Notes: a model not told the origin generated them from the letters alone. A stretch of 64,000 bases of DNA from Thermoplasmatales archaeon I-plasma (GCA_001856825.1 ATMD01000003.1:91796-155795), one strand, 5' to 3'. Counted from the first letter of the stretch, positions 1-64,000 are shown. Program-made: numbers and translations.

Positions 1-448
1 TTCTTGCAAGGGATACTAACTGCTTCTCCCCACCACTGAGTTGGGAAGGATACTTCAGGAGCTGATCTTCGATAGATAGTGCATTGCTTATTTCCAACGT
101 CCTTCTATTGATTTCGGAAACATCCTTCTCCCTTATCCGCAGGCCGAAGGCAATGTTCTCTGCCACATTCATAGAGTAGAACAACCCAAGGTCCTGGAAC
201 ACGAATCCAATGTTCCTCTTCTCAATTTCGAGGTCTGTAATGTCTTCTCCATCCTTTATGATGGACCCCTTATCGGGCCTGATAATTCCTGCAATTGAGT
301 TCAGGATGCTCGTCTTTCCGCTCCCAGAGGCACCTACGATTACCTTTACCTCCCCATCCTTAAGCGAGAAGCTGACGTCAGTCAAGATTTTCTCGCTCCC
401 AATCATCTTTGATATGCTGTCTACCTTAAGCTTGTCCAAGTGGACCAC
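1..448 (-). CDS. ABC transporter ATP-binding subunit, 3'-truncated by the window edge; last gene of the riboswitch-controlled ABC operon
   Basis: My minus-strand translation reads VVHLDKLKVDSISKMIG...GASGSGKTS (Walker A)...FQDLGLF...LSGGEKQLVSLAR (ABC signature). A GTG/TTG start at 448/439 overlaps the permease stop. It is absent from the ORF track because it runs off the window. Confidence 0.85.
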   Translation of the reverse strand, partial: MVHLDKLKVDSISKMIGSEKILTDVSFSLKDGEVKVIVGASGSGKTSILNSIAGIIRPDKGSIIKDGEDITDLEIEKRNIGFVFQDLGLFYSMNVAENIAFGLRIREKDVSEINRRTLEISNALSIEDQLLKYPSQLSGGEKQLVSLAR

Positions 449-1928
449 TTTTTCCTATATGGTTTATGAAGAAAGAGGAAATAAATATTGCAATCAGGAA
501 AATCTCAGTGAGGTAGTAGACTCCGTCAGTGTACTTGAGCAGGAGTAGCCTGTAAATTCCTATTGTGATCGTTTCAGTAGATGCTGTGTATACGGTGACG
601 ATGGACGAAAATTCACCCATCACTGTAATAAATGTGAGTGACACTATTGTCGAAATCTCCCACTTGATTCTGGGGAGCTGAACCTTGAAAAATGAGGAAA
701 TGGAAGAATCTCCAAGGATCCTCGAGGAATATTTCTCCGATGGGGGCAAAGTATCTGTTGCCTGTGTCAGCATCCTTATATTCAAAGGCACAGCAACGAC
801 CGTAAATATCAATATGATGAGCAAGGTGGTCGGTATTAATTCGCCGTATACCAGAAAATATGACAATGCAAGAGTGACAGGAGAAAGTATCAGGGGCAAA
901 AGTACTATGAACTGGTTACGCATGGAAAGGCGGTATACCGTTATTATTATGGATATCATGAAGGCAGCAAATGTGCTGACGAAGGAGAACAGAAGGGTGT
1001 TGCTTATGAGTGCCGTCATGGATATCTGAAGTTTTGTCGTTATTGCGGTCAGATTGATCTGCCAGATGGGGTACTTGATGAACATTCCGAAGAGTGGAAT
1101 CATGATAAAGACCAGGAATATCAGGAGTCCTGTTAATGCAATCTTGTTGTACTTCCTCAGCGGGATAGGGAGTCCTGAATCGTTCCTTCTTGACTGCGTC
1201 CTTATAGAAATGTAGACATAGAGCGGTACCATAAGGATGATAAGTTGGAGGACGCCCAGGAAGGAAGCTGTGGAGAATGGGAAATTGGAGAATGTTGGGA
1301 ATATGCTCTTGAACTGGTAGATCATTACTTCCATCGTCGAAAATCGAGGGCCCCCTATGATTAGCGGAAGGCTGAACCCCTCGAATGTGAGGACAAAAGT
1401 GAGTATCCCTCCCAGCATTCCTCCTCTGAGGGAGTTCGGAAGGTAAAATCTCCTGATGACATCTGAGTCCCTGGCGCCCATTGTCTTGGCTGAGTAGACT
1501 TCCATTTTACTTGTCGTGCTGCCAGTTGAAAATGCAAGTACTGCTATCATCGGCGCGTTGTAGATAACATTTCCATAAATTATCTCCCAAAATCTTGACG
1601 AAAACCCAAATATGGAAATGATTCCAAGAGCCATTATAAGCCCTGGCATCACATAGGTTATCAGGAGCAAAGAAATAATGACATTCTTGAATCTACCAGT
1701 GTACAGGACCAGAAGTACACCGAAAAGGAGACCAACTCCTAGGGAAAATGCTGTTGAGATAGTTCCCTGCAGGAATGATTGTTCAACTGCACTCGTCAGT
1801 ACATGATAGAACAATCTTGAAGCTGACAGATGGAGCGCATAGAAGATAAGGAATGCAAGAGGTACCAGTACTAGTACCACTGCATATATTCCTGCGTATA
1901 GGAACGGAACTCCAGATTCACGTCTCAA
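426..1928 (-). CDS. ABC transporter permease, double-length (~12 TM), ThiP/FbpB-like
   Basis: 500-aa, very hydrophobic ORF, long enough for a duplicated permease domain. It overlaps the binding-protein gene upstream (1918-1928) and the ATPase gene downstream. Confidence 0.75.
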   Translation of the reverse strand: MRRESGVPFLYAGIYAVVLVLVPLAFLIFYALHLSASRLFYHVLTSAVEQSFLQGTISTAFSLGVGLLFGVLLVLYTGRFKNVIISLLLITYVMPGLIMALGIISIFGFSSRFWEIIYGNVIYNAPMIAVLAFSTGSTTSKMEVYSAKTMGARDSDVIRRFYLPNSLRGGMLGGILTFVLTFEGFSLPLIIGGPRFSTMEVMIYQFKSIFPTFSNFPFSTASFLGVLQLIILMVPLYVYISIRTQSRRNDSGLPIPLRKYNKIALTGLLIFLVFIMIPLFGMFIKYPIWQINLTAITTKLQISMTALISNTLLFSFVSTFAAFMISIIITVYRLSMRNQFIVLLPLILSPVTLALSYFLVYGELIPTTLLIILIFTVVAVPLNIRMLTQATDTLPPSEKYSSRILGDSSISSFFKVQLPRIKWEISTIVSLTFITVMGEFSSIVTVYTASTETITIGIYRLLLLKYTDGVYYLTEIFLIAIFISSFFINHIGKSGPLGQA

Positions 1929-3018
1929 TTGAACTCCACTCTAACGACCAGGACCCCACATTCCTTGCAGCGACTGTCATGTTTAGATAGCCATTAAGAG
2001 GAATTATAGAAGAAATGGGAGGGTTGGCAGAGTACACTGAAGGAAGTTCAATATTGACATTAGCCGGATACGTCCATTCATTCAGGGGTATCAGGCTTTG
2101 AACGTCGTTCCCAAGGATCCAGTTCACAAACTCTTCATCTATGCTCTTATGTTTGGATGAGTTCAGTATCCCCAGTCCAAGTACCTGCATCCAGGCATAG
2201 CTCTTACCATTGTGGTGGAATGCAACAGTCCCAATGGGGGTGTAATTGAAATACTTGTTGTAAGATGGATCCGTGGCGTATGAAAAAAACATCTGTCTCT
2301 GCCCTTCCTCAAACATAGAAAAACCTGAGCTCCAATCCTCAGTCACAAGTATCCCTTTCGATTTGTTCCAGAAGGATGTCCAGCTCTCGTTCAAAATCCC
2401 TTGATAGAAGGCGATCTGTCCCAGCAGGAAATCTTCGCCGTTTATGCTTGTAGTAGGGTTTTCCACGATGTACTGATTTGCTATGCTTGAGTTGTATAGG
2501 TCGTAATAAGAGAAGTTTTCAATGATGGATCGGTTTATTGGGCCTGTTAGGTTATAATCTGTAGTCAATGGAGAATATTCATAAGGTACGACGTAGCCTG
2601 ACGATTGCAGGAACGTGGAAAGTGTGCGGTTAATGTATGACTCATTGCTCACATCGAATCGATACAGAAGACCGCTGTTTGCTGCCAGGTAGGAATCTAT
2701 GTTATTCAGGCCAACAACCACATCGTATCCCGCCCCCTTTGTTTGGTTGATCTGATCGTAGAGGTCCCCGGAAGCGTATATGAGGTTCACCTTCACGTGG
2801 TACCAGTCCTCAAAATTATTTATCACGTATCCAAGAGTTTTGTTGGGATTAGCTCCGTATTGAAAGAAGGAGCCGTATGTCAACACATTTATTGTGGGTT
2901 CATTGGAAGGCAAAATGTTGGGATGAACCACGTAGACTGTAGCAGCTGCCACTAATACAATTCCAATCACTATGTACACTGCATAGTTTGTTCTTTTCTT
3001 AATTACTTCATTATTCAT
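1918..3018 (-). CDS. ABC transporter substrate-binding protein (thiamine/Fe3+-type family), membrane-anchored
   Basis: 366 aa with an N-terminal TM anchor (YAVYIVIGIVLVAAATVYV). It is the first gene of the SBP-permease-ATPase operon and lies directly behind a TPP riboswitch. Confidence 0.65.
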   Translation of the reverse strand: MNNEVIKKRTNYAVYIVIGIVLVAAATVYVVHPNILPSNEPTINVLTYGSFFQYGANPNKTLGYVINNFEDWYHVKVNLIYASGDLYDQINQTKGAGYDVVVGLNNIDSYLAANSGLLYRFDVSNESYINRTLSTFLQSSGYVVPYEYSPLTTDYNLTGPINRSIIENFSYYDLYNSSIANQYIVENPTTSINGEDFLLGQIAFYQGILNESWTSFWNKSKGILVTEDWSSGFSMFEEGQRQMFFSYATDPSYNKYFNYTPIGTVAFHHNGKSYAWMQVLGLGILNSSKHKSIDEEFVNWILGNDVQSLIPLNEWTYPANVNIELPSVYSANPPISSIIPLNGYLNMTVAARNVGSWSLEWSSIET

Positions 3019-3020
3019 CT

Positions 3021-3105
3021 TATCCCTCCGCCAGTATTATCTGGGTCAGGTTCGACGGGTCGATCTTATCGATCCTCTCAGCCCGCTTCAGCGAGCTCCC
3101 CTGCA
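3021..3105 (-). promoter_or_regulatory. TPP (THI-box) riboswitch in the 5' leader of the ABC operon
   Basis: The minus strand reads GGGGAGCUCGCUGAAGCGGGCUGAGAGGAUCGAUAAGAUCGACCCGUCGAACCUGACCCAGAUAAUACUGGCGGAGGGAUAAG-AUG. It contains the conserved CUGAGA, ACCC and ACCUGA..CCAGAUAAUACUGGCG..AGGGA cores. The GGAGGG Shine-Dalgarno-like run lies in its 3' flank. Confidence 0.85.
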
Positions 3106-3366
3106 GTACATAATTTAAACTCCCTATAAAAACGATTCTTAGCAATAGATAGGAATCACCAGAAAATACCATTGACAAATTTTTGATGCAGCAAGGTTGG
3201 TCATAGGATTTTCGTCATGGTGTAATTCTACGATGGCCATATGAAGAAATTTCAACTGACTGACCTTCTTTCCCTTGAGTTTAGCGTGATTACGTCTAAC
3301 TCAGCTCCCTTCTGAGCTTGAAGTGCTCCTTGGATAATGTTTTATTATCACTTATATTTGGGTTAT

Positions 3367-4824
3367 ATGTTTATATCTAAGCTTGAAGAGGCTAAGATGG
3401 GGTACACCTACGATGATGTTCTTTTAATTCCGGGCCCGAGCAGGATTGAACCGGTTGGTGTCAACGTAGAATCCTCATTGACCCGCCACATAAAACTGAA
3501 CATTCCAATTGTGTCGTCTCCTATGGATACGGTCTCTGAGGCAGATATGGCAATTGCACTAGCAAGACTCGGTGGTATTGGCATCATACACAGGAACAAT
3601 AGCAGGGAAGCCCAGGCTGAAATGATAAAGAAGGTGAAGAGGGAGGAATCGCTTATTATACGCGACCTTTACACTGTAAGCCCGGAAACACCTGTTGACG
3701 ATGCAATCCGTACTATGAGGGAGAAGCGAATCGCTGGGCTCCCAGTGATATTGAACGGCAAACTTGTCGGAATACTTACGAACAGGGACATACGCTTCCA
3801 GAAGGGAAGCAGCAAGAAGGTCAGGGACGTTATGACTAAGGATGTAGTGACCGGAGACGTCAGTCTCTCAATGGAACAGGCTTTGGAGATAATGAATAAT
3901 AAGAAGATAGAGAAGCTGCCTCTTGTCGATGGTACTGGAAATTTGGTCGGGTTGATTACCGCTAAGGACATAATGAAGAGAGAACAGGACCCACTTGCAG
4001 TGAGGGATGAAGAAGGGAAATTGCTGGTGGGGGGCGCAGTCGGGGCATTCGACATTGAGCGGGCCAAGATTCTCGAGGAAGCTGGGGCTGATGTTATAGT
4101 TGTAGATAGTGCCCATGGCCATAACCTCAATCTTATAGACTCAGTGAAGAAGATGAGGAGAGAGGTTGACATTGACATAATCGCCGGGAATATCGCAACA
4201 TCCGAAGCTGCAGAGGACCTGATATCGGCTGAAGTTGATGGATTGAGGACGGGTGTGGGACCCGGATCAATATGTACTACGAGGATAGTAGCCGGAATAG
4301 GCGTACCTCAGTTGACTGCCGTTGCACAAGCGGCAGAGGTAGCAGAAAGGCATGGAATTCCTGTGGTTGCTGACGGGGGTATAAGGTATTCAGGAGACAT
4401 AGTGAAGGCTATCGCAGCGGGTGCGAGCACAGTAATGCTCGGATCTCTGCTAGCAGGAACGGACGAGGCTCCAGGGACTGAAATAAACATATCTGGAAGA
4501 AGATATAAGACGTACAGAGGAATGGGTTCACTTGGAGCTGTTATGAGTGGAGAGAATGACAGGTACGGCAAGATAGGCTCAGGGAAATTTGTACCAGAGG
4601 GAGTTGAAGGAGCAGTTCCGTACAAAGGTAAAGTTGCAGATGCAGTCTTTCAATTGATCGGGGGCCTGAAGTCGGGGATGGGGTATACTGGCTCGCCCAC
4701 AATCGCGAAGCTCAGGCAGAACGCCAAATTCGTGCTTGTTACCCAGGCAGGAATTACAGAAAGTCATCCACATAACGTGATGTTGCTGAGCGAGCCTCCA
4801 AATTACACTAACAGGAACTTCTAA
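3367..4824 (+). CDS. guaB: IMP dehydrogenase with CBS-pair insert
   Basis: [21 protein letters not shown], two CBS-like segments, catalytic loop [11 protein letters not shown], and [17 protein letters not shown]. The track ORF opens at 3337. The MFISKLEE start at 3367 fits the usual N-terminus better. Confidence 0.93.
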
Positions 4825-4978
4825 TGTAGACATCAATAATCTAGGCTGTTGACGGGCAGGATAACCAGTACATCTCTTGCAAATAAGGAACTTGAGCCAC
4901 GTTAGAGAGGAATGGCATTTAGCAACTGAATCAAGACAAGAAATATATCTGATTTTATGATTAAGTATAACGGGGTGT

Positions 4979-7066
4979 ATGTACCTGACCAAGACAATAA
5001 GGATGATACTTGCAGTAACCGTATTGCTTCTAGTCATACTATCTTCATCCTTCGGTGTGGCCACTCGCCAAGAGGGTAATTCTGTGGTACTGCCAATTGA
5101 GAAGAATAAGTCAGCATCATCCTTGGAGAGCGTTGGAGTGCATAATGATCCGCCTGCTACTTCGGTGACCCCATACAGGGAATATATTAATGAGCCAGCG
5201 CCTATGGGCATTGCTGATTATGGCATAGGCTATAATGGGGTTCCTTACAATTACTCCACATCGTCATTCCTTGGGAATGTCACGATCAATTCAATCTCGA
5301 CTTACAGCCCGGCGGCAAATTCTACAAATGTTACTTTCCAATTGAACCTGAATATGGTTTTTTCCTACAAGTCCACTTTTTACGACTTCTGGGTGCAAGA
5401 CGTAGCTTTCCTAAACTCGTCTTCGAAGGAGATTACTTTCATAGACAACATATGGAATCTTTCCGCTCCTAGCGCAGCGATCTACAACTCGACTGTTATT
5501 GGCAATGGCACAGTCGCCAGTAGCGGTACAAATTCAGGTCCTTCCAAATTTTATTATGACATCGCCAATTCCTCACTTCCAGGAAACAATGTTACCCTCA
5601 AGGATAATTCATCCTTCCTTCTGAAGATGAATGCGTATCTGGGCAGGAACAATTCCCCAGAGGTATCTTTCCTGTACAATGACGGATACGGTTGGGTGGT
5701 TTACGACAACGCAGTTTTTCACTTTGCAAATGGGCTTCAAACTCCACCTTATTTTTACGTTAGTGGATATAGTTACAATCCTGCCAATACGTACTATGAT
5801 GCCGAACTTGTGATAGGTGGTCCAGGAAATTCTACTCAGACCCAGGACATTAGCTCATCCATAATTCTGATGCTCGAGTATTACAATGGAAACAACTACC
5901 AGACTATTCCGAACGCTTTCAACTTCGGGAGCGATACTGGTGAGACTGTATATAACGCAGTTGTTACCGGTACATATGGTAGCATAACAGGGAGGCTCGC
6001 AGCCTACGTGACCAGTGGGATAGGTTCACTCGGGGCCATGTACTACTCCAATAGTCTCTCATTTTTGAAGATCACTACTGACACTCCTAGGGGTGCACTG
6101 TTTGTCAGGAACCTCAGTTATACAGGTAACGCATTGAACGTGACAAATTTCGTTGGCGGACTGGTAAACGTGACCCTGTTCCCAGGAAAGTACTCGATAG
6201 AAGTCTATTCTTATATAACCGGGACGTTTCAGAATTACGGGAATGTCTCTCTGACAGCAGGTAAGCTGACAGTTCTTCCAAATGACTCATATGCGGTAAG
6301 CTTCATTGAAAATGGACTGCCATCCGGAATCAGCTGGAACGTTAACATCTCAGGAATCAATTCAGGTGCCATCAATGGAAGCCGGTACGTATTTTACCTC
6401 CAGAACGGAAGTTACAACTTCAGCGTTACCACAACAAACAGGGACTACAGAACTCTTAACGAGACAGGGACCGTAAAAGTCAACGGGTCTTCTCAAAGTG
6501 TTGATGTCCATTTCCTCCCTGTCCTATTTGGAGTTCGTTTTATGGAGACTGGTTTACCGGAAGGCACAAATTGGTCAGTTACCCTGAACGGCAAAGGGAC
6601 TTTGAGCACTTCAAATGATACTTTAATATTCAACGTTATTAATGGAACTTACGACTACCTGATACCTTCTGCCTTCAATTACTCCCCATCCAATCACACC
6701 GGATCTGTCACAGTAAATGGAAGCAATGTAACACTCCAGATTCCATTCACCATAATGGATGGGTATCTCGTAGGAAAGATCACCCCACCGACAGCTACAA
6801 TCTCCATAAATGGGACGATATACAAATCTTCAAATGGAAACTTCAATATTTCCCTCAAGCCTGGAAGATATGTGGTGAATGTTTCTTCCCCGGGATACGT
6901 CCCGTTTGTGACCAATGTTACTATATTATCCTCACACGTTACGAAACTACAGATTAGTGGCCTCCTTAGGAGATCCAGCGATATTGCACTCTTTGAAATC
7001 ATTGTGTTCCTACTGGTTATTGTGGGTGGAATCTACAGTTTCTTGCGCTCCAGAAGGAGGCGTTGA
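4979..7066 (+). CDS. Secreted, membrane-anchored thermopsin-like (peptidase A5) glycoprotein with C-terminal repeat domains
   Basis: N-terminal signal/TM and C-terminal TM plus RSRRRR. EPAPMGIADYG and FWVQDVAF...IDNIWN resemble the thermopsin family. There are dozens of N-x-S/T sequons, and tandem ~80-aa modules (GLPSGISWNV / GLPEGTNWSV). Confidence 0.45.
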   Translation: MYLTKTIRMILAVTVLLLVILSSSFGVATRQEGNSVVLPIEKNKSASSLESVGVHNDPPATSVTPYREYINEPAPMGIADYGIGYNGVPYNYSTSSFLGNVTINSISTYSPAANSTNVTFQLNLNMVFSYKSTFYDFWVQDVAFLNSSSKEITFIDNIWNLSAPSAAIYNSTVIGNGTVASSGTNSGPSKFYYDIANSSLPGNNVTLKDNSSFLLKMNAYLGRNNSPEVSFLYNDGYGWVVYDNAVFHFANGLQTPPYFYVSGYSYNPANTYYDAELVIGGPGNSTQTQDISSSIILMLEYYNGNNYQTIPNAFNFGSDTGETVYNAVVTGTYGSITGRLAAYVTSGIGSLGAMYYSNSLSFLKITTDTPRGALFVRNLSYTGNALNVTNFVGGLVNVTLFPGKYSIEVYSYITGTFQNYGNVSLTAGKLTVLPNDSYAVSFIENGLPSGISWNVNISGINSGAINGSRYVFYLQNGSYNFSVTTTNRDYRTLNETGTVKVNGSSQSVDVHFLPVLFGVRFMETGLPEGTNWSVTLNGKGTLSTSNDTLIFNVINGTYDYLIPSAFNYSPSNHTGSVTVNGSNVTLQIPFTIMDGYLVGKITPPTATISINGTIYKSSNGNFNISLKPGRYVVNVSSPGYVPFVTNVTILSSHVTKLQISGLLRRSSDIALFEIIVFLLVIVGGIYSFLRSRRRR

Positions 7067-7498
7067 CCTTTCAATATGGGAAACTGAAAGTTTCAGTGGT
7101 TTCGTAGACGCATCCAAATAGATGGACAAAGGAAACTCAAGTTTAATCATTATCGGCTTAGTGATAAGCTCGAATGAATCAAGTTGCAATTCTACTTGCA
7201 TTGACGGTTGGTGGCTAAGGTTAGTGATGATTTATGGAGTTTGGCTCGTTTTATGTGCAATTGACAATTTATGCTGCAATGAGGGGGCAGCAACTATGTA
7301 GGAGATGTTTCTGACCACCTTCTTCATCATTGGAGATCAGTTTCAAATTGCTTCATCTTATATCCAAACTCATCCATCTTGTAATCACAACTGGGAACGC
7401 TTTTCCACTTCCTTGTAAGAAACCTTGCTAGTCTTTCATTTAAGTTTATGTAACCCTTTACAGTGCGTGAGTAAAGTGATTATATAACTGTCAGGCTT

Positions 7499-8062
7499 CT
7501 AAAGGACAGGTTCGTAATGTAGTGCAACAACTCCGTTACTAAACGATTTAGCGGAAACCAACTTGAGTTTATGCCTCCTTTTGCTATCTTCGAATATTGG
7601 CTTGCCCGAACCCAATATTATGGGGCGAATTCTGATACGGTACTCGTCTACAAGATCGTTCCTAACAAGAGCAGATACGAGAGTCCCACTACCCACCACA
7701 ACCATGTCCCTTCCAGGTTCTTTTTTAATCCGTTCAATTACGTCAACAGGGTCATCTCGTATCAACGCTGCCGGACCCCACTTTGCTTCCTGAAGGGTTC
7801 GAGAGAATACGAGCTTCTGAAGACCGTTCAGTTGACCAATGATCTCAGAATCGAAACCATCAGGGCTTGGGGACGCGGTTGGCCAGAACTCACTAAACTC
7901 TTGGTATGTTACCCGGCCATAAAGCATGGTACCGACTCTCCGAAGAATTTCCTTAGACCAATCGATCTCTTCCTTTTCGAATTCGAACCAATCAATCTCA
8001 TTCTTTAGGCTCGTGTAATATCCATCTAGTGATATTATTGTGTCTAGGATTACTTTCCGCAT
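7499..8062 (-). CDS. RibD C-terminal / dihydrofolate-reductase-like family protein
   Basis: 187 aa. MRKVILDTIISLDGY...YGRVTYQEF..FWP...VFSRTL...VVGSGTLVSAL..DLVDEYRIRIRPIILGSGKPIF matches the deaminase-reductase C-terminal fold pattern. Confidence 0.6.
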   Translation of the reverse strand: MRKVILDTIISLDGYYTSLKNEIDWFEFEKEEIDWSKEILRRVGTMLYGRVTYQEFSEFWPTASPSPDGFDSEIIGQLNGLQKLVFSRTLQEAKWGPAALIRDDPVDVIERIKKEPGRDMVVVGSGTLVSALVRNDLVDEYRIRIRPIILGSGKPIFEDSKRRHKLKLVSAKSFSNGVVALHYEPVL

Positions 8063-8456
8063 GGCTCAATAACTGAAGTTAGGATATAACGATATGCAAT
8101 TCCGTAATTTGTGTCAAATATTATGTTGCAAGCAATACTTGGTTAAGAAAGATTGGAAAGACTCAAGAGATCGATATTAAGTGATTTAATGCAAAGGAGA
8201 GAGATGATAATCGAAAATTCTACCAATATGGCGGAGGCGTTTCCGGAGACTGCTTTCCTTCAAGGGCAATCAAGTAGGCCAGAGAACAAAATATAAAGTG
8301 ACTTGCTCATGCACTCTTTTGACTGAAGACCAACTGGTTCCACCCTGAGCAACATTCGATTTCGATTGTGATGAGGTTTAGAGGACGTATCCGATTACCC
8401 AAGAAATTCAGTCCGGTTATAATCAATGTGCGGTATTGAATCAAGAAGGATAACGG

Positions 8457-8469
8457 ATCCCGGCTGCCG
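8457..8469. repeat. attL-like copy of the tRNA-Tyr 3' terminus
   Basis: ATCCCGGCTGCCG is identical to 16042-16054. The flanks do not match. Confidence 0.65.
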
Positions 8470-8560
8470 AGATAATAGAGTTGGTTTAATTCTTACACTT
8501 TATTGGTGCTTGACAATATTTAAAGAAAATACGCTTTGAATAATATAAAAATATTCGAAT

Positions 8561-8574
8561 TTGAAAAATAAAAA
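8561..8574 (-). terminator. Oligo-T terminator candidate (TTTTTATTTTTCAA on the minus strand)
   Basis: Lies about 25 nt downstream of the stop of the 8597-9577 gene. The 14-mer is identical to 14385-14398. Confidence 0.35.
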
Positions 8575-8596
8575 TCTAACGAAAAGAGAGAAATGT

Positions 8597-9577
8597 CTAT
8601 TTCAATTGTGTTATTTCTATTGAGTCCACGTTTTGATTATTTACCGGGAACAGAATCTCTTGAAGGAGACCGTTCAACTGGTCCCACGTTTCCCCGTTTG
8701 GAAACCCATGCTTGCCTGACAGTAATTCCATGGTCTCCATTGTGCATGCTTCCTTTTTGAATTGTTTACCTTCATAGTAGGCCTCAGAACTCAGTGTTCC
8801 ATACCAAAATGAATTGAACCAAGCGTCCAGAGCAAACTTTTCGGAACTGAACCGGTCTTCTAGGGTACTCTCCCGTTCTACTTGGTTATAACTCATTTTG
8901 AGGAACGTGAACAGATTGATATATCCCTGTATCGATTCATTCATTGAAGTCTTTAGAGCGTCAGGGAAATTATGTTTCCTAAGATTGCTTTCATACTTTG
9001 CTGGACCTTGATTCGGAAAGTATTTCTTGAAAAATGACGAAACCCTCAGAGGATTCTCTTGGCGAGCATATTTTTTAATTTCTAGAGGGTTCTTTATAGT
9101 GAGTGGATACTTTGATTCATCCCAGAGGTCGAAATCATAAATAAGGTCCAGTATGCAATCATACCACTTCCTTTCAAAAAATGGAGATTCGATGAATTTC
9201 TCTAATCTCCGGTACTCTTGTGAGTTGCTTGATTTGACTCGTTCGCAGTCCAAAATGAAATTGAATATTTGCGAAAGGTCGTAAATGTCATTACATCTCA
9301 ACCGATAGGCACGTTTGAAGAATATCCCTTCCCCGATGCTCGTTTGCTCAATCAACCCAACCTTCTTAAGTTCTGATAGGGATTTCTCCATTATACCCGT
9401 TCCTTTGCTTCCTTCAGCGTTTAGCCTTTCGGAGAGAAACCTCCTCTTATCCCTCACTTCGGTTCCTCCCCTAAAGTTGGAGATTATGAAGTCCTCACGT
9501 TTGCGGGTTCCTTTTTCACTCTCTGCAAGAGCCAAAACGATTTCTACCTTGGTATGGGAAGACCCTCTTTTATCCAT
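8597..9577 (-). CDS. Hypothetical protein, N-terminal winged-helix-like region plus unknown helical domain (element cargo)
   Basis: 326-aa ORF. The N-terminus (KVEIVLALAESEKG...SLSELKKVGLIEQTS...FKRAYRL) looks wHTH-like. I recognise nothing in the rest. Confidence 0.4.
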   Translation of the reverse strand: MDKRGSSHTKVEIVLALAESEKGTRKREDFIISNFRGGTEVRDKRRFLSERLNAEGSKGTGIMEKSLSELKKVGLIEQTSIGEGIFFKRAYRLRCNDIYDLSQIFNFILDCERVKSSNSQEYRRLEKFIESPFFERKWYDCILDLIYDFDLWDESKYPLTIKNPLEIKKYARQENPLRVSSFFKKYFPNQGPAKYESNLRKHNFPDALKTSMNESIQGYINLFTFLKMSYNQVERESTLEDRFSSEKFALDAWFNSFWYGTLSSEAYYEGKQFKKEACTMETMELLSGKHGFPNGETWDQLNGLLQEILFPVNNQNVDSIEITQLK

Positions 9578-9660
9578 TGATAAGTCATTGTTTATGAGTA
9601 TATATATTCTTACTTATCTCTCGTCAAATGTGTTAGTATAATTATATCGAATTGCCTATC

Positions 9661-9855
9661 ATGGAATTGCAAAGGAATAGATTGCTCCGAATGAGGGCAA
9701 AGGTCGTTAAGCTAGGGAATACCGTTTATGTCCACATTTCGCCATTGATTCTAGAAGACATAAAGGCCGGGCCCGGTGATTGGGCTTACATTGAAGAACA
9801 GACAGATGGAACTCTGAAGTTAGAAATTGAACGGAAGAAGGAGGAAACACAATGA
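9661..9855 (+). CDS. AbrB/SpoVT-type DNA-binding protein
   Basis: MELQRNRLLRMRAKVVKLGNTVYVHISPLILEDIKAGPGDWAYI fits the swapped-hairpin AbrB/MazE pattern. The ATG at 9661 is preferred over the TTG at 9652. Confidence 0.55.
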   Translation: MELQRNRLLRMRAKVVKLGNTVYVHISPLILEDIKAGPGDWAYIEEQTDGTLKLEIERKKEETQ

Positions 9856-9867
9856 CCGAAATGAATC

Positions 9868-11904
9868 GTGAGCCTCGATGGCTACAGCTCTGGAATGAAC
9901 TGGTACAAGAATCAAAAAAACACAAGGAAACGGGAAAGAAGGAGGGTCAATGAGATGCTGACACAAAAAAGAGGCCCCTCTGACAAGGGGCCGGATACGG
10001 GTTTGGACTCTGAAGATGATATAGAAGATGATGTTAAAAACATTTCTAAGCAAAAGAAACCGTCCATCGTTTTCAAGACTCGATTCACCCTAAACGGAAA
10101 GCATTACGCAGAAATTCATGAGATATTTCAAATGTCAGAAAAGTCGTTTGGCACTTATCAATTCGTTGTCTACGGAAACGGAGACAGAATAACGTACACA
10201 AAAGAAGTTGAGGCCTATGATGACGATGGAAACCAAGTAATCATAAAGCCGGCCCCTCAGATTGCACAGCAGAAACTAGACCGGATATTCGAGAATGATT
10301 CTTTTGAATTTTTAAAATTTCCGCCAGGTCCTATAAACTATACCAGCGAATATGAGCTTTATCTACAGATTCGGAATTTTATTCATAAATATGCCCAAGT
10401 GCGAGAAGAAGATGAGGCCCTTTTACCGTTATGGACCATGAAGGCTACTCTTTTTGACATACTTCGAGAAACATCATTTCCGTTGATTCATATTATAGCT
10501 CCTTACGGAAAGGGAAAGTCCAGGCTTTTGCAAACGATGACTGAAATAACACCATATGGATTTTATCTCATAAATCTCAGTGCTGCCCCTCTAAAACGTG
10601 TCTCTCAGCTTTACTCTCCTATTCTTTATGTAGACGAGAAAGGGCAAATGGATAATGAGACTACGGCACTGATTAATTCAAAATTTAACCGAAATTCAGT
10701 TTATCTGAACGCTGACAAGGAAATACAGAGGGGATTTTCAGCTTTAATCGGTTATAAGCTCTATGGACCGATGGCAATGGCCGGAAGAACCCCTTTTCGT
10801 GATGACGCCATTGAATCGAAATCGTTTCAAATAGACCAGAATTTTGAATTGACAAGGGAGGATATTCCGAGAAAAATCAAAGGTGAAATCCTAGAGGAAT
10901 TTGAGCGAGAAGGTCTAGAGATTAGAGGGAAATTACTACAGTTCAGGATAAATTGGTGCGAAAAAATAAATTCAATCCAGAGTTCGAAATTCCTACAGAA
11001 ATACGAATCTCATCTAGAGCCCCGGCTATTTGAGATTATTTCATTCTTTGAGGACATAATTGAAATTATTCCTGAATTGAAAAAAGACTTTACCAAAATG
11101 TTGGAATATCAGATAATCAGGAATGTCGAAGTTGCTAAGGACACGGCAAACGGTTTGATTGCATCAACTCTTCTCTCCATTATCGGCAATGCAGAGAATA
11201 CGATTCAATATGAGATTGGAGGTAGAGAGTTCGCCGGCATTTACCTATCTTCCGTTTATGAGGAGGTGGGGCAGAATTACGCAAAACAGACAGGTAAAAT
11301 CTTATCGGCACTAGGACTTAAAACAGAAAGGCCTAGGATAAAGCTCACACGCAAGGGGAAAAATGAAGAAGAAGAGGAATATTTTAAGAGACTTTCAGTA
11401 GTAAGACTTCCTGACGAAGTCAAACTAAAAGAATTGAAACAGAGATATGACCCAGAGTTCGTGAAAGAGGAATTAGCCCGAATTTCTCAAGATGACCAGA
11501 CAAGTTTGGACGATGAGGACGATGAGGACAATGAAAAAGGAGACTCAGTAAATAAAGAAGAAGTTAATAGAAAGACATTACAACAAAAGGAAGAGTCGAG
11601 TACCATTTCTCATAGTCCTCATAGTCCTCTTAGTCCAAACACTAACTCAAATGTTACTCAAGAATCTGAAAAATCCTATGCCCAGAACAATGATTGGCAA
11701 TACTTTAAGGTAAAGGAGAGTTTCAGTTTCAGAAAATACACTTATCAGAAAGGCAATATATCAAAATTCCCAGTAGTAGAAGCCGGAAAGTTTATCGAGA
11801 AAGGATTTCTAGAATTGCCTTGTCCTCACGGCCAGATTTGGGACCCAACCTCGAAAGAATGTATTGTAATAGCTAAAGGAGGGATTGAAAGTGAGTCTCA
11901 CTGA
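9868..11904 (+). CDS. Large P-loop NTPase, putative replication protein (SF3-helicase-like) with acidic low-complexity tail and Cys/His C-terminus
   Basis: Walker A IIAPYGKGKSRL, Walker B ILYVDEKGQ, Asn-rich motif-C-like LINSKFNRNS. Acidic run DDEDDEDNEKGD. C-terminal CPHG...C. The start is uncertain (GTG 9868, ATG 9895 or ATG 9955). Confidence 0.45.
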   Translation: MSLDGYSSGMNWYKNQKNTRKRERRRVNEMLTQKRGPSDKGPDTGLDSEDDIEDDVKNISKQKKPSIVFKTRFTLNGKHYAEIHEIFQMSEKSFGTYQFVVYGNGDRITYTKEVEAYDDDGNQVIIKPAPQIAQQKLDRIFENDSFEFLKFPPGPINYTSEYELYLQIRNFIHKYAQVREEDEALLPLWTMKATLFDILRETSFPLIHIIAPYGKGKSRLLQTMTEITPYGFYLINLSAAPLKRVSQLYSPILYVDEKGQMDNETTALINSKFNRNSVYLNADKEIQRGFSALIGYKLYGPMAMAGRTPFRDDAIESKSFQIDQNFELTREDIPRKIKGEILEEFEREGLEIRGKLLQFRINWCEKINSIQSSKFLQKYESHLEPRLFEIISFFEDIIEIIPELKKDFTKMLEYQIIRNVEVAKDTANGLIASTLLSIIGNAENTIQYEIGGREFAGIYLSSVYEEVGQNYAKQTGKILSALGLKTERPRIKLTRKGKNEEEEEYFKRLSVVRLPDEVKLKELKQRYDPEFVKEELARISQDDQTSLDDEDDEDNEKGDSVNKEEVNRKTLQQKEESSTISHSPHSPLSPNTNSNVTQESEKSYAQNNDWQYFKVKESFSFRKYTYQKGNISKFPVVEAGKFIEKGFLELPCPHGQIWDPTSKECIVIAKGGIESESH

Positions 11905-12142
11905 CCCGATTAAAACGGTGCCAAATTTTGTCAAAGTCACTGACCTAAAACTTCCCGGAATAACGATTTACCATTTCGAAGTCGTGAACATAAGGGAGGT
12001 TTCAAAACATGAAAATTAGGTGCCTCTCGCTTATGTCGATATGTATTTACACCTTCTTGGCCCTCAAAACGCCTAGAATTAAATTATCTTGTTGCTCAAT
12101 AATATTTTCTCAGTTTATCACGTCAAAAATGGAGGCTAACTG

Positions 12143-12298
12143 ATGTATTGGAAATGCTCAAAGTGTGGAGAGGTGACATTCTGTGGAAGTGTGAAATATC
12201 TTAGAATCGTCAAAGAGACTCATATTTGCAAAGTTGATTCACGCTCTATTTTTTCAAAAGAGGGCTTTGGGAATGTGCCTAACATTCCTAGGAGATGA
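12143..12298 (+). CDS. Small zinc-finger-like protein (51 aa)
   Basis: My translation: MYWKCSKCGEVTFCGSVKYLRIVKETHICKVDS.... It has CxxC plus HxC, and GGAGG lies 8 nt upstream. It is below the ORF-track length cut-off. Confidence 0.3.
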   Translation: MYWKCSKCGEVTFCGSVKYLRIVKETHICKVDSRSIFSKEGFGNVPNIPRR

Positions 12299-12303
12299 AA
12301 TAA

Positions 12304-12459
12304 ATGACCGAAAAGAAAGTATTTGTAAGGCCTCACGAGAGGCAAGGACCAAAAGGAGAGACGCACGTAAAAGGGCATACCAGAAAACAAGAAGTCAAGT
12401 CAGTTGGTATGCTAAACCAAGAACTACCGCCGGAAGATGGAGAAAATGAATCAGAGTGA
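12304..12459 (+). CDS. Small basic protein (51 aa), hypothetical
   Basis: My translation: MTEKKVFVRPHERQGPKGETHVKGHTRKQ...ENESE. It overlaps the start of the next ORF, which fits the operon packing. Confidence 0.25.
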   Translation: MTEKKVFVRPHERQGPKGETHVKGHTRKQEVKSVGMLNQELPPEDGENESE

Positions 12460-12778
12460 ACAAGAAGATTTGAAACTAGGGGTATGGGTAGAAAAGCTCT
12501 CGGGTAAGAGATTCAGGGAACTCTTTCCCGAGTTAGCCAAACCGTTCTTCGACCACGGCCTAAAGATTCATAGTGCCAAGGAAATAGCGTTAACAGGACC
12601 ATTAACAAAGTTCAAGGTATATACAGACAAGCCGTCAGAAAAACTAGAGTGGTCTTTGTTGCCAATAAATAACGTACTGTCAACGAATACAAACCCTAGG
12701 ATTTATGGAGGAATGTGCGGCCACAATTGGCACACGGGAAAGCCCGTTTTATGGGAAGTGACAATTTACAATGACTGA
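12437..12778 (+). CDS. Hypothetical protein (element)
   Basis: 113-aa ORF, co-directional with and overlapping its neighbours. No motif recognised. Confidence 0.4.
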   Translation: MEKMNQSEQEDLKLGVWVEKLSGKRFRELFPELAKPFFDHGLKIHSAKEIALTGPLTKFKVYTDKPSEKLEWSLLPINNVLSTNTNPRIYGGMCGHNWHTGKPVLWEVTIYND

Positions 12779-13217
12779 CGAACGAATATCTCCGAAACTT
12801 AGCGAAACTGGATTCTACCGGATAGTCAACGAGATGATAGAAACGGCATACTTGCAGTATCACAGTTTCATAGGATTGCCGTCTGGCTCTAATCCTAACT
12901 ATAATCCGGCTCGTTCTGCTTTGTTGGCCCTTTACAATGCCGTAATCATTCCTCATGCAATGTCGCACAAAGGGGATAAAGAAGTAAAGGAGTTTCAAGA
13001 GTCTTGGGAAAGACTGAATGAAAGATATGGAGACCAATTCGAGAAAGCCAAGGGCAATTATGACGAAATAAACACAGAAGAAGCTAAGCAAGAATACATC
13101 GAGAGATTTACGGCCATTATGACTTTTCTCAATGTCCTAGGAATTACACAACTTAAGCAAAGAGCAGAAGAATGGGAAGACAACTTCATTGAAGTCAGCG
13201 AGAGGGAATTAAGATGA
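12771..13217 (+). CDS. Hypothetical protein (element)
   Basis: 148-aa ORF with start/stop overlaps on both sides (12771-12778 and 13214-13217). Confidence 0.45.
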   Translation: MTDERISPKLSETGFYRIVNEMIETAYLQYHSFIGLPSGSNPNYNPARSALLALYNAVIIPHAMSHKGDKEVKEFQESWERLNERYGDQFEKAKGNYDEINTEEAKQEYIERFTAIMTFLNVLGITQLKQRAEEWEDNFIEVSERELR

Positions 13218-14287
13218 CAGATTCGTTAGAGTTGTTGGCCCAATTGATAAGGGAAGATAACGGCATTAGCTCGGAGAGAGCCTTATCATGGGCTCAGAAT
13301 CAACAGAGGATAGTCAAGGCATTAAGCGAGGGGAGGGCAATAGTGACGTCTAGAGACGGGAACGTTGCCCCTAAGTATTGGACTAACAGCGTATTCTTTA
13401 CAATGAGGCCAACGATAGTTTACGGACCACAAGGACAAGGAAAATCTTGGCTATGTTCATATATCATTCTGAGGGCAATCATAGTCAATCCAAAATGGGA
13501 TTTCTATACAAATCTGCCCTTCTTTAATTTTGACTACCCGGAAGAATTGAAGGACATGGCCCTCCCGAGCGTTTACCTGATTAGGAGCATGAAGGAACTC
13601 CTAGAAGGAATAATCAGGTCTAGGAGAGCAGACAGAATCCCGGCTATAATATTAGACGAAATGGACGCTGAGGTAGATTCCTATTCATGGCAGAGTCAAG
13701 AATCCCAGTCTTGGAGAATATTTACTCAGTTCCAGAGACATTTCTTTGTCAAGGGCCCTATCCTAGTTTACCACTACGCTAAGCATATCCCCGGGTATCT
13801 GAGAAACGGAGGAATGGGGAGAGTAGTATTTCTCACTTATAGACAAGGGAAATACTACGTTCTAGCAGGATTCACCAGACCCAATAAGCTAGTAGTAACG
13901 GGTTATACACCTCCTTACGCATCTCATGGAGGCTATCCTTTCACGGTCAATATAGACATGAGACTTCTATACCGTAAGCTAGAGGGAGTAAGCCCTCAGA
14001 AAATACTTGATTCTATGGAATCGTCTTTAGAAGAATCAATAATCACCGATGACAAGGTAGAAAAGAAACTCAGGGAGACAGAGCGAGCAAAGGCCAAAGA
14101 AGAAAGACACAAGAAGGTTATCTCACTGAAGAAAATGGGCCTGAGTCAGATAAAGATAGCCGAAACGCTTCATATGTCAAAGCGTGATGTGAAGAAAATA
14201 TTGAGAGAAATTGACATCAGGACCAATGGTACCGATGGTACTGAAGACGGCGCCGCTGAGGATTCAGGCACAGACAAGGGAAATTAA
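13214..14287 (+). CDS. P-loop ATPase with C-terminal helix-turn-helix (Zot/packaging-ATPase-like)
   Basis: Walker A VYGPQGQGKSW, Walker B PAIILDEMDAE. C-terminal HTH MGLSQIKIAETLHMSKRDVKKILREI followed by a Gly/Thr/Asp tail. Confidence 0.5.
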   Translation: MTDSLELLAQLIREDNGISSERALSWAQNQQRIVKALSEGRAIVTSRDGNVAPKYWTNSVFFTMRPTIVYGPQGQGKSWLCSYIILRAIIVNPKWDFYTNLPFFNFDYPEELKDMALPSVYLIRSMKELLEGIIRSRRADRIPAIILDEMDAEVDSYSWQSQESQSWRIFTQFQRHFFVKGPILVYHYAKHIPGYLRNGGMGRVVFLTYRQGKYYVLAGFTRPNKLVVTGYTPPYASHGGYPFTVNIDMRLLYRKLEGVSPQKILDSMESSLEESIITDDKVEKKLRETERAKAKEERHKKVISLKKMGLSQIKIAETLHMSKRDVKKILREIDIRTNGTDGTEDGAAEDSGTDKGN

Positions 14288-14384
14288 CCTTCGGTACCAG
14301 TACCATACCCCTCTCTATTGGTGATATATATATTGCTGCGTACGCATGAAGTGAAAATTTTCAGTCTGATTTCTCAAGCGAAAA

Positions 14385-14398
14385 TTGAAAAATAAAAA
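14385..14398 (-). terminator. Oligo-T terminator candidate (TTTTTATTTTTCAA on the minus strand)
   Basis: Lies about 55 nt downstream of the stop of the 14452-14682 gene, in the convergent gap. Identical to 8561-8574. Confidence 0.3.
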
Positions 14399-14451
14399 GT
14401 GAAGAAGATAGGGGTTCACTTAGAGGCTGTTATGAGGTTTTACCTTAAAGG

Positions 14452-14682
14452 TCAATCCTCTAGTCGGCTAAGATAATCAGGGAAAGGGAAGGGGCTCTCT
14501 TTCAAGTCGCCTTTGATTCCTTCTAGGATATAGGCCTGAATAACTGATAAAAGGTCAGTTTTCTTTAGTTGTGCTATTGCTCTCAGGTCAAATAGAACTT
14601 CCTCCCCAATGTCAAGCTCTTTTTCTAGAATCTGCTCTATGTTCCTCTCAGACGCAGTATCAATATAGCTCACATTTATCAC
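14452..14682 (-). CDS. Small hypothetical protein downstream of the integrase
   Basis: 76-aa ORF, 30 nt after the integrase stop on the same strand. Confidence 0.4.
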   Translation of the reverse strand: MINVSYIDTASERNIEQILEKELDIGEEVLFDLRAIAQLKKTDLLSVIQAYILEGIKGDLKESPFPFPDYLSRLED

Positions 14683-14712
14683 CTCCGTACTTGAGCTTTG
14701 GCCTCGGTCATT

Positions 14713-16002
14713 TCAATGCACCAACTCTTTTATGAACTTATCTTTAAGCTGAGGATTATTAGCTATCTGTGATAACACTGCTTCAAGGAGCTTGTCCTTG
14801 AACTCAGGGTCAAACGTCTTCAAGAGTTCCTTGGTGCTTCCATCGATTACAGAGGAACTCAGCAAATTAGACTCTATCTCCTTTTCCTTGTTTTCTAGCT
14901 GTTTGAGTTTTTCATAATCTAGAGGACTTCCACATTGCAGACAATACTCGGAATTATAGGGATTCACTGTTTTGCATCTCAGGCAAGCCCTCATTTTCCT
15001 TATCTCCTTCGATGGATTTTCTACATGGATTCCGTTGGCCTCTAGGTATGCGTTATCTACTTCTTCGTCGTTTAGATGGACATATACAGCAGGCATCTTG
15101 CTGTCCATATTCCATCCCATTTCCTTATCCAAGACTAACGGAGGTAGTTTTGGAGCCAACTCCGTAGCTCGATTGTGCCGGAATTTATGAGGATTCAATC
15201 TCTTATTCTTGGGAAATCCTTTGGAGACGGCTCTATTCTTGACCTTTCTAAACATCGCATATATTTGCTGATGGAACATGGGTTCGCCCGTGTTTGGCCT
15301 CCCGTTCATGTCATGCCCTATACCGCAGAATAGCCATGCGTCAGGGTTAAAAGTATCAGGATGGACATTTAGCCATCCTTTCACATAACCTATCGAATCG
15401 CCTATAACTCTCACATTTCTTACCCCGGTCTTACCTGACACCATAGTTCTCATTCCATAGTTGTCAAAGACTACATCCTTTATTCGTAGTGTAAGCAATT
15501 CTCCAATTCTCATCCCCGAATCATATAGCAGACTGATAATTGCCTTGTCTCTAGCGTTATCGCATGATGCAATCAGCAAGTCAACTTCTTCTTGACTTAT
15601 CCTCCAGTCAGGTTTCTTCTTGTAGTTTATCTTGCTCTTGCTCTTGAATTTTATATCCTTCACAACTTCCGATTTCCCCAACCAATTATAGAATCTCTTA
15701 AGAGTGGCCTTGTAGCCTTCAATAGTCCACTCTGACAGGTCTCTCTTGCGAAGCTTTGCCAATGCCTCAATCACATCATTGCTATTAGGAGAAATGAAGG
15801 GTTCTCCCATGGTCTCACCGAGGGTCCTCAGATTTATTGCATGGAAGTATAGCCTATTGTAAGAGAGTTCGTCAACGTTCTCTAGGTAGTCCAGAAATTG
15901 CTTTATCTTACTCTTCTCTCCATTGCCTAATTTCGATTTCCTGAGCCTATCTAGTTCAAGCTCGTAATACTTTTTCGTGCCTACTTTAAGCTCCTCTTTC
16001 AC
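14713..16002 (-). CDS. int: Tyrosine recombinase/integrase with C-terminal zinc ribbon
   Basis: Box I SGMRIGELLTLR, HKFRHNRATELA (H-x-x-R), and VYVHL as the catalytic Tyr region. C-terminal CLRCKTVNPYNSEYCLQCGSPL. It abuts the tRNA 3' end. Confidence 0.85.
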   Translation of the reverse strand: MKEELKVGTKKYYELELDRLRKSKLGNGEKSKIKQFLDYLENVDELSYNRLYFHAINLRTLGETMGEPFISPNSNDVIEALAKLRKRDLSEWTIEGYKATLKRFYNWLGKSEVVKDIKFKSKSKINYKKKPDWRISQEEVDLLIASCDNARDKAIISLLYDSGMRIGELLTLRIKDVVFDNYGMRTMVSGKTGVRNVRVIGDSIGYVKGWLNVHPDTFNPDAWLFCGIGHDMNGRPNTGEPMFHQQIYAMFRKVKNRAVSKGFPKNKRLNPHKFRHNRATELAPKLPPLVLDKEMGWNMDSKMPAVYVHLNDEEVDNAYLEANGIHVENPSKEIRKMRACLRCKTVNPYNSEYCLQCGSPLDYEKLKQLENKEKEIESNLLSSSVIDGSTKELLKTFDPEFKDKLLEAVLSQIANNPQLKDKFIKELVH

Positions 16003-16041
16003 GTCTTGTTATGGCATACACGGATTTAAACCATCTGGTCA

Positions 16042-16054
16042 ATCCCGGCTGCCG
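16042..16054. repeat. attR-like repeat, overlapping the tRNA-Tyr 3' end
   Basis: ATCCCGGCTGCCG equals the last 12 nt of the tRNA (minus strand) plus 1 nt. Confidence 0.65.
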
Positions 16055-16144
16055 GATTTGAACCAGCGACCTGTGGATGGCGGCGGTTGCGCCACAGCGC
16101 TGTCCCTCTACAGTCCACCGCTCTACCAACTGAGCTAAGCCGGG
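16043..16144 (-). tRNA. tRNA-Tyr (GUA) with a 29-nt intron at the canonical 37/38 position
   Basis: Hand-folded: acceptor CCCGGCU/AGCCGGG with the archaeal C1-G72 pair and discriminator A. D arm GCUC-AGUUGGUA-GAGC. Anticodon arm GUGGA-CUGUAGA-UCCAC, interrupted after G37 (about 16079-16107). T arm GCUGG-UUCAAAU-CCGGC. No encoded CCA. Confidence 0.85.
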
Positions 16145-16342
16145 TATTGGGTTATCCGTGCAGACAAAAATATTTTTCCGTTGAAATTGGTCAAGTTACC
16201 CCTTATTTTGGAACAAGGACAGTAAATTAATTAGGTTCAAATTTGGACTTAAAAGTCATTCAGTTGCTTTGTTCCAGCTGGCTTCATGATGTAAGGAAAA
16301 TATTAATTAATGAGGATTATATTTATTTGCAGGTGAACAACG

Positions 16343-16720
16343 ATGCCAATGACTTTCAGGAAAAAGACGGTTATCAGAACAGATAGACCTCCCAAGGAAC
16401 CGAGAAAATACATTGATCTTAATGAATATCAATTTGCAGATGAGCCCGGAGCAGGGACGTCTGTAAAAATTGGTGAACTGATAAAGTTTGAGGAGGTGCC
16501 ACAGTTTTCTGAAATTGTCTTGAATGGGGACGTTCTGATACTTGATTATGCGGCAATACAATCTGACGAGTTGCAGTTAAGAAGGATCGTGAGCGAGCTT
16601 AAAAGGTCTGCCGGAGACAATGGAGGAGACGTTGTTGCACTTGGCAACAGGTACCTTATAGTTACCCCAAGAGGAATGAAAATAGATAGGAACAAGATAA
16701 GAACGCCTTCATCTCTCTAG
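16343..16720 (+). CDS. sepF: SepF-like cell-division protein (DUF552)
   Basis: 125 aa. YIDL...VKIGELIKFEEVPQFSEIVLNGDVLILDYAAI...ELKRSAGDNGGDVVALGNRYLIVTPRGMKI fits the archaeal SepF pattern. Confidence 0.55.
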   Translation: MPMTFRKKTVIRTDRPPKEPRKYIDLNEYQFADEPGAGTSVKIGELIKFEEVPQFSEIVLNGDVLILDYAAIQSDELQLRRIVSELKRSAGDNGGDVVALGNRYLIVTPRGMKIDRNKIRTPSSL

Positions 16721-16849
16721 TGTAATTAATTTTCATTCCCGTATTATTTCTGTTTATCATAGGTATAAAGATAGTTTTATCAACGAAAGATGGCCATAAA
16801 TAAAGAATAATCAAGCAAACGTTATTAACGACATGAAAATTCGGGGTCG

Positions 16850-18940
16850 ATGGCATCATATCTGCTAAACTGGGAACTATTCATACTAGCAACAGCACTG
16901 GTGGGTCTTGCATATGCAGGGATTCAGAGTTTCCTACTCCTGAGGATACCTGTCAGTGAGGAAAAACCAGAAAAGATTTCGTTATCCATACGCAAAGGTG
17001 CAAACGCATTCATGAGGAGGCAATATACCAATGTATTCATATTTGCTGCGATACTTGCGGTCATAATCTTTTTTGCCTTCTACGCATCTTCCGGAATATC
17101 AGAGGCGTGGAAACTCACTGTTGGTTTCCTTGTCGGAGCCACTGGGTCTGCAGTAGCCGGACTTATTGGGATGAGTATTTCTGTCAGGGCAAATGTGAGG
17201 ACTGCAATTGAGGCTAAGAAGGGACTTAACCCTGCTTTGAAACTTGCATTCAGGGGAGGGACAGTCACTGGGCTAATGGTCGCTTCGCTAGCACTCTTGG
17301 GACTTGTTGTATTCTATATGTGGTTTGGAAATCCAACTCCGATGGTAGGTTATATTTTTGGAGCTTCCCTGGTTAGCCTGTTCGCAAGGGTAGGTGGCGG
17401 AATTTATACAAAGGGGGCGGATGTTGGGGCTGATCTTGTCGGTAAGGTGGAGGCTGGAATACCCGAGGATGACCCAAGAAACCCGGCAGTCATAGCAGAC
17501 AATGTTGGAGACAATGTTGGGGATTGCGCTGGGATGGGAGCTGATTTGTTTGAGACGTATGTTGTGACTGCATTATCAGCCATGCTCCTTGCTTATTTGA
17601 TTTACTCATCCCCTCTAGGCTCAAAGTATCTTACACAGAGTGGAATTATCCTTCCCTTAGCGATAGGTGGAGTTGCAATCCTTGCCACAATCGTTGGATC
17701 ATTCTTCGTGAAGAAGGGTGAGAAACAGAGAATAATGACTGCGCTTTACAAAGGGCTAATTGTAACAGTAATTCTGTCTGCAATAGGTTTCTATTTCGTT
17801 GACTATTACCTCATGAAGGGTAATCTGGCAATCTATTTTGATGCAATCATAGGTATCATCATCATGGGAGTGATAGTTTACGTTACAGAATACTACACGT
17901 CTGAAAGATTTTCACCCGTAGCAAAGATTGCCAAATCATCTGTTACAGGTACCGGTACAAACATCATTACCGGATTGGCATATGGACTTCAAGCAGTATT
18001 CATTCCTGCCATAGTCATAGTGGCAGGGATAGTAATATCGTTCTTTATAACCTATTCATCTTATGGTGGGGATTCCCAGATGGGCCTTTACGGGATAGCC
18101 ATCGCAGCTGCAAGTATGCTATCTGCGACTGGAATGATCATTTCCATCGATTCATACGGTCCCATAACGGACAATGCAGGCGGTATTGCAGAAATGTCAG
18201 GTTTTGACGAGAAGACGAGGAAGGAAGTCACAGATCCTTTGGATGCAGTCGGAAATACAACGAAGGCAGTTACCAAGGGATATGCAATCGGCAGTGCAGC
18301 CCTTGCTGCCCTAACGTTATTCGCTGCCTTCAAGACTCTGATCTCAACTCTTCCACAATTCCAGGTAATACAACTGGATGACCCGATAGTTGTTGCAGGA
18401 TTGCTGATAGGTGGGTCGCTACCCTTCTTCTTCACTTCATACCTGATGAATGCAGTCGGAAAGGCCGCATCTGCCATTGTTGAGGAAGTCAGGTCACAGT
18501 TCAAACTTAAACCAAAGATTCTTACAGGAGAAGATGAACCTGACTATGGTAAGGCGGTAGATATCGTAACGAAGGAAGCATTGAGGCAGCTTATGGTTCC
18601 CGCATTGATAGCTGTATTGACACCCATAGTTGTAGGATTTGTGCTTGGACCGCTTGCAGTGGGTGGTCTGCTCATGGGGGTCATAATATCCGGATTTCCG
18701 CTTGCAATCATGATGACGGTTGGGGGTGGCGCGTGGGACAACGCGAAGAAGTACATTGAGCAGGGGAACTACGGGGGTAAAGGGTCAGAGGCTCACAAGT
18801 CTGCTGTTGTGGGTGATACCGTAGGTGACGCTACGAAGGATACTGCTGGTCCGGCCATCAACCCGTTGGTAAAGGTAGTTAACACAATATCGATCCTTTT
18901 CGTCGGCATAATAATGTATCACTACCTCATCCATATCTAG
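16850..18940 (+). CDS. hppA: Membrane-bound H+-translocating pyrophosphatase
   Basis: GGGIYTKGADVGADLVGKVEAGIPEDDPRNPAVIADNVGDNVGDCAGMGADLFE, EYYTS, DAVGNTTKA and GDTVGD; about 16 TM segments. Confidence 0.95.
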   Translation: MASYLLNWELFILATALVGLAYAGIQSFLLLRIPVSEEKPEKISLSIRKGANAFMRRQYTNVFIFAAILAVIIFFAFYASSGISEAWKLTVGFLVGATGSAVAGLIGMSISVRANVRTAIEAKKGLNPALKLAFRGGTVTGLMVASLALLGLVVFYMWFGNPTPMVGYIFGASLVSLFARVGGGIYTKGADVGADLVGKVEAGIPEDDPRNPAVIADNVGDNVGDCAGMGADLFETYVVTALSAMLLAYLIYSSPLGSKYLTQSGIILPLAIGGVAILATIVGSFFVKKGEKQRIMTALYKGLIVTVILSAIGFYFVDYYLMKGNLAIYFDAIIGIIIMGVIVYVTEYYTSERFSPVAKIAKSSVTGTGTNIITGLAYGLQAVFIPAIVIVAGIVISFFITYSSYGGDSQMGLYGIAIAAASMLSATGMIISIDSYGPITDNAGGIAEMSGFDEKTRKEVTDPLDAVGNTTKAVTKGYAIGSAALAALTLFAAFKTLISTLPQFQVIQLDDPIVVAGLLIGGSLPFFFTSYLMNAVGKAASAIVEEVRSQFKLKPKILTGEDEPDYGKAVDIVTKEALRQLMVPALIAVLTPIVVGFVLGPLAVGGLLMGVIISGFPLAIMMTVGGGAWDNAKKYIEQGNYGGKGSEAHKSAVVGDTVGDATKDTAGPAINPLVKVVNTISILFVGIIMYHYLIHI

Positions 18941-20004
18941 AAATCTTTCAATTTTTTTATTATTTTAATTAATTTGACGTTTTCCTCAGTATCATGCACT
19001 CTTATAATGTCAGCTCCATTCATTATTGCGATTGAATTGAAGATGAGGGAAGAGGTGTCGCGCTCATCAACACTTTCATCCAGAAGTTTTCCTATGAAAT
19101 TCTTCCTTGAAAGTCCAATCAGTAACGGTGGACCGATCTTGAAATCACGAATGTTCTTAATGATCGATAGGTTATCCTCCACCCTTTTCCCAAATCCAAT
19201 GCCCGGATCAAGGATAATGTTATCTTCCACTCCTGCTTTCTGTGCTTCCTTAATCTTCCTGAGAAAGAACGATGATACTTCATTGACCACGTTTTCATAC
19301 GACGGTGAGTCCTGCATTGTCTTAAAATCCCCCTTCTTGTGCATTATTACCAAGGGGACATCGTAACGCTTCACGAGCTTCCATATTTCCATGTTTTGAG
19401 AACCGCTAACATCGTTTACTATGTGTGTCCCCATTTCCAGACATTCCTCCTGAATTTTAGGTTGATATGAATCTACCGAAACAGTGAATCCTCTATTGAG
19501 AGAGATTTCAACCGCTTTGGAGATTCTCTTCATTTCCTCCCGCACAGAGACCCTTTCGCTGCCAGGTCTAGTGCTCTGCCCCCCGATATCAACAATGCTG
19601 CCACCTGCCTTCGCAATTTCATCCAGTCTTTCATTCACCTCGTCTTCGGTCAATCTGCTACCTGGATAGAAGGAATCAGGTGTCATGTTAAGTACTGTCA
19701 TTACGCTTGGGAATTCTATTGCATTTAGCTTTCCCCGAATTCTTACAGAAGGCTGAGACATCCAGAAATCATCCTTCAAGGGGGAATCCAGTCCTTTCAA
19801 AATTCCATTAATGTCACTGTAATTTAAGGCGTAAATATTGTGATCCCCCGCACTCCATTTCCTATGCTTGATATCAAGTGTTTTTTTGGTGACAAGGAAG
19901 GCCTGGAAATCGATCAATTCAGAAATGGGAATGTTGTATTCCCGTGATACTGAGATAGCACTGAACCTGAAGATACTGTCATTCCATTGTCGTGAACTGT
20001 GCAT
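18937..20004 (-). CDS. folP: Dihydropteroate synthase with ~80-aa N-terminal extension
   Basis: VLNMTPDSFYPGS, DIGGQSTRPG, VSVDSY, IVNDVSG and LDPGIGFGK. An alternative start at 19761 (MSQPSV) would give a canonical-length protein. Confidence 0.85.
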   Translation of the reverse strand: MHSSRQWNDSIFRFSAISVSREYNIPISELIDFQAFLVTKKTLDIKHRKWSAGDHNIYALNYSDINGILKGLDSPLKDDFWMSQPSVRIRGKLNAIEFPSVMTVLNMTPDSFYPGSRLTEDEVNERLDEIAKAGGSIVDIGGQSTRPGSERVSVREEMKRISKAVEISLNRGFTVSVDSYQPKIQEECLEMGTHIVNDVSGSQNMEIWKLVKRYDVPLVIMHKKGDFKTMQDSPSYENVVNEVSSFFLRKIKEAQKAGVEDNIILDPGIGFGKRVEDNLSIIKNIRDFKIGPPLLIGLSRKNFIGKLLDESVDERDTSSLIFNSIAIMNGADIIRVHDTEENVKLIKIIKKLKDF

Positions 20005-20275
20005 GCGCTACCCCTTGTATGTATATTACGTTCTCCCTTGAAATGTATCCTGCCTCTATTGCTATACCTACGGTCCTATTCCCTACTAAATTTGCTACAG
20101 AACACATTGACAATAAGTCTCTCAGGGCAGAATCCTCAACAAGAATTTCCTTGTAGAAGTTGACAGAGACGTTTAGCTTAAACTTCCCCTCTTTTAGTTC
20201 CCTACCAATTAATTCCTCATCTGCTGCTGCAAGAAGGGTGTCAGTTGGTGTCCTGAAGACTCTTGTCCATATCAA
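19979..20275 (-). CDS. DUF424-family archaeal protein
   Basis: 98 aa. LLAAADEELIGRELKEGKFKLNVSVNFYKE...VANLVGNRTVGIAIEAGYI...IQGVAHAQ fits the DUF424 pattern. Confidence 0.5.
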   Translation of the reverse strand: MIWTRVFRTPTDTLLAAADEELIGRELKEGKFKLNVSVNFYKEILVEDSALRDLLSMCSVANLVGNRTVGIAIEAGYISRENVIYIQGVAHAQFTTME

Positions 20276-20301
20276 GTGTATCTTACCTCATCGATCCCCA
20301 T

Positions 20302-22405
20302 TTAACCGACAATGCGGAAAGACTGGTCATTATTTCCTTTTATTATGGTTCCTTTTTTATTCATCATTTCAAGCGTTCGCTCGACCTGGCTTTGGTCCAC
20401 CCCAGCACTCCTAGCTTCCTCTATGATATCCTTGAGTGAGGCCCACCTGTTTGGGCTCGCCTCCATCAGTCTCCTAATGATATCGGTCAGGGAGAATGCT
20501 GCCTTCCGATCCTTTTGGGCAAATCCTGTGAGGATAATATCCACGTCCGGAATACCGTTCACAACAGTTGTCTGGTTCAGGAAAGATTCCATGAGCCTTT
20601 CTGCTCTTTCAACATCCTGTTCATCGACCCTATCTGAGAGCCTTACCCTTGCTGAGGCTTCTGATAATCTCACTAATGCTTCTAATTGTCGTGGGGTAAT
20701 GGAGACTGTACCCTGCTTTGATGTTGATGCCCTCCTGTCGACATAGAACTTCTTAATCATGTCGCTGGCCTTAGGTGACATAAGAGGGAAGCATGTTTTC
20801 CTAGCATAGATTATGTATTTCTTCAGGAAGTCGTGTTCAAAAACTGGATATACCTGCGCCTTTTCTCCTCCACGTCCACTTGCTATACTTTCTCCTGCTC
20901 TGTGAACTTTGAGTATGTAATCTGCCATATCGTTGTCAACCTTTCCTGGCCTATCAACAATGACGAATATCAGGTCAAATCTTGAAAGCAATGTGGCAGG
21001 AAATTCTGTTTGAGCAGGGAAAGGCTCATTTTCGTCATACCTGCCGAATTTAGGATTTGCGGCGCCGAGGACAGCGCATCTGGACATAAGAGTTGCATTG
21101 ATTCCAGCCTTGGAAATTGAGACGGTCTGCTGTTCCATCGCCTGATGCATTGCACCGCTGTCTTCCTTGTCCATCTTGTCGAGTTCATCAACAGCTGCAA
21201 GTCCACCGTCTGCAAGTACCAGTGTGCCTGGCCTCTAAAGTCCATCTACCTTCAGACATCTCGTCTTTTACCGCAGCCGCAGTTAGGCCTGCAGCCGAGC
21301 TGCCCTTTCCTGACGTATAAACCGATTTAGGCGCAATGTTTGCAGCGTAGGTCAGGATCTGGCTCTTTGCAACGCCGGGGTCACCGAACAGAAGGACGTG
21401 AATGTCCCCCCTTATGTAAGTTCCATCCTCAAATGCTTTCCTTTCGCCTCCAAATAATTGGAGTATTACGGCCTCCTTCACCATCTCGTTTCCGAAAACG
21501 GCGGGTGCTATGCTGCCTACAAGTTTATTGTATATTTCTGGGTCCTTCGCAGCCTTCTTAATCTTTTTTATGTCTTCATCGTCAAGCATTACTTCGTCAT
21601 ACTCTGAGGACTCCCTCTCTACGTACATTGCATCAAGGTAAATGTCAAACTGTCTCGACATACTCTGATTCATCTGTGATTTTTGTTTTCCCTTTAATAT
21701 CCCATTTATTGATACCCTGTCCCCCGGGTTGTTCTTGCCGCACAGTTCGTCTTCTAGATGGACAATAAGTCGTGCAGGCTGAGCTGCGCCTCTAAGAAAT
21801 TCTGGCTTCTCTTCTATTGTAATAATTTGCGTATCGTAGTATGTTGACCTTTCAGGTATAAACTTGAATTTTACCTCATCTTTTGGCTTTCCGCACTTGC
21901 TGCAGTTGAAAGGCTCCATTATCCTGTTTCCGGTTTGTGGATAAAGGTTAATCTCTCTGCAATAGCTGCACTGAAATGCAGCACTTACGATAGTCGGTAC
22001 AACTTCTGAAACCCTCTTGACGACGCCGTCAACCTGCAAAAAGGTGTTGAGGTCATCGCTTCTTAATTCCCTTATATTCCTCTTTATATCTGGAAGTTTT
22101 GAAGAGATTGAGATTCTTACCCTTGCATCCTTCCTAGACATGAAGTCCTCTGAGAGAAGACCCTCTCTCTTGCCATCTTCACCTCTTCCGTATAGGACAT
22201 CTTTCAGGAGACTCAGATACTCCTCAGGATATCTTAGAAATAGCAGTGCAAAATTCATGTCAATTTTATCCATCTCTTCATAGCTTATTGTCAACGTTTT
22301 ATCCTTGGAATCGCTTGAATTTATTCTTGATATATCCTCGCTTTTTGATTCTAATAGCTTGTTCCAGAAGCTTCTGACCTCCTCATCCCTAAAATATTCT
22401 CTCAT
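20302..22405 (-). CDS. mcm: MCM replicative helicase, reading frame broken by one extra base near 21227-21232
   Basis: N-terminal ORF 21188-22405 has the C4 zinc finger (CSYC...CSKC) and Walker A GDPGVAKSQ. C-terminal ORF 20302-21174 has MEQQTVSISKAGI, SRFDLIF and a wHTH. Removing one base gives WTLEAGTLVLADGGLAAVDELDKMDKED (Walker B). Confidence 0.9.
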
Positions 22406-22524
22406 CCTCCTTCCATCCTCCTTGAAAATATAAAGATTCTGTGGTAATGTAATTCGTGCTTATTCATGTAGTCTTCTTATTTGGTCTATTTCCCAAGTTG
22501 AATCTTTTTCTAATCTTGTATCGA

Positions 22525-23043
22525 TTAGAATTGCTGCACTGGCCTATTTTTTGGTTTGAGAACTGCCCCAATTATTGCTATTATTATACCTGCTATTGCT
22601 AGGAAGACGCCGATCAAAACCAGGAGACCAGTTAATATAAGGTGACCGAGACCCCCCGAAACTACCGCATAATCAACGGAGGGGGCAGACGAACCGAACG
22701 TCACAATGTAGTAACTACCAGGGATGTTCGAGTATGTTGATGTGTTTCCGGCAGAAGAGGAAGGCACGACCGCATAACCAGCAACGGTTGTTTGTGTTGT
22801 TGTTCCAAGGTCCTCTGATGGAATCAGATATGCTTTCTGATTTGCGACGACAATTACCTCTTCTCCTGATGATACGTTCAGTAGCTGAGAATGATATCCT
22901 CCATTTGAGTCTGAGAACATTGTAGTGCTTGCACCTGATATCGAACCGGACGCAGAATGTGCCGCCTCAACTGCAGATGCACCTGCCATTACAATGCCTA
23001 CGACAAGCAATATGAGGCCAATTATCAGGATATTCTTTCTCAT
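22525..23043 (-). CDS. Membrane protein (N- and C-terminal TM, Ser/Thr-rich ectodomain), hypothetical
   Basis: 172 aa. TM segments LIIGLILLVVGIVMAG and LILTGLLVLIGVFLAIAGIIIAIIGAV. Confidence 0.5.
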   Translation of the reverse strand: MRKNILIIGLILLVVGIVMAGASAVEAAHSASGSISGASTTMFSDSNGGYHSQLLNVSSGEEVIVVANQKAYLIPSEDLGTTTQTTVAGYAVVPSSSAGNTSTYSNIPGSYYIVTFGSSAPSVDYAVVSGGLGHLILTGLLVLIGVFLAIAGIIIAIIGAVLKPKNRPVQQF

Positions 23044-23203
23044 AAACCCCTGAGATTAGGAGCGTATAATTATTTTTCTTAGATTGTGCAATATAAAGGC
23101 AGTCTAAAAGTTACCAGTGAGTGTGCTGTAACTCCATTCTGTGCATAGGACTGGATATCTTGCAAAGATTTAATTAAATGACGACAATTCACGGTGAGGT
23201 CAA

Positions 23204-23276
23204 GCAGGTGTTGTGTAGCCTGGTAGCACAAAGGCCTTCCAAGCCTTTAGCCCGGGTTCAAATCCCGGCACCTGCA
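23204..23276 (+). tRNA. tRNA-Gly (UCC)
   Basis: Hand-folded: acceptor GCAGGUG/CACCUGC plus A73. Anticodon arm AAGGC-CUUCCAA-GCCUU. T arm CCGGG-UUCAAAU-CCCGG. 73 nt, no CCA. Confidence 0.8.
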
Positions 23277-23832
23277 TCAAGGAAAATAGTTATTGGTTTG
23301 ATATCAATTTATAAGATACTCTTAAGATTCGACAATTGACTCGCAAAAAATTTCCGTAGGATTGCACAACTAGCAGTCCACATTTCACGATAGGTCTGAC
23401 AATTTATTTAATATCAGTTTTCTTAAGCTTGTTTAATTTTCCAAGGAAGGTTGGAGGAAATTTCAGGGTATTTGGCGTCGATCATCAGAGTGTACCTTCA
23501 ATTTTTAAAGGGTCATAGAAACGAATCTCATAAATAAACATCTTTATGAATTACTCTGGCACATTCCCTCTCTGAGCGTTTGGGAAAGGTCTCCCTTTTT
23601 AACTTACTGATTTTTTGAATGAATCAAGGATTAAAGGTGGAATTTCAATGCTGATTAGAAATGACAATTCCCGATATCATATAAAAGGCCTATTTTTAGC
23701 CCTCTGACTATTTGGTTTGAGTTGACTACTTTAGTCATTTCATTTGAAAGTATTAAGAATTGAGAATCGCTTCCGTTAATTAGACGCAATTGATTACAAT
23801 CTTTTAGTATAGCACTGCTGCTCCCTTCAAAA

Positions 23833-25065
23833 TTGCAACAAGACTTATTTATGTTTAGCTCATCCCACCGGGTGGAAAGGGGCAGACCGAAATTTGATAC
23901 TAGATTTAGATTTCTCGTTGTAAATGCCGGTATCTCAAGGTTCGGTCTTTCTTCATTTAATCTTATAATTATATGGGTCATTCTTTTCGAAACTAAAAAC
24001 GCGTTACTGGCAGGATTAGGGGACGGCATTATTTCCCTTCCCCTTTTCTTCAGTTTCATTATAGGAGCCCTAATTGACAATACTAAAAATAAGAGGCTAA
24101 TAGCGATTTTAGTAAGTATCCTTAGAGCTGTTTTCCTTGTCTTAGTCTTATACGGGTTTTACATTCAGTCCCTCTCTATAATCCTAATTTCAATTTACGC
24201 AAGTGGCTTTGTGCTTGGACTTACCTCTGACGTGATTAACTCAGTGAGGGCTACTTGGACAAAAGAAATGTTGACTCAAGATCAGTACAAATCAGGGTCT
24301 GCTCTTTCATCAATGGCTACTTACATTGCAGAAGCCGCAGGGTACCTGCTCTCTGGCGTAATTCTTCTCCTTGGCTTTTATCGTTCCTTTGAAATTCTTA
24401 TTGCAGTATTCGCAGTAGCATTGCTCCCTTTGCTTTTTATCTCAACGGACTTCAAACCAGAAGAGAGGAGTGCTCTTCAATCTATAAAAGAAGGTATTTC
24501 ATTCATAAGGAAGCAGAAGGAAATAGTGCAACTGATGATCATTGTCCTAGTTCTCAATATCACATTTGGAATGATAGGTATCATATTCATTTCGCTAGTT
24601 CAGCTTAAATTCCATCTCCCTTCTATTTATGCCAGCATCGCTTTCTCCATGTTTATTTTTGGTCTCATCATAGGATCAGGCTTTGGTTCAAAGGTAAAGG
24701 GGAAGCTTGGAAGAATTTCAATGGTGATTTTTTTTATCACCGGAGTTTCCTTAGCCTCTATTGCCTTCATAAATTCAATCTTTATAATCTTCATACCTGC
24801 GATAATCATAGGTGTATTAATCGGAATAGCGAATGTACTTTACAATTCATCTATGCTTCATTTAGTCAATCAGGAATTCATGGCACGAATATCCGGTGCA
24901 TTTAGCACTTTCAGCGTGGCAGCTACTTTCTCTTCTGGAATGCTCGGCGGTGCCTTAATTCAGCTCACTTCAGTTTCAGAATCTTTCTTAATAGTAGGTA
25001 TGTTTGTCATAGCATCTGTTGGACTTTGGCCAATCTTCAGGGAAATTTACAGTATTGTAGTATGA
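23833..25065 (+). CDS. MFS transporter
   Basis: 410 aa with about 12 TM. The start is uncertain; the MFSSSH start at 23851 is possible. Confidence 0.7.
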   Translation: MQQDLFMFSSSHRVERGRPKFDTRFRFLVVNAGISRFGLSSFNLIIIWVILFETKNALLAGLGDGIISLPLFFSFIIGALIDNTKNKRLIAILVSILRAVFLVLVLYGFYIQSLSIILISIYASGFVLGLTSDVINSVRATWTKEMLTQDQYKSGSALSSMATYIAEAAGYLLSGVILLLGFYRSFEILIAVFAVALLPLLFISTDFKPEERSALQSIKEGISFIRKQKEIVQLMIIVLVLNITFGMIGIIFISLVQLKFHLPSIYASIAFSMFIFGLIIGSGFGSKVKGKLGRISMVIFFITGVSLASIAFINSIFIIFIPAIIIGVLIGIANVLYNSSMLHLVNQEFMARISGAFSTFSVAATFSSGMLGGALIQLTSVSESFLIVGMFVIASVGLWPIFREIYSIVV

Positions 25066-25154
25066 TTAAACCCAGATTTATTCTCTGTGACTAGAATTCT
25101 TTGATTATAGTATCTTTTTACTTATCCAGCATGAATGTAAGTTAGTAAAGTGAA

Positions 25155-25637
25155 CTAAATGATGTCAATATCTTTAGACATCACCATATCTGTGATCCTG
25201 TACCCTGCACTTTTGTAAAGGTTGGTCGCAATCTGGTTGTGCCCGAAAACGTGCAGTGACACTTTACTCTGTCCATTCATCCTTAGAAAGCTGTCCAGAG
25301 CAGTAAGAGTATCTCTTCCGAATCCCTTTCCTCTCTCGTTTCCGTCGATAAGGAAGTCCCAAATCCAAGCTCAATCCGTTATTCCATCGGGATTGTTCAG
25401 TTCAATCCATATCATTCCTACATTTCTTCTGGTATTTCCGTCTTCTAAATTGAAGAGATAGTGACCTTTAGTGCTGATTCCCTCCGGTAGATGGTTTTTG
25501 AACTCTTTGTACGACAGTTCCATTGAATCTTCCTTCCTCCAGGTGCCTGCATCAACCTTCTCTTTTGCATATTTCTCTACTGCAAGCTTAAGATATTCGT
25601 TTAACTCCTCTCCATTCATAGATACTAGATTTATCAT
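25155..25637 (-). pseudogene. GNAT-family N-acetyltransferase interrupted by an in-frame TGA at 25371-25373
   Basis: The 88-aa ORF ends ...WIELNNPDGITD*. The same frame continues AWIWDFLIDGNERGKGFGRDTLTALDSFLRMNGQSKVSLHVFGHNQIATNLYKSAGYRI (acetyl-CoA-binding R/Q-x-x-G-x-G motif) to a TAG at 25155. Confidence 0.7.
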
Positions 25638-25721
25638 TGGTTTTTCAGATTCCTCCTCCTTAATTATCTTTCTGTTTTGCTTTTTTTTGACTTATCCCAG
25701 TGTAACGTGTGCAAATCTTGA

Positions 25722-26696
25722 TTATACCCTGTTCTTAACTAGATTAGGAATATAGGTCGCCTTTTTTATTGCGATCCTATATCCTAAAATTCCTATGACA
25801 ACCACAACAATTATCACAAGAAAGAAACCGATGCCAAGATCATGGAGGTTGTGAACCTTCAGCGGTGTAATTATGCCATAACTAAGTATCTCGGGGAATG
25901 CAAGGATCGCAGCTCCTGCGACGATAAAAGAGATACCTCCATACTGTAACACATACGTTGAAATAGTCTTACCAACAAATGCTATACCTTCCTGAGTCAG
26001 ATTTTTCATCTTGCTAAGCCATGTGCCAAATACTGTTCCGAAAATAATCTGCATTGTCATGGTACCAAGGCCGAAAAGTAGACCGGGTAGAAAGCCCAGG
26101 TAAATAGAAGGCATTGAAGGTGCTAGGACGGTATATATGATAAGTGCGAACGCTCCGAATCCGAATCCGGCCACGAATCCGTGTATCAGTGCTAGCTTAA
26201 CCGGTACAGGCTTTGTGTCTACTGAATCTTTAGCGACATATGCAGGGTTGATCTTGTGTTCTAACTCTTCCTTCTGAGTTTTGCTTTCCTTGCCATGTAT
26301 TCCAAGGAGAACACCAATCTTTTCCTCCAAGAAGTGCCAGTGGAGATACTTTCCTTTCCTTGCAATATATATGCCAGCAAGCGCCATTGCCAAACCTACA
26401 ACAATATATGTGATTCCGAAGGCTTTTGCTGTTATGAAAATCCCTGCCAACGCCAAATAACTCAATTCCGACAGTATGGCCCGCTGCGCCGTAAAACCTG
26501 AGCTGAATACTAGACCTGTCTTGGCACCACCCTTCGAACTGAATGTGCCGACAGAATACGAGAAGGTGATTGGCCACGTGTGCTCGTCTGGCGTTATGCC
26601 ATGTACGATCCCAAGAAGGTATGATATTATAAATGCGCTAATTAACGATACATTCTGTGGATTCCATAAATTGATGTACACCATTACTCCAAACAC
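25722..26696 (-). CDS. Polytopic membrane protein, putative metal-ion permease
   Basis: 324 aa with about 8 TM. HGITPDEHTWP (H-x4-D-x-H, NiCoT-like) and HGFVAGFGFG. It directly abuts the DtxR-type repressor gene, suggesting co-transcription. Confidence 0.4.
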   Translation of the reverse strand: MFGVMVYINLWNPQNVSLISAFIISYLLGIVHGITPDEHTWPITFSYSVGTFSSKGGAKTGLVFSSGFTAQRAILSELSYLALAGIFITAKAFGITYIVVGLAMALAGIYIARKGKYLHWHFLEEKIGVLLGIHGKESKTQKEELEHKINPAYVAKDSVDTKPVPVKLALIHGFVAGFGFGAFALIIYTVLAPSMPSIYLGFLPGLLFGLGTMTMQIIFGTVFGTWLSKMKNLTQEGIAFVGKTISTYVLQYGGISFIVAGAAILAFPEILSYGIITPLKVHNLHDLGIGFFLVIIVVVVIGILGYRIAIKKATYIPNLVKNRV

Positions 26697-27110
26697 CTAC
26701 TTTTCCACTATCTTGAATCCGTGAGGGCACTTATCTGGGTTTCCTAGCCTCTTTACAATCTTTATCGCGCTTATCTCGTCAAGAAGGTAGTCAAACTCAC
26801 TCACCTGTCTGCATGCCTGGTCGGGATCTACTCCGCACTCAGTCAGAAATGTTTCCATGATCCTGTGCTTCATCATCGTTTCTGAATAATACTTCCTCCC
26901 GTCCTCCGACAAAAGTAACATGCCACCGCTTTTGAATACCAATCCTTTTGAAACTAATCTGTCTGCAATCTCTTCCACCGAAGGCATACTTACCTCGAGT
27001 TGTTTTGCAAGTGCAGAAATTCGGAGCGGGAACTTACTTTCCCTTTCCTTCCCTATAAGTACTAGGGCATCTCTCTCCCGCTTTGTGATATTGTTAATTT
27101 TTACCTTCAT
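26697..27110 (-). CDS. DtxR/MntR-family metal-dependent transcriptional repressor
   Basis: 137 aa. wHTH ISALAKQLEVSMPSVEEIADRLVSKGLV, dimerisation helix HRIMETFL, C-terminal LGNPDKCPHG. Confidence 0.75.
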   Translation of the reverse strand: MKVKINNITKRERDALVLIGKERESKFPLRISALAKQLEVSMPSVEEIADRLVSKGLVFKSGGMLLLSEDGRKYYSETMMKHRIMETFLTECGVDPDQACRQVSEFDYLLDEISAIKIVKRLGNPDKCPHGFKIVEK

Positions 27111-27112
27111 TA

Positions 27113-27129
27113 GTTAGGTAAGTACTAAC
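27113..27129. promoter_or_regulatory. Inverted repeat GTTAG-N7-CTAAC (iron-box-like operator) between the TATA box and the repressor start
   Basis: GTTAGGTAAGTACTAAC lies 3 nt upstream of the ATG at 27110. TATATATA at 27133-27140 sits about 25 nt upstream, which is leaderless-promoter geometry. Confidence 0.45.
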
Positions 27130-27461
27130 AAGTATATATACATTTAATATTTTAAAGGGCTTAAAATAGGACAATTTCATGAACATTACTCTATTATCTA
27201 TGGATCTCGTTATTTTTAGTAAAACGCTAAGAAGACTCAATAATCAGGATATACCTATAAGTCAAGCTGGAATCAATTAGACTCTATCGAGCATGGGTTG
27301 AAAGTAGATAGAAAAGTCCCTTAGGGGAGATGTCTGTTATTTTCTTTTTCTCAGTTTAGTGTTGATCTTAATCTGTGAAAGGTCAAAGACAGGGATTTGA
27401 CTGTTCCTCGTCTGGCCCTTTCAGATTGAGCCTTAAATTTCACCATTAACCTGGCGGTAAA

Positions 27462-28835
27462 TTATTTTGTTAGTAAGGGTTCACTGCTTGAAATTTCTTC
27501 TCTATGAACTTGGATATATTGACTGTTTGTTATACCTCCGAGCAGTTTGCTAATTCCAAGAATTGTTATGAATGACATGATGAATACTACTGCAATTACC
27601 ACAACCACTCCTAACTCTTCTATCCCTAGCTGTTTCAGTGCCAAGAATCCGCCTCCAAATAAAAATCCATTAGGGAGAGTTGGGTTACCTGATGCAGCCG
27701 CGAAAGAAGCCTGTGTGAAGAAAGGAATCATAGTTACCCCAAATATTCCTCCTAGGAAATGACCTGGGAACAACCCTACAGGATCAGACATCCACTTCAA
27801 TCTTGAGAAATACCTTTCACCCGCCAAGAATAAAGGCCCACCCAGAAGACCTAATATTAGTGCGCTCCCTGGACTAACAAATCCAGCGAGTGGGGTAATA
27901 ATAATTAACCCCATAAGAACACCGTTGACTGCATATAAAAGGTCAGGACTGTTTTTATTGATTAAATAGTTAAAGAGTAAAGTCGAAATCAACGAGGCGG
28001 AGGCAGCGATGAAAGTCGTGAGAACAACTACCAGGACATCATCATTAAATGCGAGGACACTTCCAGGATTGAAACCGAACCAACCTACCCATAGCAAGAG
28101 GATTGACAACGTAAGCCATCCCCTACTCATTTTTATTGGAACCTGCGGACTCTCTTTCAATCTCATTTTCTTCTCTTCTCGCCATATTTGAAGTACAATT
28201 GCTAATCCGGCCGCACCCGCAGCCGCATGAACCACTAGACCGCCTGCAAAATCCCTCATTCCCATCATGTATAACCAACCAGTTGGATTCCATATCCAGG
28301 CAGCCGGTAAGTTCCATATAATTACAAAGTAAACCACTGAAAAAATGAAAAGGGCCGAGAACTTCACCTTCTTTAGGGCAATTACACTAACTAACGCAAA
28401 TGTAACAGAAGCAAACGCAGCTTCGAACAGAAAGTACGTCCCTGTTATCAGGCCAGTTCCAAAGTAGGAAGATGTCATGGACCACCATACGCCAGATAGC
28501 AAACCAGATGATTTTGATGAGAAACCTCCGAGCAATAAACCTGGTCCGTAGAGGGGATTGCCAATTAATCCGTGAACTGTTGGCGCAAATGCCGTGTTAA
28601 ATCCTACCAATGCCATTACGAATATTGCTGTTGCTGTTATCACAAGAGTTTTTAGCAGGCTTCCCCAGAAATCTTCACCCAGTTCACCAATTTCCAATAG
28701 ACCAACTGCTATAGTCATGGTGAAAACAAGGAGCGCAGCAATAACAACCCAAAGGTTATTTGCTAAGTAATAATAATTTCCCCTAAATACAAGAGGCATT
28801 ATTTTATTCTGATTAAGGTAATTGATTAGCATCAT
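27462..28835 (-). CDS. amt: Ammonium transporter (Amt family)
   Basis: DFAGGLVVHAAAGAAGLA, WVGWFGFNPGS and FPGHFLGGIFG; about 11 TM. Confidence 0.88.
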   Translation of the reverse strand: MMLINYLNQNKIMPLVFRGNYYYLANNLWVVIAALLVFTMTIAVGLLEIGELGEDFWGSLLKTLVITATAIFVMALVGFNTAFAPTVHGLIGNPLYGPGLLLGGFSSKSSGLLSGVWWSMTSSYFGTGLITGTYFLFEAAFASVTFALVSVIALKKVKFSALFIFSVVYFVIIWNLPAAWIWNPTGWLYMMGMRDFAGGLVVHAAAGAAGLAIVLQIWREEKKMRLKESPQVPIKMSRGWLTLSILLLWVGWFGFNPGSVLAFNDDVLVVVLTTFIAASASLISTLLFNYLINKNSPDLLYAVNGVLMGLIIITPLAGFVSPGSALILGLLGGPLFLAGERYFSRLKWMSDPVGLFPGHFLGGIFGVTMIPFFTQASFAAASGNPTLPNGFLFGGGFLALKQLGIEELGVVVVIAVVFIMSFITILGISKLLGGITNSQYIQVHREEISSSEPLLTK

Positions 28836-29162
28836 ATAGGTCGAACCTCATTTAACCCGACAGTATTTTGGTATATTTGACATTTCCCCAAAGTTTGCGC
28901 TATATATCTAAAATTCCACCTGTTGAACGTGTTATTCTATAGTCCAGTAGCACGAATTTTACTGCCAATCCCTTTATTCCCTTTAAGGCACCCTAAAGCT
29001 TCCCCCCCTTTACAGCAACAATGAGACTGTTGATATCCATGCGGCAGCGCTCGCAGAAGTCATGCCTCCGTTTACAACCACTTTTATTAAATTGAAGAAG
29101 TAAATCAGACTATAACACATACCTCACTACATCGAGAACTCTGTGAGAAGGTCTTGCATTCT

Positions 29163-29948
29163 TCACAGTATGTTTGTATAAATTGAAAATCTACGAAGAG
29201 GAGCAGTCTCATTTGGAATTTTCTTCCTATTTTGGTCCTCAAACTCAACCACAAATTTAGGTGGCCCAAAAGTTTCTTCCGCAACTGGATCTGACTTGTT
29301 AAAGCTTAAAAGGTACTTCCCCTTTATATTTGAGAGGATAGATTTCAATTCTTCCAAATTTTTAGTGTCAAAAGAATCTTGATACCAGTCTTTCCCTGAA
29401 TATGGTGGGTCACAATAAAAGAAGGCTTTTGGATCATCATATTTAACAAAGAGGTCTTTAAAATCTAGATTTTCTATCGTCCATTGAGAAATTTTAGCTC
29501 TTATTGAATTATAATTCGATATCACTTTTAGAGTTTGAGTATAAGTTGACTTCTCATTATTTGTTCTGTAGGTTGATCCCATTCCACCAAAACCTATACT
29601 GAACCCATAGAAGGTTCTGAAAGCCTTATCGAGATTCGTCAAATTAATTACGCCCTTAGAGTTAAAAATCTCTTCAAACTCATGGAACTTGTTTTTATCA
29701 ACTGTCCATTTTCTCATTTGATCCAGTAGCAAATCAGGGTAGTATTTGATCACTTTAAACAGGTTGTAGAGGTCCTTATTTATATCATTGTAGATTGTTT
29801 TTGGTGAATCAATGTTTAGAGAAACTATACCAGACCCTCCAAATACATCAATGAAAGTTGTTGCTTGAGAGTCGATGAAAATCTTGCTAATTGTTGGAAT
29901 GAGGGAGCTTTTTGACCCTGGATATTTTATCAGCTTGAGATGTGGCAA
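29163..29948 (-). CDS. dam: Dam-type (D12 class) N6-adenine DNA methyltransferase, no adjacent endonuclease
   Basis: KYPGSKSSLIP, motif I FIDVFGGSGIVSL, motif IV FFYCDPPYSG. Spot counts give about 32-40% GC, lower than flanking core genes. Confidence 0.8.
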   Translation of the reverse strand: MPHLKLIKYPGSKSSLIPTISKIFIDSQATTFIDVFGGSGIVSLNIDSPKTIYNDINKDLYNLFKVIKYYPDLLLDQMRKWTVDKNKFHEFEEIFNSKGVINLTNLDKAFRTFYGFSIGFGGMGSTYRTNNEKSTYTQTLKVISNYNSIRAKISQWTIENLDFKDLFVKYDDPKAFFYCDPPYSGKDWYQDSFDTKNLEELKSILSNIKGKYLLSFNKSDPVAEETFGPPKFVVEFEDQNRKKIPNETAPLRRFSIYTNIL

Positions 29949-29963
29949 GGGAGTCAGCTCATC

Positions 29964-30395
29964 CTACTTCAATCCTTGATTCTGATAGTGTCCAGATCTT
30001 TTCTCGTATGTCTTCAAGGCTTCCTTATCCATATTTAGGAAAATCATCTGAAATACGCCCTTCTCCTTTACTATCTCAACAGTTTCGTCGCCCATATTCT
30101 TGATGTAAAATCTAATTTTCCCCCTGAATCCGGCATCGACAAAACCAAAGCTGGCAACAAGTCCTCTTCTGGCATAAGAAGATCTCAGGAACATCATAGA
30201 TCCAATGAAGCCTGGGAGAAAAACGGACTCAAGCGTTTCAACCTGGACGCCTTGGTTGGGTTCAATGATGACCTTTTCGCTAAGGCTGAAATCATAACCG
30301 TTGGGTGTCAACTTTGACTGGTCAAAAGGATCTATTGACATTGTGCCGTTTTGGATAAGGTCGAGAATGGTGCCGTCTGATATTATCATGCACAA
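29964..30395 (-). CDS. dcd: dCTP deaminase/dUTPase-family protein
   Basis: 143 aa. MIISDGTILDLIQNG...IDPFD...LTPNGYDFSL...LRSSYARRGL...VDAGFRGKI...Y..RSGHYQNQ. Confidence 0.75.
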   Translation of the reverse strand: MCMIISDGTILDLIQNGTMSIDPFDQSKLTPNGYDFSLSEKVIIEPNQGVQVETLESVFLPGFIGSMMFLRSSYARRGLVASFGFVDAGFRGKIRFYIKNMGDETVEIVKEKGVFQMIFLNMDKEALKTYEKRSGHYQNQGLK

Positions 30396-30429
30396 AGAAA
30401 ACTTTTATGTTTAAAACATTTGTCAACCG

Positions 30430-31494
30430 ATGTTTGACGAAGAAACAGAAAACGCCTTTTCAGGAGGATTCAAAATATCCGAACCTGGTGTGGCCACAAT
30501 TTTAGGACATCCAATCGTCTCCAATCTTAAAAAAGTCATTTCCTTTCCAGTATCACTCCAAATATCTTCCTTGGTGAGGAAGAATAAAAGTGTCGTATGG
30601 AAGGGTGTCAATTCTATTGAAATTCCTTTTGAAGCTTCAAAACTCTCAAACGACTGGTTTGACCCGCTCAAGATGATGACAAACATAGCTATTCAGCGAG
30701 GATGGACAAATGCTCCATATATCATGGCAAAGGAAACGTTGACGTTCAATCAGTCGCTTGGGTATTATTCTGCATTTGTAGACGTCATTGTCGAATCCTT
30801 CTCCCTTGTTAACCAAGTGAATCTGAGCATATCAGAGATGGTGCAAATAAGTGGTGAGATACAAGATAAGATCAGAGGAAGGCATAACGCTTATGAAACA
30901 CTTGCAAGAAAGCAGGGGAAGGAAGGAAGCCTTCTCTTTTACGACTCAATCTCAAACTCATATCGGAACGAGGTGGCTAGTTTGGAACCGTACTCAATGT
31001 TCCTCATTTCAGAGAACGCCTTGGATGTAAATCCAAATTTCGTTAAATTCCAGGGTAATTTTAAAAGATTCAAAGACGGAAATATGATGAGCAAGGAGCC
31101 TGGTTCGCTAGTCTTCCCTTATGTAGGGATACGGAATCATATGATGGCAGAGCAGAAGATCTTTGAAAGCGCAATCGAATTTTTGGAAGGGAATGATATT
31201 GATTCCTTCATCTCGGCCATTTCAGAATATTCAAGGTCGATAGGTTATAACCTGGGAATACTATCTGAATTTCAAAAGATTATAGCAAGGCTCCTGGAAA
31301 AATATGCCGTAAAAACATTCGTCTTTAACATTGGAGAGTATTCAGGTTCAGTTCTTGTCTTCCTTGATTCCCTAAATATTGGAAAGGTCAGGGATAATGT
31401 GATCAGGGATTATTATAATATAACGAACAGGACAATCAGGATCGATGAACTGACGATAGCCAAGGGGTCATCCAAAGAGCAGATCAGGGTTTAA
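30430..31494 (+). CDS. Hypothetical protein (354 aa), soluble, function unknown
   Basis: Long ORF with normal composition, diverging from dcd across only 34 nt. No catalytic motif recognised. Confidence 0.5.
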   Translation: MFDEETENAFSGGFKISEPGVATILGHPIVSNLKKVISFPVSLQISSLVRKNKSVVWKGVNSIEIPFEASKLSNDWFDPLKMMTNIAIQRGWTNAPYIMAKETLTFNQSLGYYSAFVDVIVESFSLVNQVNLSISEMVQISGEIQDKIRGRHNAYETLARKQGKEGSLLFYDSISNSYRNEVASLEPYSMFLISENALDVNPNFVKFQGNFKRFKDGNMMSKEPGSLVFPYVGIRNHMMAEQKIFESAIEFLEGNDIDSFISAISEYSRSIGYNLGILSEFQKIIARLLEKYAVKTFVFNIGEYSGSVLVFLDSLNIGKVRDNVIRDYYNITNRTIRIDELTIAKGSSKEQIRV

Positions 31495-31560
31495 CAGTAT
31501 TTACTGGAGAGGCATCTGAAAATTAGCAAAATATTAGTATGAACCTTCCAATGACCCATT

Positions 31561-32889
31561 ATGCCTCTTTTCGGCACCAACGGAATAAGGGGGATCTTGA
31601 ATGAAACCATTAGTCCGGAACTCGGTTATAGATTTGGAATGGCTGTTGGAACCTACTATGTTGACAAGAAAATAGCTGTAGCATACGACAATCGAACGAC
31701 TTCAGACCTTTTCAGAGATGTCGTCGTTGCAGGCTTGCTTAATTCAGGAAAAGATGTCGTCGATCTTGGTATGATACCCACTCCCGCTGCCCAGATATAT
31801 TGCAAATTGAACAACATGCCTGGTGTGATGATAACGGCATCCCACAATCCCCCAAACTTCAATGGTTTCAAGGTCATCTCAAAAGACGGTTCGAACCCCA
31901 GTAAAGGCGAAGAAGCTAAGATTGAGGGGTTAATTGAAAATGGGAACTTCAACAAATCAAGATGGGACATGGTTGGCACTTCGCAGAGGGAGGAGGCAGT
32001 GGCACCATATCTCAGGGAAATCTTGAAGAATGTCGACCAGGACCAAATTCGGAAAAAGCGTTTCAGACTACTGATAGATTGCGCAAATTCCACTACTGTA
32101 GTTACCACCCCTAGATTACTTAGATTGCTGGGGGCAAGTTATGTAAGCATAAACGCAAATACGGACTCTTACTTCCCGGGAAGGGAACCAGAGCCAACTG
32201 AGGAAAACATAAAGGACCTCATTTCATTTGCAAAGAGTACCGAATTTGATTTGTCAGTAGCTCATGATGGCGATGGCGATAGAGCGGTATTTCTTGACGA
32301 GAAGGGGGAGATGATAGACGGGGACAAGTTTGTCGCACTTGCTGCAGACCACCTACTAGACAAATATAAGGGTGACTTGGTATTTCCAGTAGCCTCAAGC
32401 TTCCTGATTGACAAGATAGCTCAAAAGCACGGCGTAAAACTGATAAGAACACCAGTTGGAGCTCCTATAATTTCAGAGGTTCTTACCAGGACAAATGGAT
32501 TGCTTGGTGGGGAAGAGAACGGGAAGGTAATTTTTCCCAGATACCTAAATGGAGGGGATGGGGGTCTTTCGCTTGCCCTCGCACTGGACATAATCTCATC
32601 CAGGGGTGCTGAAATTTCTGATTTGATAAAGGAGCTTCCTGATTACAAGTTAAGGAGAATAAAAGTCACGAATAGGGATGACTTCAAGGAAATCAAGGCA
32701 AAATTTAAGGAATACTACTCTAAAATGAATTACGACGAAATAGATGGCCTTCGGTTGCTGGAAAAGGATAGCTTCATTTTGATTAGGCCATCCGGCACTG
32801 AACCAGCTATCAGGATTTACATTAGTTCAATGGATTCTGAATGGATTGACCATAGAGAAAGGGAGATCAAGAGGCTAATTACATCATAA
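31561..32889 (+). CDS. glmM: Phosphoglucosamine/phosphohexose mutase
   Basis: GTNGIRG, TASHNPPNFNGFK (phosphoserine loop), HDGDGDR (Mg loop), GGEENGK and RPSGTEP. Confidence 0.9.
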   Translation: MPLFGTNGIRGILNETISPELGYRFGMAVGTYYVDKKIAVAYDNRTTSDLFRDVVVAGLLNSGKDVVDLGMIPTPAAQIYCKLNNMPGVMITASHNPPNFNGFKVISKDGSNPSKGEEAKIEGLIENGNFNKSRWDMVGTSQREEAVAPYLREILKNVDQDQIRKKRFRLLIDCANSTTVVTTPRLLRLLGASYVSINANTDSYFPGREPEPTEENIKDLISFAKSTEFDLSVAHDGDGDRAVFLDEKGEMIDGDKFVALAADHLLDKYKGDLVFPVASSFLIDKIAQKHGVKLIRTPVGAPIISEVLTRTNGLLGGEENGKVIFPRYLNGGDGGLSLALALDIISSRGAEISDLIKELPDYKLRRIKVTNRDDFKEIKAKFKEYYSKMNYDEIDGLRLLEKDSFILIRPSGTEPAIRIYISSMDSEWIDHREREIKRLITS

Positions 32890-32940
32890 TTTAGGTGAGA
32901 CGATACAAAATCCTTATATTTTCACGATAACTTTGTATTT

Positions 32941-33306
32941 ATGCAAATAGGAATAGAAGGTGTCGTTAAAAAAGCCGGTCAAAGGATCAAAACAATTTCA
33001 GAGGTCTTCTATCCTCCAATAGACATTTCAGAAGAAGGAGAAGAAATACACATCTACCTAGATCTCCCTGGATTCAAAAAGGAAGATGTGAAAATACTTA
33101 GTACAAAAACAGGGCTAAAGGTTTCGGGTAGCAGGAAGAAGAATATAAAAGGAAAGCTGCTTTATGAAGAAAGGGTCGAAGAGTTTTCCAAGTTCATCAG
33201 GATAAGCAGTGAATTTGATTCTGATTCCATAAAGGCTTCCATGGACGATGGAGTTCTAGACATAGTAGTAAGGAGAAAGGAAGTAAAAACAGTACCTATA
33301 AATTAG
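32941..33306 (+). CDS. hsp20: Small heat-shock protein (Hsp20/alpha-crystallin)
   Basis: DISEEGEEIHIYLDLPGFKKEDVKI...FSKFIRI...IKASMDDGVLDIVV. Confidence 0.8.
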   Translation: MQIGIEGVVKKAGQRIKTISEVFYPPIDISEEGEEIHIYLDLPGFKKEDVKILSTKTGLKVSGSRKKNIKGKLLYEERVEEFSKFIRISSEFDSDSIKASMDDGVLDIVVRRKEVKTVPIN

Positions 33307-34834
33307 CCCTGAAAGAAAGCGCTGCAAATATCGCTCCACCTGCAAACAATATTATGCCGTAGATTGTACTGGTTATCAGAATGGCACCTGATATAAGAAA
33401 ACCGCTTGCAATTATAGCACTTGAGTAATTTGGCCTCTTCTTCACTTCTTTTGGTCTGTTTGCATTCTTTATAAGGTCAGGTAGGCTGATATAGTCCGAC
33501 ACTACCTTTTGGATTCTCTGTGGGAGGTCCAGGAGCCTTCTCTTAAGAATCTTGAAGGCTGCCTTCTCTTCCTTCATTATTTCCGCAACTACGCTTATGA
33601 AGTTGAAGTCCTTATCAAGGGTCTTGCATACTCCATCTAGGATGACGGACATTCTCGCAAATAGCGCAAGGTTGTACGGAAGTCTAAAAGGGAACCTAAA
33701 TAGAACCGTGTTTGCTTTGTGTACAAGTTCCTGATATTCCATCTTGCTGATTTCCTTACCTTCAAGGTCCCGGAATATCGTGGTTAGTACTTGCTCCATG
33801 AAGACCTTGTCAGCAAGGGGATCAACAAGGTCAATATCCACAAGGACACTCAAGAGGTGTCTAGCATCGAGAGTGGAAAGGTAATAATATCCTGTAAGAA
33901 GTTTGTCCCTCATATTCTCAGGAAGTTCAGAGGTCATGCCATAGTCAAGTAGAACGATCTTGTTCCCCTTGTTCCATCCTAAATTACCTGGATGTGGATC
34001 AGCGTGGAACCGTCCCTCCCTAAGGGCAAGCCTCAAGAACATTTCGTCGATTATCCTTGCTATTTTGGCGAGATTTGCACCGTTAGACCTCAATTCATCT
34101 ACGTCCGTAATTTTAATGAAGTCCATGTATTCCATCACAAGAACTTTTGAAGTGGAAATATCCTTGTAGACTTTAGGTACCATTACTTCCAATTCCAGGT
34201 CCAATTCACTTATCTTATCGGCTATGATGCCTATAGACTCAGCTTCCCTTTTGTAATCAAGCTCGAGTTCCAGACTAGAGAGGAATTGTTCTGCGAAGGC
34301 AGATAGGGAAAACGTCTTTCCAGTAAAACGCTCGAGGAGAGCAACGAATGCAGTGACCTTCTCCTTGTCTTTTCTTATTGTTTCCCTAATATTCGGTCTG
34401 TTCACCTTAACAGCAACATCATTTCCTTTATACTTTGCCTTGTAAACAAGTCCTAAACTAGCTCCAGATATGCCTGTTTCATCAAACTCATCAAATACTT
34501 CCTTTATATTCCCGATCTCTTCCTCTATCAGCGTTCTAACAGGCTCAAAAGGCGGCATTGGCACGGAGTCCTGAAGCTCAGTAAGAACCTGTACATACTC
34601 TTCAGGAACAACATCCCTCCTTGACGAAAGGACCTGGCCCAGTTTTATGAACAAAGGACCAGACTTAATCATAGCATCCCTGAGTTTTATGGCCTCTCTA
34701 ACGCTACGCTGCCTTTCTGGTGGCTTTCCGGTCCTTTCAAGAACTCGTTGATAGTATCTGAGGTATCTTGCTCTTGGGTAGTATTTGACTGCAATTCCTA
34801 TCCCCTGAATTCGACCTAGCAAAGTCATTGACAC
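33296..34834 (-). CDS. ubiB: ABC1/UbiB-family atypical kinase with C-terminal TM segments
   Basis: LGPLFIKLGQVLSSRRDVVPEEY, ASLGLVYKA, VAVKVNRPNI and FHADPHPGNL. Confidence 0.85.
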   Translation of the reverse strand: MSMTLLGRIQGIGIAVKYYPRARYLRYYQRVLERTGKPPERQRSVREAIKLRDAMIKSGPLFIKLGQVLSSRRDVVPEEYVQVLTELQDSVPMPPFEPVRTLIEEEIGNIKEVFDEFDETGISGASLGLVYKAKYKGNDVAVKVNRPNIRETIRKDKEKVTAFVALLERFTGKTFSLSAFAEQFLSSLELELDYKREAESIGIIADKISELDLELEVMVPKVYKDISTSKVLVMEYMDFIKITDVDELRSNGANLAKIARIIDEMFLRLALREGRFHADPHPGNLGWNKGNKIVLLDYGMTSELPENMRDKLLTGYYYLSTLDARHLLSVLVDIDLVDPLADKVFMEQVLTTIFRDLEGKEISKMEYQELVHKANTVLFRFPFRLPYNLALFARMSVILDGVCKTLDKDFNFISVVAEIMKEEKAAFKILKRRLLDLPQRIQKVVSDYISLPDLIKNANRPKEVKKRPNYSSAIIASGFLISGAILITSTIYGIILFAGGAIFAALSFRANL

Positions 34835-35055
34835 CTTAGGGAGTTCCTAATTATAAGAATATGTTATTGCCGCTTTCCAATACATCCTTTAGCGAATCGT
34901 ACGTTGAATGATTGAAATCGCCTTTAAATGAAGTAGAAAACTTAAATTATTGGGAATATGGAGGTATATGCTAAAAGAGGAGCAATTTCCTGCCGGTTAT
35001 GCCGGTACATTAAATGAACGCTTGTCACGCCGCAGTTCATTAACGGTGTTACCTC

Positions 35056-36300
35056 TTGCTAGATAGGAAAGGCATCTTCTCTGACTTCTCGGGAATCTCC
35101 AGGAATTCAAAATTACTTATAGTTGGAAGTTTTTTCGGGAACCTGGCCCTTGGACTAGTATTTACGGACTTGTCATATTTTCTCCACACTGTTAGGGGCT
35201 TGTCAATCGTATATGCAGGCCTACTTTTTACTATGGAAGGTATCGTAGCATCCATCCTATCTATTCCGTTAGGGCTCCTTTCCGATAGGAGAGGAAGGAA
35301 AGGTGTGATAATATACGGGAACGTAGCACTTGGAATCGGAATCATAGTTCTTTCCCTTGCAACTTCAATGTATCTGCTGATAATTGTGGCACTAATCGTT
35401 GGAGCCGGAGATGCAGCATTCAGCAGTTCCCAGGGTGCACTGCTTTCTGAATTGTCCTCCACTGAAAAGAGGACGGCAGCATTCTCACTAAACTCTCTTA
35501 TGCAAAACGGGGCGTGGGCAGGTGGAGGGTTCGTGATATACCTTGTTTCCCCCCTTACTCAATTCGGAGTAAGCACGCTAGATGCACATTTATTTCTTTA
35601 TGTTGCTCTTGGAATTGCCACTATAGCCTCTACCGTCTTCTTCCTTGGCATTTATGAAAGCAAAGGTAGGGTCAATAAAGAGAGGAGGGAAAATATGACA
35701 TCAAAGACAAAGGATGTTTTGACAAAATACACACTTTCTAACGTAGGTATTGCTGTCGGTGCAGGTCTGTTCATTCCCCTCATGAGCCAGTGGTTCAATT
35801 ATAAATTTCAGGTTCCAGATACGACCAGCGGGCCTGTTCTTGGCCTTTCCAGCGGCTTGCTTGCATTATCCGCTCTGCTCGCTCCTGCTCTTGGAAGGAG
35901 AATGGGTATGATAAATGCAATGGTGATAACAATGCTAGCTTCAACTGCGTTCATGGTTATGATTCCATTTGCTGGGAGTTTTGGACTTTCAGCTGCATTC
36001 TTCATATTCAGGTCACTGTTGATGAATGTCTCGGGCCCCTTGTCAACGTCACTCATAATGGGCATAATTCCCAGTAATCAGAGGGGCGTAGCATCTGGAA
36101 TCACTAGCATTTTTTTCAGAATGCCTAACTCATTTTCAACGTATCCCGGGTCAATATTGTTGAAGGAAGGTAGATACAGTCTCCCATTTGAAATAGCCGC
36201 CTTTTTGTACATAGTTTCTATAATCTCGTTTTACATATGGTTCAGGCGAGTAAAGATTCCTGAAGATTCGCCGTCGGATGTGGCTACCGCCATTCATTAA
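35056..36300 (+). CDS. MFS transporter
   Basis: 414 aa with about 12 TM and an MFS loop motif GLLSDRRGRKG. Confidence 0.75.
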   Translation: MLDRKGIFSDFSGISRNSKLLIVGSFFGNLALGLVFTDLSYFLHTVRGLSIVYAGLLFTMEGIVASILSIPLGLLSDRRGRKGVIIYGNVALGIGIIVLSLATSMYLLIIVALIVGAGDAAFSSSQGALLSELSSTEKRTAAFSLNSLMQNGAWAGGGFVIYLVSPLTQFGVSTLDAHLFLYVALGIATIASTVFFLGIYESKGRVNKERRENMTSKTKDVLTKYTLSNVGIAVGAGLFIPLMSQWFNYKFQVPDTTSGPVLGLSSGLLALSALLAPALGRRMGMINAMVITMLASTAFMVMIPFAGSFGLSAAFFIFRSLLMNVSGPLSTSLIMGIIPSNQRGVASGITSIFFRMPNSFSTYPGSILLKEGRYSLPFEIAAFLYIVSIISFYIWFRRVKIPEDSPSDVATAIH

Positions 36301-36409
36301 ACTCTGTTATATGAGTTGACATGCTAACATAAAGAAGACAGTTGCTTCTTCATTTCGATTTAAAAATGAAAAGTTATTATCTCACTCAACATATGGGTAA
36401 AAGGTTCAA

Positions 36410-37621
36410 ATGGAAACCTTGACTTTGGTTGGCTGCCAGTTTGGAGATGAAGGTAAAGGGAAAATTATTGATTACCTTTCAAAGGACTTCGATATTACAG
36501 TAAGATTTAATGGTGGTGAGAATGCAGGACATACTGTGGTGATCGGAGATCAGACCATCAAATATCACTTGATTCCTGCTGGGTTTCTCGGCTCAAAAAC
36601 TGTGGTAGTTGCCAAAGGGGTAGTTATAAACATCAGACGAATGAAAGAGGAGATAGAGCTCCTAAGCAAGTTTCGCAGGAATTTTGACCTTAAAGTCTCT
36701 GACCTGTCGCATGTCGTTACAGAACTGCATTTCAAGCGCGATAGCGAAATAGAGCAAATGAGGGGTGCAGGAAGGATCGGGACGACCCTAAAGGGCATTG
36801 GTCCTGCGTATGAATCAAAATATGGAAGATATGGCATCAGGTTGACAGATCTCACTAATAGGGCAGACCTGAAGGATCATCTCACGCTAATGAGCCAAAT
36901 ATATCATATACCTTTTGAAGACGGTTACGTAGATACCCTGATGGCAGATTATGAATCTATCAAGAAATATGTCTGCGACACGCGTGAATATCTCGAGGAT
37001 TCCATAAATGAGGGAAAAAGCGCGTTATTTGAAACTGCAAATGGTACATTTATTGATATAGACTCAGGAACCTATCCGTATGTAACATCTTCTTACACTA
37101 CATCAGCCGGAGTGACAGTTGGAACTGGTCTATCTCCCCGGTATTTTAATAAGTTTATAGGCGTAGCAAAGGCATATACGACAAGAGTAGGGGAGGGGAT
37201 ATTTCCTACTGAGATGTTTGGGGAAGAGGCAGATAGACTTAGAACCCTAGGAAACGAATTTGGAACAACTACTGGTCGCCCTAGACGTGTAGGACATCTT
37301 GACTTGCCGATGTTGCGAAGAGCGGTTAGACTGAATTCACTTGACTATCTGGCGCTCACAAAGGTAGACATACTGGGAAAGATGAGCTCTATAAAAGTTG
37401 CAGTTTCGTACGAATATGATGGGAAGGAGGTCAAAGAATTCAATCCATCAAGGAAACCGGACAAGGTGAACTATGAGAATTTCAATCAATGGGGGAAGGG
37501 GAAATCAAATTTGCGTGACTATATTGGGTTGATAGAAGACGAACTGAAAGTTCCAGTCGTAATGGTTGGCATAGGCGAAAAGAGGGATGCAATAGAGGTT
37601 TATCAAAGAGTCTCCGTTTAG
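36410..37621 (+). CDS. purA: Adenylosuccinate synthetase
   Basis: GCQFGDEGKGKIIDYL, NGGENAGHTV, GTTLKGIGPAY and GTTTGRPRRVG. Confidence 0.93.
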   Translation: METLTLVGCQFGDEGKGKIIDYLSKDFDITVRFNGGENAGHTVVIGDQTIKYHLIPAGFLGSKTVVVAKGVVINIRRMKEEIELLSKFRRNFDLKVSDLSHVVTELHFKRDSEIEQMRGAGRIGTTLKGIGPAYESKYGRYGIRLTDLTNRADLKDHLTLMSQIYHIPFEDGYVDTLMADYESIKKYVCDTREYLEDSINEGKSALFETANGTFIDIDSGTYPYVTSSYTTSAGVTVGTGLSPRYFNKFIGVAKAYTTRVGEGIFPTEMFGEEADRLRTLGNEFGTTTGRPRRVGHLDLPMLRRAVRLNSLDYLALTKVDILGKMSSIKVAVSYEYDGKEVKEFNPSRKPDKVNYENFNQWGKGKSNLRDYIGLIEDELKVPVVMVGIGEKRDAIEVYQRVSV

Positions 37622-37707
37622 TGCGTCATTTAATCGCGTGATTAGAAGGGAAGGTATGGTACGAAGAATTACGTAATGTTTATAGATTAAGCGATAATCA
37701 TAACAAG

Positions 37708-38136
37708 GTGAAGCGACACTTCCTTTCCAAAAGAGAAAGCAGAGAGTACAAGGAACTTCTGGATAGTTTTGGAATCTCCGTAGAGTCTAAAAGCCTTGAG
37801 ATAGAGGAAAATGATCACTATGTCATCTACGATGGCCCTGTTCCAATTCTGGTCAAATATGAAGAAAAATGGCTTCCTACTCTAAGGATTATGATGTCAA
37901 GGGAATTCCCGAGGGTAGTAATTGATGAAGGTGCTTATGCCGGCATAAAGAACGGTGCAAACTTGTATGCAGCAGGAATTAAGAGCATAGTCGGTGATAT
38001 CAAGAAGGGCTCTACGTGCATTATAGAGACCATGGGTGGCAAGAAAGTAGGGTCGGCAACAGTTGAATCAAATGAAACTGATATAAAGGAGAAGAAAAAG
38101 GGGGCGTTCCTTAGGGTTTATGAACTGTACAGATAG
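37708..38136 (+). CDS. PUA-domain RNA-binding protein (archaeal Tma20/MCT-1-like)
   Basis: 142 aa with a GTG start. KRHFLSKRESRE...PRVVIDEGAYAGIKNGANLYAAGI...G..C.IET..GKKVGSATV. Confidence 0.6.
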   Translation: MKRHFLSKRESREYKELLDSFGISVESKSLEIEENDHYVIYDGPVPILVKYEEKWLPTLRIMMSREFPRVVIDEGAYAGIKNGANLYAAGIKSIVGDIKKGSTCIIETMGGKKVGSATVESNETDIKEKKKGAFLRVYELYR

Positions 38137-38210
38137 CTTCCCTTTTCATAGTCCTAAGTCCAATCTCAAGGTAATGGAAGAGTTAAATAATTCATCACAC
38201 CTTTAGATTT

Positions 38211-39152
38211 ATGAAATTCATCGATTTGCATCAGGACATGGGTATAACTTCGCAGCGAGAGGATATTGTTTCAGGAACAAAGCAATCAAATCTGGACGCA
38301 ATTAAAAGATTCGAGGATGTTATCATATTCGGCGTGAACTTTCCACACATATCGGTTGTCAATGACAGAGCTGAGGAGCTTAGCAGACAATATGGGTCCG
38401 GTCCTCGAAGGGCAACTGTTGCACTCTGGGAAGACCTGATGGAGCAGATGAAGTTTTACAAGCACATGGAGAGAAAGGGACTAATAAAGATCGTTCTAGG
38501 GCAATCAGATGAATTGAAGAAGGGGACCAAGATACTGCTGAGCCTTGAGGGGACTGACTGTCTTCGAGATCCTTATGATCTCTACCTACTGAAGGACATG
38601 GGACTGAGGTGCATTGGCCTGACCTGGAATTATGACACAAAATTTGCTGCTTCCGCAATGTCCAGGAAGGACTATGGGTTGACAGGGTACGGGGAGGAAA
38701 TTGTCAAAATTGCGAATGAGCAGAATGTAATAGTTGACTTGGCCCACGCGAGCAGGAACACGATTATAGATACATGCTCTGTTTCTAAGAAGCCTGTTAT
38801 TTCATCACATGGGAATGTGAAGGGTGTTTACGATCATGTGAGAAATCTCGACGATGATAGCATTGAAGCAATAGCCAAGACCGGGGGAGTAGTTGGAATA
38901 ACTGCAATAAGGACAACACTTAGCAAAGAACCTTCTATAACTGACATTGCCAAACATATGGAATACGTCGGAGAAAATTTTGGATGGGACCACGTTGCAC
39001 TCGGTACTGATTTTCTTGGGATAGACGAAACCCCTTCAGGATTTGATGACGTAACAAAGATTGTTCAACTCTCAAATCTTTTGGGCTCCCATTCCCAGCA
39101 AGTCTTGTGGGATAATCCGCTGAGGGTTATTAACAGTGTTATTTCTCACTGA
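38211..39152 (+). CDS. Membrane-dipeptidase-family (M19) metallohydrolase
   Basis: IDLHQD, LSLEG, GLTWNYDTKFA, VDLAHAS, SSHGN and LGTDFLG. Confidence 0.6.
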   Translation: MKFIDLHQDMGITSQREDIVSGTKQSNLDAIKRFEDVIIFGVNFPHISVVNDRAEELSRQYGSGPRRATVALWEDLMEQMKFYKHMERKGLIKIVLGQSDELKKGTKILLSLEGTDCLRDPYDLYLLKDMGLRCIGLTWNYDTKFAASAMSRKDYGLTGYGEEIVKIANEQNVIVDLAHASRNTIIDTCSVSKKPVISSHGNVKGVYDHVRNLDDDSIEAIAKTGGVVGITAIRTTLSKEPSITDIAKHMEYVGENFGWDHVALGTDFLGIDETPSGFDDVTKIVQLSNLLGSHSQQVLWDNPLRVINSVISH

Positions 39153-39222
39153 GTAATGGCCCAGATGCGTGCCGTCGGTATCGTGAAGATGTCATTTCTC
39201 GCTTCCTAGCTTAGGTGATACT

Positions 39223-39510
39223 TCAAAGGAATCTTAGGGCTTCCCTTCCCTTCATCCCCTCTTTTACTCCCGACTCTCTCGCCTTCGCACTTATCTTAAC
39301 GACATCTTTGTTGAGAAGGTCATCGAACGTATTGACGCCTGAAATCGACACGGCTGAAGCGCCTGTCTTGTCTGCAGCTTCCATGTTGAGATATCCACAC
39401 ATTAGAAATCCTTTCTTGCCAGTTATCAAGACTATTGGCGCAGGTTTAGTGTCGATCTTTATTCCTGTATATATTTCTCCCTCAACTGACAGATTTTCAA
39501 TTTGTATCAT
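39223..39510 (-). CDS. DUF1805 (YunC-like) protein, last gene of the polymerase cassette
   Basis: 95 aa. PIVLITGKKGFLMCGYLNMEAADKTGASAVSISGVNTFDDLL fits the DUF1805 pattern. Its start overlaps the polymerase stop by 14 nt. Confidence 0.55.
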   Translation of the reverse strand: MIQIENLSVEGEIYTGIKIDTKPAPIVLITGKKGFLMCGYLNMEAADKTGASAVSISGVNTFDDLLNKDVVKISAKARESGVKEGMKGREALRFL

Positions 39511-41479
39511 AATCCTCGATGCTCTTCTGGTATATTATAGGTTGATGCCTATATGGATAGGATATACTCTCCCACGCCATTTCCAGCTTTCTAAGGTAAT
39601 AGTTTTTGTCGTACCTGTTCTCTAGATTCTCTATGTCCACTTCACCCCTCTTCTCGTTCAGTACAAACATCGACACCTTGTCACCTGGTCCCACATTTCT
39701 TGCTTTTTCTATAGCCATTTTCCTTATGCCATTAACTTTGTAAGCTTCAGGTCTGCGGGTGGCGACTATTGACATTCTTAGTTCTGAGTCATCGACCTTT
39801 CCATTTGTTATCCTGAACTTGTAGGAGTTGTATATTTTCTCAACCTCATCATAGTGTTTATGAAAACCTGCCAAGTTTGGGACCCTTGAATAAATGTTGA
39901 GTATTTCCTCCTGCATCTCCTTGCATACATTAGGAAAGTCTGTCCTGCGCAGTTCTATTCCTCTGACCTTGAATTTCCCATTTTCCATGAGTCCAAAATA
40001 CCTGTTGAGTGCACCAGTTCCATCCCTTGCCGGGAGGAACGCTATCCACTTGTAGAAACCCTCAAGAGAAATCTTGAGCTTGCTCATTTCTTCTATCCTT
40101 CTCATTACTTTATGGATGTCTCCACTTCCCTGCAGCCATAGGGAATCAACTATTCCGTGTATTGCAGTGAAACCTTCTTCTTCAGCTATTTTTATGCTGT
40201 CTGTCAATATCTTACGTCCCAGGCTGGTTATGGATTCATGAACCTCTATCCTGCCGAACTTTGCATTCTTATAGCCGGTGTAACCAAATGATGTCAACAG
40301 AAGCCATTTCAGGACAGCATCTCTACCCCTGTATCTTTCGTCAGATTTCTTTTTGTTCTTATAGTACAAGCGGAGGTCAAGAAGATCTGATAGGAATTCA
40401 GGCAGCATCCCCCTTCTATCCATGCATATGTCATATCCTAGGTCATCTATTCTCCTGAAATTTTCGCACTTTACGTTAATTGTCTCCGGAGAAAGGTTGT
40501 AATTAACTATTATTGATGGGTACATTGAGCTGAAATCTATCTCAAAGACATTTTCATATACGCCAGGCACTGGCTGGAGGTATAGCCCCCCCTTGTCAGC
40601 GCTTATGAACGTATCAATATTCTTGATCATCTCATGGTCGTCCTTGTAAAGAGGGATCATTATGCCCTTCTCCAGAGATTTCTTTACCTCATATGAAGAA
40701 ACAGCTGTTCCGGGGGTTATGCGTGCAGAATGGAAGATGGGAAGGGAGGTGATCTTGGAAATAGTAATCAACCCCTCAAGACCACCCTCGCTGAAAATGA
40801 ATGACGTTTCTCTGTCTATGTGGGGTATCCCATAAATTATGAATCCACTTGATCTATGACTAACTCTTCCATATGAAGTGAATGTTCTCTCCTTGCTCCT
40901 AGATGTTCTGGGAGTGTATCCTTCCTTCCTGGCAAGCTCGAAGAATCTAGGGAAATATCTGTCGCCACCTTCAGATACTATCATGTTGGCATCTTTCATG
41001 TTGGAGAAGAAGTAATCGATAGATGAAGGGATGTTCGTGAACATCTGCCCATTTATCTCAATCTCCTCCAGCGAATCAATGAATTTTATTTCAAGGACAT
41101 TAACCTTAGGTATGTCAAAATTCATTTCATCTTCATCATTGAAAAAATGAAGGTTGTTCTTGACCATGAATGATTGTACAATGTTTACGTCTGCGTTGTA
41201 AATCTTACAATCTCTGAAGTTTCCTATTCGTTCTATTGCCGTTATCACCTCGCTTAACCTGTTCGGAGGTAGGGTTATGGTCACGACCTTTTTATAGGAA
41301 AATATGTCCCTCCGCTCTTCTAGTTTCCACTTGATCCAAGGTACAAGATCTATCTCGTCGGTGATTCTCTCAAGACGGTCTCCAGTGACGTATATAGTGT
41401 GCTCATAGTTCCATCTCTTTATATTCCTGTTTTCATCTATGGTAAAGATGGCCCTGCCGCCCCATGCATCAATGATCAT
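39497..41479 (-). CDS. Divergent family-B DNA polymerase (PolB2-like; degenerate exonuclease region and motif C)
   Basis: Motif A EIDFSSMYPSIIVNYNLSPET, motif B LLTSFGYTGYKNAKFG, motif C AIHGIVDSLW (canonical Y-x-DTDS). I could find no canonical Exo I-III. The N-terminus MIIDAWGG...IYNADVNIVQSFMVKNNL is PolB-like. Confidence 0.75.
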   Translation of the reverse strand: MIIDAWGGRAIFTIDENRNIKRWNYEHTIYVTGDRLERITDEIDLVPWIKWKLEERRDIFSYKKVVTITLPPNRLSEVITAIERIGNFRDCKIYNADVNIVQSFMVKNNLHFFNDEDEMNFDIPKVNVLEIKFIDSLEEIEINGQMFTNIPSSIDYFFSNMKDANMIVSEGGDRYFPRFFELARKEGYTPRTSRSKERTFTSYGRVSHRSSGFIIYGIPHIDRETSFIFSEGGLEGLITISKITSLPIFHSARITPGTAVSSYEVKKSLEKGIMIPLYKDDHEMIKNIDTFISADKGGLYLQPVPGVYENVFEIDFSSMYPSIIVNYNLSPETINVKCENFRRIDDLGYDICMDRRGMLPEFLSDLLDLRLYYKNKKKSDERYRGRDAVLKWLLLTSFGYTGYKNAKFGRIEVHESITSLGRKILTDSIKIAEEEGFTAIHGIVDSLWLQGSGDIHKVMRRIEEMSKLKISLEGFYKWIAFLPARDGTGALNRYFGLMENGKFKVRGIELRRTDFPNVCKEMQEEILNIYSRVPNLAGFHKHYDEVEKIYNSYKFRITNGKVDDSELRMSIVATRRPEAYKVNGIRKMAIEKARNVGPGDKVSMFVLNEKRGEVDIENLENRYDKNYYLRKLEMAWESISYPYRHQPIIYQKSIEDYDTN

Positions 41480-41694
41480 TCGATTTCTTTTCTAATTTCC
41501 AATAGCACGAAGAGAAGAAAAACAAAATATGGGTCTAGACTTGTTATGGAGCCTTCTGGGATGTGAAGTTTTACTTTTCTTATGAAATCTTCGATAATTT
41601 CTTTATTGCCACTGCTCATCAATTTCTCTGCTTTTCTTATCTCTTCAATTATGCTTTCTATTTCCATTCTAAGGCTAGGGGTGTTTCTTCCCAT
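41476..41694 (-). CDS. Small hypothetical protein (72 aa) coupled to the polymerase gene
   Basis: Its stop overlaps the polymerase ATG by 4 nt. It has a helical N-terminus and a hydrophobic C-terminus. Confidence 0.4.
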   Translation of the reverse strand: MGRNTPSLRMEIESIIEEIRKAEKLMSSGNKEIIEDFIRKVKLHIPEGSITSLDPYFVFLLFVLLEIRKEIE

Positions 41695-42128
41695 TTCTTG
41701 ACCACCTCTAGTATCTTCCTATGGAATACATTGCCCAACCACGGTGGTCTAAACTCTTCATCTTCCACCAAATAGACTATGTTTGGCGTTCCAGTCCTAC
41801 GTGAGATACCTTCCAAGGCGTTTGATATGTTGAGTAAAACATCCTCTTTCCACTCCTTAAGTTCAGAGAGTCTGACTACTATGAAAATTGCGAAGTCATC
41901 ATAGTAAAAATCCTCCACTATCGTTTTTTGGAACTGATACATGTTGAGGATTCTCTGGATGTAGAGGCGATCACCCATTTTCCTCTTCAAATAATGGGCA
42001 TCGACAAACACCCCATCCCCAAGGAGCAACAACGTCTTCCCATAACTGCTAACAAAATCCTCTAAGAAAATGGAATTGAATTCCTCCATTTCCATTAGAT
42101 ATGAATGCCTTGTGTTAGCCCTGAACAT
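41658..42128 (-). CDS. Hypothetical protein (156 aa), first gene of the polymerase cassette
   Basis: ORF overlaps the 72-aa ORF. No motif recognised. Confidence 0.45.
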   Translation of the reverse strand: MFRANTRHSYLMEMEEFNSIFLEDFVSSYGKTLLLLGDGVFVDAHYLKRKMGDRLYIQRILNMYQFQKTIVEDFYYDDFAIFIVVRLSELKEWKEDVLLNISNALEGISRRTGTPNIVYLVEDEEFRPPWLGNVFHRKILEVVKKWEETPLALEWK

Positions 42129-42386
42129 AAGTAAAGATCAGCTTAACCCTATTTTAATCTTATATAGCGAATTGAAAATTGAAAAAATTGAAAAATTGAT
42201 TTCAAGAAGCCTGGAAGTTTAAACTTGGCGTATTGAGAAAAATCAGGCCTCAAGAAATTAATTAACTGTGCCCAATAAATTTAATTGAAATATTAGGCAT
42301 ATGTAACCCAAACCCCCAAATTAGACAGATGAACGAAAACAAAGAATAAAAGATGTATAAAAAAAAGGAATGAATTTCTGTGAGTT

Positions 42387-43664
42387 TCAGTACCAGCCAC
42401 GTACCTTCATTGCCTTAGCTACTCTATCAACCGCCAGGATATAAGCAGCCATTCTGGGGGTAGTGTTGTACTTGGTCATTGTCTCAATCATGTCCCAGAA
42501 GCTCTTTGATACCTTCCTGTCGAGCTTGCCATAGACTTCGTCGATGTCCCAATAGAATCCGTTTATGTTCTGGACCCATTCGAAGTAGGATACTATGACC
42601 CCGCCTGAGTTCGAAAGGAAGTCGGGAATGTCGAATACCTTATTCTTCGCAAGGATCTCATCTGCTTCAGGGGTGGTTGGTCCGTTTGCCAGTTCTAGCA
42701 TTATCTTTGCCTTCACGTTTGCGGCATTCTTCCCAGTTATCTGGTTTTCAAGAGCGGACGGGATTAGTACGTCAACCTTTAGTTCCAGAAGGTCCGCATT
42801 TGAGATTTCTTTTGCCCCCTTGAATCCAACAACGCTTCCAGTCTTTAATTTGTGGGCTTTTACTGCTTCAAAGTCCAGTCCATCTGCATTATATATTCCA
42901 CCCTTGCTATCGGATACGGCAACTACCTTTGAATGGAACATTTCCGTAACTAGCTTGTGTGCAAATTCACCTGCATTTCCAAAGCCCTGAATTGCTACCG
43001 TCGCCTTCGACAGATCTATGTGTAGATGTTTCGCTGCCTCTCTGAGTATGAACATTCCTCCCCTGGCTGTTGCATCCCCTCTTCCAAGGGATCCGCCTAT
43101 CTCCAGTGGCTTTCCTGTTATGACCCCGGGTACGTTGTATCCTTCCATTGCAGAGTACTCGTCCATCATCCACGCCATTATCTGGGGCGTTGTGTAAACG
43201 TCTGGGGCAGGGATATCGATATCTGGCCCTATGTATTCTCCGATTGCCCTGACATATCCCCTTGAAAGTCTCTCAAGCTCAGCTTGGCTAAGAGACTTAG
43301 GATCGCAAATGATTCCACCTTTTGCCCCACCATAGGGGATGTCTGCCAGTGAAGTCTTCCAGGTCATCCACGCTGCTAGAGCTTTGACAGTTGAAAGGCT
43401 CTCCTGTGGATGGAATCTAATTCCTCCCTTCGTAGGTCCCCTTGCAAAGTTGTAGTGAACCCTGAATCCAGTGAAAACTTTGGTGGTTCCATTGTCCATC
43501 TTCACCGGTATTTGAACCTGGACCATGCTCATTGGCTCCCTCAAAATAGCGTGAGCCTGTGGGTCCAGTTTCATTATTGCTGCAGCTTCGTCCAGTTGCT
43601 TTTGTGCAATTTTAAATGGGTCGAGTTCTTCTTGTTTTTTATCACTTTTAGGTTGTTGCATCAT
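42387..43664 (-). CDS. gdhA: Glutamate dehydrogenase
   Basis: [23 protein letters not shown] and QGFGNAG. Confidence 0.95.
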
Positions 43665-43795
43665 CGTTTCACCTGTAATGCACTCCGGTATCGCATTTTA
43701 ATTCATAAAGGTTGTCAGTTAATCGCAATTAATCTTATTGCCTTTAATACTAGGCTCATTCACAAAGGTTATTTTATGCTTCATTATTGCGAAGC

Positions 43796-44611
43796 ATGAA
43801 AGTGGACTTCTGGTTCTCAGAGAATCAAAATGAGGATGTGAAATTCGGTGTCAGGGTAAAATCTCACCTATTTTCTATAGAATCCAAGTATCAGAAGATC
43901 GACATATTTGATACTGAATTCTTCGGTAGGGTGATGATTCTTGATGGATGCTTCATGATAACAGAGAAAGACGAATTCATGTATCAGGAAATGCTTTCCC
44001 ACCCTGCGATGGTATCACATCCCGACCCGAAGGACATCCTGATAATTGGGGGCGGTGATGGCGGCGTCGCAAGAGAAGTACTTCGGTATCCGGTAAAGAC
44101 TGTCGACCTTGTTGAAATAGATGAAGATGTTATAACTGCGGCCAAGACTTATTTACCAAGCATAGCAGCCTCTTTTGCCGACAGCAGACTTAAGGTCTAC
44201 AATATGGACGCTTTCGAATTCGTAGATTCTGAGAGGAGTTATGATGTTATTTTAGTTGATTCAACGGACCCCATTGGATTTGCAGCTTCTCTGTTCTCTG
44301 ACGTTTTTTACATGAAATCCAAGAAAATACTGAAAAAGGGCGGAATTATTGCAACACAGAGCGGGTCTCCTTTCATGAATCCTGAGTTCATAAAGAAGGC
44401 GTATCGTGGTCTGAATGGCCACTTCAAGACAGTGAAACCATATCTGTCTTTTGTGCCCTCATATCCGTCTGGAATGTGGTCCTACATAATGGCTTCAGAT
44501 GAAAGCATAGAGAAGCACAGGGATTTCACTGGTAGGTATGTGAACGAAGGCATCTACCGATCCTGCTTCAATCTCCCGGAGTTTGTGAAGAAGGTTCTTG
44601 AGAACCAGTGA
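43796..44611 (+). CDS. speE: Spermidine synthase (aminopropyltransferase)
   Basis: MKVDFWFSE, YQEMLSH, ILIIGGGDGGVARE, VEIDEDV and VDSTDPIG. The ATG at 43796 is preferred over the TTG at 43787. Confidence 0.9.
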   Translation: MKVDFWFSENQNEDVKFGVRVKSHLFSIESKYQKIDIFDTEFFGRVMILDGCFMITEKDEFMYQEMLSHPAMVSHPDPKDILIIGGGDGGVAREVLRYPVKTVDLVEIDEDVITAAKTYLPSIAASFADSRLKVYNMDAFEFVDSERSYDVILVDSTDPIGFAASLFSDVFYMKSKKILKKGGIIATQSGSPFMNPEFIKKAYRGLNGHFKTVKPYLSFVPSYPSGMWSYIMASDESIEKHRDFTGRYVNEGIYRSCFNLPEFVKKVLENQ

Positions 44612-44640
44612 ATTATTCTCTCAAAACTCAGTTCGTAGGA

Positions 44641-45024
44641 CTATCTGACCCTAAGCTGGTCCTTCTTCTCCTCATACCTCTTCCTGAATGATGGGCCAAG
44701 CTTCCTTGAAATAATGTCCAGGTCCCTTTCATTCTTTACAAACGTGGCCTTGCTGTCCGTGAGGATCAGTTCTTCGAACTTTCTCCTCTGTGAGACCGTG
44801 GATGCGAGAAGGTAAGCAAAATAAATTATTCCAACGAGTGAAAAGAGGAAAATGTAGTAAGTCCATCCACCTAGGGTTGTCAGGAATGACTGAAAATTCA
44901 GTGGCAGAATTCCCAGGCTGAAGAAGTAGATTACAACTAATATAAAGAGGAAAAGTGTTATAGCCAACATGACGAGGGATATCGGAATCTTGAATTCCTT
45001 GTAAGTTCCACGTTCCATCCGCAT
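44641..45024 (-). CDS. Small membrane protein (2-3 TM), hypothetical
   Basis: 127 aa. Two or three hydrophobic helices followed by a charged C-terminal tail. Confidence 0.45.
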   Translation of the reverse strand: MRMERGTYKEFKIPISLVMLAITLFLFILVVIYFFSLGILPLNFQSFLTTLGGWTYYIFLFSLVGIIYFAYLLASTVSQRRKFEELILTDSKATFVKNERDLDIISRKLGPSFRKRYEEKKDQLRVR

Positions 45025-45038
45025 GGCATTTTAAAGGC

Positions 45039-45584
45039 CTATATTGCCTTTTTCGTAAGAAATTTCAAAAATGCCTTCCCTGCTCTGTACCTGTGCGAAA
45101 GAGAATTTTTCTTCTCAAGTGTCATTTCCGCATAAGTAAGTTCTTGCCCTACCGGAATGAATATTGGGTCAAATCCAAAACCGTTTTCTCCCCTCGCAGC
45201 ATCAGAGATCGTTCCACGTGCCTTTCCAGTGAACAGATTGAGCTTACCATCGTAATAAGCGATACATGTCCTGAATTCTGCCTTCCTGTTAGATGTGCCT
45301 TCCATTAATCTAAGAATTCCCTCATTTCCGAGCGTCTTATTCACATAAGACGAGTAGACCCCCGGGAAACCTCTTAATGCCTCTATGAATAAACCAGAAT
45401 CATCTATAAAGAAATCGTCGTTTATTGTGCCTGACAGGTAGTAAACCGACCTTTCTGCAACCTTCTCTATCGTGTCGAGTTGTTCTTCAGGATACCTCAT
45501 TAGCATGAGCTTTAAATTGAAGTGCTTTCCTATAATTTCCTTGTATTCCCTGTATTTACCTCTGTTTGAGGTGACAATTATCAA
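45039..45584 (-). CDS. rdgB: Non-canonical purine NTP pyrophosphatase (HAM1/RdgB/ITPase)
   Basis: IIVTSNRGKYREY, DDSGLFIEAL.GFPGVYS, GFGFDPIF and SHRY. Confidence 0.85.
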   Translation of the reverse strand: MIIVTSNRGKYREYKEIIGKHFNLKLMLMRYPEEQLDTIEKVAERSVYYLSGTINDDFFIDDSGLFIEALRGFPGVYSSYVNKTLGNEGILRLMEGTSNRKAEFRTCIAYYDGKLNLFTGKARGTISDAARGENGFGFDPIFIPVGQELTYAEMTLEKKNSLSHRYRAGKAFLKFLTKKAI

Positions 45585-47149
45585 GTGTACCTCCTCCTAT
45601 CCTCTATTTCCTTCACCTTCTGCATCACCTCATCAAATCTAGTGCATTTACTGTATCCCTCAAGGAAGTATTTGAATGAATTACCCTTGCCGAGGGAGCT
45701 CAGTGACTCCTTCATCAGATGTATATCAACACCTAACTGCTCTATTTCAGCATTTTGGTCACCCATTGAAGGGTCTATGAAGGATATACTCCCATCGAAC
45801 ATAACGTTCCCCAGACTAAGGTCACCATGGCTTATCCCTCTGTCGTGCAGCTGCGCTACTCTCTCTCCAACCAGCCTGAGAACTTGATCAATATTCGGTT
45901 CTGAAATCATCTGGCTCATTACCCTTCCCGGGAGCATCTTCAGATAGATTGAAGAGGAAGGCATGTCCACGTATAGCACTAATGGTCTGCCAACTGATTC
46001 CGAACCAATAGCATGCAGCAGCCTGATCTCTCGCTTTATCCTTGAGTTGTTGATCCTCATATTAATTTCCGGATTCCTGTATTCCCCTCCTCTTCTTCTC
46101 TTTATCACGCATTCAATCCCTTCAAATGATGACCTCTCAATAACGCTCTCTCCACCAACCATTGCCCTTGGATGGAGTTTCCTCCTCCCTATCCACCTGC
46201 TCTCCCTGGAATCGACCCTGTCCATCTGCTGCAGCATAATGTTTTCATCTGCCTCCAAGTCGCTCATGTACCCGGCAAGAGCTATCATTGCCCCGTTGTC
46301 AGAAAGATATGTGTCGTCAGGGAAGTAATAACTATACCCACGCATCTTTGCCATGCCTGAGAGCAGCTCCCTTAGTCTTCTATTCCTGGCCACTCCACCG
46401 GTTATGCTGAATTCTGTAAGTCCAAAATGTGCCATTCCTCTCTCAACTATCTCAGCGAGTGCTGTGAAGGCATATTCTTGAGCGTTGAATGCAATGTCCT
46501 CTCTGCGTTCTTTCCCAATCCTTCTCTTGAGTGAAGTATATAGGCCTGAATAAGAGACATCCATTCCCCTCACCGTGTAGGGACAATCAAAAACTTTTTC
46601 ACCCCCCTTTGCAAGCTTCTCAAGAACTGGGGCCCCAGGGAAAGGGATCTCAAGGTCTCTTGCTATCTTGTCAAGGAAATTACCTACCCCGATGTCAAGT
46701 GTCTCCCCAAGTACAGAATACTTATATTCACCAATTGTAACAAGCTGGGTGTTACCCCCAGAAACATAAAGGAAGAGAGGGTTTTCAAACTTAGACATCT
46801 TCCTTGCTATTTCCAGGTGCCCTACGCCATGATTCACTGGAACTAGAACCTTTGAATATCTTATGGAAAGATACTTCGCCAGCTCAGCCCCTACCTTCAG
46901 AGATGGCCCAAGCCCAGGTCCAATGCTGAATGCGATCTTGTCCAGATCAGAAATCCCAACTTCTTTCTCATCGAGCAGCGACAAAAGTAGATCTGGAAAC
47001 ACCTTTCTATGGTGTTCAGCTGCATCCCTTGGGTTAATCCCTCCAGTTAGAGGCCTGTATGAATCCGATTTGACCCCCCTAATCTCGCCGTCTTCCACGA
47101 GCCCAACTGAGGCCGTGTGAGCAGTACTCTCTATTCCAAGAACGATCAT
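45581..47149 (-). CDS. kae1: Bifunctional Kae1-Bud32 (t6A synthase / atypical kinase fusion)
   Basis: N-terminus MIVLGIESTAHT, NHGVGHLE and SGGNTQ. C-terminal kinase half ISHGDLSLGNVMF...FIDPSMG. Confidence 0.92.
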   Translation of the reverse strand: MIVLGIESTAHTASVGLVEDGEIRGVKSDSYRPLTGGINPRDAAEHHRKVFPDLLLSLLDEKEVGISDLDKIAFSIGPGLGPSLKVGAELAKYLSIRYSKVLVPVNHGVGHLEIARKMSKFENPLFLYVSGGNTQLVTIGEYKYSVLGETLDIGVGNFLDKIARDLEIPFPGAPVLEKLAKGGEKVFDCPYTVRGMDVSYSGLYTSLKRRIGKERREDIAFNAQEYAFTALAEIVERGMAHFGLTEFSITGGVARNRRLRELLSGMAKMRGYSYYFPDDTYLSDNGAMIALAGYMSDLEADENIMLQQMDRVDSRESRWIGRRKLHPRAMVGGESVIERSSFEGIECVIKRRRGGEYRNPEINMRINNSRIKREIRLLHAIGSESVGRPLVLYVDMPSSSIYLKMLPGRVMSQMISEPNIDQVLRLVGERVAQLHDRGISHGDLSLGNVMFDGSISFIDPSMGDQNAEIEQLGVDIHLMKESLSSLGKGNSFKYFLEGYSKCTRFDEVMQKVKEIEDRRRYT

Positions 47150-47245
47150 CCTATTTCTTAAATGTGTAATTCATTCCCATTTTAAATAGTTAGATGAGGC
47201 CCAAGCGCATTCCGGTTGAAAGAACTGTTCAGGATGACCTGGAAA

Positions 47246-47470
47246 TTACTTCTGTGATATCCTGACCACGTTGCTTCCCCTAAGAATCACTGTGCCTAGT
47301 TTTCTCTTGTTCGTCTCCGTTATTTCCTCAGTATTGGTTATCACAATGTTCATGTAATCGTCATAGCTTTCCAGGACTCCCTCCAGTACTGTGTTATCCT
47401 TCAGAAGAAGGGAAATCGGTTTCTGCATCAAACTCTGCATAACTGCCATAGGAACTGCCATATATATCAC
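47246..47470 (-). CDS. Sm-like archaeal protein (LSm/SmAP)
   Basis: ISLLLKDNTVLEGVLESYDDYMNIVI...RKLGTVILRGSNVVRI (Sm1/Sm2 motifs). Confidence 0.85.
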   Translation of the reverse strand: MIYMAVPMAVMQSLMQKPISLLLKDNTVLEGVLESYDDYMNIVITNTEEITETNKRKLGTVILRGSNVVRISQK

Positions 47471-47632
47471 CTAAGTATATTCGTAGTAATCGTCTTCTTC
47501 CTCATTCTCCATCACCACTTGGAGAAGCCCCCTTAGAATTACTTTCATGTTCTCGACTTCCTTCCTAAGATGTTTTACTTCAACATCCAGCTTTTCAACA
47601 TTGATCTTATTTTCACCAGCTTCAGGCTTCAT
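47471..47632 (-). CDS. 53-aa coiled-coil micro-ORF between csl4 and LSm
   Basis: My translation: MKPEAGENKINVEKLDVEVKHLRKEVENMKVILRGLLQVVMENEEEDDYYEYT. Its ATG overlaps the csl4 TGA (ATGA), and its stop abuts the LSm start codon. Confidence 0.35.
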   Translation of the reverse strand: MKPEAGENKINVEKLDVEVKHLRKEVENMKVILRGLLQVVMENEEEDDYYEYT

Positions 47633-48198
47633 TTTTTCTTCACCCCTTCGGAGATTTCTCCATATTTCCTAGATACTTTCCTGACTTCGTTTCTCTGACA
47701 GTAAGTACAATAGAGACCACTATTAATCCTTTGCAGAGGTTTCCTGCACTTAGAGCAGTATGCAAAGATGACACCCTCATCCGGGGGTTCCATCGTAAGG
47801 TCTATCTTCCCCCTTGTGGAAACCACTTTGCCCCTAATGACATCCCTTGCCTTAACAACCTTGGAGCACTGGTCCAGATAATGCCCAGTGATCCTGCTCG
47901 CGTGTACGAGGGCTCTAGTCTTGATTTCGTACGCCTTCCCAGCCCTTATGAGATATTCGCCTGCTACAACTACCAGAGGCTCATTGATTTCAGATACCAC
48001 TCCTATGATTTCGTCCCCGGGCTGTATTATGATATCTTCCCTTCTCCCCTTAACTCTCACCTTAAAATCAGGGCTGACCTCGACATTTCCAATATTGGCA
48101 GAATAAACCCTCCCATCTTCCTCATAAGTTCCGCTCCCAGCGAGAAATTCTTCCTCAGTTCCAATATATTGGCCCGGTAGCACTAACCGACCTACCAT
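47629..48198 (-). CDS. csl4: Exosome RNA-binding subunit Csl4 (S1 domain plus zinc ribbon)
   Basis: LPGQYIGTEEEF.AG.GTYEE.G.VYS, an S1-like core, and C-terminal CSKC...CTYC. Confidence 0.8.
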   Translation of the reverse strand: MVGRLVLPGQYIGTEEEFLAGSGTYEEDGRVYSANIGNVEVSPDFKVRVKGRREDIIIQPGDEIIGVVSEINEPLVVVAGEYLIRAGKAYEIKTRALVHASRITGHYLDQCSKVVKARDVIRGKVVSTRGKIDLTMEPPDEGVIFAYCSKCRKPLQRINSGLYCTYCQRNEVRKVSRKYGEISEGVKKK

Positions 48199-48788
48199 AC
48201 TTTCACCCGCGACATTTTAGCTTGAATCATCTTTATCTCCTTCCTGTGAAATTCATACGTATGGGCAAGGGGAATCCCTATGTTCTCCTCCCAGATAATT
48301 TCCCCTTTTCCTTTTATGACTTTTTCCAAGAAATCGCCAGCTTTGTAATTAAGCACGATATAAAAATCTTTAGAATATTCTAGAGCCTTTTCTATGAAAG
48401 GTAAGTCAGCGTTCCTTCTTTGACTCCCAAATGGGGGATTCATCAGTACTGTATCGACTGGAACGTTGAATTCTTCAATATCCTCTTTCAATAGGATTAT
48501 TCTGTCTCCGAACTGTCGTGAATTTTCACCTGTAACAGATATGGCGTTCTGGTCTATGTCGATGGCGTACGCCTTCCTTGCTCCAAGCATGAGTGCCCCG
48601 ACTGCAAATATCCCATTTCCGCAACCTAGGTCTGCCACAGTCATTCCCTCGAGGCAACCATCTCCCAGTGCCCGATATAGCATTTTAGCTGCAATGTCAG
48701 GAGGGGTTGGATACTGTTCCATGAGCGGGCTCCTGTTATTCAACTTCGTCAGTCGTGACAATTCCATTTCCAGGGATATCTGCTTCAT
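48192..48788 (-). CDS. SAM-dependent methyltransferase, METTL5/COG2263-like (NPPF class)
   Basis: EQYPTPPDIAA, VADLGCGNGIFAVGA, AIDID and VLMNPPFG. Confidence 0.75.
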   Translation of the reverse strand: MKQISLEMELSRLTKLNNRSPLMEQYPTPPDIAAKMLYRALGDGCLEGMTVADLGCGNGIFAVGALMLGARKAYAIDIDQNAISVTGENSRQFGDRIILLKEDIEEFNVPVDTVLMNPPFGSQRRNADLPFIEKALEYSKDFYIVLNYKAGDFLEKVIKGKGEIIWEENIGIPLAHTYEFHRKEIKMIQAKMSRVKVW

Positions 48789-48938
48789 TTGGTTCTCACA
48801 TAATCATGCCAGGTGCTAAACTGGCGCATCCGAGATTGATATTCGGAATTCGCTAATATTGTTAACGGTACTATGCCCATAATACCCAGAAGCCGCAAAA
48901 ACAAGGTTCCTTTTATTTAATATACCAGTGTGCAGAAA

Positions 48939-49211
48939 TCATTCAAGTACAGTCTTCACAAGTTCTTTCGCTTCTTTCTCTGCCGCTTCCTTTGACTCCC
49001 CCTTTAGTTTGAGGAGGGCGGTAATGTATTTCTCAGCGCGTGATAGCTTCCACGTGCTTCTCTCGTGAACGATCTTTACGATGACCGCAGCAATATCGCT
49101 GTCCACTTCAAGCCCAAACTTCTCCTTTATCCTTATTTGCCAAAGTTTAATCAGGAATCTCGGAACGTAGTCACCTTCTTTTTTCAATTTCTGGTAGATT
49201 CCACTATTCAT
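48939..49211 (-). CDS. Hypothetical protein (90 aa)
   Basis: Isolated ORF with plausible spacing. No motif recognised. Confidence 0.35.
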   Translation of the reverse strand: MNSGIYQKLKKEGDYVPRFLIKLWQIRIKEKFGLEVDSDIAAVIVKIVHERSTWKLSRAEKYITALLKLKGESKEAAEKEAKELVKTVLE

Positions 49212-49281
49212 TGCATTTCAATCTTATCATACTTTAAATAGGTTGTGGAACAATTTTCTAATCCCTTTTGTGACCAGATTT

Positions 49282-50199
49282 CTACTTTATCACCTTTTTC
49301 AGTATGATTTTTTCAGCATGCAACCTGTTTTCCGCTTCCTGGAATATAACACTATTCTTGGAATCGGCAACAGCATTTGTCACTTCGAGGCCCCTGTGTG
49401 CTGGAAGGCAGTGCATGAAAATGTAATCATCCTTTGCGAGGGAAACCATCTTTTCATTTACCTGGAAGCTTCTGAATTTCTTTTCTTTGTTCTCCTTCTC
49501 TCCTTCCTCTCCCATGGAAACCCAGACATCGGTATAAACAACGTCAGCACCTGCAACTGCTTCCTTGAAGTTATTTGTGACCTCTATCTCAGATTTGTGT
49601 TTCTTTGCAAGATTCTTTGCGTCTTTTACGAATTTTTCCTGTGGTTCAAAACCTTCTGGTGTCGCTATCCAGAAGTCAGAGCCAACTAGCCCTGCCGCCA
49701 ACATAAGGGAATTCGCAGTGTTATTTCCATCGCCAACGTACGCAATTTTTAATCCCTTGAACTTGCCCTTTGCTTCCTTTATCGTCATGAAGTCTGCGAC
49801 TATCTGCGTCGGGTGTTCTAGATTGTCGAGTCCATTTATGACGGAAATTGACGAGTTCTTTGCGAGTTCAACCACGTTCTCGTGTTCGAATGCTCTGTAG
49901 AGAATCCCATCGACCATTCCAGATAGTACCCTTCCAGTATCAGCTATTGTCTCCCCCCTGCCCATCTGCATGTCCCTTGGGGAGAGATAAATTGCATGTC
50001 CTCCTAGCTGAGTCATAGCGGTTTCAAAGCTAACCCTAGTCCTGGTTGATGCCTTCTCAAATATCATTGCAAGTGTCTTTCTGTCCATTGAAGAGTCCTT
50101 CTTGCCGGACTTGAAACTCTTCTTTAGTTTCAGGCCTTCATCAACAAATTTATCGAAATCTTCCTTCATGTCCAGGACGGAGATGATATCCCTCTTCAT
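49282..50199 (-). CDS. argF: Ornithine carbamoyltransferase
   Basis: [24 protein letters not shown] and HCLPAHRG. Its start overlaps the sucD stop by 4 nt. Confidence 0.88.
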
Positions 50200-51063
50200 T
50201 TCAAGACCTCCTTTAGAAGGGAAGGTATTTCGTACGGATAGGATGCCACTCTAACGCCAGCCTCCTCAAGGGCTTTGACCTTTGATTCAGCAGTTCCCTT
50301 GCCCCTTGATATAATTGCGCCTGCGTGTCCCATCCTCTTGCCAGGTGGTGCACTCCTCCCGGTAATGTAGCTTACAACAGGTTTGTTGAAGTTGTTCTTT
50401 ATGTATTCAGCAGCCTCTTCCTCTGCGGTACCTCCGATTTCCCCAACCATTGCCACTGCTGCTGTCTGCTCATCTTTTTTAAACTCTTCGAGCGCATCTA
50501 TGTAGTTCATACCGGTTACTGGATCCCCGCCGAGCCCAATGACAGTACTCTCCCCAAGACCGTTGATAGTTATCTGGTTCACAATCTCATAGGTAAGAGT
50601 ACCGCTTCTGGAGATCACACCTACATTTCCTTTCCTGAAAATCTGGTTAGGCATTATCCCAAGCTTGCAAGAGAACGGGAGACGTAGCTCCAGGTCCATT
50701 TGGACCCAGGACTTTTTTGCCAAGTTTGTTCGCAAGGCTAACTATTTTCATCGTGTCTTGGTACGGTACTTTCTCTGTCAGAATGTATATCAAGTCTATT
50801 CCACTGTACATTGCTTCCTTTGCAGCGTCCAATACGTACGGGGCAGCTACAGAAATGAATGTTGCATTGGGTTTCTCAACGAGTGCATCGCGCACAGTGT
50901 TATATACGGGTATTCCACTAACCTCAGTACCTCCCTTGCCAGGCGATGTTCCAGCGACGACCTTCGATCCGAATTTCTGCATCTGTATTGCATTGAACGA
51001 ACCCTGGTGTCCAGTAATCCCCTGGACAAGAATTCTGGTGTTTTCATTCACAAGAATGCTCAT
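50196..51063 (-). CDS. sucD: Succinyl-CoA synthetase alpha subunit, frame broken by one extra base near 50675-50678
   Basis: The N-terminal ORF (50647-51063) reads [10 protein letters not shown]...[11 protein letters not shown]. The C-terminal ORF (50196-50735) reads FSCKLGIMP...SRSGTLTYE...GHAGAII. Deleting one base restores ...[12 protein letters not shown] at the canonical length. Confidence 0.88.
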
Positions 51064-51064
51064 C

Positions 51065-52165
51065 TTACTTCACCACTTCCACAACTTCGTTTATTGCATC
51101 CATCATATCTGAATATGCCTCTATCCCATGTTCTTTCAATATACCTCTTCCTATGTCCTCGTTAACACCCGAAAGCCTTACAACTATTGGTACACCAATC
51201 CCCACTCTCTTCTTCGCTTCTGCTATGCCATTTGCCACCGTATCGCAGTGGGTCACGCCACCAAATATGTTGATCAGAATTGCCCGTATCTTGGCCTCTT
51301 TCAGGATCTGGAACGCGCCAACAACCTTCTCCACGTCATCGCTTCCGCCAAGATCAAGGAAATTCTTCGGTTTCAGCCCTTTTAATGTCAGTCCGTCAAG
51401 GGTTGCCATAGTGAGACCTGCTCCATTCGCAATTACGCCGATGTCACCCCCGAGTTCCACAAGCGCATATCCTCTCTTGTATGCAAGTTCCTCAAGATCT
51501 GTCCTCTCAGCAGGATTCTCCGAAAGGTCCGTGTGCCTGAACAGCGAGTCAGAATCCACTACAATCTTTGCATCGCCAGCAAGTACCTTACCATTCTTCA
51601 GTACTACGAGCGGATTGATCTCCACAAGCTCGCAATCATACCCCTCATAAAGAGAGAACATCCTGGCAAGTATGTCCTGGAACTGCTTTGATTCGTCTGG
51701 CGGGAGATTCATTTTGAATGCAACCTCCCTCCCCACAAATGGCGAGTATCCTATGGTGGGGTCGATCCAGTATTTGACGATCTTTGAATCTGGTACATCC
51801 TCAATCTCAACTCCACCAGACGTGGATGCGATGATTATAGGTCTCTTTGTGCTCCTGTCGAGAGTTACTGATAGGTAGTACTCCTTCGCTATGTCTAATT
51901 TCTCCTCCAGCAGCAGGCTTCTGACCTTCAGTCCCTTAATGCTCATTGCAAGGATTTCCTTCCCTTTCTCCATCAGGTCCTTGGAATTATCTGCAAATTT
52001 TATTCCTCCAGCTTTCCCCCTTCCCCCCGTCAGGACCTGGGCCTTGACAACAACCGGGAATTTTTCCCATTGAAGGTCTTTCTCTGAAGCAACATGTCTT
52101 CCTGTAGGAATTGGTATACCGTACTTTCTGAAAAGTTCCTTTGCTTGATATTCGTATAAGTTCAT
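51065..52165 (-). CDS. sucC: Succinyl-CoA synthetase beta subunit
   Basis: MNLYEYQAKELF, VVKAQVLTGGRGKAGG, INPL and GGIVNCA-like NIFGGVTHC. Confidence 0.93.
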   Translation of the reverse strand: MNLYEYQAKELFRKYGIPIPTGRHVASEKDLQWEKFPVVVKAQVLTGGRGKAGGIKFADNSKDLMEKGKEILAMSIKGLKVRSLLLEEKLDIAKEYYLSVTLDRSTKRPIIIASTSGGVEIEDVPDSKIVKYWIDPTIGYSPFVGREVAFKMNLPPDESKQFQDILARMFSLYEGYDCELVEINPLVVLKNGKVLAGDAKIVVDSDSLFRHTDLSENPAERTDLEELAYKRGYALVELGGDIGVIANGAGLTMATLDGLTLKGLKPKNFLDLGGSDDVEKVVGAFQILKEAKIRAILINIFGGVTHCDTVANGIAEAKKRVGIGVPIVVRLSGVNEDIGRGILKEHGIEAYSDMMDAINEVVEVVK

Positions 52166-52203
52166 CCTTTATCTCTACCAGATTGACGAATATTATAAAT
52201 CCG

Positions 52204-54564
52204 TTATGATTTGAGCGCTCTCTGTATCAGCCTCTCATTTATCTCCAGTTTTTCAAGTCCATTTTTTACCGCCCTGGCTGCCTCTGGAACTTTTTCCCTG
52301 GATATGAACTGGTCAACAAGTGGTCTGTTTCCTATTCCTGCAATCGCTATGAGATCCTCGATCAGTCTCGAGACCGTACTGCTGCCGGCAAAAACTTCCC
52401 TGATAGTCGCTAAATTCTTTGACATCCATCCCCAGACATCTTTCCTGTAGTTCCTGGATGTTATAGCTTCAAATATGGGGTAGATGAAGTTGGCCCTGTA
52501 CTCAGGCTTGGACTTTACAAAGTCAAGGAAGTTTGTTATCTCGTCATTCTTTGGCAGGTGAGCCATTGCGTGCATGACACGAACAAGTTCCATATCATTC
52601 TCAGGCGATTTCAGCATTCCCCACAATCTGTCCTTGTTGAATTCCTCTATAGCAGAGGATATCAGGACTGCATTTCTTTCCTCGGCCATTACGCTGGGAT
52701 AATCATTTATCTTCAATTTCTCTGTACTTCTGAAATTTTTGTCATGCAACGCTAAAGCGGTAAGTATCCTTTCAAGTACTACCTTTGAATTCTCCTCATC
52801 TGAATCGCTGAATTTGGGTAGCTTTTCCCTAAGATAATTCACGAATAAGGTGTTAAGAGTGTCAGAGTCAATTATAGTGTTTAATTCTGCAAGAATTGAT
52901 TCAAGTCTTAGAACTATGCTGTACTCATCTCTCTCCCTGAGCTTTTCAACTAGAGAGACAAATTGTTGCAAATCTATTGCTCCAGACATGAGGAAAGCGT
53001 AATAGTCATCTATCAGCTTCATGACAAATTCAGGGGAAGAACCACTGCCAAGCATCCTGTCTATCAATGTTCCTTCAAACAGGAGCCGGTAATATCCCTC
53101 TCCATTCCCGTTTATCTTCATATTCTCTTTGTATCTCATCCTTCTTTCCTTCTCCTTAAGCAACAACTTTCTCTTCTTTCCTGATTGCTCAATAAAGAGA
53201 GGAATTTGCCATATGTACTGATCATCGTTACCGAGATATGTGAACTTCTGCTGGGATATCCTCAACCAACCACCCTCTTCCCTTACCTTCACCAGTGGGA
53301 AACCTCCCTTTTCCAGCCATGATTTCATTAGACTGCTCACGTCTATCTTACTTGCAACCGAAAGAGACGTCCATAAGTCCTCTCCTGTAGCATTTGAATA
53401 CTGGTGGTTTTTCAAATACTGGTATATCCCCTCCCTGAATCTCGATTCCCCGATGAACTCTTCTGTCATTCGAAGTATTGAAGCCCCCTTCCCGTAGCTG
53501 ATGTCATCAAATATCTCTGAAATCTCGTCAGGATTCTTCACTTCCACCCTGATAGGATGGGTGGAAAGAAGGCCATCCTTTTGCATGGAGGACAAGGTCT
53601 CCTGAAGCTGGAAATCTTCCCATAGATTCCAGTCCTTGTAGATCTTAGCAAGAATCTTGTACCCTACAAAGGTAGCAAATGATTCATTAAGCCAGAGGTC
53701 GTCCCACCATTTCATTGTTACAAGGTCGCCAAACCACTGGTGGGCGAATTCATGTGATACTACGTATGAAATCTGCTTTTTGAAGGAAAAACTGGTAGAC
53801 TGGTTTATCAGGAGTGCAGTCTCCCTGAATGTTATGGCCCCCCAATTTTCCATCGCGCCTGCTCCGAATTGAGGGAGAGCAATAAGATGCATCTTTGGTA
53901 GGGGGAATCTTATCTTGTAATACGACTCGTATTTTGTGAAGAGCTTGCTGAGAAGATTGAGTGAGAACTTACCCTCCTTGGCCTTACCGGGGGAGGTTGC
54001 AAGGTAGAGCATTCTTTCCTTGTTCCTCTTTGATATCGTTTGAAAATGCCCTATTCCTATGTATATTAGATAAGTGGACATCGGTGGTGTTTCGTCAAAC
54101 ACAAAATGAGCCCTGCCATTTGCCACTTCCCTCAATACGTTGCGGGTGTTGAATATAACTTCAACCTCCTCATCCACGTTTACTTCCACCTTGAATCTTG
54201 CCTTGGCTGCAGGTTCGTCTATGCAGGGGAATACGGACCTAGCTCCTGTAGGCTCCATTTGAGTCGTAATAATATGTCCATTCTCGTACTTCACATCATG
54301 AATTCCCATAAGGGAAGTTTCTGAAATATTTCCTGAGAAATTTATCGTTATCTCCTTCCCCTCAACGAGATCCAGTTTCAGTTTTTTGTCAGCTATGCTG
54401 AACTTGGCTTCATTTCCATCAATCCTGACGGAATTGACGGACAGGTTTTCATTGTCAAGCAAGAGTTCACCAGAAAATTTTCCCTTGATGACCTCAACAC
54501 ACTCATATTTCAAGTCCCTAAATTTAAAATCAAATTTAAGGGCATAAGATTCAAGACTATACAT
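52204..54564 (-). CDS. M1-family aminopeptidase (tricorn-interacting-factor F2/F3-like)
   Basis: GAMENWGAITFRE and HEFAHQWFGDLVTMKWWDDLWLNESFA (HExxH-x18-E); 786 aa. Confidence 0.92.
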   Translation of the reverse strand: MYSLESYALKFDFKFRDLKYECVEVIKGKFSGELLLDNENLSVNSVRIDGNEAKFSIADKKLKLDLVEGKEITINFSGNISETSLMGIHDVKYENGHIITTQMEPTGARSVFPCIDEPAAKARFKVEVNVDEEVEVIFNTRNVLREVANGRAHFVFDETPPMSTYLIYIGIGHFQTISKRNKERMLYLATSPGKAKEGKFSLNLLSKLFTKYESYYKIRFPLPKMHLIALPQFGAGAMENWGAITFRETALLINQSTSFSFKKQISYVVSHEFAHQWFGDLVTMKWWDDLWLNESFATFVGYKILAKIYKDWNLWEDFQLQETLSSMQKDGLLSTHPIRVEVKNPDEISEIFDDISYGKGASILRMTEEFIGESRFREGIYQYLKNHQYSNATGEDLWTSLSVASKIDVSSLMKSWLEKGGFPLVKVREEGGWLRISQQKFTYLGNDDQYIWQIPLFIEQSGKKRKLLLKEKERRMRYKENMKINGNGEGYYRLLFEGTLIDRMLGSGSSPEFVMKLIDDYYAFLMSGAIDLQQFVSLVEKLRERDEYSIVLRLESILAELNTIIDSDTLNTLFVNYLREKLPKFSDSDEENSKVVLERILTALALHDKNFRSTEKLKINDYPSVMAEERNAVLISSAIEEFNKDRLWGMLKSPENDMELVRVMHAMAHLPKNDEITNFLDFVKSKPEYRANFIYPIFEAITSRNYRKDVWGWMSKNLATIREVFAGSSTVSRLIEDLIAIAGIGNRPLVDQFISREKVPEAARAVKNGLEKLEINERLIQRALKS

Positions 54565-54662
54565 CAGGATTAGGTTATCAAGTTTGATATATCTGCTTTT
54601 CCTCGTTAATAATTCTTCGTCGTAGGTAAAAAATAAAAGAAAAAAGGGCTATAATAGGGAAT

Positions 54663-55793
54663 CTACTTCTTGACTTTCCTGCGCATCAGCAAAACTGACA
54701 GCCCAATTGCCACTATAGCTACTATTCCAACTACTACAAGGGTGCTTGTTGAAGATAGCGAAGTTGCGGGTGCTGAGGCAGTCGAAACTACGAGCTCATT
54801 TGAAGATGTGGGTATGGCTTTGCCGTTAGTTGTTATTGCAGCACTTGGATCGGTCATGAGCTTTAGGGAATAGCTAGAGCCATTCACGCTGACTGATTCG
54901 TTAAGCGAATAATTGGAAGTTGCGTTATAGAAGAAGGAAGTGCTATTCGTAGAAGGATTATAGACCCTTGCCCATTGCTGCAATGGTACTGAAAACACAT
55001 GGAAATTTATTGTCCCGAAATTCATTACGTGGGACCCGAATCCGTCATTCATGAAGAACGACCCTAGCTGGAACATTCCCCCCTGCCCGTCCTCTCCGAA
55101 ATCACCCATGTCTCCAAGCATATTGACGTCCATATTTGTGTTTACACTTGATTGCACCTTCAGCCCGTCATGCGGAACCTGTAGATTCATGAATCCCCTG
55201 AAATCCCCCATCAACTGACCCTGCACCCTGAATGCCCTCCAGGACATGTCTATCACTGTCGTGTTGTTTCCCACCTTCTTTGTGATGTTGGAGATCTTCA
55301 GGGATATTGTTAGGTTCCTGAATATGGTCAAGTTAGTCAGATTGGCGAAAGCGTGTAGCTGGTAGTTCAGTGTTGCATTGACAACGTGAATTGTTGGAAG
55401 CGTCGCATTGTTGGTGGCGTTGATCGTGGAATTTGAATCTGCTGTGGTATTTCCGTTAGAATCGTTGGAATCATTCGCTTCATTCGGATCGTTCCCATTA
55501 TGATTCCTGTCTTGGTTCTGGCCTTGGTAATCATTCATGTTCTGTTCAAGGAACTGTTTCCCTGAGCTGTTGAGATAAGAGGTAGCGTTCATCCATATCA
55601 CCGTTCCGTTAAGGGATTGTGCCGTCGAACTATTGCTTGGGTATGTGTAGTAGAGAACGTAGTTGCTGGTTGCGTTCACGAAGCCCTCATTTGTCTTCGT
55701 GTTTATGGTGGCGTGGATTACTGTCGCAGAACTAAGTGGAACTGCCATGAGTGCAAACACTACCACCATCGTTAGTATTAGTGCCTTTCTCAT
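54663..55793 (-). CDS. Secreted, C-terminally anchored Asn-rich surface glycoprotein, hypothetical
   Basis: Signal peptide MRKALILTMVVVFALMAVPLSSA and C-terminal TM plus RRKVKK. Low-complexity NGNDPNEANDSNDSNGNTT. Many N-x-S/T sequons. Confidence 0.55.
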   Translation of the reverse strand: MRKALILTMVVVFALMAVPLSSATVIHATINTKTNEGFVNATSNYVLYYTYPSNSSTAQSLNGTVIWMNATSYLNSSGKQFLEQNMNDYQGQNQDRNHNGNDPNEANDSNDSNGNTTADSNSTINATNNATLPTIHVVNATLNYQLHAFANLTNLTIFRNLTISLKISNITKKVGNNTTVIDMSWRAFRVQGQLMGDFRGFMNLQVPHDGLKVQSSVNTNMDVNMLGDMGDFGEDGQGGMFQLGSFFMNDGFGSHVMNFGTINFHVFSVPLQQWARVYNPSTNSTSFFYNATSNYSLNESVSVNGSSYSLKLMTDPSAAITTNGKAIPTSSNELVVSTASAPATSLSSTSTLVVVGIVAIVAIGLSVLLMRRKVKK

Positions 55794-55865
55794 GTTGGAA
55801 AGACTGTAGCTTATATTAACTAATTATTGGTACAACTTTCTAATTTTAGTACAATCCTCTAAAAC

Positions 55866-56816
55866 TTACGGGTATTTTTCCACTGACTTTATGTCAAGCT
55901 GTGAATCAAGGAGCTCCTCCTCCTTGATCTGGCCGATTGATCTAAAGAATGAATCCAGGCTGCTCTTTTCAAATATCATTGTGACCTTTGATTTATCACC
56001 AGAAATTTCAAGGGAATAGTTGAATGGAAGGTCGACGTCTGAAAGCTTGTAGGGATCAATAAGGATGCCCTGTTCTGGGACTATGGCGTGGAACACCTTG
56101 TAACCGTTCTCAAGCCTTTGTATTAGCTTGAACTTCTTCGCCTGCTTCTGCAGATTGGTCTCCCACTCAGGATACTCCCCATTTACTTCGTAGAACACAT
56201 TAAGAAACCCTGTTCTGTCAACGCCTCTGACAGATATTCCCGCAACGAAATTCTTGTTAGATTTAGAATATTTTAGCGTAAAGGAATTTGTTGGGACAAC
56301 ATAGAATATGAGTTTCTTCATTTCCCACCCTCTCTCATTCTCCAGGAGCCAGTCCTTGTCGCTCCTCGTCGGGCCCAGGTAGTCTATGCTGAAAAAGTCC
56401 CTGTTTTCGGAATCTTTGAAGATGATTCTTTGAATCTGTGCAGACGACTTGAAGAACTTTATTCTAATTACAACGTCACCATCTTGTACGAAGATAGGCA
56501 CTTCTATGAGGGCGTTGTCCACGTTTAGCAGAGAGTCAATTACTTCGCACACATAGCACTCCTCCCCGACCTTCACGGAGACCCCTGCCTTCCTGTCAAC
56601 GAATTCAAAACCGCGGGATCTGATTGCCTTTCTCAAATCGTCCATGGTTTTCCCCTCCCTCAGATATGTGACAACAGCTTCAGTCTTTTCCCCTCTTTTG
56701 TAAAAATTGAGGTAGCCGTTGAAGCCGTAAACCTTTGAAAAGTAGCTGATAGGTGATCGCATGTCTTGGAACCTTACGACCATCTCACTGTCGAATTCTA
56801 TCATATGAATCGTCAA
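55866..56816 (-). CDS. Hypothetical protein (316 aa)
   Basis: Long ORF with normal composition. No motif recognised. Confidence 0.5.
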   Translation of the reverse strand: MTIHMIEFDSEMVVRFQDMRSPISYFSKVYGFNGYLNFYKRGEKTEAVVTYLREGKTMDDLRKAIRSRGFEFVDRKAGVSVKVGEECYVCEVIDSLLNVDNALIEVPIFVQDGDVVIRIKFFKSSAQIQRIIFKDSENRDFFSIDYLGPTRSDKDWLLENERGWEMKKLIFYVVPTNSFTLKYSKSNKNFVAGISVRGVDRTGFLNVFYEVNGEYPEWETNLQKQAKKFKLIQRLENGYKVFHAIVPEQGILIDPYKLSDVDLPFNYSLEISGDKSKVTMIFEKSSLDSFFRSIGQIKEEELLDSQLDIKSVEKYP

Positions 56817-56976
56817 GGTTTCGTTGATTTAATATTTTTGGGATTGATATCCACCCGGTTCAGATGACTGCATTTACCATAATTTCCTGATAGACCAAGT
56901 TTTAATCCTGAGTCCAATTTCTGATGACTAAGTTTATAAGCTTTTTTGTACTTACATGAAAGTCAAGTGACTTCAT

Positions 56977-57393
56977 ATGACGCTGGTAGAACAATCGTTT
57001 GCTGATGGACCTATTACGGTTGACCTAATGGCCAGAGCAATATCAAATGGCATGAGCAGGCAGAGCAAGAGGATGAGTGAGCAGGAGGCGTACGATATCG
57101 CCTTCCATGTGCTCAATTTCTTCGGCTATAGCAGATATGTTATAGATAACATGCTTGAGCCAGAGGACAGAGATGCATTTTACATGCTCGAAGACCTTGG
57201 TATTCTAGATACTGAAAGGGAGGAAACAACCCTCTTTGATGGAAGGGAATGGAGGATTCACTACTGGCTCATCAGACCGGAAAACGTTAAGAAACTTGCG
57301 TACAGCAGCGGTCATAAGGTAGACGAAATTGTCTCCACGGAATCCATGGTCTACGACGGACTTCCTGACGATGTCTGGAAGATGAAGATATAG
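56977..57393 (+). CDS. Hypothetical protein (138 aa), 6 nt upstream of ABCE1
   Basis: ORF ends 57393 and ABCE1 starts 57400, so co-transcription is likely. Confidence 0.5.
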   Translation: MTLVEQSFADGPITVDLMARAISNGMSRQSKRMSEQEAYDIAFHVLNFFGYSRYVIDNMLEPEDRDAFYMLEDLGILDTEREETTLFDGREWRIHYWLIRPENVKKLAYSSGHKVDEIVSTESMVYDGLPDDVWKMKI

Positions 57394-57399
57394 GTACGG

Positions 57400-59154
57400 A
57401 TGCACGTAGCAGTCATAGACCTGGATAAGTGTCACTTTAAAAATTGTCGGCAGGAATGCCAGTTCTACTGCCCTCCTGTAAGGAACGAGATCATGGCAGT
57501 GGACTTTATGGAGAATGGCTTTCCACAGATTCATGAGGAACTCTGCATTGGGTGCGGAATTTGCGCCCATAGATGCCCGTACGAAGCAATAAAAATCATA
57601 GGGGTTCCGGAAAGGCAGAACGGAAAGGAAGTCCACCGGTACGGTGCAAATGGCTTTGTCCTCTACGGACTACCCTCCCTTGAAATTAAAGGCGTAATTG
57701 GATTGCTGGGCCAGAATGGCACGGGGAAAACAACCATATTGAACATCTTAAATGGCTCGCTAATTCCCAATTTTGGGAAGCCAGAAAGCAAGAAGGAGAT
57801 CGTTCTTGAAAAGTACAAAGGTACCTACCTCGGAGAATTCCTGAGTGGCGTGTATTCAGGGAGGTTAAAAATCTCACTGAAGCCGCAGTATGTGGACTCG
57901 ATATCCAAGCATTTCTCTGGAAAGGTAAGTGAGCTCCTGAAGCAGTACGGTGAAAATGGGAGGCAAAAACTTGAAGAGATGGGAATTGGAGGGATATTTG
58001 ATAAAGACGTGAAGTACTTATCAGGGGGTGAACTTCAGCTACTTGCTATATCAGCTGCTTTACTTAAACAGGCAGACTTATACTTCTTCGATGAACCTTC
58101 ATCTTACCTTGACATATCTCAAAGGCTGAAGATTGCCAGAATGTTAAGGAAGCTTTCAGAGACAAAGAAGGTAGTGGTCGTAGAGCATGACCTCGCGGTC
58201 CTGGATTTCATGACTGACTATATCTACCTTACATATGGAGAAGCAAGGGGATACGGGATAGTTAGCAGCTCGTACGCCACTAGGCTTGCCATTAATACGT
58301 ACCTAGACGGATATATCAAACAGGAGAACATGAAGTTCAGGGATTATGAAATAAAGTTTTCGAGGAAACCACCAGAACTTGACAGGAGCCTTGTTCCGTT
58401 TGTCTCGTGGACCCATCTCACTAAGCAATTTGAAAACTTCCAGTTGAACACTGAGCAGGGAGAGCTCAGACACGGCCAGGTAGTCGGCGTAATAGGTCCT
58501 AACTCAACAGGCAAGTCGACATTTGTAAAGATGATTGCAGGAGAGATTTCACCTGACAGCGGAATTGTTGATAACCCTGTAAAGACATCTTTCAAGCCCC
58601 AGAGCCCGGAATCAGAATTCCAGATGCCAGTACTTGAATTCCTGGAAATGAGTCTTGGTGACAGGGTATCAGACAGTCAGTTCAAGAATGATATAATGAG
58701 ACCCCTAAATTTGGAAAGCATAGGAGATACCCAGGTTTCTGAACTCTCAGGTGGTGATCTGCAGAAGGTTTACATAGCAAAGACACTTGGAAAGGAGGCA
58801 GATGTATACATACTTGATGAGCCGTCTGCATATCTCGACGCTGACCAGAGAATGATCGTAGCGAGAATGATAAAAAGGTTCGCTGAAAACAACAAGAATG
58901 CAGTAATGGTGGTTGACCATGACATCTATTTCATAGACCTCATTTCTACATCCCTGATAGTATTCGCCGGGGAAGGAGGGAAACAGGGTAGGTCGTATGG
59001 GCCACTGAGCCTGAAAGATGGGATGAACCTCTTCCTCAAGAACCTTAACATAACTTTCAGGAGAGACGAAAATACCCAGAGACCAAGAATAAACAAGCCA
59101 GAATCAAGGCTAGATACAGAACAGAGGAAAATTGGTGAATATTACTACTACTGA
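57400..59154 (+). CDS. abce1: ABCE1/RLI ribosome-recycling ATPase
   Basis: N-terminal Fe-S motifs (CRQECQFYCP, CIGCGICAHRCP). Two ABC domains (GQNGTGKT/LSGGELQ and GPNSTGKS/LSGGDLQ). Confidence 0.95.
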   Translation: MHVAVIDLDKCHFKNCRQECQFYCPPVRNEIMAVDFMENGFPQIHEELCIGCGICAHRCPYEAIKIIGVPERQNGKEVHRYGANGFVLYGLPSLEIKGVIGLLGQNGTGKTTILNILNGSLIPNFGKPESKKEIVLEKYKGTYLGEFLSGVYSGRLKISLKPQYVDSISKHFSGKVSELLKQYGENGRQKLEEMGIGGIFDKDVKYLSGGELQLLAISAALLKQADLYFFDEPSSYLDISQRLKIARMLRKLSETKKVVVVEHDLAVLDFMTDYIYLTYGEARGYGIVSSSYATRLAINTYLDGYIKQENMKFRDYEIKFSRKPPELDRSLVPFVSWTHLTKQFENFQLNTEQGELRHGQVVGVIGPNSTGKSTFVKMIAGEISPDSGIVDNPVKTSFKPQSPESEFQMPVLEFLEMSLGDRVSDSQFKNDIMRPLNLESIGDTQVSELSGGDLQKVYIAKTLGKEADVYILDEPSAYLDADQRMIVARMIKRFAENNKNAVMVVDHDIYFIDLISTSLIVFAGEGGKQGRSYGPLSLKDGMNLFLKNLNITFRRDENTQRPRINKPESRLDTEQRKIGEYYYY

Positions 59155-59248
59155 CATCTTCGTTCCAGCTTTTTGAATAAGAAGAAAATAGTTGTTGCCA
59201 GAAAATAACGCTTATTAACAATTAAAGTTTAGCCCAATAGGTGATTAA

Positions 59249-60994
59249 TTGCCAAGAAAAGTAGCAGTAGTTGCTGGAGGCCTGAGTTATTTCTCAAAGG
59301 CCCGGCGGGACAAAACACAGGAGGAACTGGCCGCAGAGGCTGCAAGAATGGCCCTGTTTGATAACAACATAAACCTTTCGAAAGATGATATTGACGGGAC
59401 TATAGTTTCTTACTTCTCAGACCACTTCGAGAATCAGCTTCTGTTCGGTTCAATCATTCAAGACTACCTTGGATTCAATCCAAAACCTTCGGTAAGGATT
59501 GAGGGAGGAGGTGCAACTGGAGGTCTTGCCGTTCGAGATGCATATGCGCACGTAGCTAGTGGTCTCCTCGATGTAGCGATGGTCATAGGATTTGAAAAGA
59601 TGTCTGAAGTGAACACCGCGAAGGGGAACGAATTCATAGCCTTAGCATCGGATACTGACTGGGATTTCCCTATAGGTGGTTTCTATAGCGGTTATTATGC
59701 TCTTATGGCAAAGAGGCACATGGAGGAATTCGGGACGACAGAGGAACAGATGGCAATGGTAGCGGTAAAGAACAGGAACAACGCACAGCACAACAAGTTC
59801 GCACAGACAAACCCAAAGATGAACCCTTACGCAATGAAAGACGGAGGGAAGATAACAGTTGACGACGTCCTTAAGTCGCCTTACGTTGCTTTCCCTCTAA
59901 AAAGGCTCGACATATGCCTCATGAGTGATGGCGCAGCGGTGATGATACTCGCATCAGAGGAAAAGGCAAAGAAAATAACCGATACACCTATCTGGATCAC
60001 CGGCACTGGAGCGGGAACGGACGCCATGAGGGCGGGAGACAGGCCAAGGACACTTGCGGGAGTTCCCATGCTTCCTCATGAGAAAAAGGAGTGGTACAAG
60101 GGGCTTGAGTATCCCGGCGTCCACTCGTTCAGGGCAGGAAGAGAATCGGCCAGGCAAGCCTACAAGATGGCAGGAATAACAAATCCACTCAAGCAGCTGG
60201 ACCTGATAGAACTCCATGATGCGTATACGAGCAGCGAGATCCAGACTTATGAAGACCTTGGCCTTACAAAATACGGACAGGGAGGCAAGTTGATAGAAGA
60301 GGGGGTTACTGCACTCGATGGTGATCTCCCGGTAAATCCATCCGGAGGCCTGATTGGTGCCATGCATGCAGTAGGGGCCACTGGTGTGATGCAGGGAGTT
60401 GAAATGTTCTGGCAACTCCAGGGCGTTGCTGGGAAGTTCCACGGATCTGACAAGACACAGATAAAGGGTGCGGAAAGGGGACTGATACACTCCCATGCCG
60501 GAACCGGGAACCTATGTAACGGCTACTATAATGGAGAGGTGAAAGAGATGACGGAAGTTTATTCATTTGACCCGTTGATAATAAAGACGCCGTACGAAAT
60601 TACTTACAAGCATTCCTACGGCAAGACAACAAAATTTTTCACGTCGCTGTCTGACGGAAAACTCATGGCTACCAGATGTGACCACTGCAAGCAGACATTC
60701 CTTCCTCCGAGGTCTGATTGCCCGTACTGCCTGAGAGAAACAAAGTGGGTACAGATATCCGGGAAGGGAAGAATACATACCTTTACAACGCTCTATTTCT
60801 CTGGAGAGAAATTCCTAAAGGACCTTCCGTTTCAGCTTGTATACGTCGAGCTGGAGGGTGTTGACACCCTTTTCCTGACAAGACTGAAGACAAAGGATAT
60901 GAAGAGGGTCAAGGTTGGGATGAAAATTAAGATGAAGATCTCAAGGGAACCGGAATGGAGGTCTTCAGACATATGGGCAGAGCCTGACGAATAG
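59249..60994 (+). CDS. Archaeal SCP-x-type thiolase read through into a DUF35 (OB-fold/zinc-ribbon) module
   Basis: Thiolase body to about 60510 (GGGATGG, CLMSDGAAV, GLIHSHAGTG). The DUF35 part starts at ATG 60548 (CDHC...CPYC zinc ribbon plus OB fold). An alternative frame from about 60511 gives YVTATIMER-TGA (60540-60542), a typical thiolase end. Confidence 0.8.
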   Translation: MPRKVAVVAGGLSYFSKARRDKTQEELAAEAARMALFDNNINLSKDDIDGTIVSYFSDHFENQLLFGSIIQDYLGFNPKPSVRIEGGGATGGLAVRDAYAHVASGLLDVAMVIGFEKMSEVNTAKGNEFIALASDTDWDFPIGGFYSGYYALMAKRHMEEFGTTEEQMAMVAVKNRNNAQHNKFAQTNPKMNPYAMKDGGKITVDDVLKSPYVAFPLKRLDICLMSDGAAVMILASEEKAKKITDTPIWITGTGAGTDAMRAGDRPRTLAGVPMLPHEKKEWYKGLEYPGVHSFRAGRESARQAYKMAGITNPLKQLDLIELHDAYTSSEIQTYEDLGLTKYGQGGKLIEEGVTALDGDLPVNPSGGLIGAMHAVGATGVMQGVEMFWQLQGVAGKFHGSDKTQIKGAERGLIHSHAGTGNLCNGYYNGEVKEMTEVYSFDPLIIKTPYEITYKHSYGKTTKFFTSLSDGKLMATRCDHCKQTFLPPRSDCPYCLRETKWVQISGKGRIHTFTTLYFSGEKFLKDLPFQLVYVELEGVDTLFLTRLKTKDMKRVKVGMKIKMKISREPEWRSSDIWAEPDE

Positions 60995-61008
60995 CTAAAA
61001 CACTTTCT

Positions 61009-61022
61009 TTTTTTATTTTTTC
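61009..61022 (+). terminator. Oligo-T run in the convergent gap after thiolase/DUF35
   Basis: CTTTTTTTATTTTTTC lies 15 nt after the stop at 60994. Archaeal termination typically uses T tracts. Confidence 0.4.
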
Positions 61023-61107
61023 TTCTATCCTGTGAATTCAAGTCTGTCGAATGGCCGAGAAGCTGCCTTGATCCAAAATCTTTAATTGCCTCTACCGTCA
61101 CATCCTT

Positions 61108-61944
61108 TCAGTACTTGTAGAAACCTTCGCCGGTCTTTCTTCCTAGCTTTCCTGCCTCTACCATCTTCCTCAAAATTGGTGCTGCCCTGAATTTCGGGTC
61201 CTTGAAGGAATCGTACATCACGTCCATAATGTTAACTACAGTGTCAAGGCCTATGAGGTCTCCCAACGTTAGCGGTCCCATCGGGAAATTGCCACCTAAC
61301 TTTAGGGCCTTGTCAATGTCCTCCTTTGAAGCGAGACCCTCAGCATATTCGAACGCACCCTCATTTACTAGCAGCGCTATCACCCTTGTAGTGACAAACC
61401 CAGGGGAGTCGTTTACGACAACATACTCCTTCCCGACGCTCTTGGAGAATTCTATTGCCTTTTCTAGTGCTTCATTCGACGTCTTGACACCTTTAATCAG
61501 TTCTATAAGGTTCATCAATGCAACCGGATTAAAGAAGTGAATTCCAAGGAACCTCGTTGGGTCCTTGAGGCTGGAAGCAAGGGATGTTATGCTTATGGAA
61601 GAGGTATTTGACGCAAGAATTGCATCCTTTGACACTATGGGTTCCAGTTTCTTGAAGAACGCAACCTTCTCCTTCAAATTTTCCACTACAGCTTCTATCA
61701 CAATGTTGCAGTCAGAGAATGCCTTGAGGTCTTCAGAATAAGTGATCCTAGACAGTATCTTTTCCTTGCTCTGGTTTACCACCTTCTTTTCTATGAGCTT
61801 GTCCAGACTTTTGTTCATTGATAGAACTGCCCTGTCATAGAATTCCTTGCTCACATCAGTCACTACTACATTATGCCCAGCAGTAGCTGAAAGCTGGGCA
61901 ATGCCTGAACCCATTATTCCTACACCAATCACACCTATTTTCAT
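61108..61944 (-). CDS. hbd: 3-hydroxyacyl/3-hydroxybutyryl-CoA dehydrogenase
   Basis: MKIGVIGVGIMGSGIAQ (Rossmann), SNTSS, HFFNP and GFVTTR. Confidence 0.9.
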   Translation of the reverse strand: MKIGVIGVGIMGSGIAQLSATAGHNVVVTDVSKEFYDRAVLSMNKSLDKLIEKKVVNQSKEKILSRITYSEDLKAFSDCNIVIEAVVENLKEKVAFFKKLEPIVSKDAILASNTSSISITSLASSLKDPTRFLGIHFFNPVALMNLIELIKGVKTSNEALEKAIEFSKSVGKEYVVVNDSPGFVTTRVIALLVNEGAFEYAEGLASKEDIDKALKLGGNFPMGPLTLGDLIGLDTVVNIMDVMYDSFKDPKFRAAPILRKMVEAGKLGRKTGEGFYKY

Positions 61945-63105
61945 CTATATCGCCTCAATCGCCATGGAATAAGCTCCCCCACCACCGTGGCAGATGGTGG
62001 CGATTCCTCTTCCAAGCCTCAGATCCTCGAGTTCCCTTAGAAGGGTTACTACTATCCTTGCTCCAGATGCACCAAGAGGGTGACCAAGCGCTATCGCACC
62101 TCCTCTGATATTGAACTTTTTCCAATCTATGCCTAGACCATCCCTTACGGCTATAGATGCAACGGAAAAAGCCTCATTATGTTCAACCAGGTCAAAGTCA
62201 CCTATCTTCATCCCTATTCTCTTAAGGAGATTCTTTACAGATGGGACAGGAGAAAAGGGGAAGTCGTAAGGGTCCATTGATGTGGTGTCAAACCCGATGA
62301 TCTTGGCTCTCTTCTCCAATGAATTTTGGTTTATGAAATCCTCATTAGCCAGTACCAGGGCGGCAGCTCCGTCAGTTATCTGCGATGAGTTGCCGGCTGT
62401 CAGAATGCCATCTGGGGTGAATGCAGGTTTCAGTCCAGCGAGCATCTCCTTGTTCGTCTCCCTTATTCCTTCATCTAGGTCAAACCCTTTGATAGGTGCA
62501 ATTTCCTTCTTGAAGTAACCGTTCTTGGTTGCATCTGATGCTCTTTTGAAACTTTCAAGTGCATACTCGTCAGCCATCTCTCTCGTTATGCCGTGATCCT
62601 TGCCCCATTCATCAGAAATGGCACCCATGTGCTTGTTATACTTGAAGTCCCATAGGCCGTCCTTTATCATTGCATCCATTACGGGTCTTGAAGCGCTTAA
62701 CCCCTTATTTTCCCTCCTGAAGCTTGAATCTAGTATGAATGGAGCATTACTCATGCTTTCCATACCTCCTACGACCATAACATCCCTCTGTCCTGCCTTA
62801 ATCTGGTAGAATGCATTTGCAATAGCCAGCATTCCAGATGCACACACCATGTTGACAGTGGAGCCAGATACTTCGACGGGAATGCCTGCAGCTATTGCTG
62901 CCTGGCGGGCTGGATCCTGTCCAAGTCCCGCCTCTATTACATTGCCCATTACAACTTCCTGTACCTGGGATGGCAGGATTCCAGCATTCTGTACAGCTGC
63001 CTTGATTGCAACAGTTCCAAGCTCTATTGCGCTGTACGGTGAAAGTGACTTCCCATATTTCCCGAGTGGTGTTCTCATTGCACCGATTATAAAAACGTCC
63101 ACCAT
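61945..63105 (-). CDS. Acetyl-CoA C-acetyltransferase (bacterial-type thiolase II)
   Basis: MVDVFIIGAMRTP, NMVCASG, NEAFS, GGAIALGHPLGASGARI and CHGGGGA. The track ORF extends to 63174; the start at 63105 is preferred. It abuts hbd with no gap. Confidence 0.92.
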   Translation of the reverse strand: MVDVFIIGAMRTPLGKYGKSLSPYSAIELGTVAIKAAVQNAGILPSQVQEVVMGNVIEAGLGQDPARQAAIAAGIPVEVSGSTVNMVCASGMLAIANAFYQIKAGQRDVMVVGGMESMSNAPFILDSSFRRENKGLSASRPVMDAMIKDGLWDFKYNKHMGAISDEWGKDHGITREMADEYALESFKRASDATKNGYFKKEIAPIKGFDLDEGIRETNKEMLAGLKPAFTPDGILTAGNSSQITDGAAALVLANEDFINQNSLEKRAKIIGFDTTSMDPYDFPFSPVPSVKNLLKRIGMKIGDFDLVEHNEAFSVASIAVRDGLGIDWKKFNIRGGAIALGHPLGASGARIVVTLLRELEDLRLGRGIATICHGGGGAYSMAIEAI

Positions 63106-63464
63106 TTTAAGTCCCTCTGTTCGAACCAGTGAATAAGACAACCAAGAAATTTCCAATATTCTTTGATATCTCAATTTTGTTTCTCAACTGGATCAGTTCC
63201 AGATTTTCTACTCAAATAAAAGCATTTAGAGGGAAGTTTGCTGATGACTTACAGATTAGGCAATGGGAAAGTAGAAAACGGTTCCATTCCATAGACCGTT
63301 GCTACACGTGTTTGATAGGCATAGAGCATAACTTACAGAAATAAGACAAGCTGTAAATGTGATTGTAAAACTTGCTTTTCCTTTCCCCTTTCAAAAGACC
63401 CCTTAGTAGGATGAAAAGGAAAGTAGATTGGCGATATTTATTAGTAGATATCGTATTTGTATGT

Positions 63465-64000
63465 GTGAGGTTCCTCGAGCTTGCAGAGATACTTGACAAA
63501 ATTGAAAGTACAACTAAAAGACTTGAGATGGTCGATCTGATATCAAGTCTTCTAAAGAGGGCGGAGGACGATATCAGGGAAACAGTCTTTCTTCTGCAGG
63601 GGAAAGTTGCACCCGATTATGAGGGAATCGAGTTGGGAATTGCTGAGAAGATCGCTATAAGGGCATTAGCTTCATTGAGTGGACTTAAAGAAGCTACTAT
63701 TGAGACGGAATTAGTAAAAAAAGGTGATTTGGGTAAGATTGGAGAAGAACTTCTACGGAACAAGAAACAGTCGTCGCTTCTTTCTGAAGAGCTTACTGTC
63801 AAGAAGGTTTATGGGTCCCTCCTTAAAATTTCCAAGTTAAGCGGTGGAGGTTCCCAGACTAGAAAGCTTCAGATACTGCTAGACCTGCTCCAAAATGCAG
63901 AACCGGTAGAGGTCAGGTACCTCATCAGGATCGTTACGGGAAAGATGCGAATTGGTGTTGCTGATATGACTATAGTTGATTCTATAGCAGTTGCATTCGG
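63465..64000 (+). CDS. lig: ATP-dependent DNA ligase, N-terminal DNA-binding domain (3'-truncated by window edge)
   Basis: My translation: (M)RFLELAEILDKIESTTKRLEMVDLISSLL...FLLQGKVAPDYEGIELGI...VRYLIRIVTGKMRIGVADMTIVDSIAVAF. A GTG at 63465 or an ATG at 63411 could be the start. Confidence 0.8.
   Translation, partial: MRFLELAEILDKIESTTKRLEMVDLISSLLKRAEDDIRETVFLLQGKVAPDYEGIELGIAEKIAIRALASLSGLKEATIETELVKKGDLGKIGEELLRNKKQSSLLSEELTVKKVYGSLLKISKLSGGGSQTRKLQILLDLLQNAEPVEVRYLIRIVTGKMRIGVADMTIVDSIAVAF

Follow-up and report, generated by a model that had tools for sequence, protein, structure and literature searches.

A 7.6-kb element integrated site-specifically at tRNA-Tyr of the acid-mine archaeon "I-plasma", probably a cryptic integrative element of plasmid type

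The pRN1 family of Sulfolobales groups together cryptic plasmids of 5-14 kb that possess one large replication protein (the PrimPol-SF3 helicase ORF904) and small DNA-binding regulators, and some of its members integrate at tRNA genes. Integration of the SSV type splits the integrase gene, inside which attP is located, while that of the pNOB8 type keeps the integrase intact; these two types of archaeal integrases were reportedly distinguished by She et al. Phage-inducible chromosomal islands (SaPIs) and the Sulfolobus satellites pSSVx/pSSVi lack capsid genes but possess an integrase, regulators and a replication protein of helicase type. Thaumarchaeal cryptic integrated elements (CIE) are often tRNA-targeted and encode replication proteins of the types found in mobile elements (AEP, S3H, MCM), and their boundaries have been checked against empty sites (Krupovic et al. 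2019, PMC6563490). The att sites of integrated elements in thaumarchaea are 8-25 bp long (median 17 bp), one site of 13 bp having been verified, and the att cores of crenarchaeal elements are 29-69 bp long (PMC6563490).

The locus described here is contained in a window of 64,000 nucleotides (the whole stretch that was analysed) from the uncultured Thermoplasmatales archaeon "I-plasma" (ATMD01000003.1:91796-155795). The element is 7,585 bp (~7.6 kb) long and is located immediately 3' of tRNA-Tyr(GTA). It resembles the thaumarchaeal CIE in being small and multigenic, with a tyrosine integrase, a short att site, orphan genes and no virion or conjugation signature, and differs from them in its host phylum (Thermoplasmatota), in its acid mine drainage habitat and in helicase and ATPase families for which no Pfam model exists. 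The boundaries and the integration module consist of the following features:

8457..8469, no strand: attL, the core copy of 13 bp at the distal end, a partial 3' end of tRNA-Tyr (exact repeat; second copy absent from empty-site genomes; L003 junction)
14452..14682, minus strand: p76, small ORF just downstream of int429 (occurs with an int429-type integrase in L046, 37% identical)
14713..16002, minus strand: int429, intact Xer-like tyrosine integrase of 429 aa with a C-terminal zinc ribbon (PF00589 at 4e-24)
16021..16035, no strand: degenerate duplicate of the tRNA T-arm, within the element beside the core (13/15 identical to 16053-16067)
16042..16054, no strand: attR, the core copy forming the tRNA-Tyr 3' end (exact repeat, tRNA end, L003 junction)
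16043..16144, minus strand: tRNA-Tyr(GTA), the integration target, with an anticodon-loop intron of ~29 nt (Rfam RF00005, 60.2 bits)

The original prediction placed an integrated element between perfect 13-bp direct repeats at an intron-containing tRNA-Tyr, and both the repeat and the tRNA agree with it. The 13-mer ATCCCGGCTGCCG occurs exactly at the two att positions; its recurrence at unrelated sites, named beforehand as counter-evidence, was not found in the window even with one mismatch allowed. The second copy is composed, as predicted, of the last 12 nt of tRNA-Tyr (CGGCAGCCGGGA) and one flanking base. The tRNA and its intron are recognised by the Rfam model, and its anticodon, read directly, is GTA (Tyr); ARAGORN missed it. 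The window holds 75 same-strand pairs of repeated 13-mers, against ~37 in shuffled sequences, so that a 13-bp repeat alone is not significant and the significance of this one derives from its position and from comparative evidence. A search of the window for the T-arm copy gave only two matches, with 0.1 expected. The core had also been called short for archaea, which is true against crenarchaeal elements (29-69 bp; PMC6563490), but not against thaumarchaeal ones, with sites down to 8 bp, nor against three sister elements with cores of 13, 14 and 15 bp.

At least 10 contigs from other samples and MAGs carry the empty site, in which RibD_C, tRNA-Tyr and SepF are adjacent and the 13-mer is present in one copy, compared with two at occupied loci. 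The empty junction predicted by joining position 8456 of the window to 16042 matches contig L003 over 798 of 800 bp, with 2 mismatches, and the chromosome flanks are 99.5-99.7% identical (~0.4% difference) at occupied and empty sites alike. Contig L002, from a more distant lineage with flanks 92-97% identical, is also empty, which indicates that empty is the ancestral state. The proposed search of related genomes for a tRNA-Tyr site without the insert was thus cleanly positive: since sister strains lack the element, the insertion is real, its bounds against these strains coincide exactly with the 13-bp core, and the element has been integrated site-specifically at tRNA-Tyr. Outside the repeats lie housekeeping genes, noted earlier as core metabolism: the left flank encodes RibD_C, thermopsin and IMPDH, and the right flank SepF, H+-PPase and MCM. 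A second integrated element at tRNA-Gly (23204-23276) was considered and rejected, there being no att-like repeat and no paralogue of element proteins in the window. No CRISPR array, which might have held spacers targeting the element, is present in the window.

The tyrosine integrase lies directly inside the tRNA-proximal end, where it had been predicted. Int429 has a SAM-like domain at its N-terminus; in the PDB it is matched best by P. abyssi XerA (4A8E, 1.2e-13), and it scored 96 bits against XerA_Arch, below the cutoff of that model. The motifs R165, H272xxR275, W297 and Y307 were located in the translation, and these five residues, assigned by eye, are the putative catalytic ones. The core lies 39 bp upstream of the start of the gene, outside a single and intact ORF, so that the gene would remain intact on integration. 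Int429 is therefore unlike the SSV type and like the pNOB8 type, a likeness of integration style; by sequence it is nearest XerA/XerCD. In the occupied contigs compared (L013 and L017), both from other samples, it is at least 99% identical. The neighbouring p76, which accompanies an int429-type integrase in L046 and has no detectable homologue in L053, where the integrase is of another family, may be a directionality factor, as this co-occurrence suggests.

The rest of the element is occupied by a predicted replication operon, a divergent gene and a block of small ORFs:

8597..9577, minus strand: p326, conserved orphan protein, divergent from the replication operon (no family match)
9652..9855, plus strand: p67, predicted small DNA-binding protein, AbrB/MazE-like (gene call of 64 aa starting at 9661)
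9852..9953, plus strand: 33-aa ORF between p67 and the helicase gene (in the public gene tables of L001 and L021 alone)
9955..11904, plus strand: rep649, predicted replicative helicase of 649 aa, P-loop, SF3/MCM-like, without primase domain (Walker motifs, Foldseek, relatives)
12143..12298, plus strand: p51a, small Cys-rich ORF, possible zinc ribbon (weak Zn_ribbon_RanBP match, E 0.045)
12304..12459, plus strand: p51b, small basic ORF (56% identical in L053)
12437..12778, plus strand: p113, orphan ORF overlapping its neighbours (no family match in Pfam, PHROG or NCBIfam)
12771..13217, plus strand: p148, orphan ORF with a 4-nt overlap with the atp357 gene (weak DUF6809 match, E 0.0026; 47% identical in L053)
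13214..14287, plus strand: atp357, RecA-fold P-loop ATPase of 357 aa with a C-terminal HTH (Walker motifs, homologues, AF2/Foldseek)

The two P-loop ATPases noted originally can be further specified as a predicted replicative helicase, rep649 (Walker A GKGKS, Walker B DE), and a protein of RecA-like fold with a C-terminal HTH, atp357 (Walker A GPQGQGKS, Walker B ILDEMD). Rep649 has 106 homologues, and its residues G185, G187, K188, D227 and E228 are invariant. Its AF2 model (pLDDT 75.7) has as top Foldseek matches MCM7, SCCmec Cch, the NrS-1 helicase, poxvirus E5/D5, E1 and the SaPI5 primase-helicase (probability ~1.0, E ~1e-4), and the model of atp357 (pLDDT 70.8) matches RadA, Rad51, KaiC, DnaB and Rho; for both proteins the TM-scores are low (0.2-0.5) and the models only moderately confident. 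The SF3 members among the matches of rep649 (E1, D5/E5, NrS-1) are thus accompanied by MCM and Cch at low TM-scores, and the Pfam SF3 models do not match the protein. Its relatives P0088 and P0094 are fused to Prim-Pol, those in L049 and L059 have a separate Prim-Pol gene adjacent, and those in viral contigs are fused to a DnaG-type primase; no Prim-Pol match was found in rep649 or in any other ORF of the element. From a fold like that of replicative helicases encoded by mobile elements, and from its relatives, rep649 is predicted to be the replicative helicase of a family recurrently paired with primases. The fusion or adjacency of Prim-Pol among the relatives recalls ORF904 of the pRN1 family, but the element itself has no Prim-Pol domain and no CopG or PlrA homologues, and has no match in the plasmid database.

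HTH_23 or Sigma70_r4 is carried by homologues of atp357. A few distant members of its family match the Pox_A32, DUF87 or Zot models weakly, and a Zot protein and A32-like ATPases are among the viral fold matches. By tblastn neither rep649 nor atp357 matched any of 50,697 phage/virus records, rep649 had no match in the plasmid collection, and no relatives of atp357 were found in IMG/VR. Sequence-profile searches of the PDB with the helicase, ATPase and p326 families gave nothing useful. Scans of genome contigs for relatives retrieved none with a single protein as query and 5 loci with an alignment-based query.

For five of the roughly ten element proteins, no homology to a characterised protein could be detected. 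P326 has no match in Pfam, PHROG, NCBIfam or PADLOC, nor in the PDB with a profile; its homologues number only 12, all at least 52% identical, with that of sister element L053 at 67%, and its positional analogues in L049 and L059 were rejected as not homologous. It is possibly a regulator. The call of an AbrB-like regulator at 9652-9855 has weak support from the matches of p67 itself (TIGR02609, the AbrB-type antidote, at E 5e-4, below cutoff; a PDB "addiction module antidote" at E 0.18). Its positional homologue in L059 exceeds the cutoff of PF04014 with 26.8 bits and can be aligned to p67 (E 8e-4). In L013 and L017, p51a is 100% conserved.

Sister elements in other Thermoplasmata keep a helicase-centred backbone while the integrase family, the primase and the tRNA target (Arg, Cys, Gly) are swapped. 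L053 has counterparts of p326, p67, rep, p148 and the ATPase that are 47-73% identical, and combines them with a non-homologous integrase at tRNA-Arg with a 15-bp core. L049 is located at tRNA-Cys with a 14-bp core, and L046, whose integrase shares 40% identity with int429, occupies tRNA-Gly and has a core of 13 bp. In the variant L013 the helicase is replaced and the ATPase region is 93% identical, against 99.6% for the chromosome, which indicates that the element recombines within a mobile pool. Spread across phyla to Micrarchaeota was considered on account of the "Micrarchaeaceae" contig L071 and rejected, as this contig carries acyl-CoA dehydrogenase, permease and formamidase, which suggests mis-binning.

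Virion, packaging, conjugation and transposase signatures were searched for with Pfam, PHROGs, NCBIfam and PADLOC, within the sensitivity limits of profiles, and none was found; structural proteins (major capsid, spike, membrane) had no match in Pfam or PHROG. In all ten element proteins the Kyte-Doolittle maximum over a 19-residue window is at most 1.1, so that no transmembrane segment or membrane protein is predicted. The earlier statement that there is no recognisable capsid, portal or spike gene thus agrees with the Pfam and PHROG searches, and [quoted passage not shown] is a fair description. The circularised junction, another proposed check, was not recovered: the attP 26-mer (TGGTCA, core, AGATAAT) is absent as an exact match from IMG/VR and JGI metagenome contigs, as is the attP junction of sister element L053. 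Candidate episomes proved to be otherwise. L021 (7,826 bp, helicase 100% identical) is an integrated form with host flanks of 101 bp and 127 bp, probably an assembly bubble, and L051 and L052 are integrated or partial copies. The contexts of p326 examined, ten chosen from 24 contigs, are all of the integrated form. No replication origin was identified in the element.

The 7,585-bp element is probably a cryptic integrative element of plasmid type. Under this reading the Xer-like int429 would have recombined attP, the 13-bp core that precedes the integrase gene, with attB, the identical tRNA end (the last 12 nt of the tRNA and 1 nt), leaving the tRNA intact and a 13-bp partial copy at the far end, and p76 may be a directionality factor for the integrase. 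The excised circle would be replicated by rep649 together with a host primase, proposed because the element possesses none. The AbrB-like p67, and possibly also p326, would control the replication operon, and atp357 would work on the DNA of the element, serving in initiation or loading, in partition or in transfer. As genes for virions and for conjugation are missing from the element, its spread is proposed to be vertical, by passive transfer or with a helper.

Three other explanations must be weighed. A coincidental 13-mer pair enclosing ordinary strain-specific chromosome gains something from the commonness of such pairs in the window, but it is refuted by the exact coincidence of insertion bounds and repeat, and the position of one copy as a tRNA 3' end next to an integrase and the same anatomy in three sister elements at other tRNAs leave it practically no probability. 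An immobilised remnant, once integrated and now a fixed island whose presence or absence reflects old strain divergence or deletion between the 13-bp repeats, would account for the failure to find an attP junction or an episomal contig and for the loss of the helicase gene in a common variant. It is quite improbable, however, given that all ORFs are intact, with the integrase conserved in L013 and L017 as stated above, that both att cores are perfect, and that occupied and empty chromosomes differ so little in their flanks; the parts of the element are mosaic and diverge much faster than the chromosome, which requires exchange with other elements.

The third explanation is a satellite that depends on a helper, or a provirus in highly reduced form. 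It would excise and replicate by means of int429 and rep649 and be packaged either in the capsids of a Thermoplasmatales virus or in capsid proteins that it encodes itself and that have escaped recognition, and the p113-p148-ATPase-HTH operon would serve for packaging or capsid hijacking; with five proteins of no detectable homology, a capsid protein of a novel type among the orphans is conceivable. Against a virus of this kind stands the lack of membrane proteins, on which the known pleomorphic and spindle-shaped viruses of archaea with genomes of similar size depend. The layout, with an integrase end, divergent regulators, a helicase and an orphan block, is like that of phage-inducible chromosomal islands and pSSVx/pSSVi, which likewise combine integrase, regulators and helicase without capsid, and SaPI5 and SCCmec Cch are among the matches of rep649; this likeness is architectural only, and no equivalents of the packaging-redirection genes terS, cpm and ppi were recognised. 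The weak Pox_A32, DUF87 and Zot matches of distant atp357 relatives and the Zot and A32-like viral fold matches point the same way, and viruses on AMD Thermoplasmatales-associated cells are reported in work cited in PMC12647753. Against this, no PHROG structural or packaging family is matched, the fold of atp357 is nearer RecA, RadA, KaiC and DnaB than packaging ATPases, its relatives are lacking in IMG/VR viral contigs and phage records, and no helper virus is known, so that this explanation is unlikely. A more specific version is very doubtful: the element and its sisters would be archaeal counterparts of phage-inducible chromosomal islands, small tRNA-integrated satellites of Thermoplasmatales viruses, equipped solely with an integrase, a replicon based on the helicase and the conserved orphan operon p113-p148-ATPase-HTH, which would hijack the helper capsid, while integrase modules would be swapped to retarget tRNAs.

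As a cryptic integrative element, which remains the preferred reading, it is of an ordinary kind and overturns no current idea. The I-plasma genome paper and two papers on AMD mobile elements make no mention of it, and it is a mobile element cleanly delimited against empty sites for an acid-mine lineage without described plasmids or viruses. Because such islands are easily mis-binned, its description is useful for MAG annotation, and its integrase, att site and replicon are possible parts of genetic tools for acidophilic archaea. It also serves as the anchor of a family of small elements in Thermoplasmata whose centre is a replicative helicase without a Pfam model, joined freely to Prim-Pol, to a DnaG-type primase or to none, and this family uses two unrelated families of tyrosine integrases, different tRNAs and cores of only 13-15 bp.

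Exact matching of its proteins assigns the window to "Thermoplasmatales archaeon I-plasma". In other metagenomes and MAGs, dozens of contigs encode the proteins of the left (RibD_C) and right (SepF) flanking genes. At least 10 contigs carry the two genes as neighbours, about 700 bp apart with tRNA-Tyr in between, and at least a dozen others carry the same ten-gene block inserted between them. The 13-bp repeat is present once at empty loci and twice at occupied loci. Metagenomes with the occupied form include the Richmond Mine I-plasma data sets and samples ERZ27237319, ERZ27236928 and ERZ27237019. When the left flank up to position 8456 is joined with 16042 onward, the product differs from the empty site of contig L003 at only 2 of 800 bp, and the chromosomal flanks are 99.5-99.7% identical in occupied and empty strains alike. 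The site is also empty in L002, a more distant lineage with flanks 92-97% identical, and the insertion is therefore the derived state. The check proposed in the original prediction, an empty tRNA-Tyr site in relatives, could have refuted the element and instead confirms it, with ends that coincide exactly with the repeats. In one otherwise empty strain (L004 8800-9560), an inserted stretch of ~750 bp separates RibD_C from tRNA-Tyr; it encodes a 170-aa protein with a hydrophobic N-terminal segment and has no att repeat.

Features of the element and its attachment sites (window coordinates; element proteins EQB65251-EQB65260, scaffold GG699226, AMDU3)
8457-8469, left copy of the att core ATCCCGGCTGCCG
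9652-9855, p67, AbrB/MazE-like protein (weak but convergent support)
9955-11904, rep649, probable helicase
13214-14287, atp357, RecA-fold ATPase
16021-16035, degenerate copy of the tRNA-Tyr T-arm
16042-16054, right copy of the att core
16043-16144 (-), tRNA-Tyr(GTA)
8470-8596, 9578-9651, 11905-12142 and 14288-14451, intergenic DNA of the element
predicted attP (circle junction), ...ACCATCTGGTCA-ATCCCGGCTGCCG-AGATAATAGAGTTGG...
attB (empty site), ...GGATAACGG-ATCCCGGCTGCCG-GATTTGAACC...

The core has no further copy in the 64-kb window, even with one mismatch allowed, and at tRNA-Tyr it comprises the tRNA's final 12 nt and one further base. This tRNA, with an insertion of ~29 nt in the anticodon loop, was identified by Rfam (60.2 bits) and not detected by ARAGORN; direct reading of the sequence gives the anticodon as GTA (Tyr). 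The exact repeat of the original prediction, with its second copy at the tRNA-Tyr 3' end, is upheld. Same-strand pairs of repeated 13-mers number 75 in the window versus ~37 in shuffles, and the length of the repeat is on its own unremarkable; its position is what counts. A chance repeat is refuted, as the ends of the insertion match the repeats exactly at the empty-site comparison. The remark that a 13-bp core is short for archaea holds against Crenarchaeota, where att sites measure 29-69 bp, but not outside them, where sites of 8-25 bp are usual and one of 13 bp has been verified (PMC6563490). The degenerate T-arm copy lies within the element, 6 bp from the core. The two T-arm copies (CGGATTTAAACCATC and CGGATTTGAACCAGC) are identical at 13 of 15 positions and are the sole two matches in the window (0.1 expected); the degenerate one may be left over from an attP that was older or longer, or from an earlier tRNA target.

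The tyrosine integrase expected at the tRNA-proximal end is int429, an ORF of 429 aa that shares its strand with tRNA-Tyr and starts 39 bp from the core. It matches the tyrosine recombinase family (PF00589, 4e-24), possesses an N-terminal SAM-like domain and the motifs R165, H272-x-x-R275, W297 and Y307, and has P. abyssi XerA as its nearest solved structure (1.2e-13). The anatomy of the locus together with the empty sites demonstrates site-specific integration at the 3' end of tRNA-Tyr by an intact Xer-like integrase. Because the integrase gene is unsplit, which distinguishes it from SSV-type elements, assignment to that type was rejected. The element protein p76 travels with int429-type integrases and not with the backbone genes, and may be a directionality factor.

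The helicase rep649 has no match in Pfam, PHROG or NCBIfam. Its 106 homologues are mostly unnamed proteins of Thermoplasmata MAGs, and Walker A (GxGK) and Walker B (DE) are invariant across them. The AlphaFold model (pLDDT 75.7) resembles replicative helicases of mobile elements and viruses, namely MCM7, SCCmec Cch, the NrS-1 helicase domain, poxvirus E5/D5, papillomavirus E1 and the SaPI5 primase-helicase, with probability ~1.0 and E ~1e-4 but low TM-scores, since the protein is multi-domain. Homologues of ~1000 aa possess an N-terminal Prim-Pol domain, in the related elements L049 and L059 Prim-Pol is encoded by a gene of its own immediately upstream, and distant relatives on IMG/VR contigs are fused with DnaG-type zinc-ribbon and Toprim primase domains. 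These partnerships are independent support for the probable helicase function. The I-plasma protein itself is without a primase domain, and for replication the element would combine its own helicase with a primase of the host. A pRN1-type plasmid was rejected because the Prim-Pol domain that distinguishes such plasmids is absent from the element.

The ATPase atp357 contains Walker motifs, a modelled core like RecA/RadA/KaiC/DnaB (pLDDT 70.8) and a C-terminal HTH, and may have some DNA-directed role; both P-loop ATPases of the original prediction accordingly stand. When 1.84 billion cluster representatives were searched exhaustively by HMM, 45 proteins reached E <= 1e-10; most belong to the atp357 family, which has no member in IMG/VR or phage records. 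For the predicted AbrB-like regulator, the AbrB-like part is retained in p67, and we infer that this protein may regulate. p326, p113, p148 and p76 are orphan proteins, as are the products of the small ORFs. None of the element proteins has a stretch hydrophobic enough for a membrane helix.

The evidence best supports a cryptic integrative element of plasmid-like type, which the scheme used for Thaumarchaeota would class as a 'cryptic integrated element' (PMC6563490). The original prediction had left open an integrated plasmid or a very reduced provirus. A helper-dependent satellite or reduced provirus is an unlikely alternative. In its favour, the SaPI5 primase-helicase is among the structural matches of rep649; against it, the element proteins match no virion, packaging, conjugation or defence family, in keeping with the original remark that no capsid, portal or spike gene was recognised. 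An immobilised remnant is less likely still, the integrase being intact. The proposed check for a circularised junction, made both for the I-plasma element and for the related L053, gave no match in contigs of IMG/VR or of JGI metagenomes, and present-day excision is thus only putative. Candidate episomal contigs were rejected, as they proved to be integrated copies with short flanks.

Sister elements of this plasmid-like element are integrated at other tRNA genes, in every case in the order intact tRNA, element, partial tRNA 3' copy.

Insertion sites of sister elements
L053, 3' of tRNA-Arg(TCT), 15-bp core
L049, tRNA-Cys, 14-bp core
L046, tRNA-Gly(TCC), 13-bp core

L053, from another Thermoplasmata genome, shares the backbone in identical gene order (p326 67%, p67 73%, rep 65%, p148 47% and ATPase 68% identical), and its integrase is a highly divergent tyrosine recombinase non-homologous to int429. 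L049 combines an integrase of this second family (42% identical to that of L053) with a Prim-Pol gene and the helicase. In L046 a helicase 64% identical occurs together with a p76 homologue and an integrase sharing 40% identity with int429. A HEARO RNA (HNH endonuclease-associated RNA; 100 bits) is located at L049 2659-2880 (-), ~5 kb from the sister element, on a Thermoplasmatota MAG contig. Some helicase and ATPase homologues (P0036 on L071, P0042, P0043, P0125) are labelled Micrarchaeaceae and Parvarchaeota, DPANN symbionts of Thermoplasmatales. L071, the sole contig of this set inspected, contains acyl-CoA dehydrogenase, permease and formamidase genes, and mis-binning is more likely than inter-phylum spread.

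Elsewhere in the window, tRNA-Gly(TCC) at 23204-23276 is followed by low-GC DNA (0.37-0.39) to ~26000, with gene content varying between L001 and L003. The 3' end of this tRNA equals the att core of L046 at 12 of 13 bases; a flanking repeat and element genes were looked for within the window and none were found. The host MCM gene (archaeal replicative helicase; 20302-22405, -) is split into ORFs of 290 and 405 aa by one extra G (CCTGGCC versus CCTGCC in L003), while all other strains have a single 700-aa MCM; the split is probably an error of the 2009 composite assembly, and could be a real frameshift. A TPP riboswitch is present in this archaeal genome at 3006-3112 (-) (62.7 bits).

A common variant occupies the I-plasma site in L013, L016, L062, L063 and L065, with the helicase gene body replaced by 835 bp encoding proteins of 147 and 166 aa.

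Replacement region of the variant
L013 7113-8168, matching window 9973-11875

The 166-aa protein has by eye a ribbon-helix-helix-like N-terminus and a weak match to phrog_270 'replication initiation' (E 0.006), and the variant could represent either an alternative replicon or a derivative that is non-autonomous. Its ATPase region is 93% identical versus 99.6% for the flanks; with the helicase replacement, this indicates that the element is mosaic and that module exchange outpaces chromosome divergence.

Neither the I-plasma genome paper nor recent papers on archaeal mobile elements from AMD were found to describe the element. Elements of this kind are well documented. New here is a family in Thermoplasmata whose centre is formed by a helicase and an ATPase-HTH without family models, and whose integrase and primase modules are interchangeable. 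The I-plasma element and its L053-type sister, of another host genome and tRNA-Arg, occur together in samples ERZ27237019, ERZ27237044 and ERZ27236928, and such co-occurrence in one metagenome gives them the chance to exchange modules in the way that the mosaic variants show.

What the first reader, a model, noticed from the sequence alone, without database searches (positions are those of the whole stretch)
39223..42128. Overlap-coupled four-gene cassette around a divergent, exonuclease-less family-B DNA polymerase
Four minus-strand ORFs are chained by start/stop overlaps: a 156-aa unknown, a 72-aa unknown, a 660-aa PolB-like protein and a 95-aa DUF1805 protein. The overlaps lie at 41658-41694, 41476-41479 and 39497-39510. 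The polymerase keeps motif A (DFSSMYPS) and motif B, but motif C reads HGIVDS instead of Y-x-DTDS. I find no Exo I-III motifs. This resembles the 'inactivated' PolB2 group described for archaea, whose function is unknown. A fixed partnership with DUF1805 and two small proteins would suggest a dedicated complex for repair, priming or a structural role rather than a lone relic. This is my best candidate for an uncharacterised system among the core genes in this window.
Basis: partly seen in the sequence, partly recalled or inferred. Interest (0 to 1): 0.6.

Follow-up and report, generated by a model that had tools for sequence, protein, structure and literature searches.

The report
Known PolB2 repair-polymerase operon plus DUF1805
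The four overlapping genes are real, but three of them are the already published archaeal iRadA-PPB2-PolB2 operon for a DNA-damage-tolerance polymerase, and the fourth (DUF1805) is attached to it only in this archaeon's own family.

Summary
All four minus-strand ORFs, the three overlaps, motif A (DFSSMYPS), motif C (HGIVDS) and the missing Exo I-III motifs are as described.

The cassette is not an uncharacterised system.
- The 660-aa protein is a PolB2 (Dpo2-type) polymerase. It scores above the cut-off of NCBIfam equivalog NF004416.
- The 72-aa "unknown" is PPB2 (arCOG07300). It starts MGRNTPSLR (published MGRT arm, Arg3 and Arg9), models as three helices, and lies directly upstream of PolB2 in 25 of 30 loci across the class.
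- The 156-aa "unknown" is a badly decayed, P-loop-less RadA-like protein (iRadA). Its model matches RecA/Rad51/RadA folds, and it holds the first position in the published gene order.

This operon was described by Makarova 2014 and Timinskas 2025. Sulfolobus PolB2 is an active, damage-induced translesion extender, not a relic.

DUF1805 is not a general partner. It follows PolB2 in 18 of the 80 best-matching DUF1805 loci (one genome per species), all from one Thermoplasmatales family. It lies elsewhere in Thermoplasma and other relatives.

A T-rich tandem repeat upstream of the operon is conserved and may be a regulator site.

The scan reached the same verdict on three other genomes.

The parts
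42172..42200 (-). T-rich tandem repeat upstream of the operon (ATCAATTTTTCAATTTTTTCAATTTTCAA). Candidate binding site for a transcription regulator.
   Evidence: Read. The block TTCATTTTTTCA(A/T)TTTTTTCA is near-invariant in 6 relatives while the flanks vary (alignment A5), and in 17 of 17 further family loci that include the upstream region. Similar CATTTTTTCATTTTT elements lie upstream of the iRadA-like gene in same-order loci including Thermoplasma acidophilum. Function is inferred, not shown.
42150..42167 (-). TATA-like promoter core (CTATATAAGATTAAAATA). The TTAAAATA box is centred about 25 nt before the ATG at 42128, which implies a leaderless or near-leaderless transcript.
   Evidence: Read. 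(C)TATAAAGTTAAAATA is conserved at the same distance in family loci. Promoter function is inferred from position and conservation only.
41658..42128 (-). iRadA-like protein, 156 aa: RecA/RadA-fold core without Walker A/B or an N-terminal domain. First gene of the operon.
   Evidence: No Pfam or NCBIfam hit. AF2 model pLDDT 82.5, pTM 0.78. The top Foldseek PDB hits are all UvsX/RecA/Rad51/RadA/KaiC, E 8e-5 to 1e-3, TM 0.45-0.59. hhalign to the same-position ORFs of same-order genomes gives probability 98.4%, E 4e-15. Same-position ORFs in the wider class hit Pfam Rad51 above its cut-off. The P-loop position reads GDGVFVDA and the Walker B position reads VVRLSE.
41476..41694 (-). PPB2 (arCOG07300), 72 aa: small three-helix partner of PolB2 with the N-terminal arm MGRNTPSLR.
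   Evidence: phmmer finds homologues directly upstream of PolB2 in 25 of 30 class loci. Alignment A4 has consensus MGRTxPTxR with G2, R3 and R9 nearly invariant. AF2 gives pLDDT 87.3, pTM 0.72, helices 8-23, 28-42 and 55-71 and a free N-terminal arm. This matches the published description and monomer scores (PMC11791011).
39497..41479 (-). PolB2 (Dpo2-type) family-B DNA polymerase, 660 aa: decayed exonuclease domain, motif C HGIVDS, ADKGG loop, C-terminal PIP-like QKSIEDY.
   Evidence: NCBIfam NF004416 equivalog, 538.9 bits against a cut-off of 516. Pfam PF00136. PDB PolB matches cover residues 239-653 only. Motif alignment, exo motifs, C-termini. The paper's supplement lists Thermoplasmata PolB2 entries with the same HGIIDSLW motif in type 1a operons.
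39223..39510 (-). DUF1805 protein, 95 aa. Its start overlaps the PolB2 stop by 14 nt. Lineage-specific fourth gene of unknown function.
   Evidence: PF08827, E 3.4e-23. Homologue of T. acidophilum TA1206, PDB 1qw2, E 1.4e-19. It is the only DUF1805 copy in this genome. It follows PolB2 in 18 of the 80 best-matching DUF1805 loci (one genome per species), all with at least 60% identity to this protein. It is unlinked elsewhere.

Best explanation
Genes 1 to 3 are the known archaeal PolB2 'mutasome' operon in its commonest order, iRadA-PPB2-PolB2 (type 1a). By analogy with Sulfolobus Dpo2, PolB2 is a working DNA polymerase without proofreading. It extends primer ends that are mismatched or sit opposite a lesion. 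The single motif A aspartate and the second motif C aspartate are kept; the first motif C aspartate is replaced (HGIVDS). According to published AlphaFold models, a PPB2 trimer inserts one N-terminal MGR(T/N) arm, with Arg3 and Arg9, into a cleft between PolB2 and the ATPase-dead RadA-like subunit, next to the DNA. PolB2 holds iRadA through a loop just before its D(K/R)GG motif, here ADKGG. A C-terminal QKSIEDY on PolB2 may bind PCNA. The operon is probably transcribed as one leaderless mRNA from a TATA box about 25 nt before the first ATG. A conserved T-rich tandem repeat just upstream probably controls it, possibly as a DNA-damage-responsive site. DUF1805 is the genome's single copy of a widespread archaeal gene. 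It moved to the 3' end of this operon in the ancestor of one Thermoplasmatales family (the group that includes 'I-plasma') and has stayed there, overlapping the PolB2 stop codon. It is therefore probably co-expressed with PolB2, but nothing shows that it is part of the polymerase complex. Shown here: gene identities, motifs, folds, gene order and its distribution, and conservation of the upstream repeat. Inferred: enzyme activity, the complex, damage induction and co-transcription.
For: PolB2: NF004416 above its cut-off. HG(I/V)(V/I)DS and D(K/R)GG are conserved in 30 of 30 class loci, whereas the genome's own two other PolBs read YGDTDS. The exo motifs are lost. PPB2: MGRNTPSLR start, adjacency in 25 of 30 loci, three-helix model. 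iRadA: RecA-superfamily fold hits only, 98.4% hhalign link to same-position ORFs in the same order, and Rad51 Pfam hits for same-position ORFs in the class. Literature: the operon and complex model (PMC4104785; PMC11791011, with Thermoplasmata type 1a entries in the supplement); Dpo2 activity (PMC8764526); Orc1-2-dependent damage induction (PMC6061795). An Orc1/Cdc6 paralogue lies convergent to PolB2 in same-order loci, and an orthologue exists about 72 kb away in this genome. DUF1805 distribution. Promoter repeat.
Against: The 156-aa protein has no significant direct sequence link to RadA. It has no Pfam hit, a profile search of the PDB found nothing, and hhalign against Rad51-positive iRadAs gives only 10.9% probability (E 0.0028), although the alignment is in register. 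Its assignment rests on fold, position and a chain of intermediates. No multimer modelling was possible, so the complex is taken from the literature. The upstream repeat is not the Sulfolobus ANTTTC consensus in most relatives. Similar sites elsewhere in this genome precede a TnpB-like gene and two small unknown ORFs, not repair genes.
Confidence: 0.88

Rival explanations
1. DUF1805 is a true fourth component or dedicated accessory of the PolB2 complex in this family, for example a DNA-end or lesion-binding factor, an assembly factor or a regulator. On this view the four-gene cassette is a functional unit.
For: The order iRadA-PPB2-PolB2-DUF1805, with an 8-14 nt stop/start overlap, is kept in 18 species-level genomes as PolB2 diverges to 54% identity. 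It also survives changes of flanking genes on both sides: MCM or glutamate dehydrogenase upstream; M19 peptidase, Hjc resolvase or a PUA-domain gene downstream.
Against: The link appears to have arisen once: all linked DUF1805 proteins are at least 60% identical to this one and all unlinked ones are at most 54%. None of the 62 other DUF1805 loci and none of the 29 other class PolB2 loci shows the link. The gene is the only DUF1805 copy in the genome, so it is a relocated orthologue of TA1206 and not a specialised paralogue. Elsewhere DUF1805 sits among unrelated genes: ribosomal proteins and an eIF2-alpha-like gene, RNase Z, ScpB/PurD. One family member (L034) has the three-gene operon without DUF1805 downstream. 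An overlapping stop/start itself makes separation unlikely, so retention could be neutral.
Confidence: 0.2
2. The locus is a decaying relic. PolB2 is catalytically dead and the small ORFs are non-functional remnants with at most a structural role, which was the older 'inactivated PolB' view.
For: The first motif C aspartate is lost and the exonuclease domain is degraded. The RadA-like gene has lost its ATPase motifs and nearly all detectable sequence similarity.
Against: All three genes are intact, without stops or frameshifts, in every relative examined. Specific motifs are strongly conserved: MGR..R in PPB2, D(K/R)GG and HGIVDS in PolB2, LLLLGDG and IQRILNMYQ in iRadA. The Sulfolobus orthologue with the same substitutions is a robust polymerase and is needed for damage-induced mutagenesis (PMC8764526; PMC7390963).
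Confidence: 0.05
3. The 156-aa protein is not RadA-derived. On this view it is an unrelated alpha/beta protein, or a KaiC/RadB-type offshoot, that replaced iRadA at this position.
For: There is no significant direct profile match to Rad51/RadA. The exhaustive search found only 10 cluster representatives, all short Thermoplasmata-type proteins. KaiC and FlaH also appear among the fold hits.
Against: The weak hhalign alignments are in register on the family's signature columns: GDG against DGGN, IQRILNMYQ against VARAFTAYQ, and the conserved Trp. The best fold hits are recombinases. Makarova 2014 already reported one iRadA group (arCOG07763) so decayed that only HHpred detects RadA similarity, with complementary distribution in the same operon position.
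Confidence: 0.07

Closest known systems
Archaeal PolB2 (Dpo2) operon or 'PolB2 mutasome': iRadA-PPB2-PolB2, gene-order type 1a (Makarova, Krupovic & Koonin 2014, PMC4104785; Timinskas, Timinskas & Venclovas 2025, PMC11791011)
   Same: Same three gene families in the same order and orientation. PPB2 has the MGR(T/N) arm with Arg3 and Arg9 and three helices. PolB2 has the D(K/R)GG loop, a substituted first motif C aspartate and a dead exonuclease domain. The RadA-like partner lacks ATPase motifs and the N-terminal domain. Thermoplasmata type 1a operons with the same HGIIDSLW motif are in the paper's own dataset.
   Different: The iRadA here is unusually short (156 aa) and too diverged for Pfam Rad51. 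A DUF1805 gene overlaps the PolB2 stop codon; DUF1805 does not occur in that paper's text or in its held supplement files, which were cut when stored. No orc1/cdc6 gene is adjacent, unlike in Thermoplasma and many euryarchaea.
Sulfolobus/Saccharolobus islandicus Dpo2 (experimentally characterised PolB2; PMC8764526, PMC7390963, PMC6061795)
   Same: Same PolB2 group features (IID/IVD-type motif C, no exonuclease). The expected role is damage-inducible translesion extension.
   Different: Different phylum. No biochemistry or expression data exist for the Thermoplasmatales enzyme. The upstream element here is a T-rich tandem repeat rather than the defined ANTTTC element bound by Orc1-2.
TA1206 of Thermoplasma acidophilum (PDB 1qw2), the solved DUF1805 / PF08827 representative
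   Same: The 95-aa protein aligns over residues 1-86 at E 1.4e-19 and shares the invariant G(F/Y)xMCGYLN core.
   Different: In T. acidophilum (locus L045, whose DUF1805 reads identically to the 1qw2 chain over the first 50 residues shown) the gene is about 800 kb from the PolB2 operon, next to ribosomal-protein genes. Here it overlaps PolB2.
E. coli Pol V mutasome (UmuD'2C-RecA) and bacterial ImuA-ImuB-DnaE2 cassettes
   Same: Same functional logic: a damage-tolerance polymerase paired with a RecA-family protein and a small accessory protein. PMC11791011 draws the same comparison.
   Different: Pol V's catalytic subunit is a Y-family polymerase and its RecA is active. The components are not homologous apart from the RecA fold.

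Membership tests
PolB2 (Dpo2) group of family-B polymerases | Family-B polymerase domain with motifs A and B intact | tested here: met
   PF00136, E 1.8e-24. NF004416 equivalog, 538.9 bits against a cut-off of 516. DFSSMYPS and KxxxNSxYG-like LKWLLLTSFGYTGY are aligned.
PolB2 (Dpo2) group of family-B polymerases | First Asp of the motif C DxD replaced, second Asp kept | tested here: met
   HGIVDS against YGDTDS in the genome's two other PolBs. HG(I/V)(V/I)D(S/C) in 30 of 30 class loci.
PolB2 (Dpo2) group of family-B polymerases | Exonuclease active site lost or domain decayed | tested here: met
   Exo I FDIE aligns to LEIKF, Exo II NxxxYD to EGGDRY-F, and the Exo III region is deleted. PDB PolB matches start only at residue 234-240.
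PolB2 (Dpo2) group of family-B polymerases | Conserved D(K/R) loop motif about 150 residues before motif C | tested here: met
   ADKGG at residues 294-298, 147 residues before the motif C Asp. D(K/R)GG is present in most of the class loci aligned and sits in an insertion absent from the canonical PolBs. The motif is defined in PMC11791011.
PolB2 (Dpo2) group of family-B polymerases | Polymerase active, no proofreading, extends mismatched or lesion-opposed termini | not testable with these tools
   Known only for Sulfolobus enzymes (PMC8764526).
PPB2 (arCOG07300) | Small (about 70-90 aa) all-alpha protein of three helices | tested here: met
   72 aa. AF2 pLDDT 87.3, pTM 0.72, helices 8-23, 28-42 and 55-71. 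The published monomer values are pLDDT 86 and pTM 0.72.
PPB2 (arCOG07300) | Conserved N-terminal arm 'MGRT' with Arg3 and Arg9 | tested here: met
   MGRNTPSLR. G2, R3 and R9 are nearly invariant in alignment A4.
PPB2 (arCOG07300) | Encoded next to PolB2 in the same orientation | tested here: met
   4-nt ATGA overlap with PolB2. Homologue directly upstream of PolB2 in 25 of 30 class loci.
PPB2 (arCOG07300) | Forms a trimer that docks on PolB2-iRadA | not testable with these tools
   No multimer modelling was available.
iRadA (inactivated RadA; arCOG07763/04294/08101) | RecA/RadA core fold | tested here: met
   AF2 pLDDT 82.5. The top Foldseek PDB hits are UvsX, RecA, RAD51 and RadA, E 8e-5 to 1e-3, probability 1.0.
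iRadA (inactivated RadA; arCOG07763/04294/08101) | Walker A/B ATPase residues lost; no N-terminal helical domain | tested here: met
   The loop after beta-1 reads GDGVFVDA, with no GK(S/T). The beta-3 end reads VVRLSE, with no Asp. The protein is only 156 aa.
iRadA (inactivated RadA; arCOG07763/04294/08101) | Detectable sequence homology to RadA/Rad51 | tested here: inconclusive
   No Pfam hit. hhalign to Rad51-positive iRadAs gives probability 10.9%, E 0.0028, but in register. The link to same-order same-position ORFs is 98.4%; their own link to Rad51-positive iRadAs is weak (25.9%). The literature reports the same difficulty for arCOG07763.
iRadA (inactivated RadA; arCOG07763/04294/08101) | First gene of a type 1a operon, upstream of PPB2 | tested here: met
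   Same-position ORFs in the class hit PF08423 Rad51 above its cut-off in 8 of the 10 tested.
DUF1805 (PF08827) | Matches the Pfam model above the gathering score | tested here: met
   82.1 bits against a cut-off of 29.5. 1qw2 homologue.
Orc1-2 / ANTTTC DNA-damage regulon (Sulfolobales) | ANTTTC element 23-55 nt upstream of the ATG, bound by an Orc1-2-type protein | tested here: inconclusive
   The window has one ATTTTC at about -50 inside a T-rich tandem repeat, but most relatives read CATTTTTTCA. An Orc1/Cdc6 paralogue is adjacent in same-order genomes and about 72 kb away here. Binding was not tested.

The most novel reading that the evidence does not exclude
In this Thermoplasmatales family (the group that includes 'I-plasma') DUF1805 has been recruited as a fourth, translationally coupled component or regulator of the PolB2 translesion complex. 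The operon would be switched on through the conserved TTCATTTTT tandem repeat by an as yet unidentified, possibly Orc1/Cdc6-type, damage-response regulator. If so, this would give DUF1805 its first functional context and would define a euryarchaeal DNA-damage promoter element.
Probability: 0.2. Interest if true: 0.5.

Novelty: new member of a known kind. Interest (0 to 1): 0.22.

Why it matters
Mostly as a correction. The two 'unknown' proteins can be annotated as iRadA and PPB2, and the polymerase as a probable translesion extender rather than a dead relic. Two small points are not in the literature I could search. First, a DUF1805 gene overlaps the PolB2 stop codon throughout one Thermoplasmatales family. 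This is a weak but testable lead for a protein family that has a solved structure and no known function. Second, a strongly conserved T-rich tandem repeat sits just upstream of the operon promoter across the order, including Thermoplasma acidophilum, which can be cultured. It could serve as a handle on DNA-damage regulation in Euryarchaeota, where no such promoter element has been defined.

Tried and rejected
1. Pfam and NCBIfam scans of the 156-aa and 72-aa proteins gave no hits. A precomputed weak 'DUF8156' label on a relative's PPB2 was not reproduced by my own scan.
2. A profile of the 156-aa family against PDB sequences gave nothing significant.
3. The exhaustive profile search of 1.84 billion representatives found only 10 proteins, so no bridge to RadA by sequence.
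4. hhalign of the 156-aa family, and of the same-order family, against Rad51-positive iRadAs gave low probabilities. I rely instead on fold, position and in-register motifs.
5. I looked for a regulon with the upstream 21-mer. It has 4 sites in the genome against 0.4 expected. The other three precede a TnpB-like gene and two small unknown ORFs, so no DNA-repair regulon emerged.
6. DUF1805 neighbourhoods in eight other genomes show no conserved context and no repair genes.
8. The genome has two canonical PolBs with FDIE, NxxxYD, YxxxD and YGDTDS.
Full report
**Observation**

One search confirms four minus-strand ORFs at exactly the stated coordinates:
- 41658-42128, 156 aa
- 41476-41694, 72 aa
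- 39497-41479, 660 aa
- 39223-39510, 95 aa

They are chained by overlaps of 37, 4 (ATGA) and 14 nt. The 95-aa product is DUF1805 (PF08827, E 3.4e-23). The 660-aa product has a family-B polymerase domain (PF00136).

I aligned the 660-aa protein with 29 relatives from the same class and with the two canonical PolBs of the same genome.
- Motif A (FEIDFSSMYPS) and motif B are kept.
- Motif C reads HGIVDS where the canonical enzymes read YGDTDS.
- At Exo I the canonical FDIE aligns to LEIKF.
- At Exo II NIDGYD aligns to EGGDRY-F.
- The Exo III region is deleted.
- Solved PolB structures match only residues 239-653.

The polymerase is not the replicative enzyme: the genome has two other PolBs with all motifs intact.

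**What the three upstream genes are**

The polymerase scores 538.9 bits on NCBIfam equivalog NF004416, whose cut-off is 516.

The literature search led to two papers. Makarova, Krupovic & Koonin 2014 (PMC4104785) and Timinskas, Timinskas & Venclovas 2025 (PMC11791011) describe a conserved archaeal and bacterial operon of three genes:
- PolB2;
- a small helical protein, arCOG07300, renamed PPB2;
- an ATPase-dead RadA homologue, iRadA.

The commonest order is iRadA-PPB2-PolB2, called type 1a. The 2025 paper gives testable signatures:
- PPB2 has three helices and an N-terminal 'MGRT' arm with Arg3 and Arg9.
- PolB2 has a D(K/R) loop motif about 150 residues before motif C.

*The 72-aa ORF is PPB2.*
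- It begins MGRNTPSLR.
- phmmer finds its homologues immediately upstream of PolB2 in 25 of 30 loci sampled across the class.
- Their N-termini read MGR(T/N/S)xP(T/S)xR.
- Its AF2 model (pLDDT 87.3, pTM 0.72) has a free N-terminal arm and three helices. The published monomer scores are nearly identical.

*The polymerase fits the PolB2 signatures.*
- It has ADKGG 147 residues before the motif C Asp.
- D(K/R)GG sits in an insertion present in most of the class PolB2s aligned and absent from the canonical PolBs.
- The paper's supplement lists Thermoplasmata type 1a operons whose PolB2 reads HGIIDSLW.

*The 156-aa protein is the hard case.*
- It has no Pfam or NCBIfam hit.
- Only 25 close homologues turned up, all in Thermoplasmata.
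- The exhaustive profile search found only 10 cluster representatives.
- A profile search of the PDB found nothing.

Several lines still point to iRadA.
- Its AF2 model is confident (pLDDT 82.5, pTM 0.78).
- All top Foldseek matches in the PDB are RecA-superfamily recombinases or KaiC: UvsX, RecA, RAD51, RadA, with E 8e-5 to 1e-3.
- The loop after beta-1, where the P-loop should be, reads GDGVFVDA. The Walker B position reads VVRLSE. The ATPase is therefore lost.
- The ORFs in the same position in same-order genomes, including Thermoplasma, align to it at 98.4% hhalign probability.
- Of ten same-position ORFs tested, the eight from other orders of the class hit Pfam Rad51 above its cut-off; the two from the same order did not.
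- The direct hhalign to those Rad51-positive proteins is weak (10.9%, E 0.0028). It is nevertheless in register on the family signatures: GDG against DGGN, IQRILNMYQ against VARAFTAYQ, and a conserved Trp.
- Makarova 2014 reported exactly this situation for arCOG07763, an iRadA group so decayed that only HHpred sees RadA.

I conclude that the protein is an iRadA, with modest residual doubt.

**Mechanism**

The following is taken from the literature and was not tested here.
- S. islandicus Dpo2 is a robust polymerase without exonuclease. It inserts poorly opposite lesions but extends mismatched or lesion-opposed termini efficiently (PMC8764526).
- It is the only damage-inducible polymerase of that organism and is needed for damage-induced mutagenesis (PMC7390963).
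- Its induction depends on Orc1-2 binding an ANTTTC promoter element (PMC6061795).
- AlphaFold models give a PolB2: iRadA: PPB2x3 pentamer. One PPB2 arm lies in the cleft next to the DNA. PolB2 grips iRadA through a Rad51-oligomerisation-like motif before the DK residues.

The window's proteins carry all the sequence features this model needs.

Within the family, the PolB2 C-terminus keeps a PIP-like Q-x-x-(I/L/M)-x-x-Y, here QKSIEDY. The disordered iRadA tail keeps WEE(I/T)PxxLEW(K/R). Either could be a clamp-binding or partner-binding peptide. This is inference.

**DUF1805**

This is the only part not covered by the published work. The term does not occur in the 2025 paper or in its held supplement files, which were cut when stored. 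Only two unrelated papers in the library mention it.

*It is not a general partner.*
- None of the 29 other class loci has DUF1805 within 1.5 kb of PolB2.
- In complete same-order genomes the two genes lie hundreds of kb apart. Examples: G106, PolB2 at 0.48 Mb and DUF1805 at 1.27 Mb; G099, 1.10 Mb against 0.40 Mb.
- G106 is probably T. acidophilum, because its DUF1805 reads identically to TA1206 / PDB 1qw2 over the first 50 residues shown.
- DUF1805's neighbours elsewhere are unrelated and variable.

*It is conserved within one family.* I scanned one genome per prokaryote species and kept the 80 best DUF1805 loci.
- 18 carry iRadA-PPB2-PolB2 immediately upstream. All 18 are Thermoplasmata or Thermoplasmatales MAGs, including 'I-plasma'.
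- All 18 have DUF1805 at least 60% identical to this one.
- The other 62 loci, at most 54% identical, have none of the three genes in their flanks.
- The PolB2/DUF1805 overlap is 14 nt in 14 loci, 8 nt in 3 and 59 nt in 1.
- The block survives changes in the flanking genes.
- One family member has the three-gene operon without DUF1805 downstream (L034).

This genome has a single DUF1805 gene. The most economical reading is one relocation of the ordinary DUF1805 gene to the end of the operon in the family's ancestor. Co-expression follows, and the overlap helps retention. A functional link to PolB2 is possible but unsupported. I give it about 0.2.

**Upstream region**

The 259-nt gap before the first gene contains three elements:
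- a T-rich tandem repeat, ATCAATTTTTCAATTTTTTCAATTTTCAA, at 42172-42200;
- then CTATATAAGATTAAAATA;
- then the ATG about 25 nt after the TTAAAATA box, which suggests a leaderless transcript.

The block TTCATTTTTTCA(A/T)TTTTTTCA is almost invariant while its flanks are not. This holds in 6 relatives and in 17 of 17 further family loci. Related CATTTTTTCATTTTT elements precede the iRadA-like gene in same-order genomes including T. acidophilum.

Within this genome the 21-mer, allowing up to 3 changes, occurs 4 times against 0.4 expected. The other three sites precede a TnpB-like gene and two small unknown ORFs, so no repair regulon is evident.

In same-order genomes an Orc1/Cdc6 paralogue lies convergent to PolB2, as the literature reports for many euryarchaea. 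Here the best orthologue is about 72 kb away, outside the window.

The repeat is probably a regulator site. That it responds to DNA damage is a hypothesis.

**Verdict**

The core is an ordinary member of a known, published system, and its function is no longer 'unknown'.

Two minor points may be new: the family-restricted DUF1805 attachment and the conserved promoter repeat.

After I had reached this reading, one search showed that earlier follow-ups in this scan reached the same verdict for the same four-gene cassette in three other genomes. One of them also noted the promoter repeat.

No multimer modelling tool was available.

Noticed in passing
window 42172-42200 (minus strand); also L052-L068, L072 and L005-L011 upstream of the iRadA-like gene: A conserved T-rich tandem repeat, TTCATTTTTTCA(A/T)TTTTTTCA, sits just upstream of the operon's TATA box. 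It is near-invariant across the family, and related forms occur across the order, including the Thermoplasma acidophilum locus. More distant class loci carry ACTTTCGCTC or TTCACTTTCACTC instead, which contains the Sulfolobus-type ANTTTC.
   Followed up: partly
G000:C2:332240-332260 (-), C1:272909-272929 (+), C4:99531-99551 (-); all outside the window: Three further copies of the promoter-like 21-mer (up to 3 changes) occur in this genome, making 4 sites in all against 0.4 expected. Each lies 47-83 nt upstream of an ORF on the right strand: a 53-aa unknown, a 416-aa TnpB-like protein (Cas12f1-like_TNB, OrfB_IS605) and a 78-aa unknown.
   Followed up: partly
L001 (G000:C3:19200-20408 region) and L002 (G000:C4:62012-63223 region): The genome encodes two canonical family-B polymerases (frames of 792 and 773 aa) that are 75% identical, both with intact exo and YGDTDS motifs. 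This is either a fairly recent paralogue pair or a second strain in the bin.
   Followed up: no
L042:4001-4531: A solitary iRadA-like gene (176 aa, 44% identical to the window's) lies next to a TnpB-like gene, with no PolB2 or PPB2 on the 8.5 kb shown. It may be a mobile or orphaned copy.
   Followed up: no
L005-L009 and L011 (same-order genomes); G000:C3:59024-60070: An Orc1/Cdc6 paralogue (362-369 aa, Cdc6_lid and AAA domains) lies convergent, directly downstream of PolB2, in Thermoplasma and other same-order genomes. In the window's genome the best orthologue (26% identity, E 4e-32) is about 72 kb away and DUF1805 occupies the downstream position.
   Followed up: partly
window 39497-39540 (PolB2 C-terminus) and 41658-41700 (iRadA C-terminus): The PolB2 C-terminus ends in a PIP-like QKSIEDY(DTN), conserved as Q-x-x-(I/L/M)-x-x-Y in the family. 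Same-order PolB2s end in motifs such as QSDLSWWF. The disordered iRadA tail keeps WEE(I/T)PxxLEW(K/R), with two nearly invariant Trp.
   Followed up: partly
G013:C1:876553-877368, G066:C1:83214-84164, G075:C14:204-1193: Genomes of one same-order family (f2) lack a clear PolB2 orthologue but have PolB-like frames of about 580-612 aa that match only the polymerase core at E about 1e-23 to 1e-29. They may be another degenerate PolB lineage.
   Followed up: no
L037:8174-8542: In one family member a Holliday-junction resolvase gene (Endonuc_Holl) follows DUF1805 on the same strand, directly after the four-gene block.
   Followed up: no
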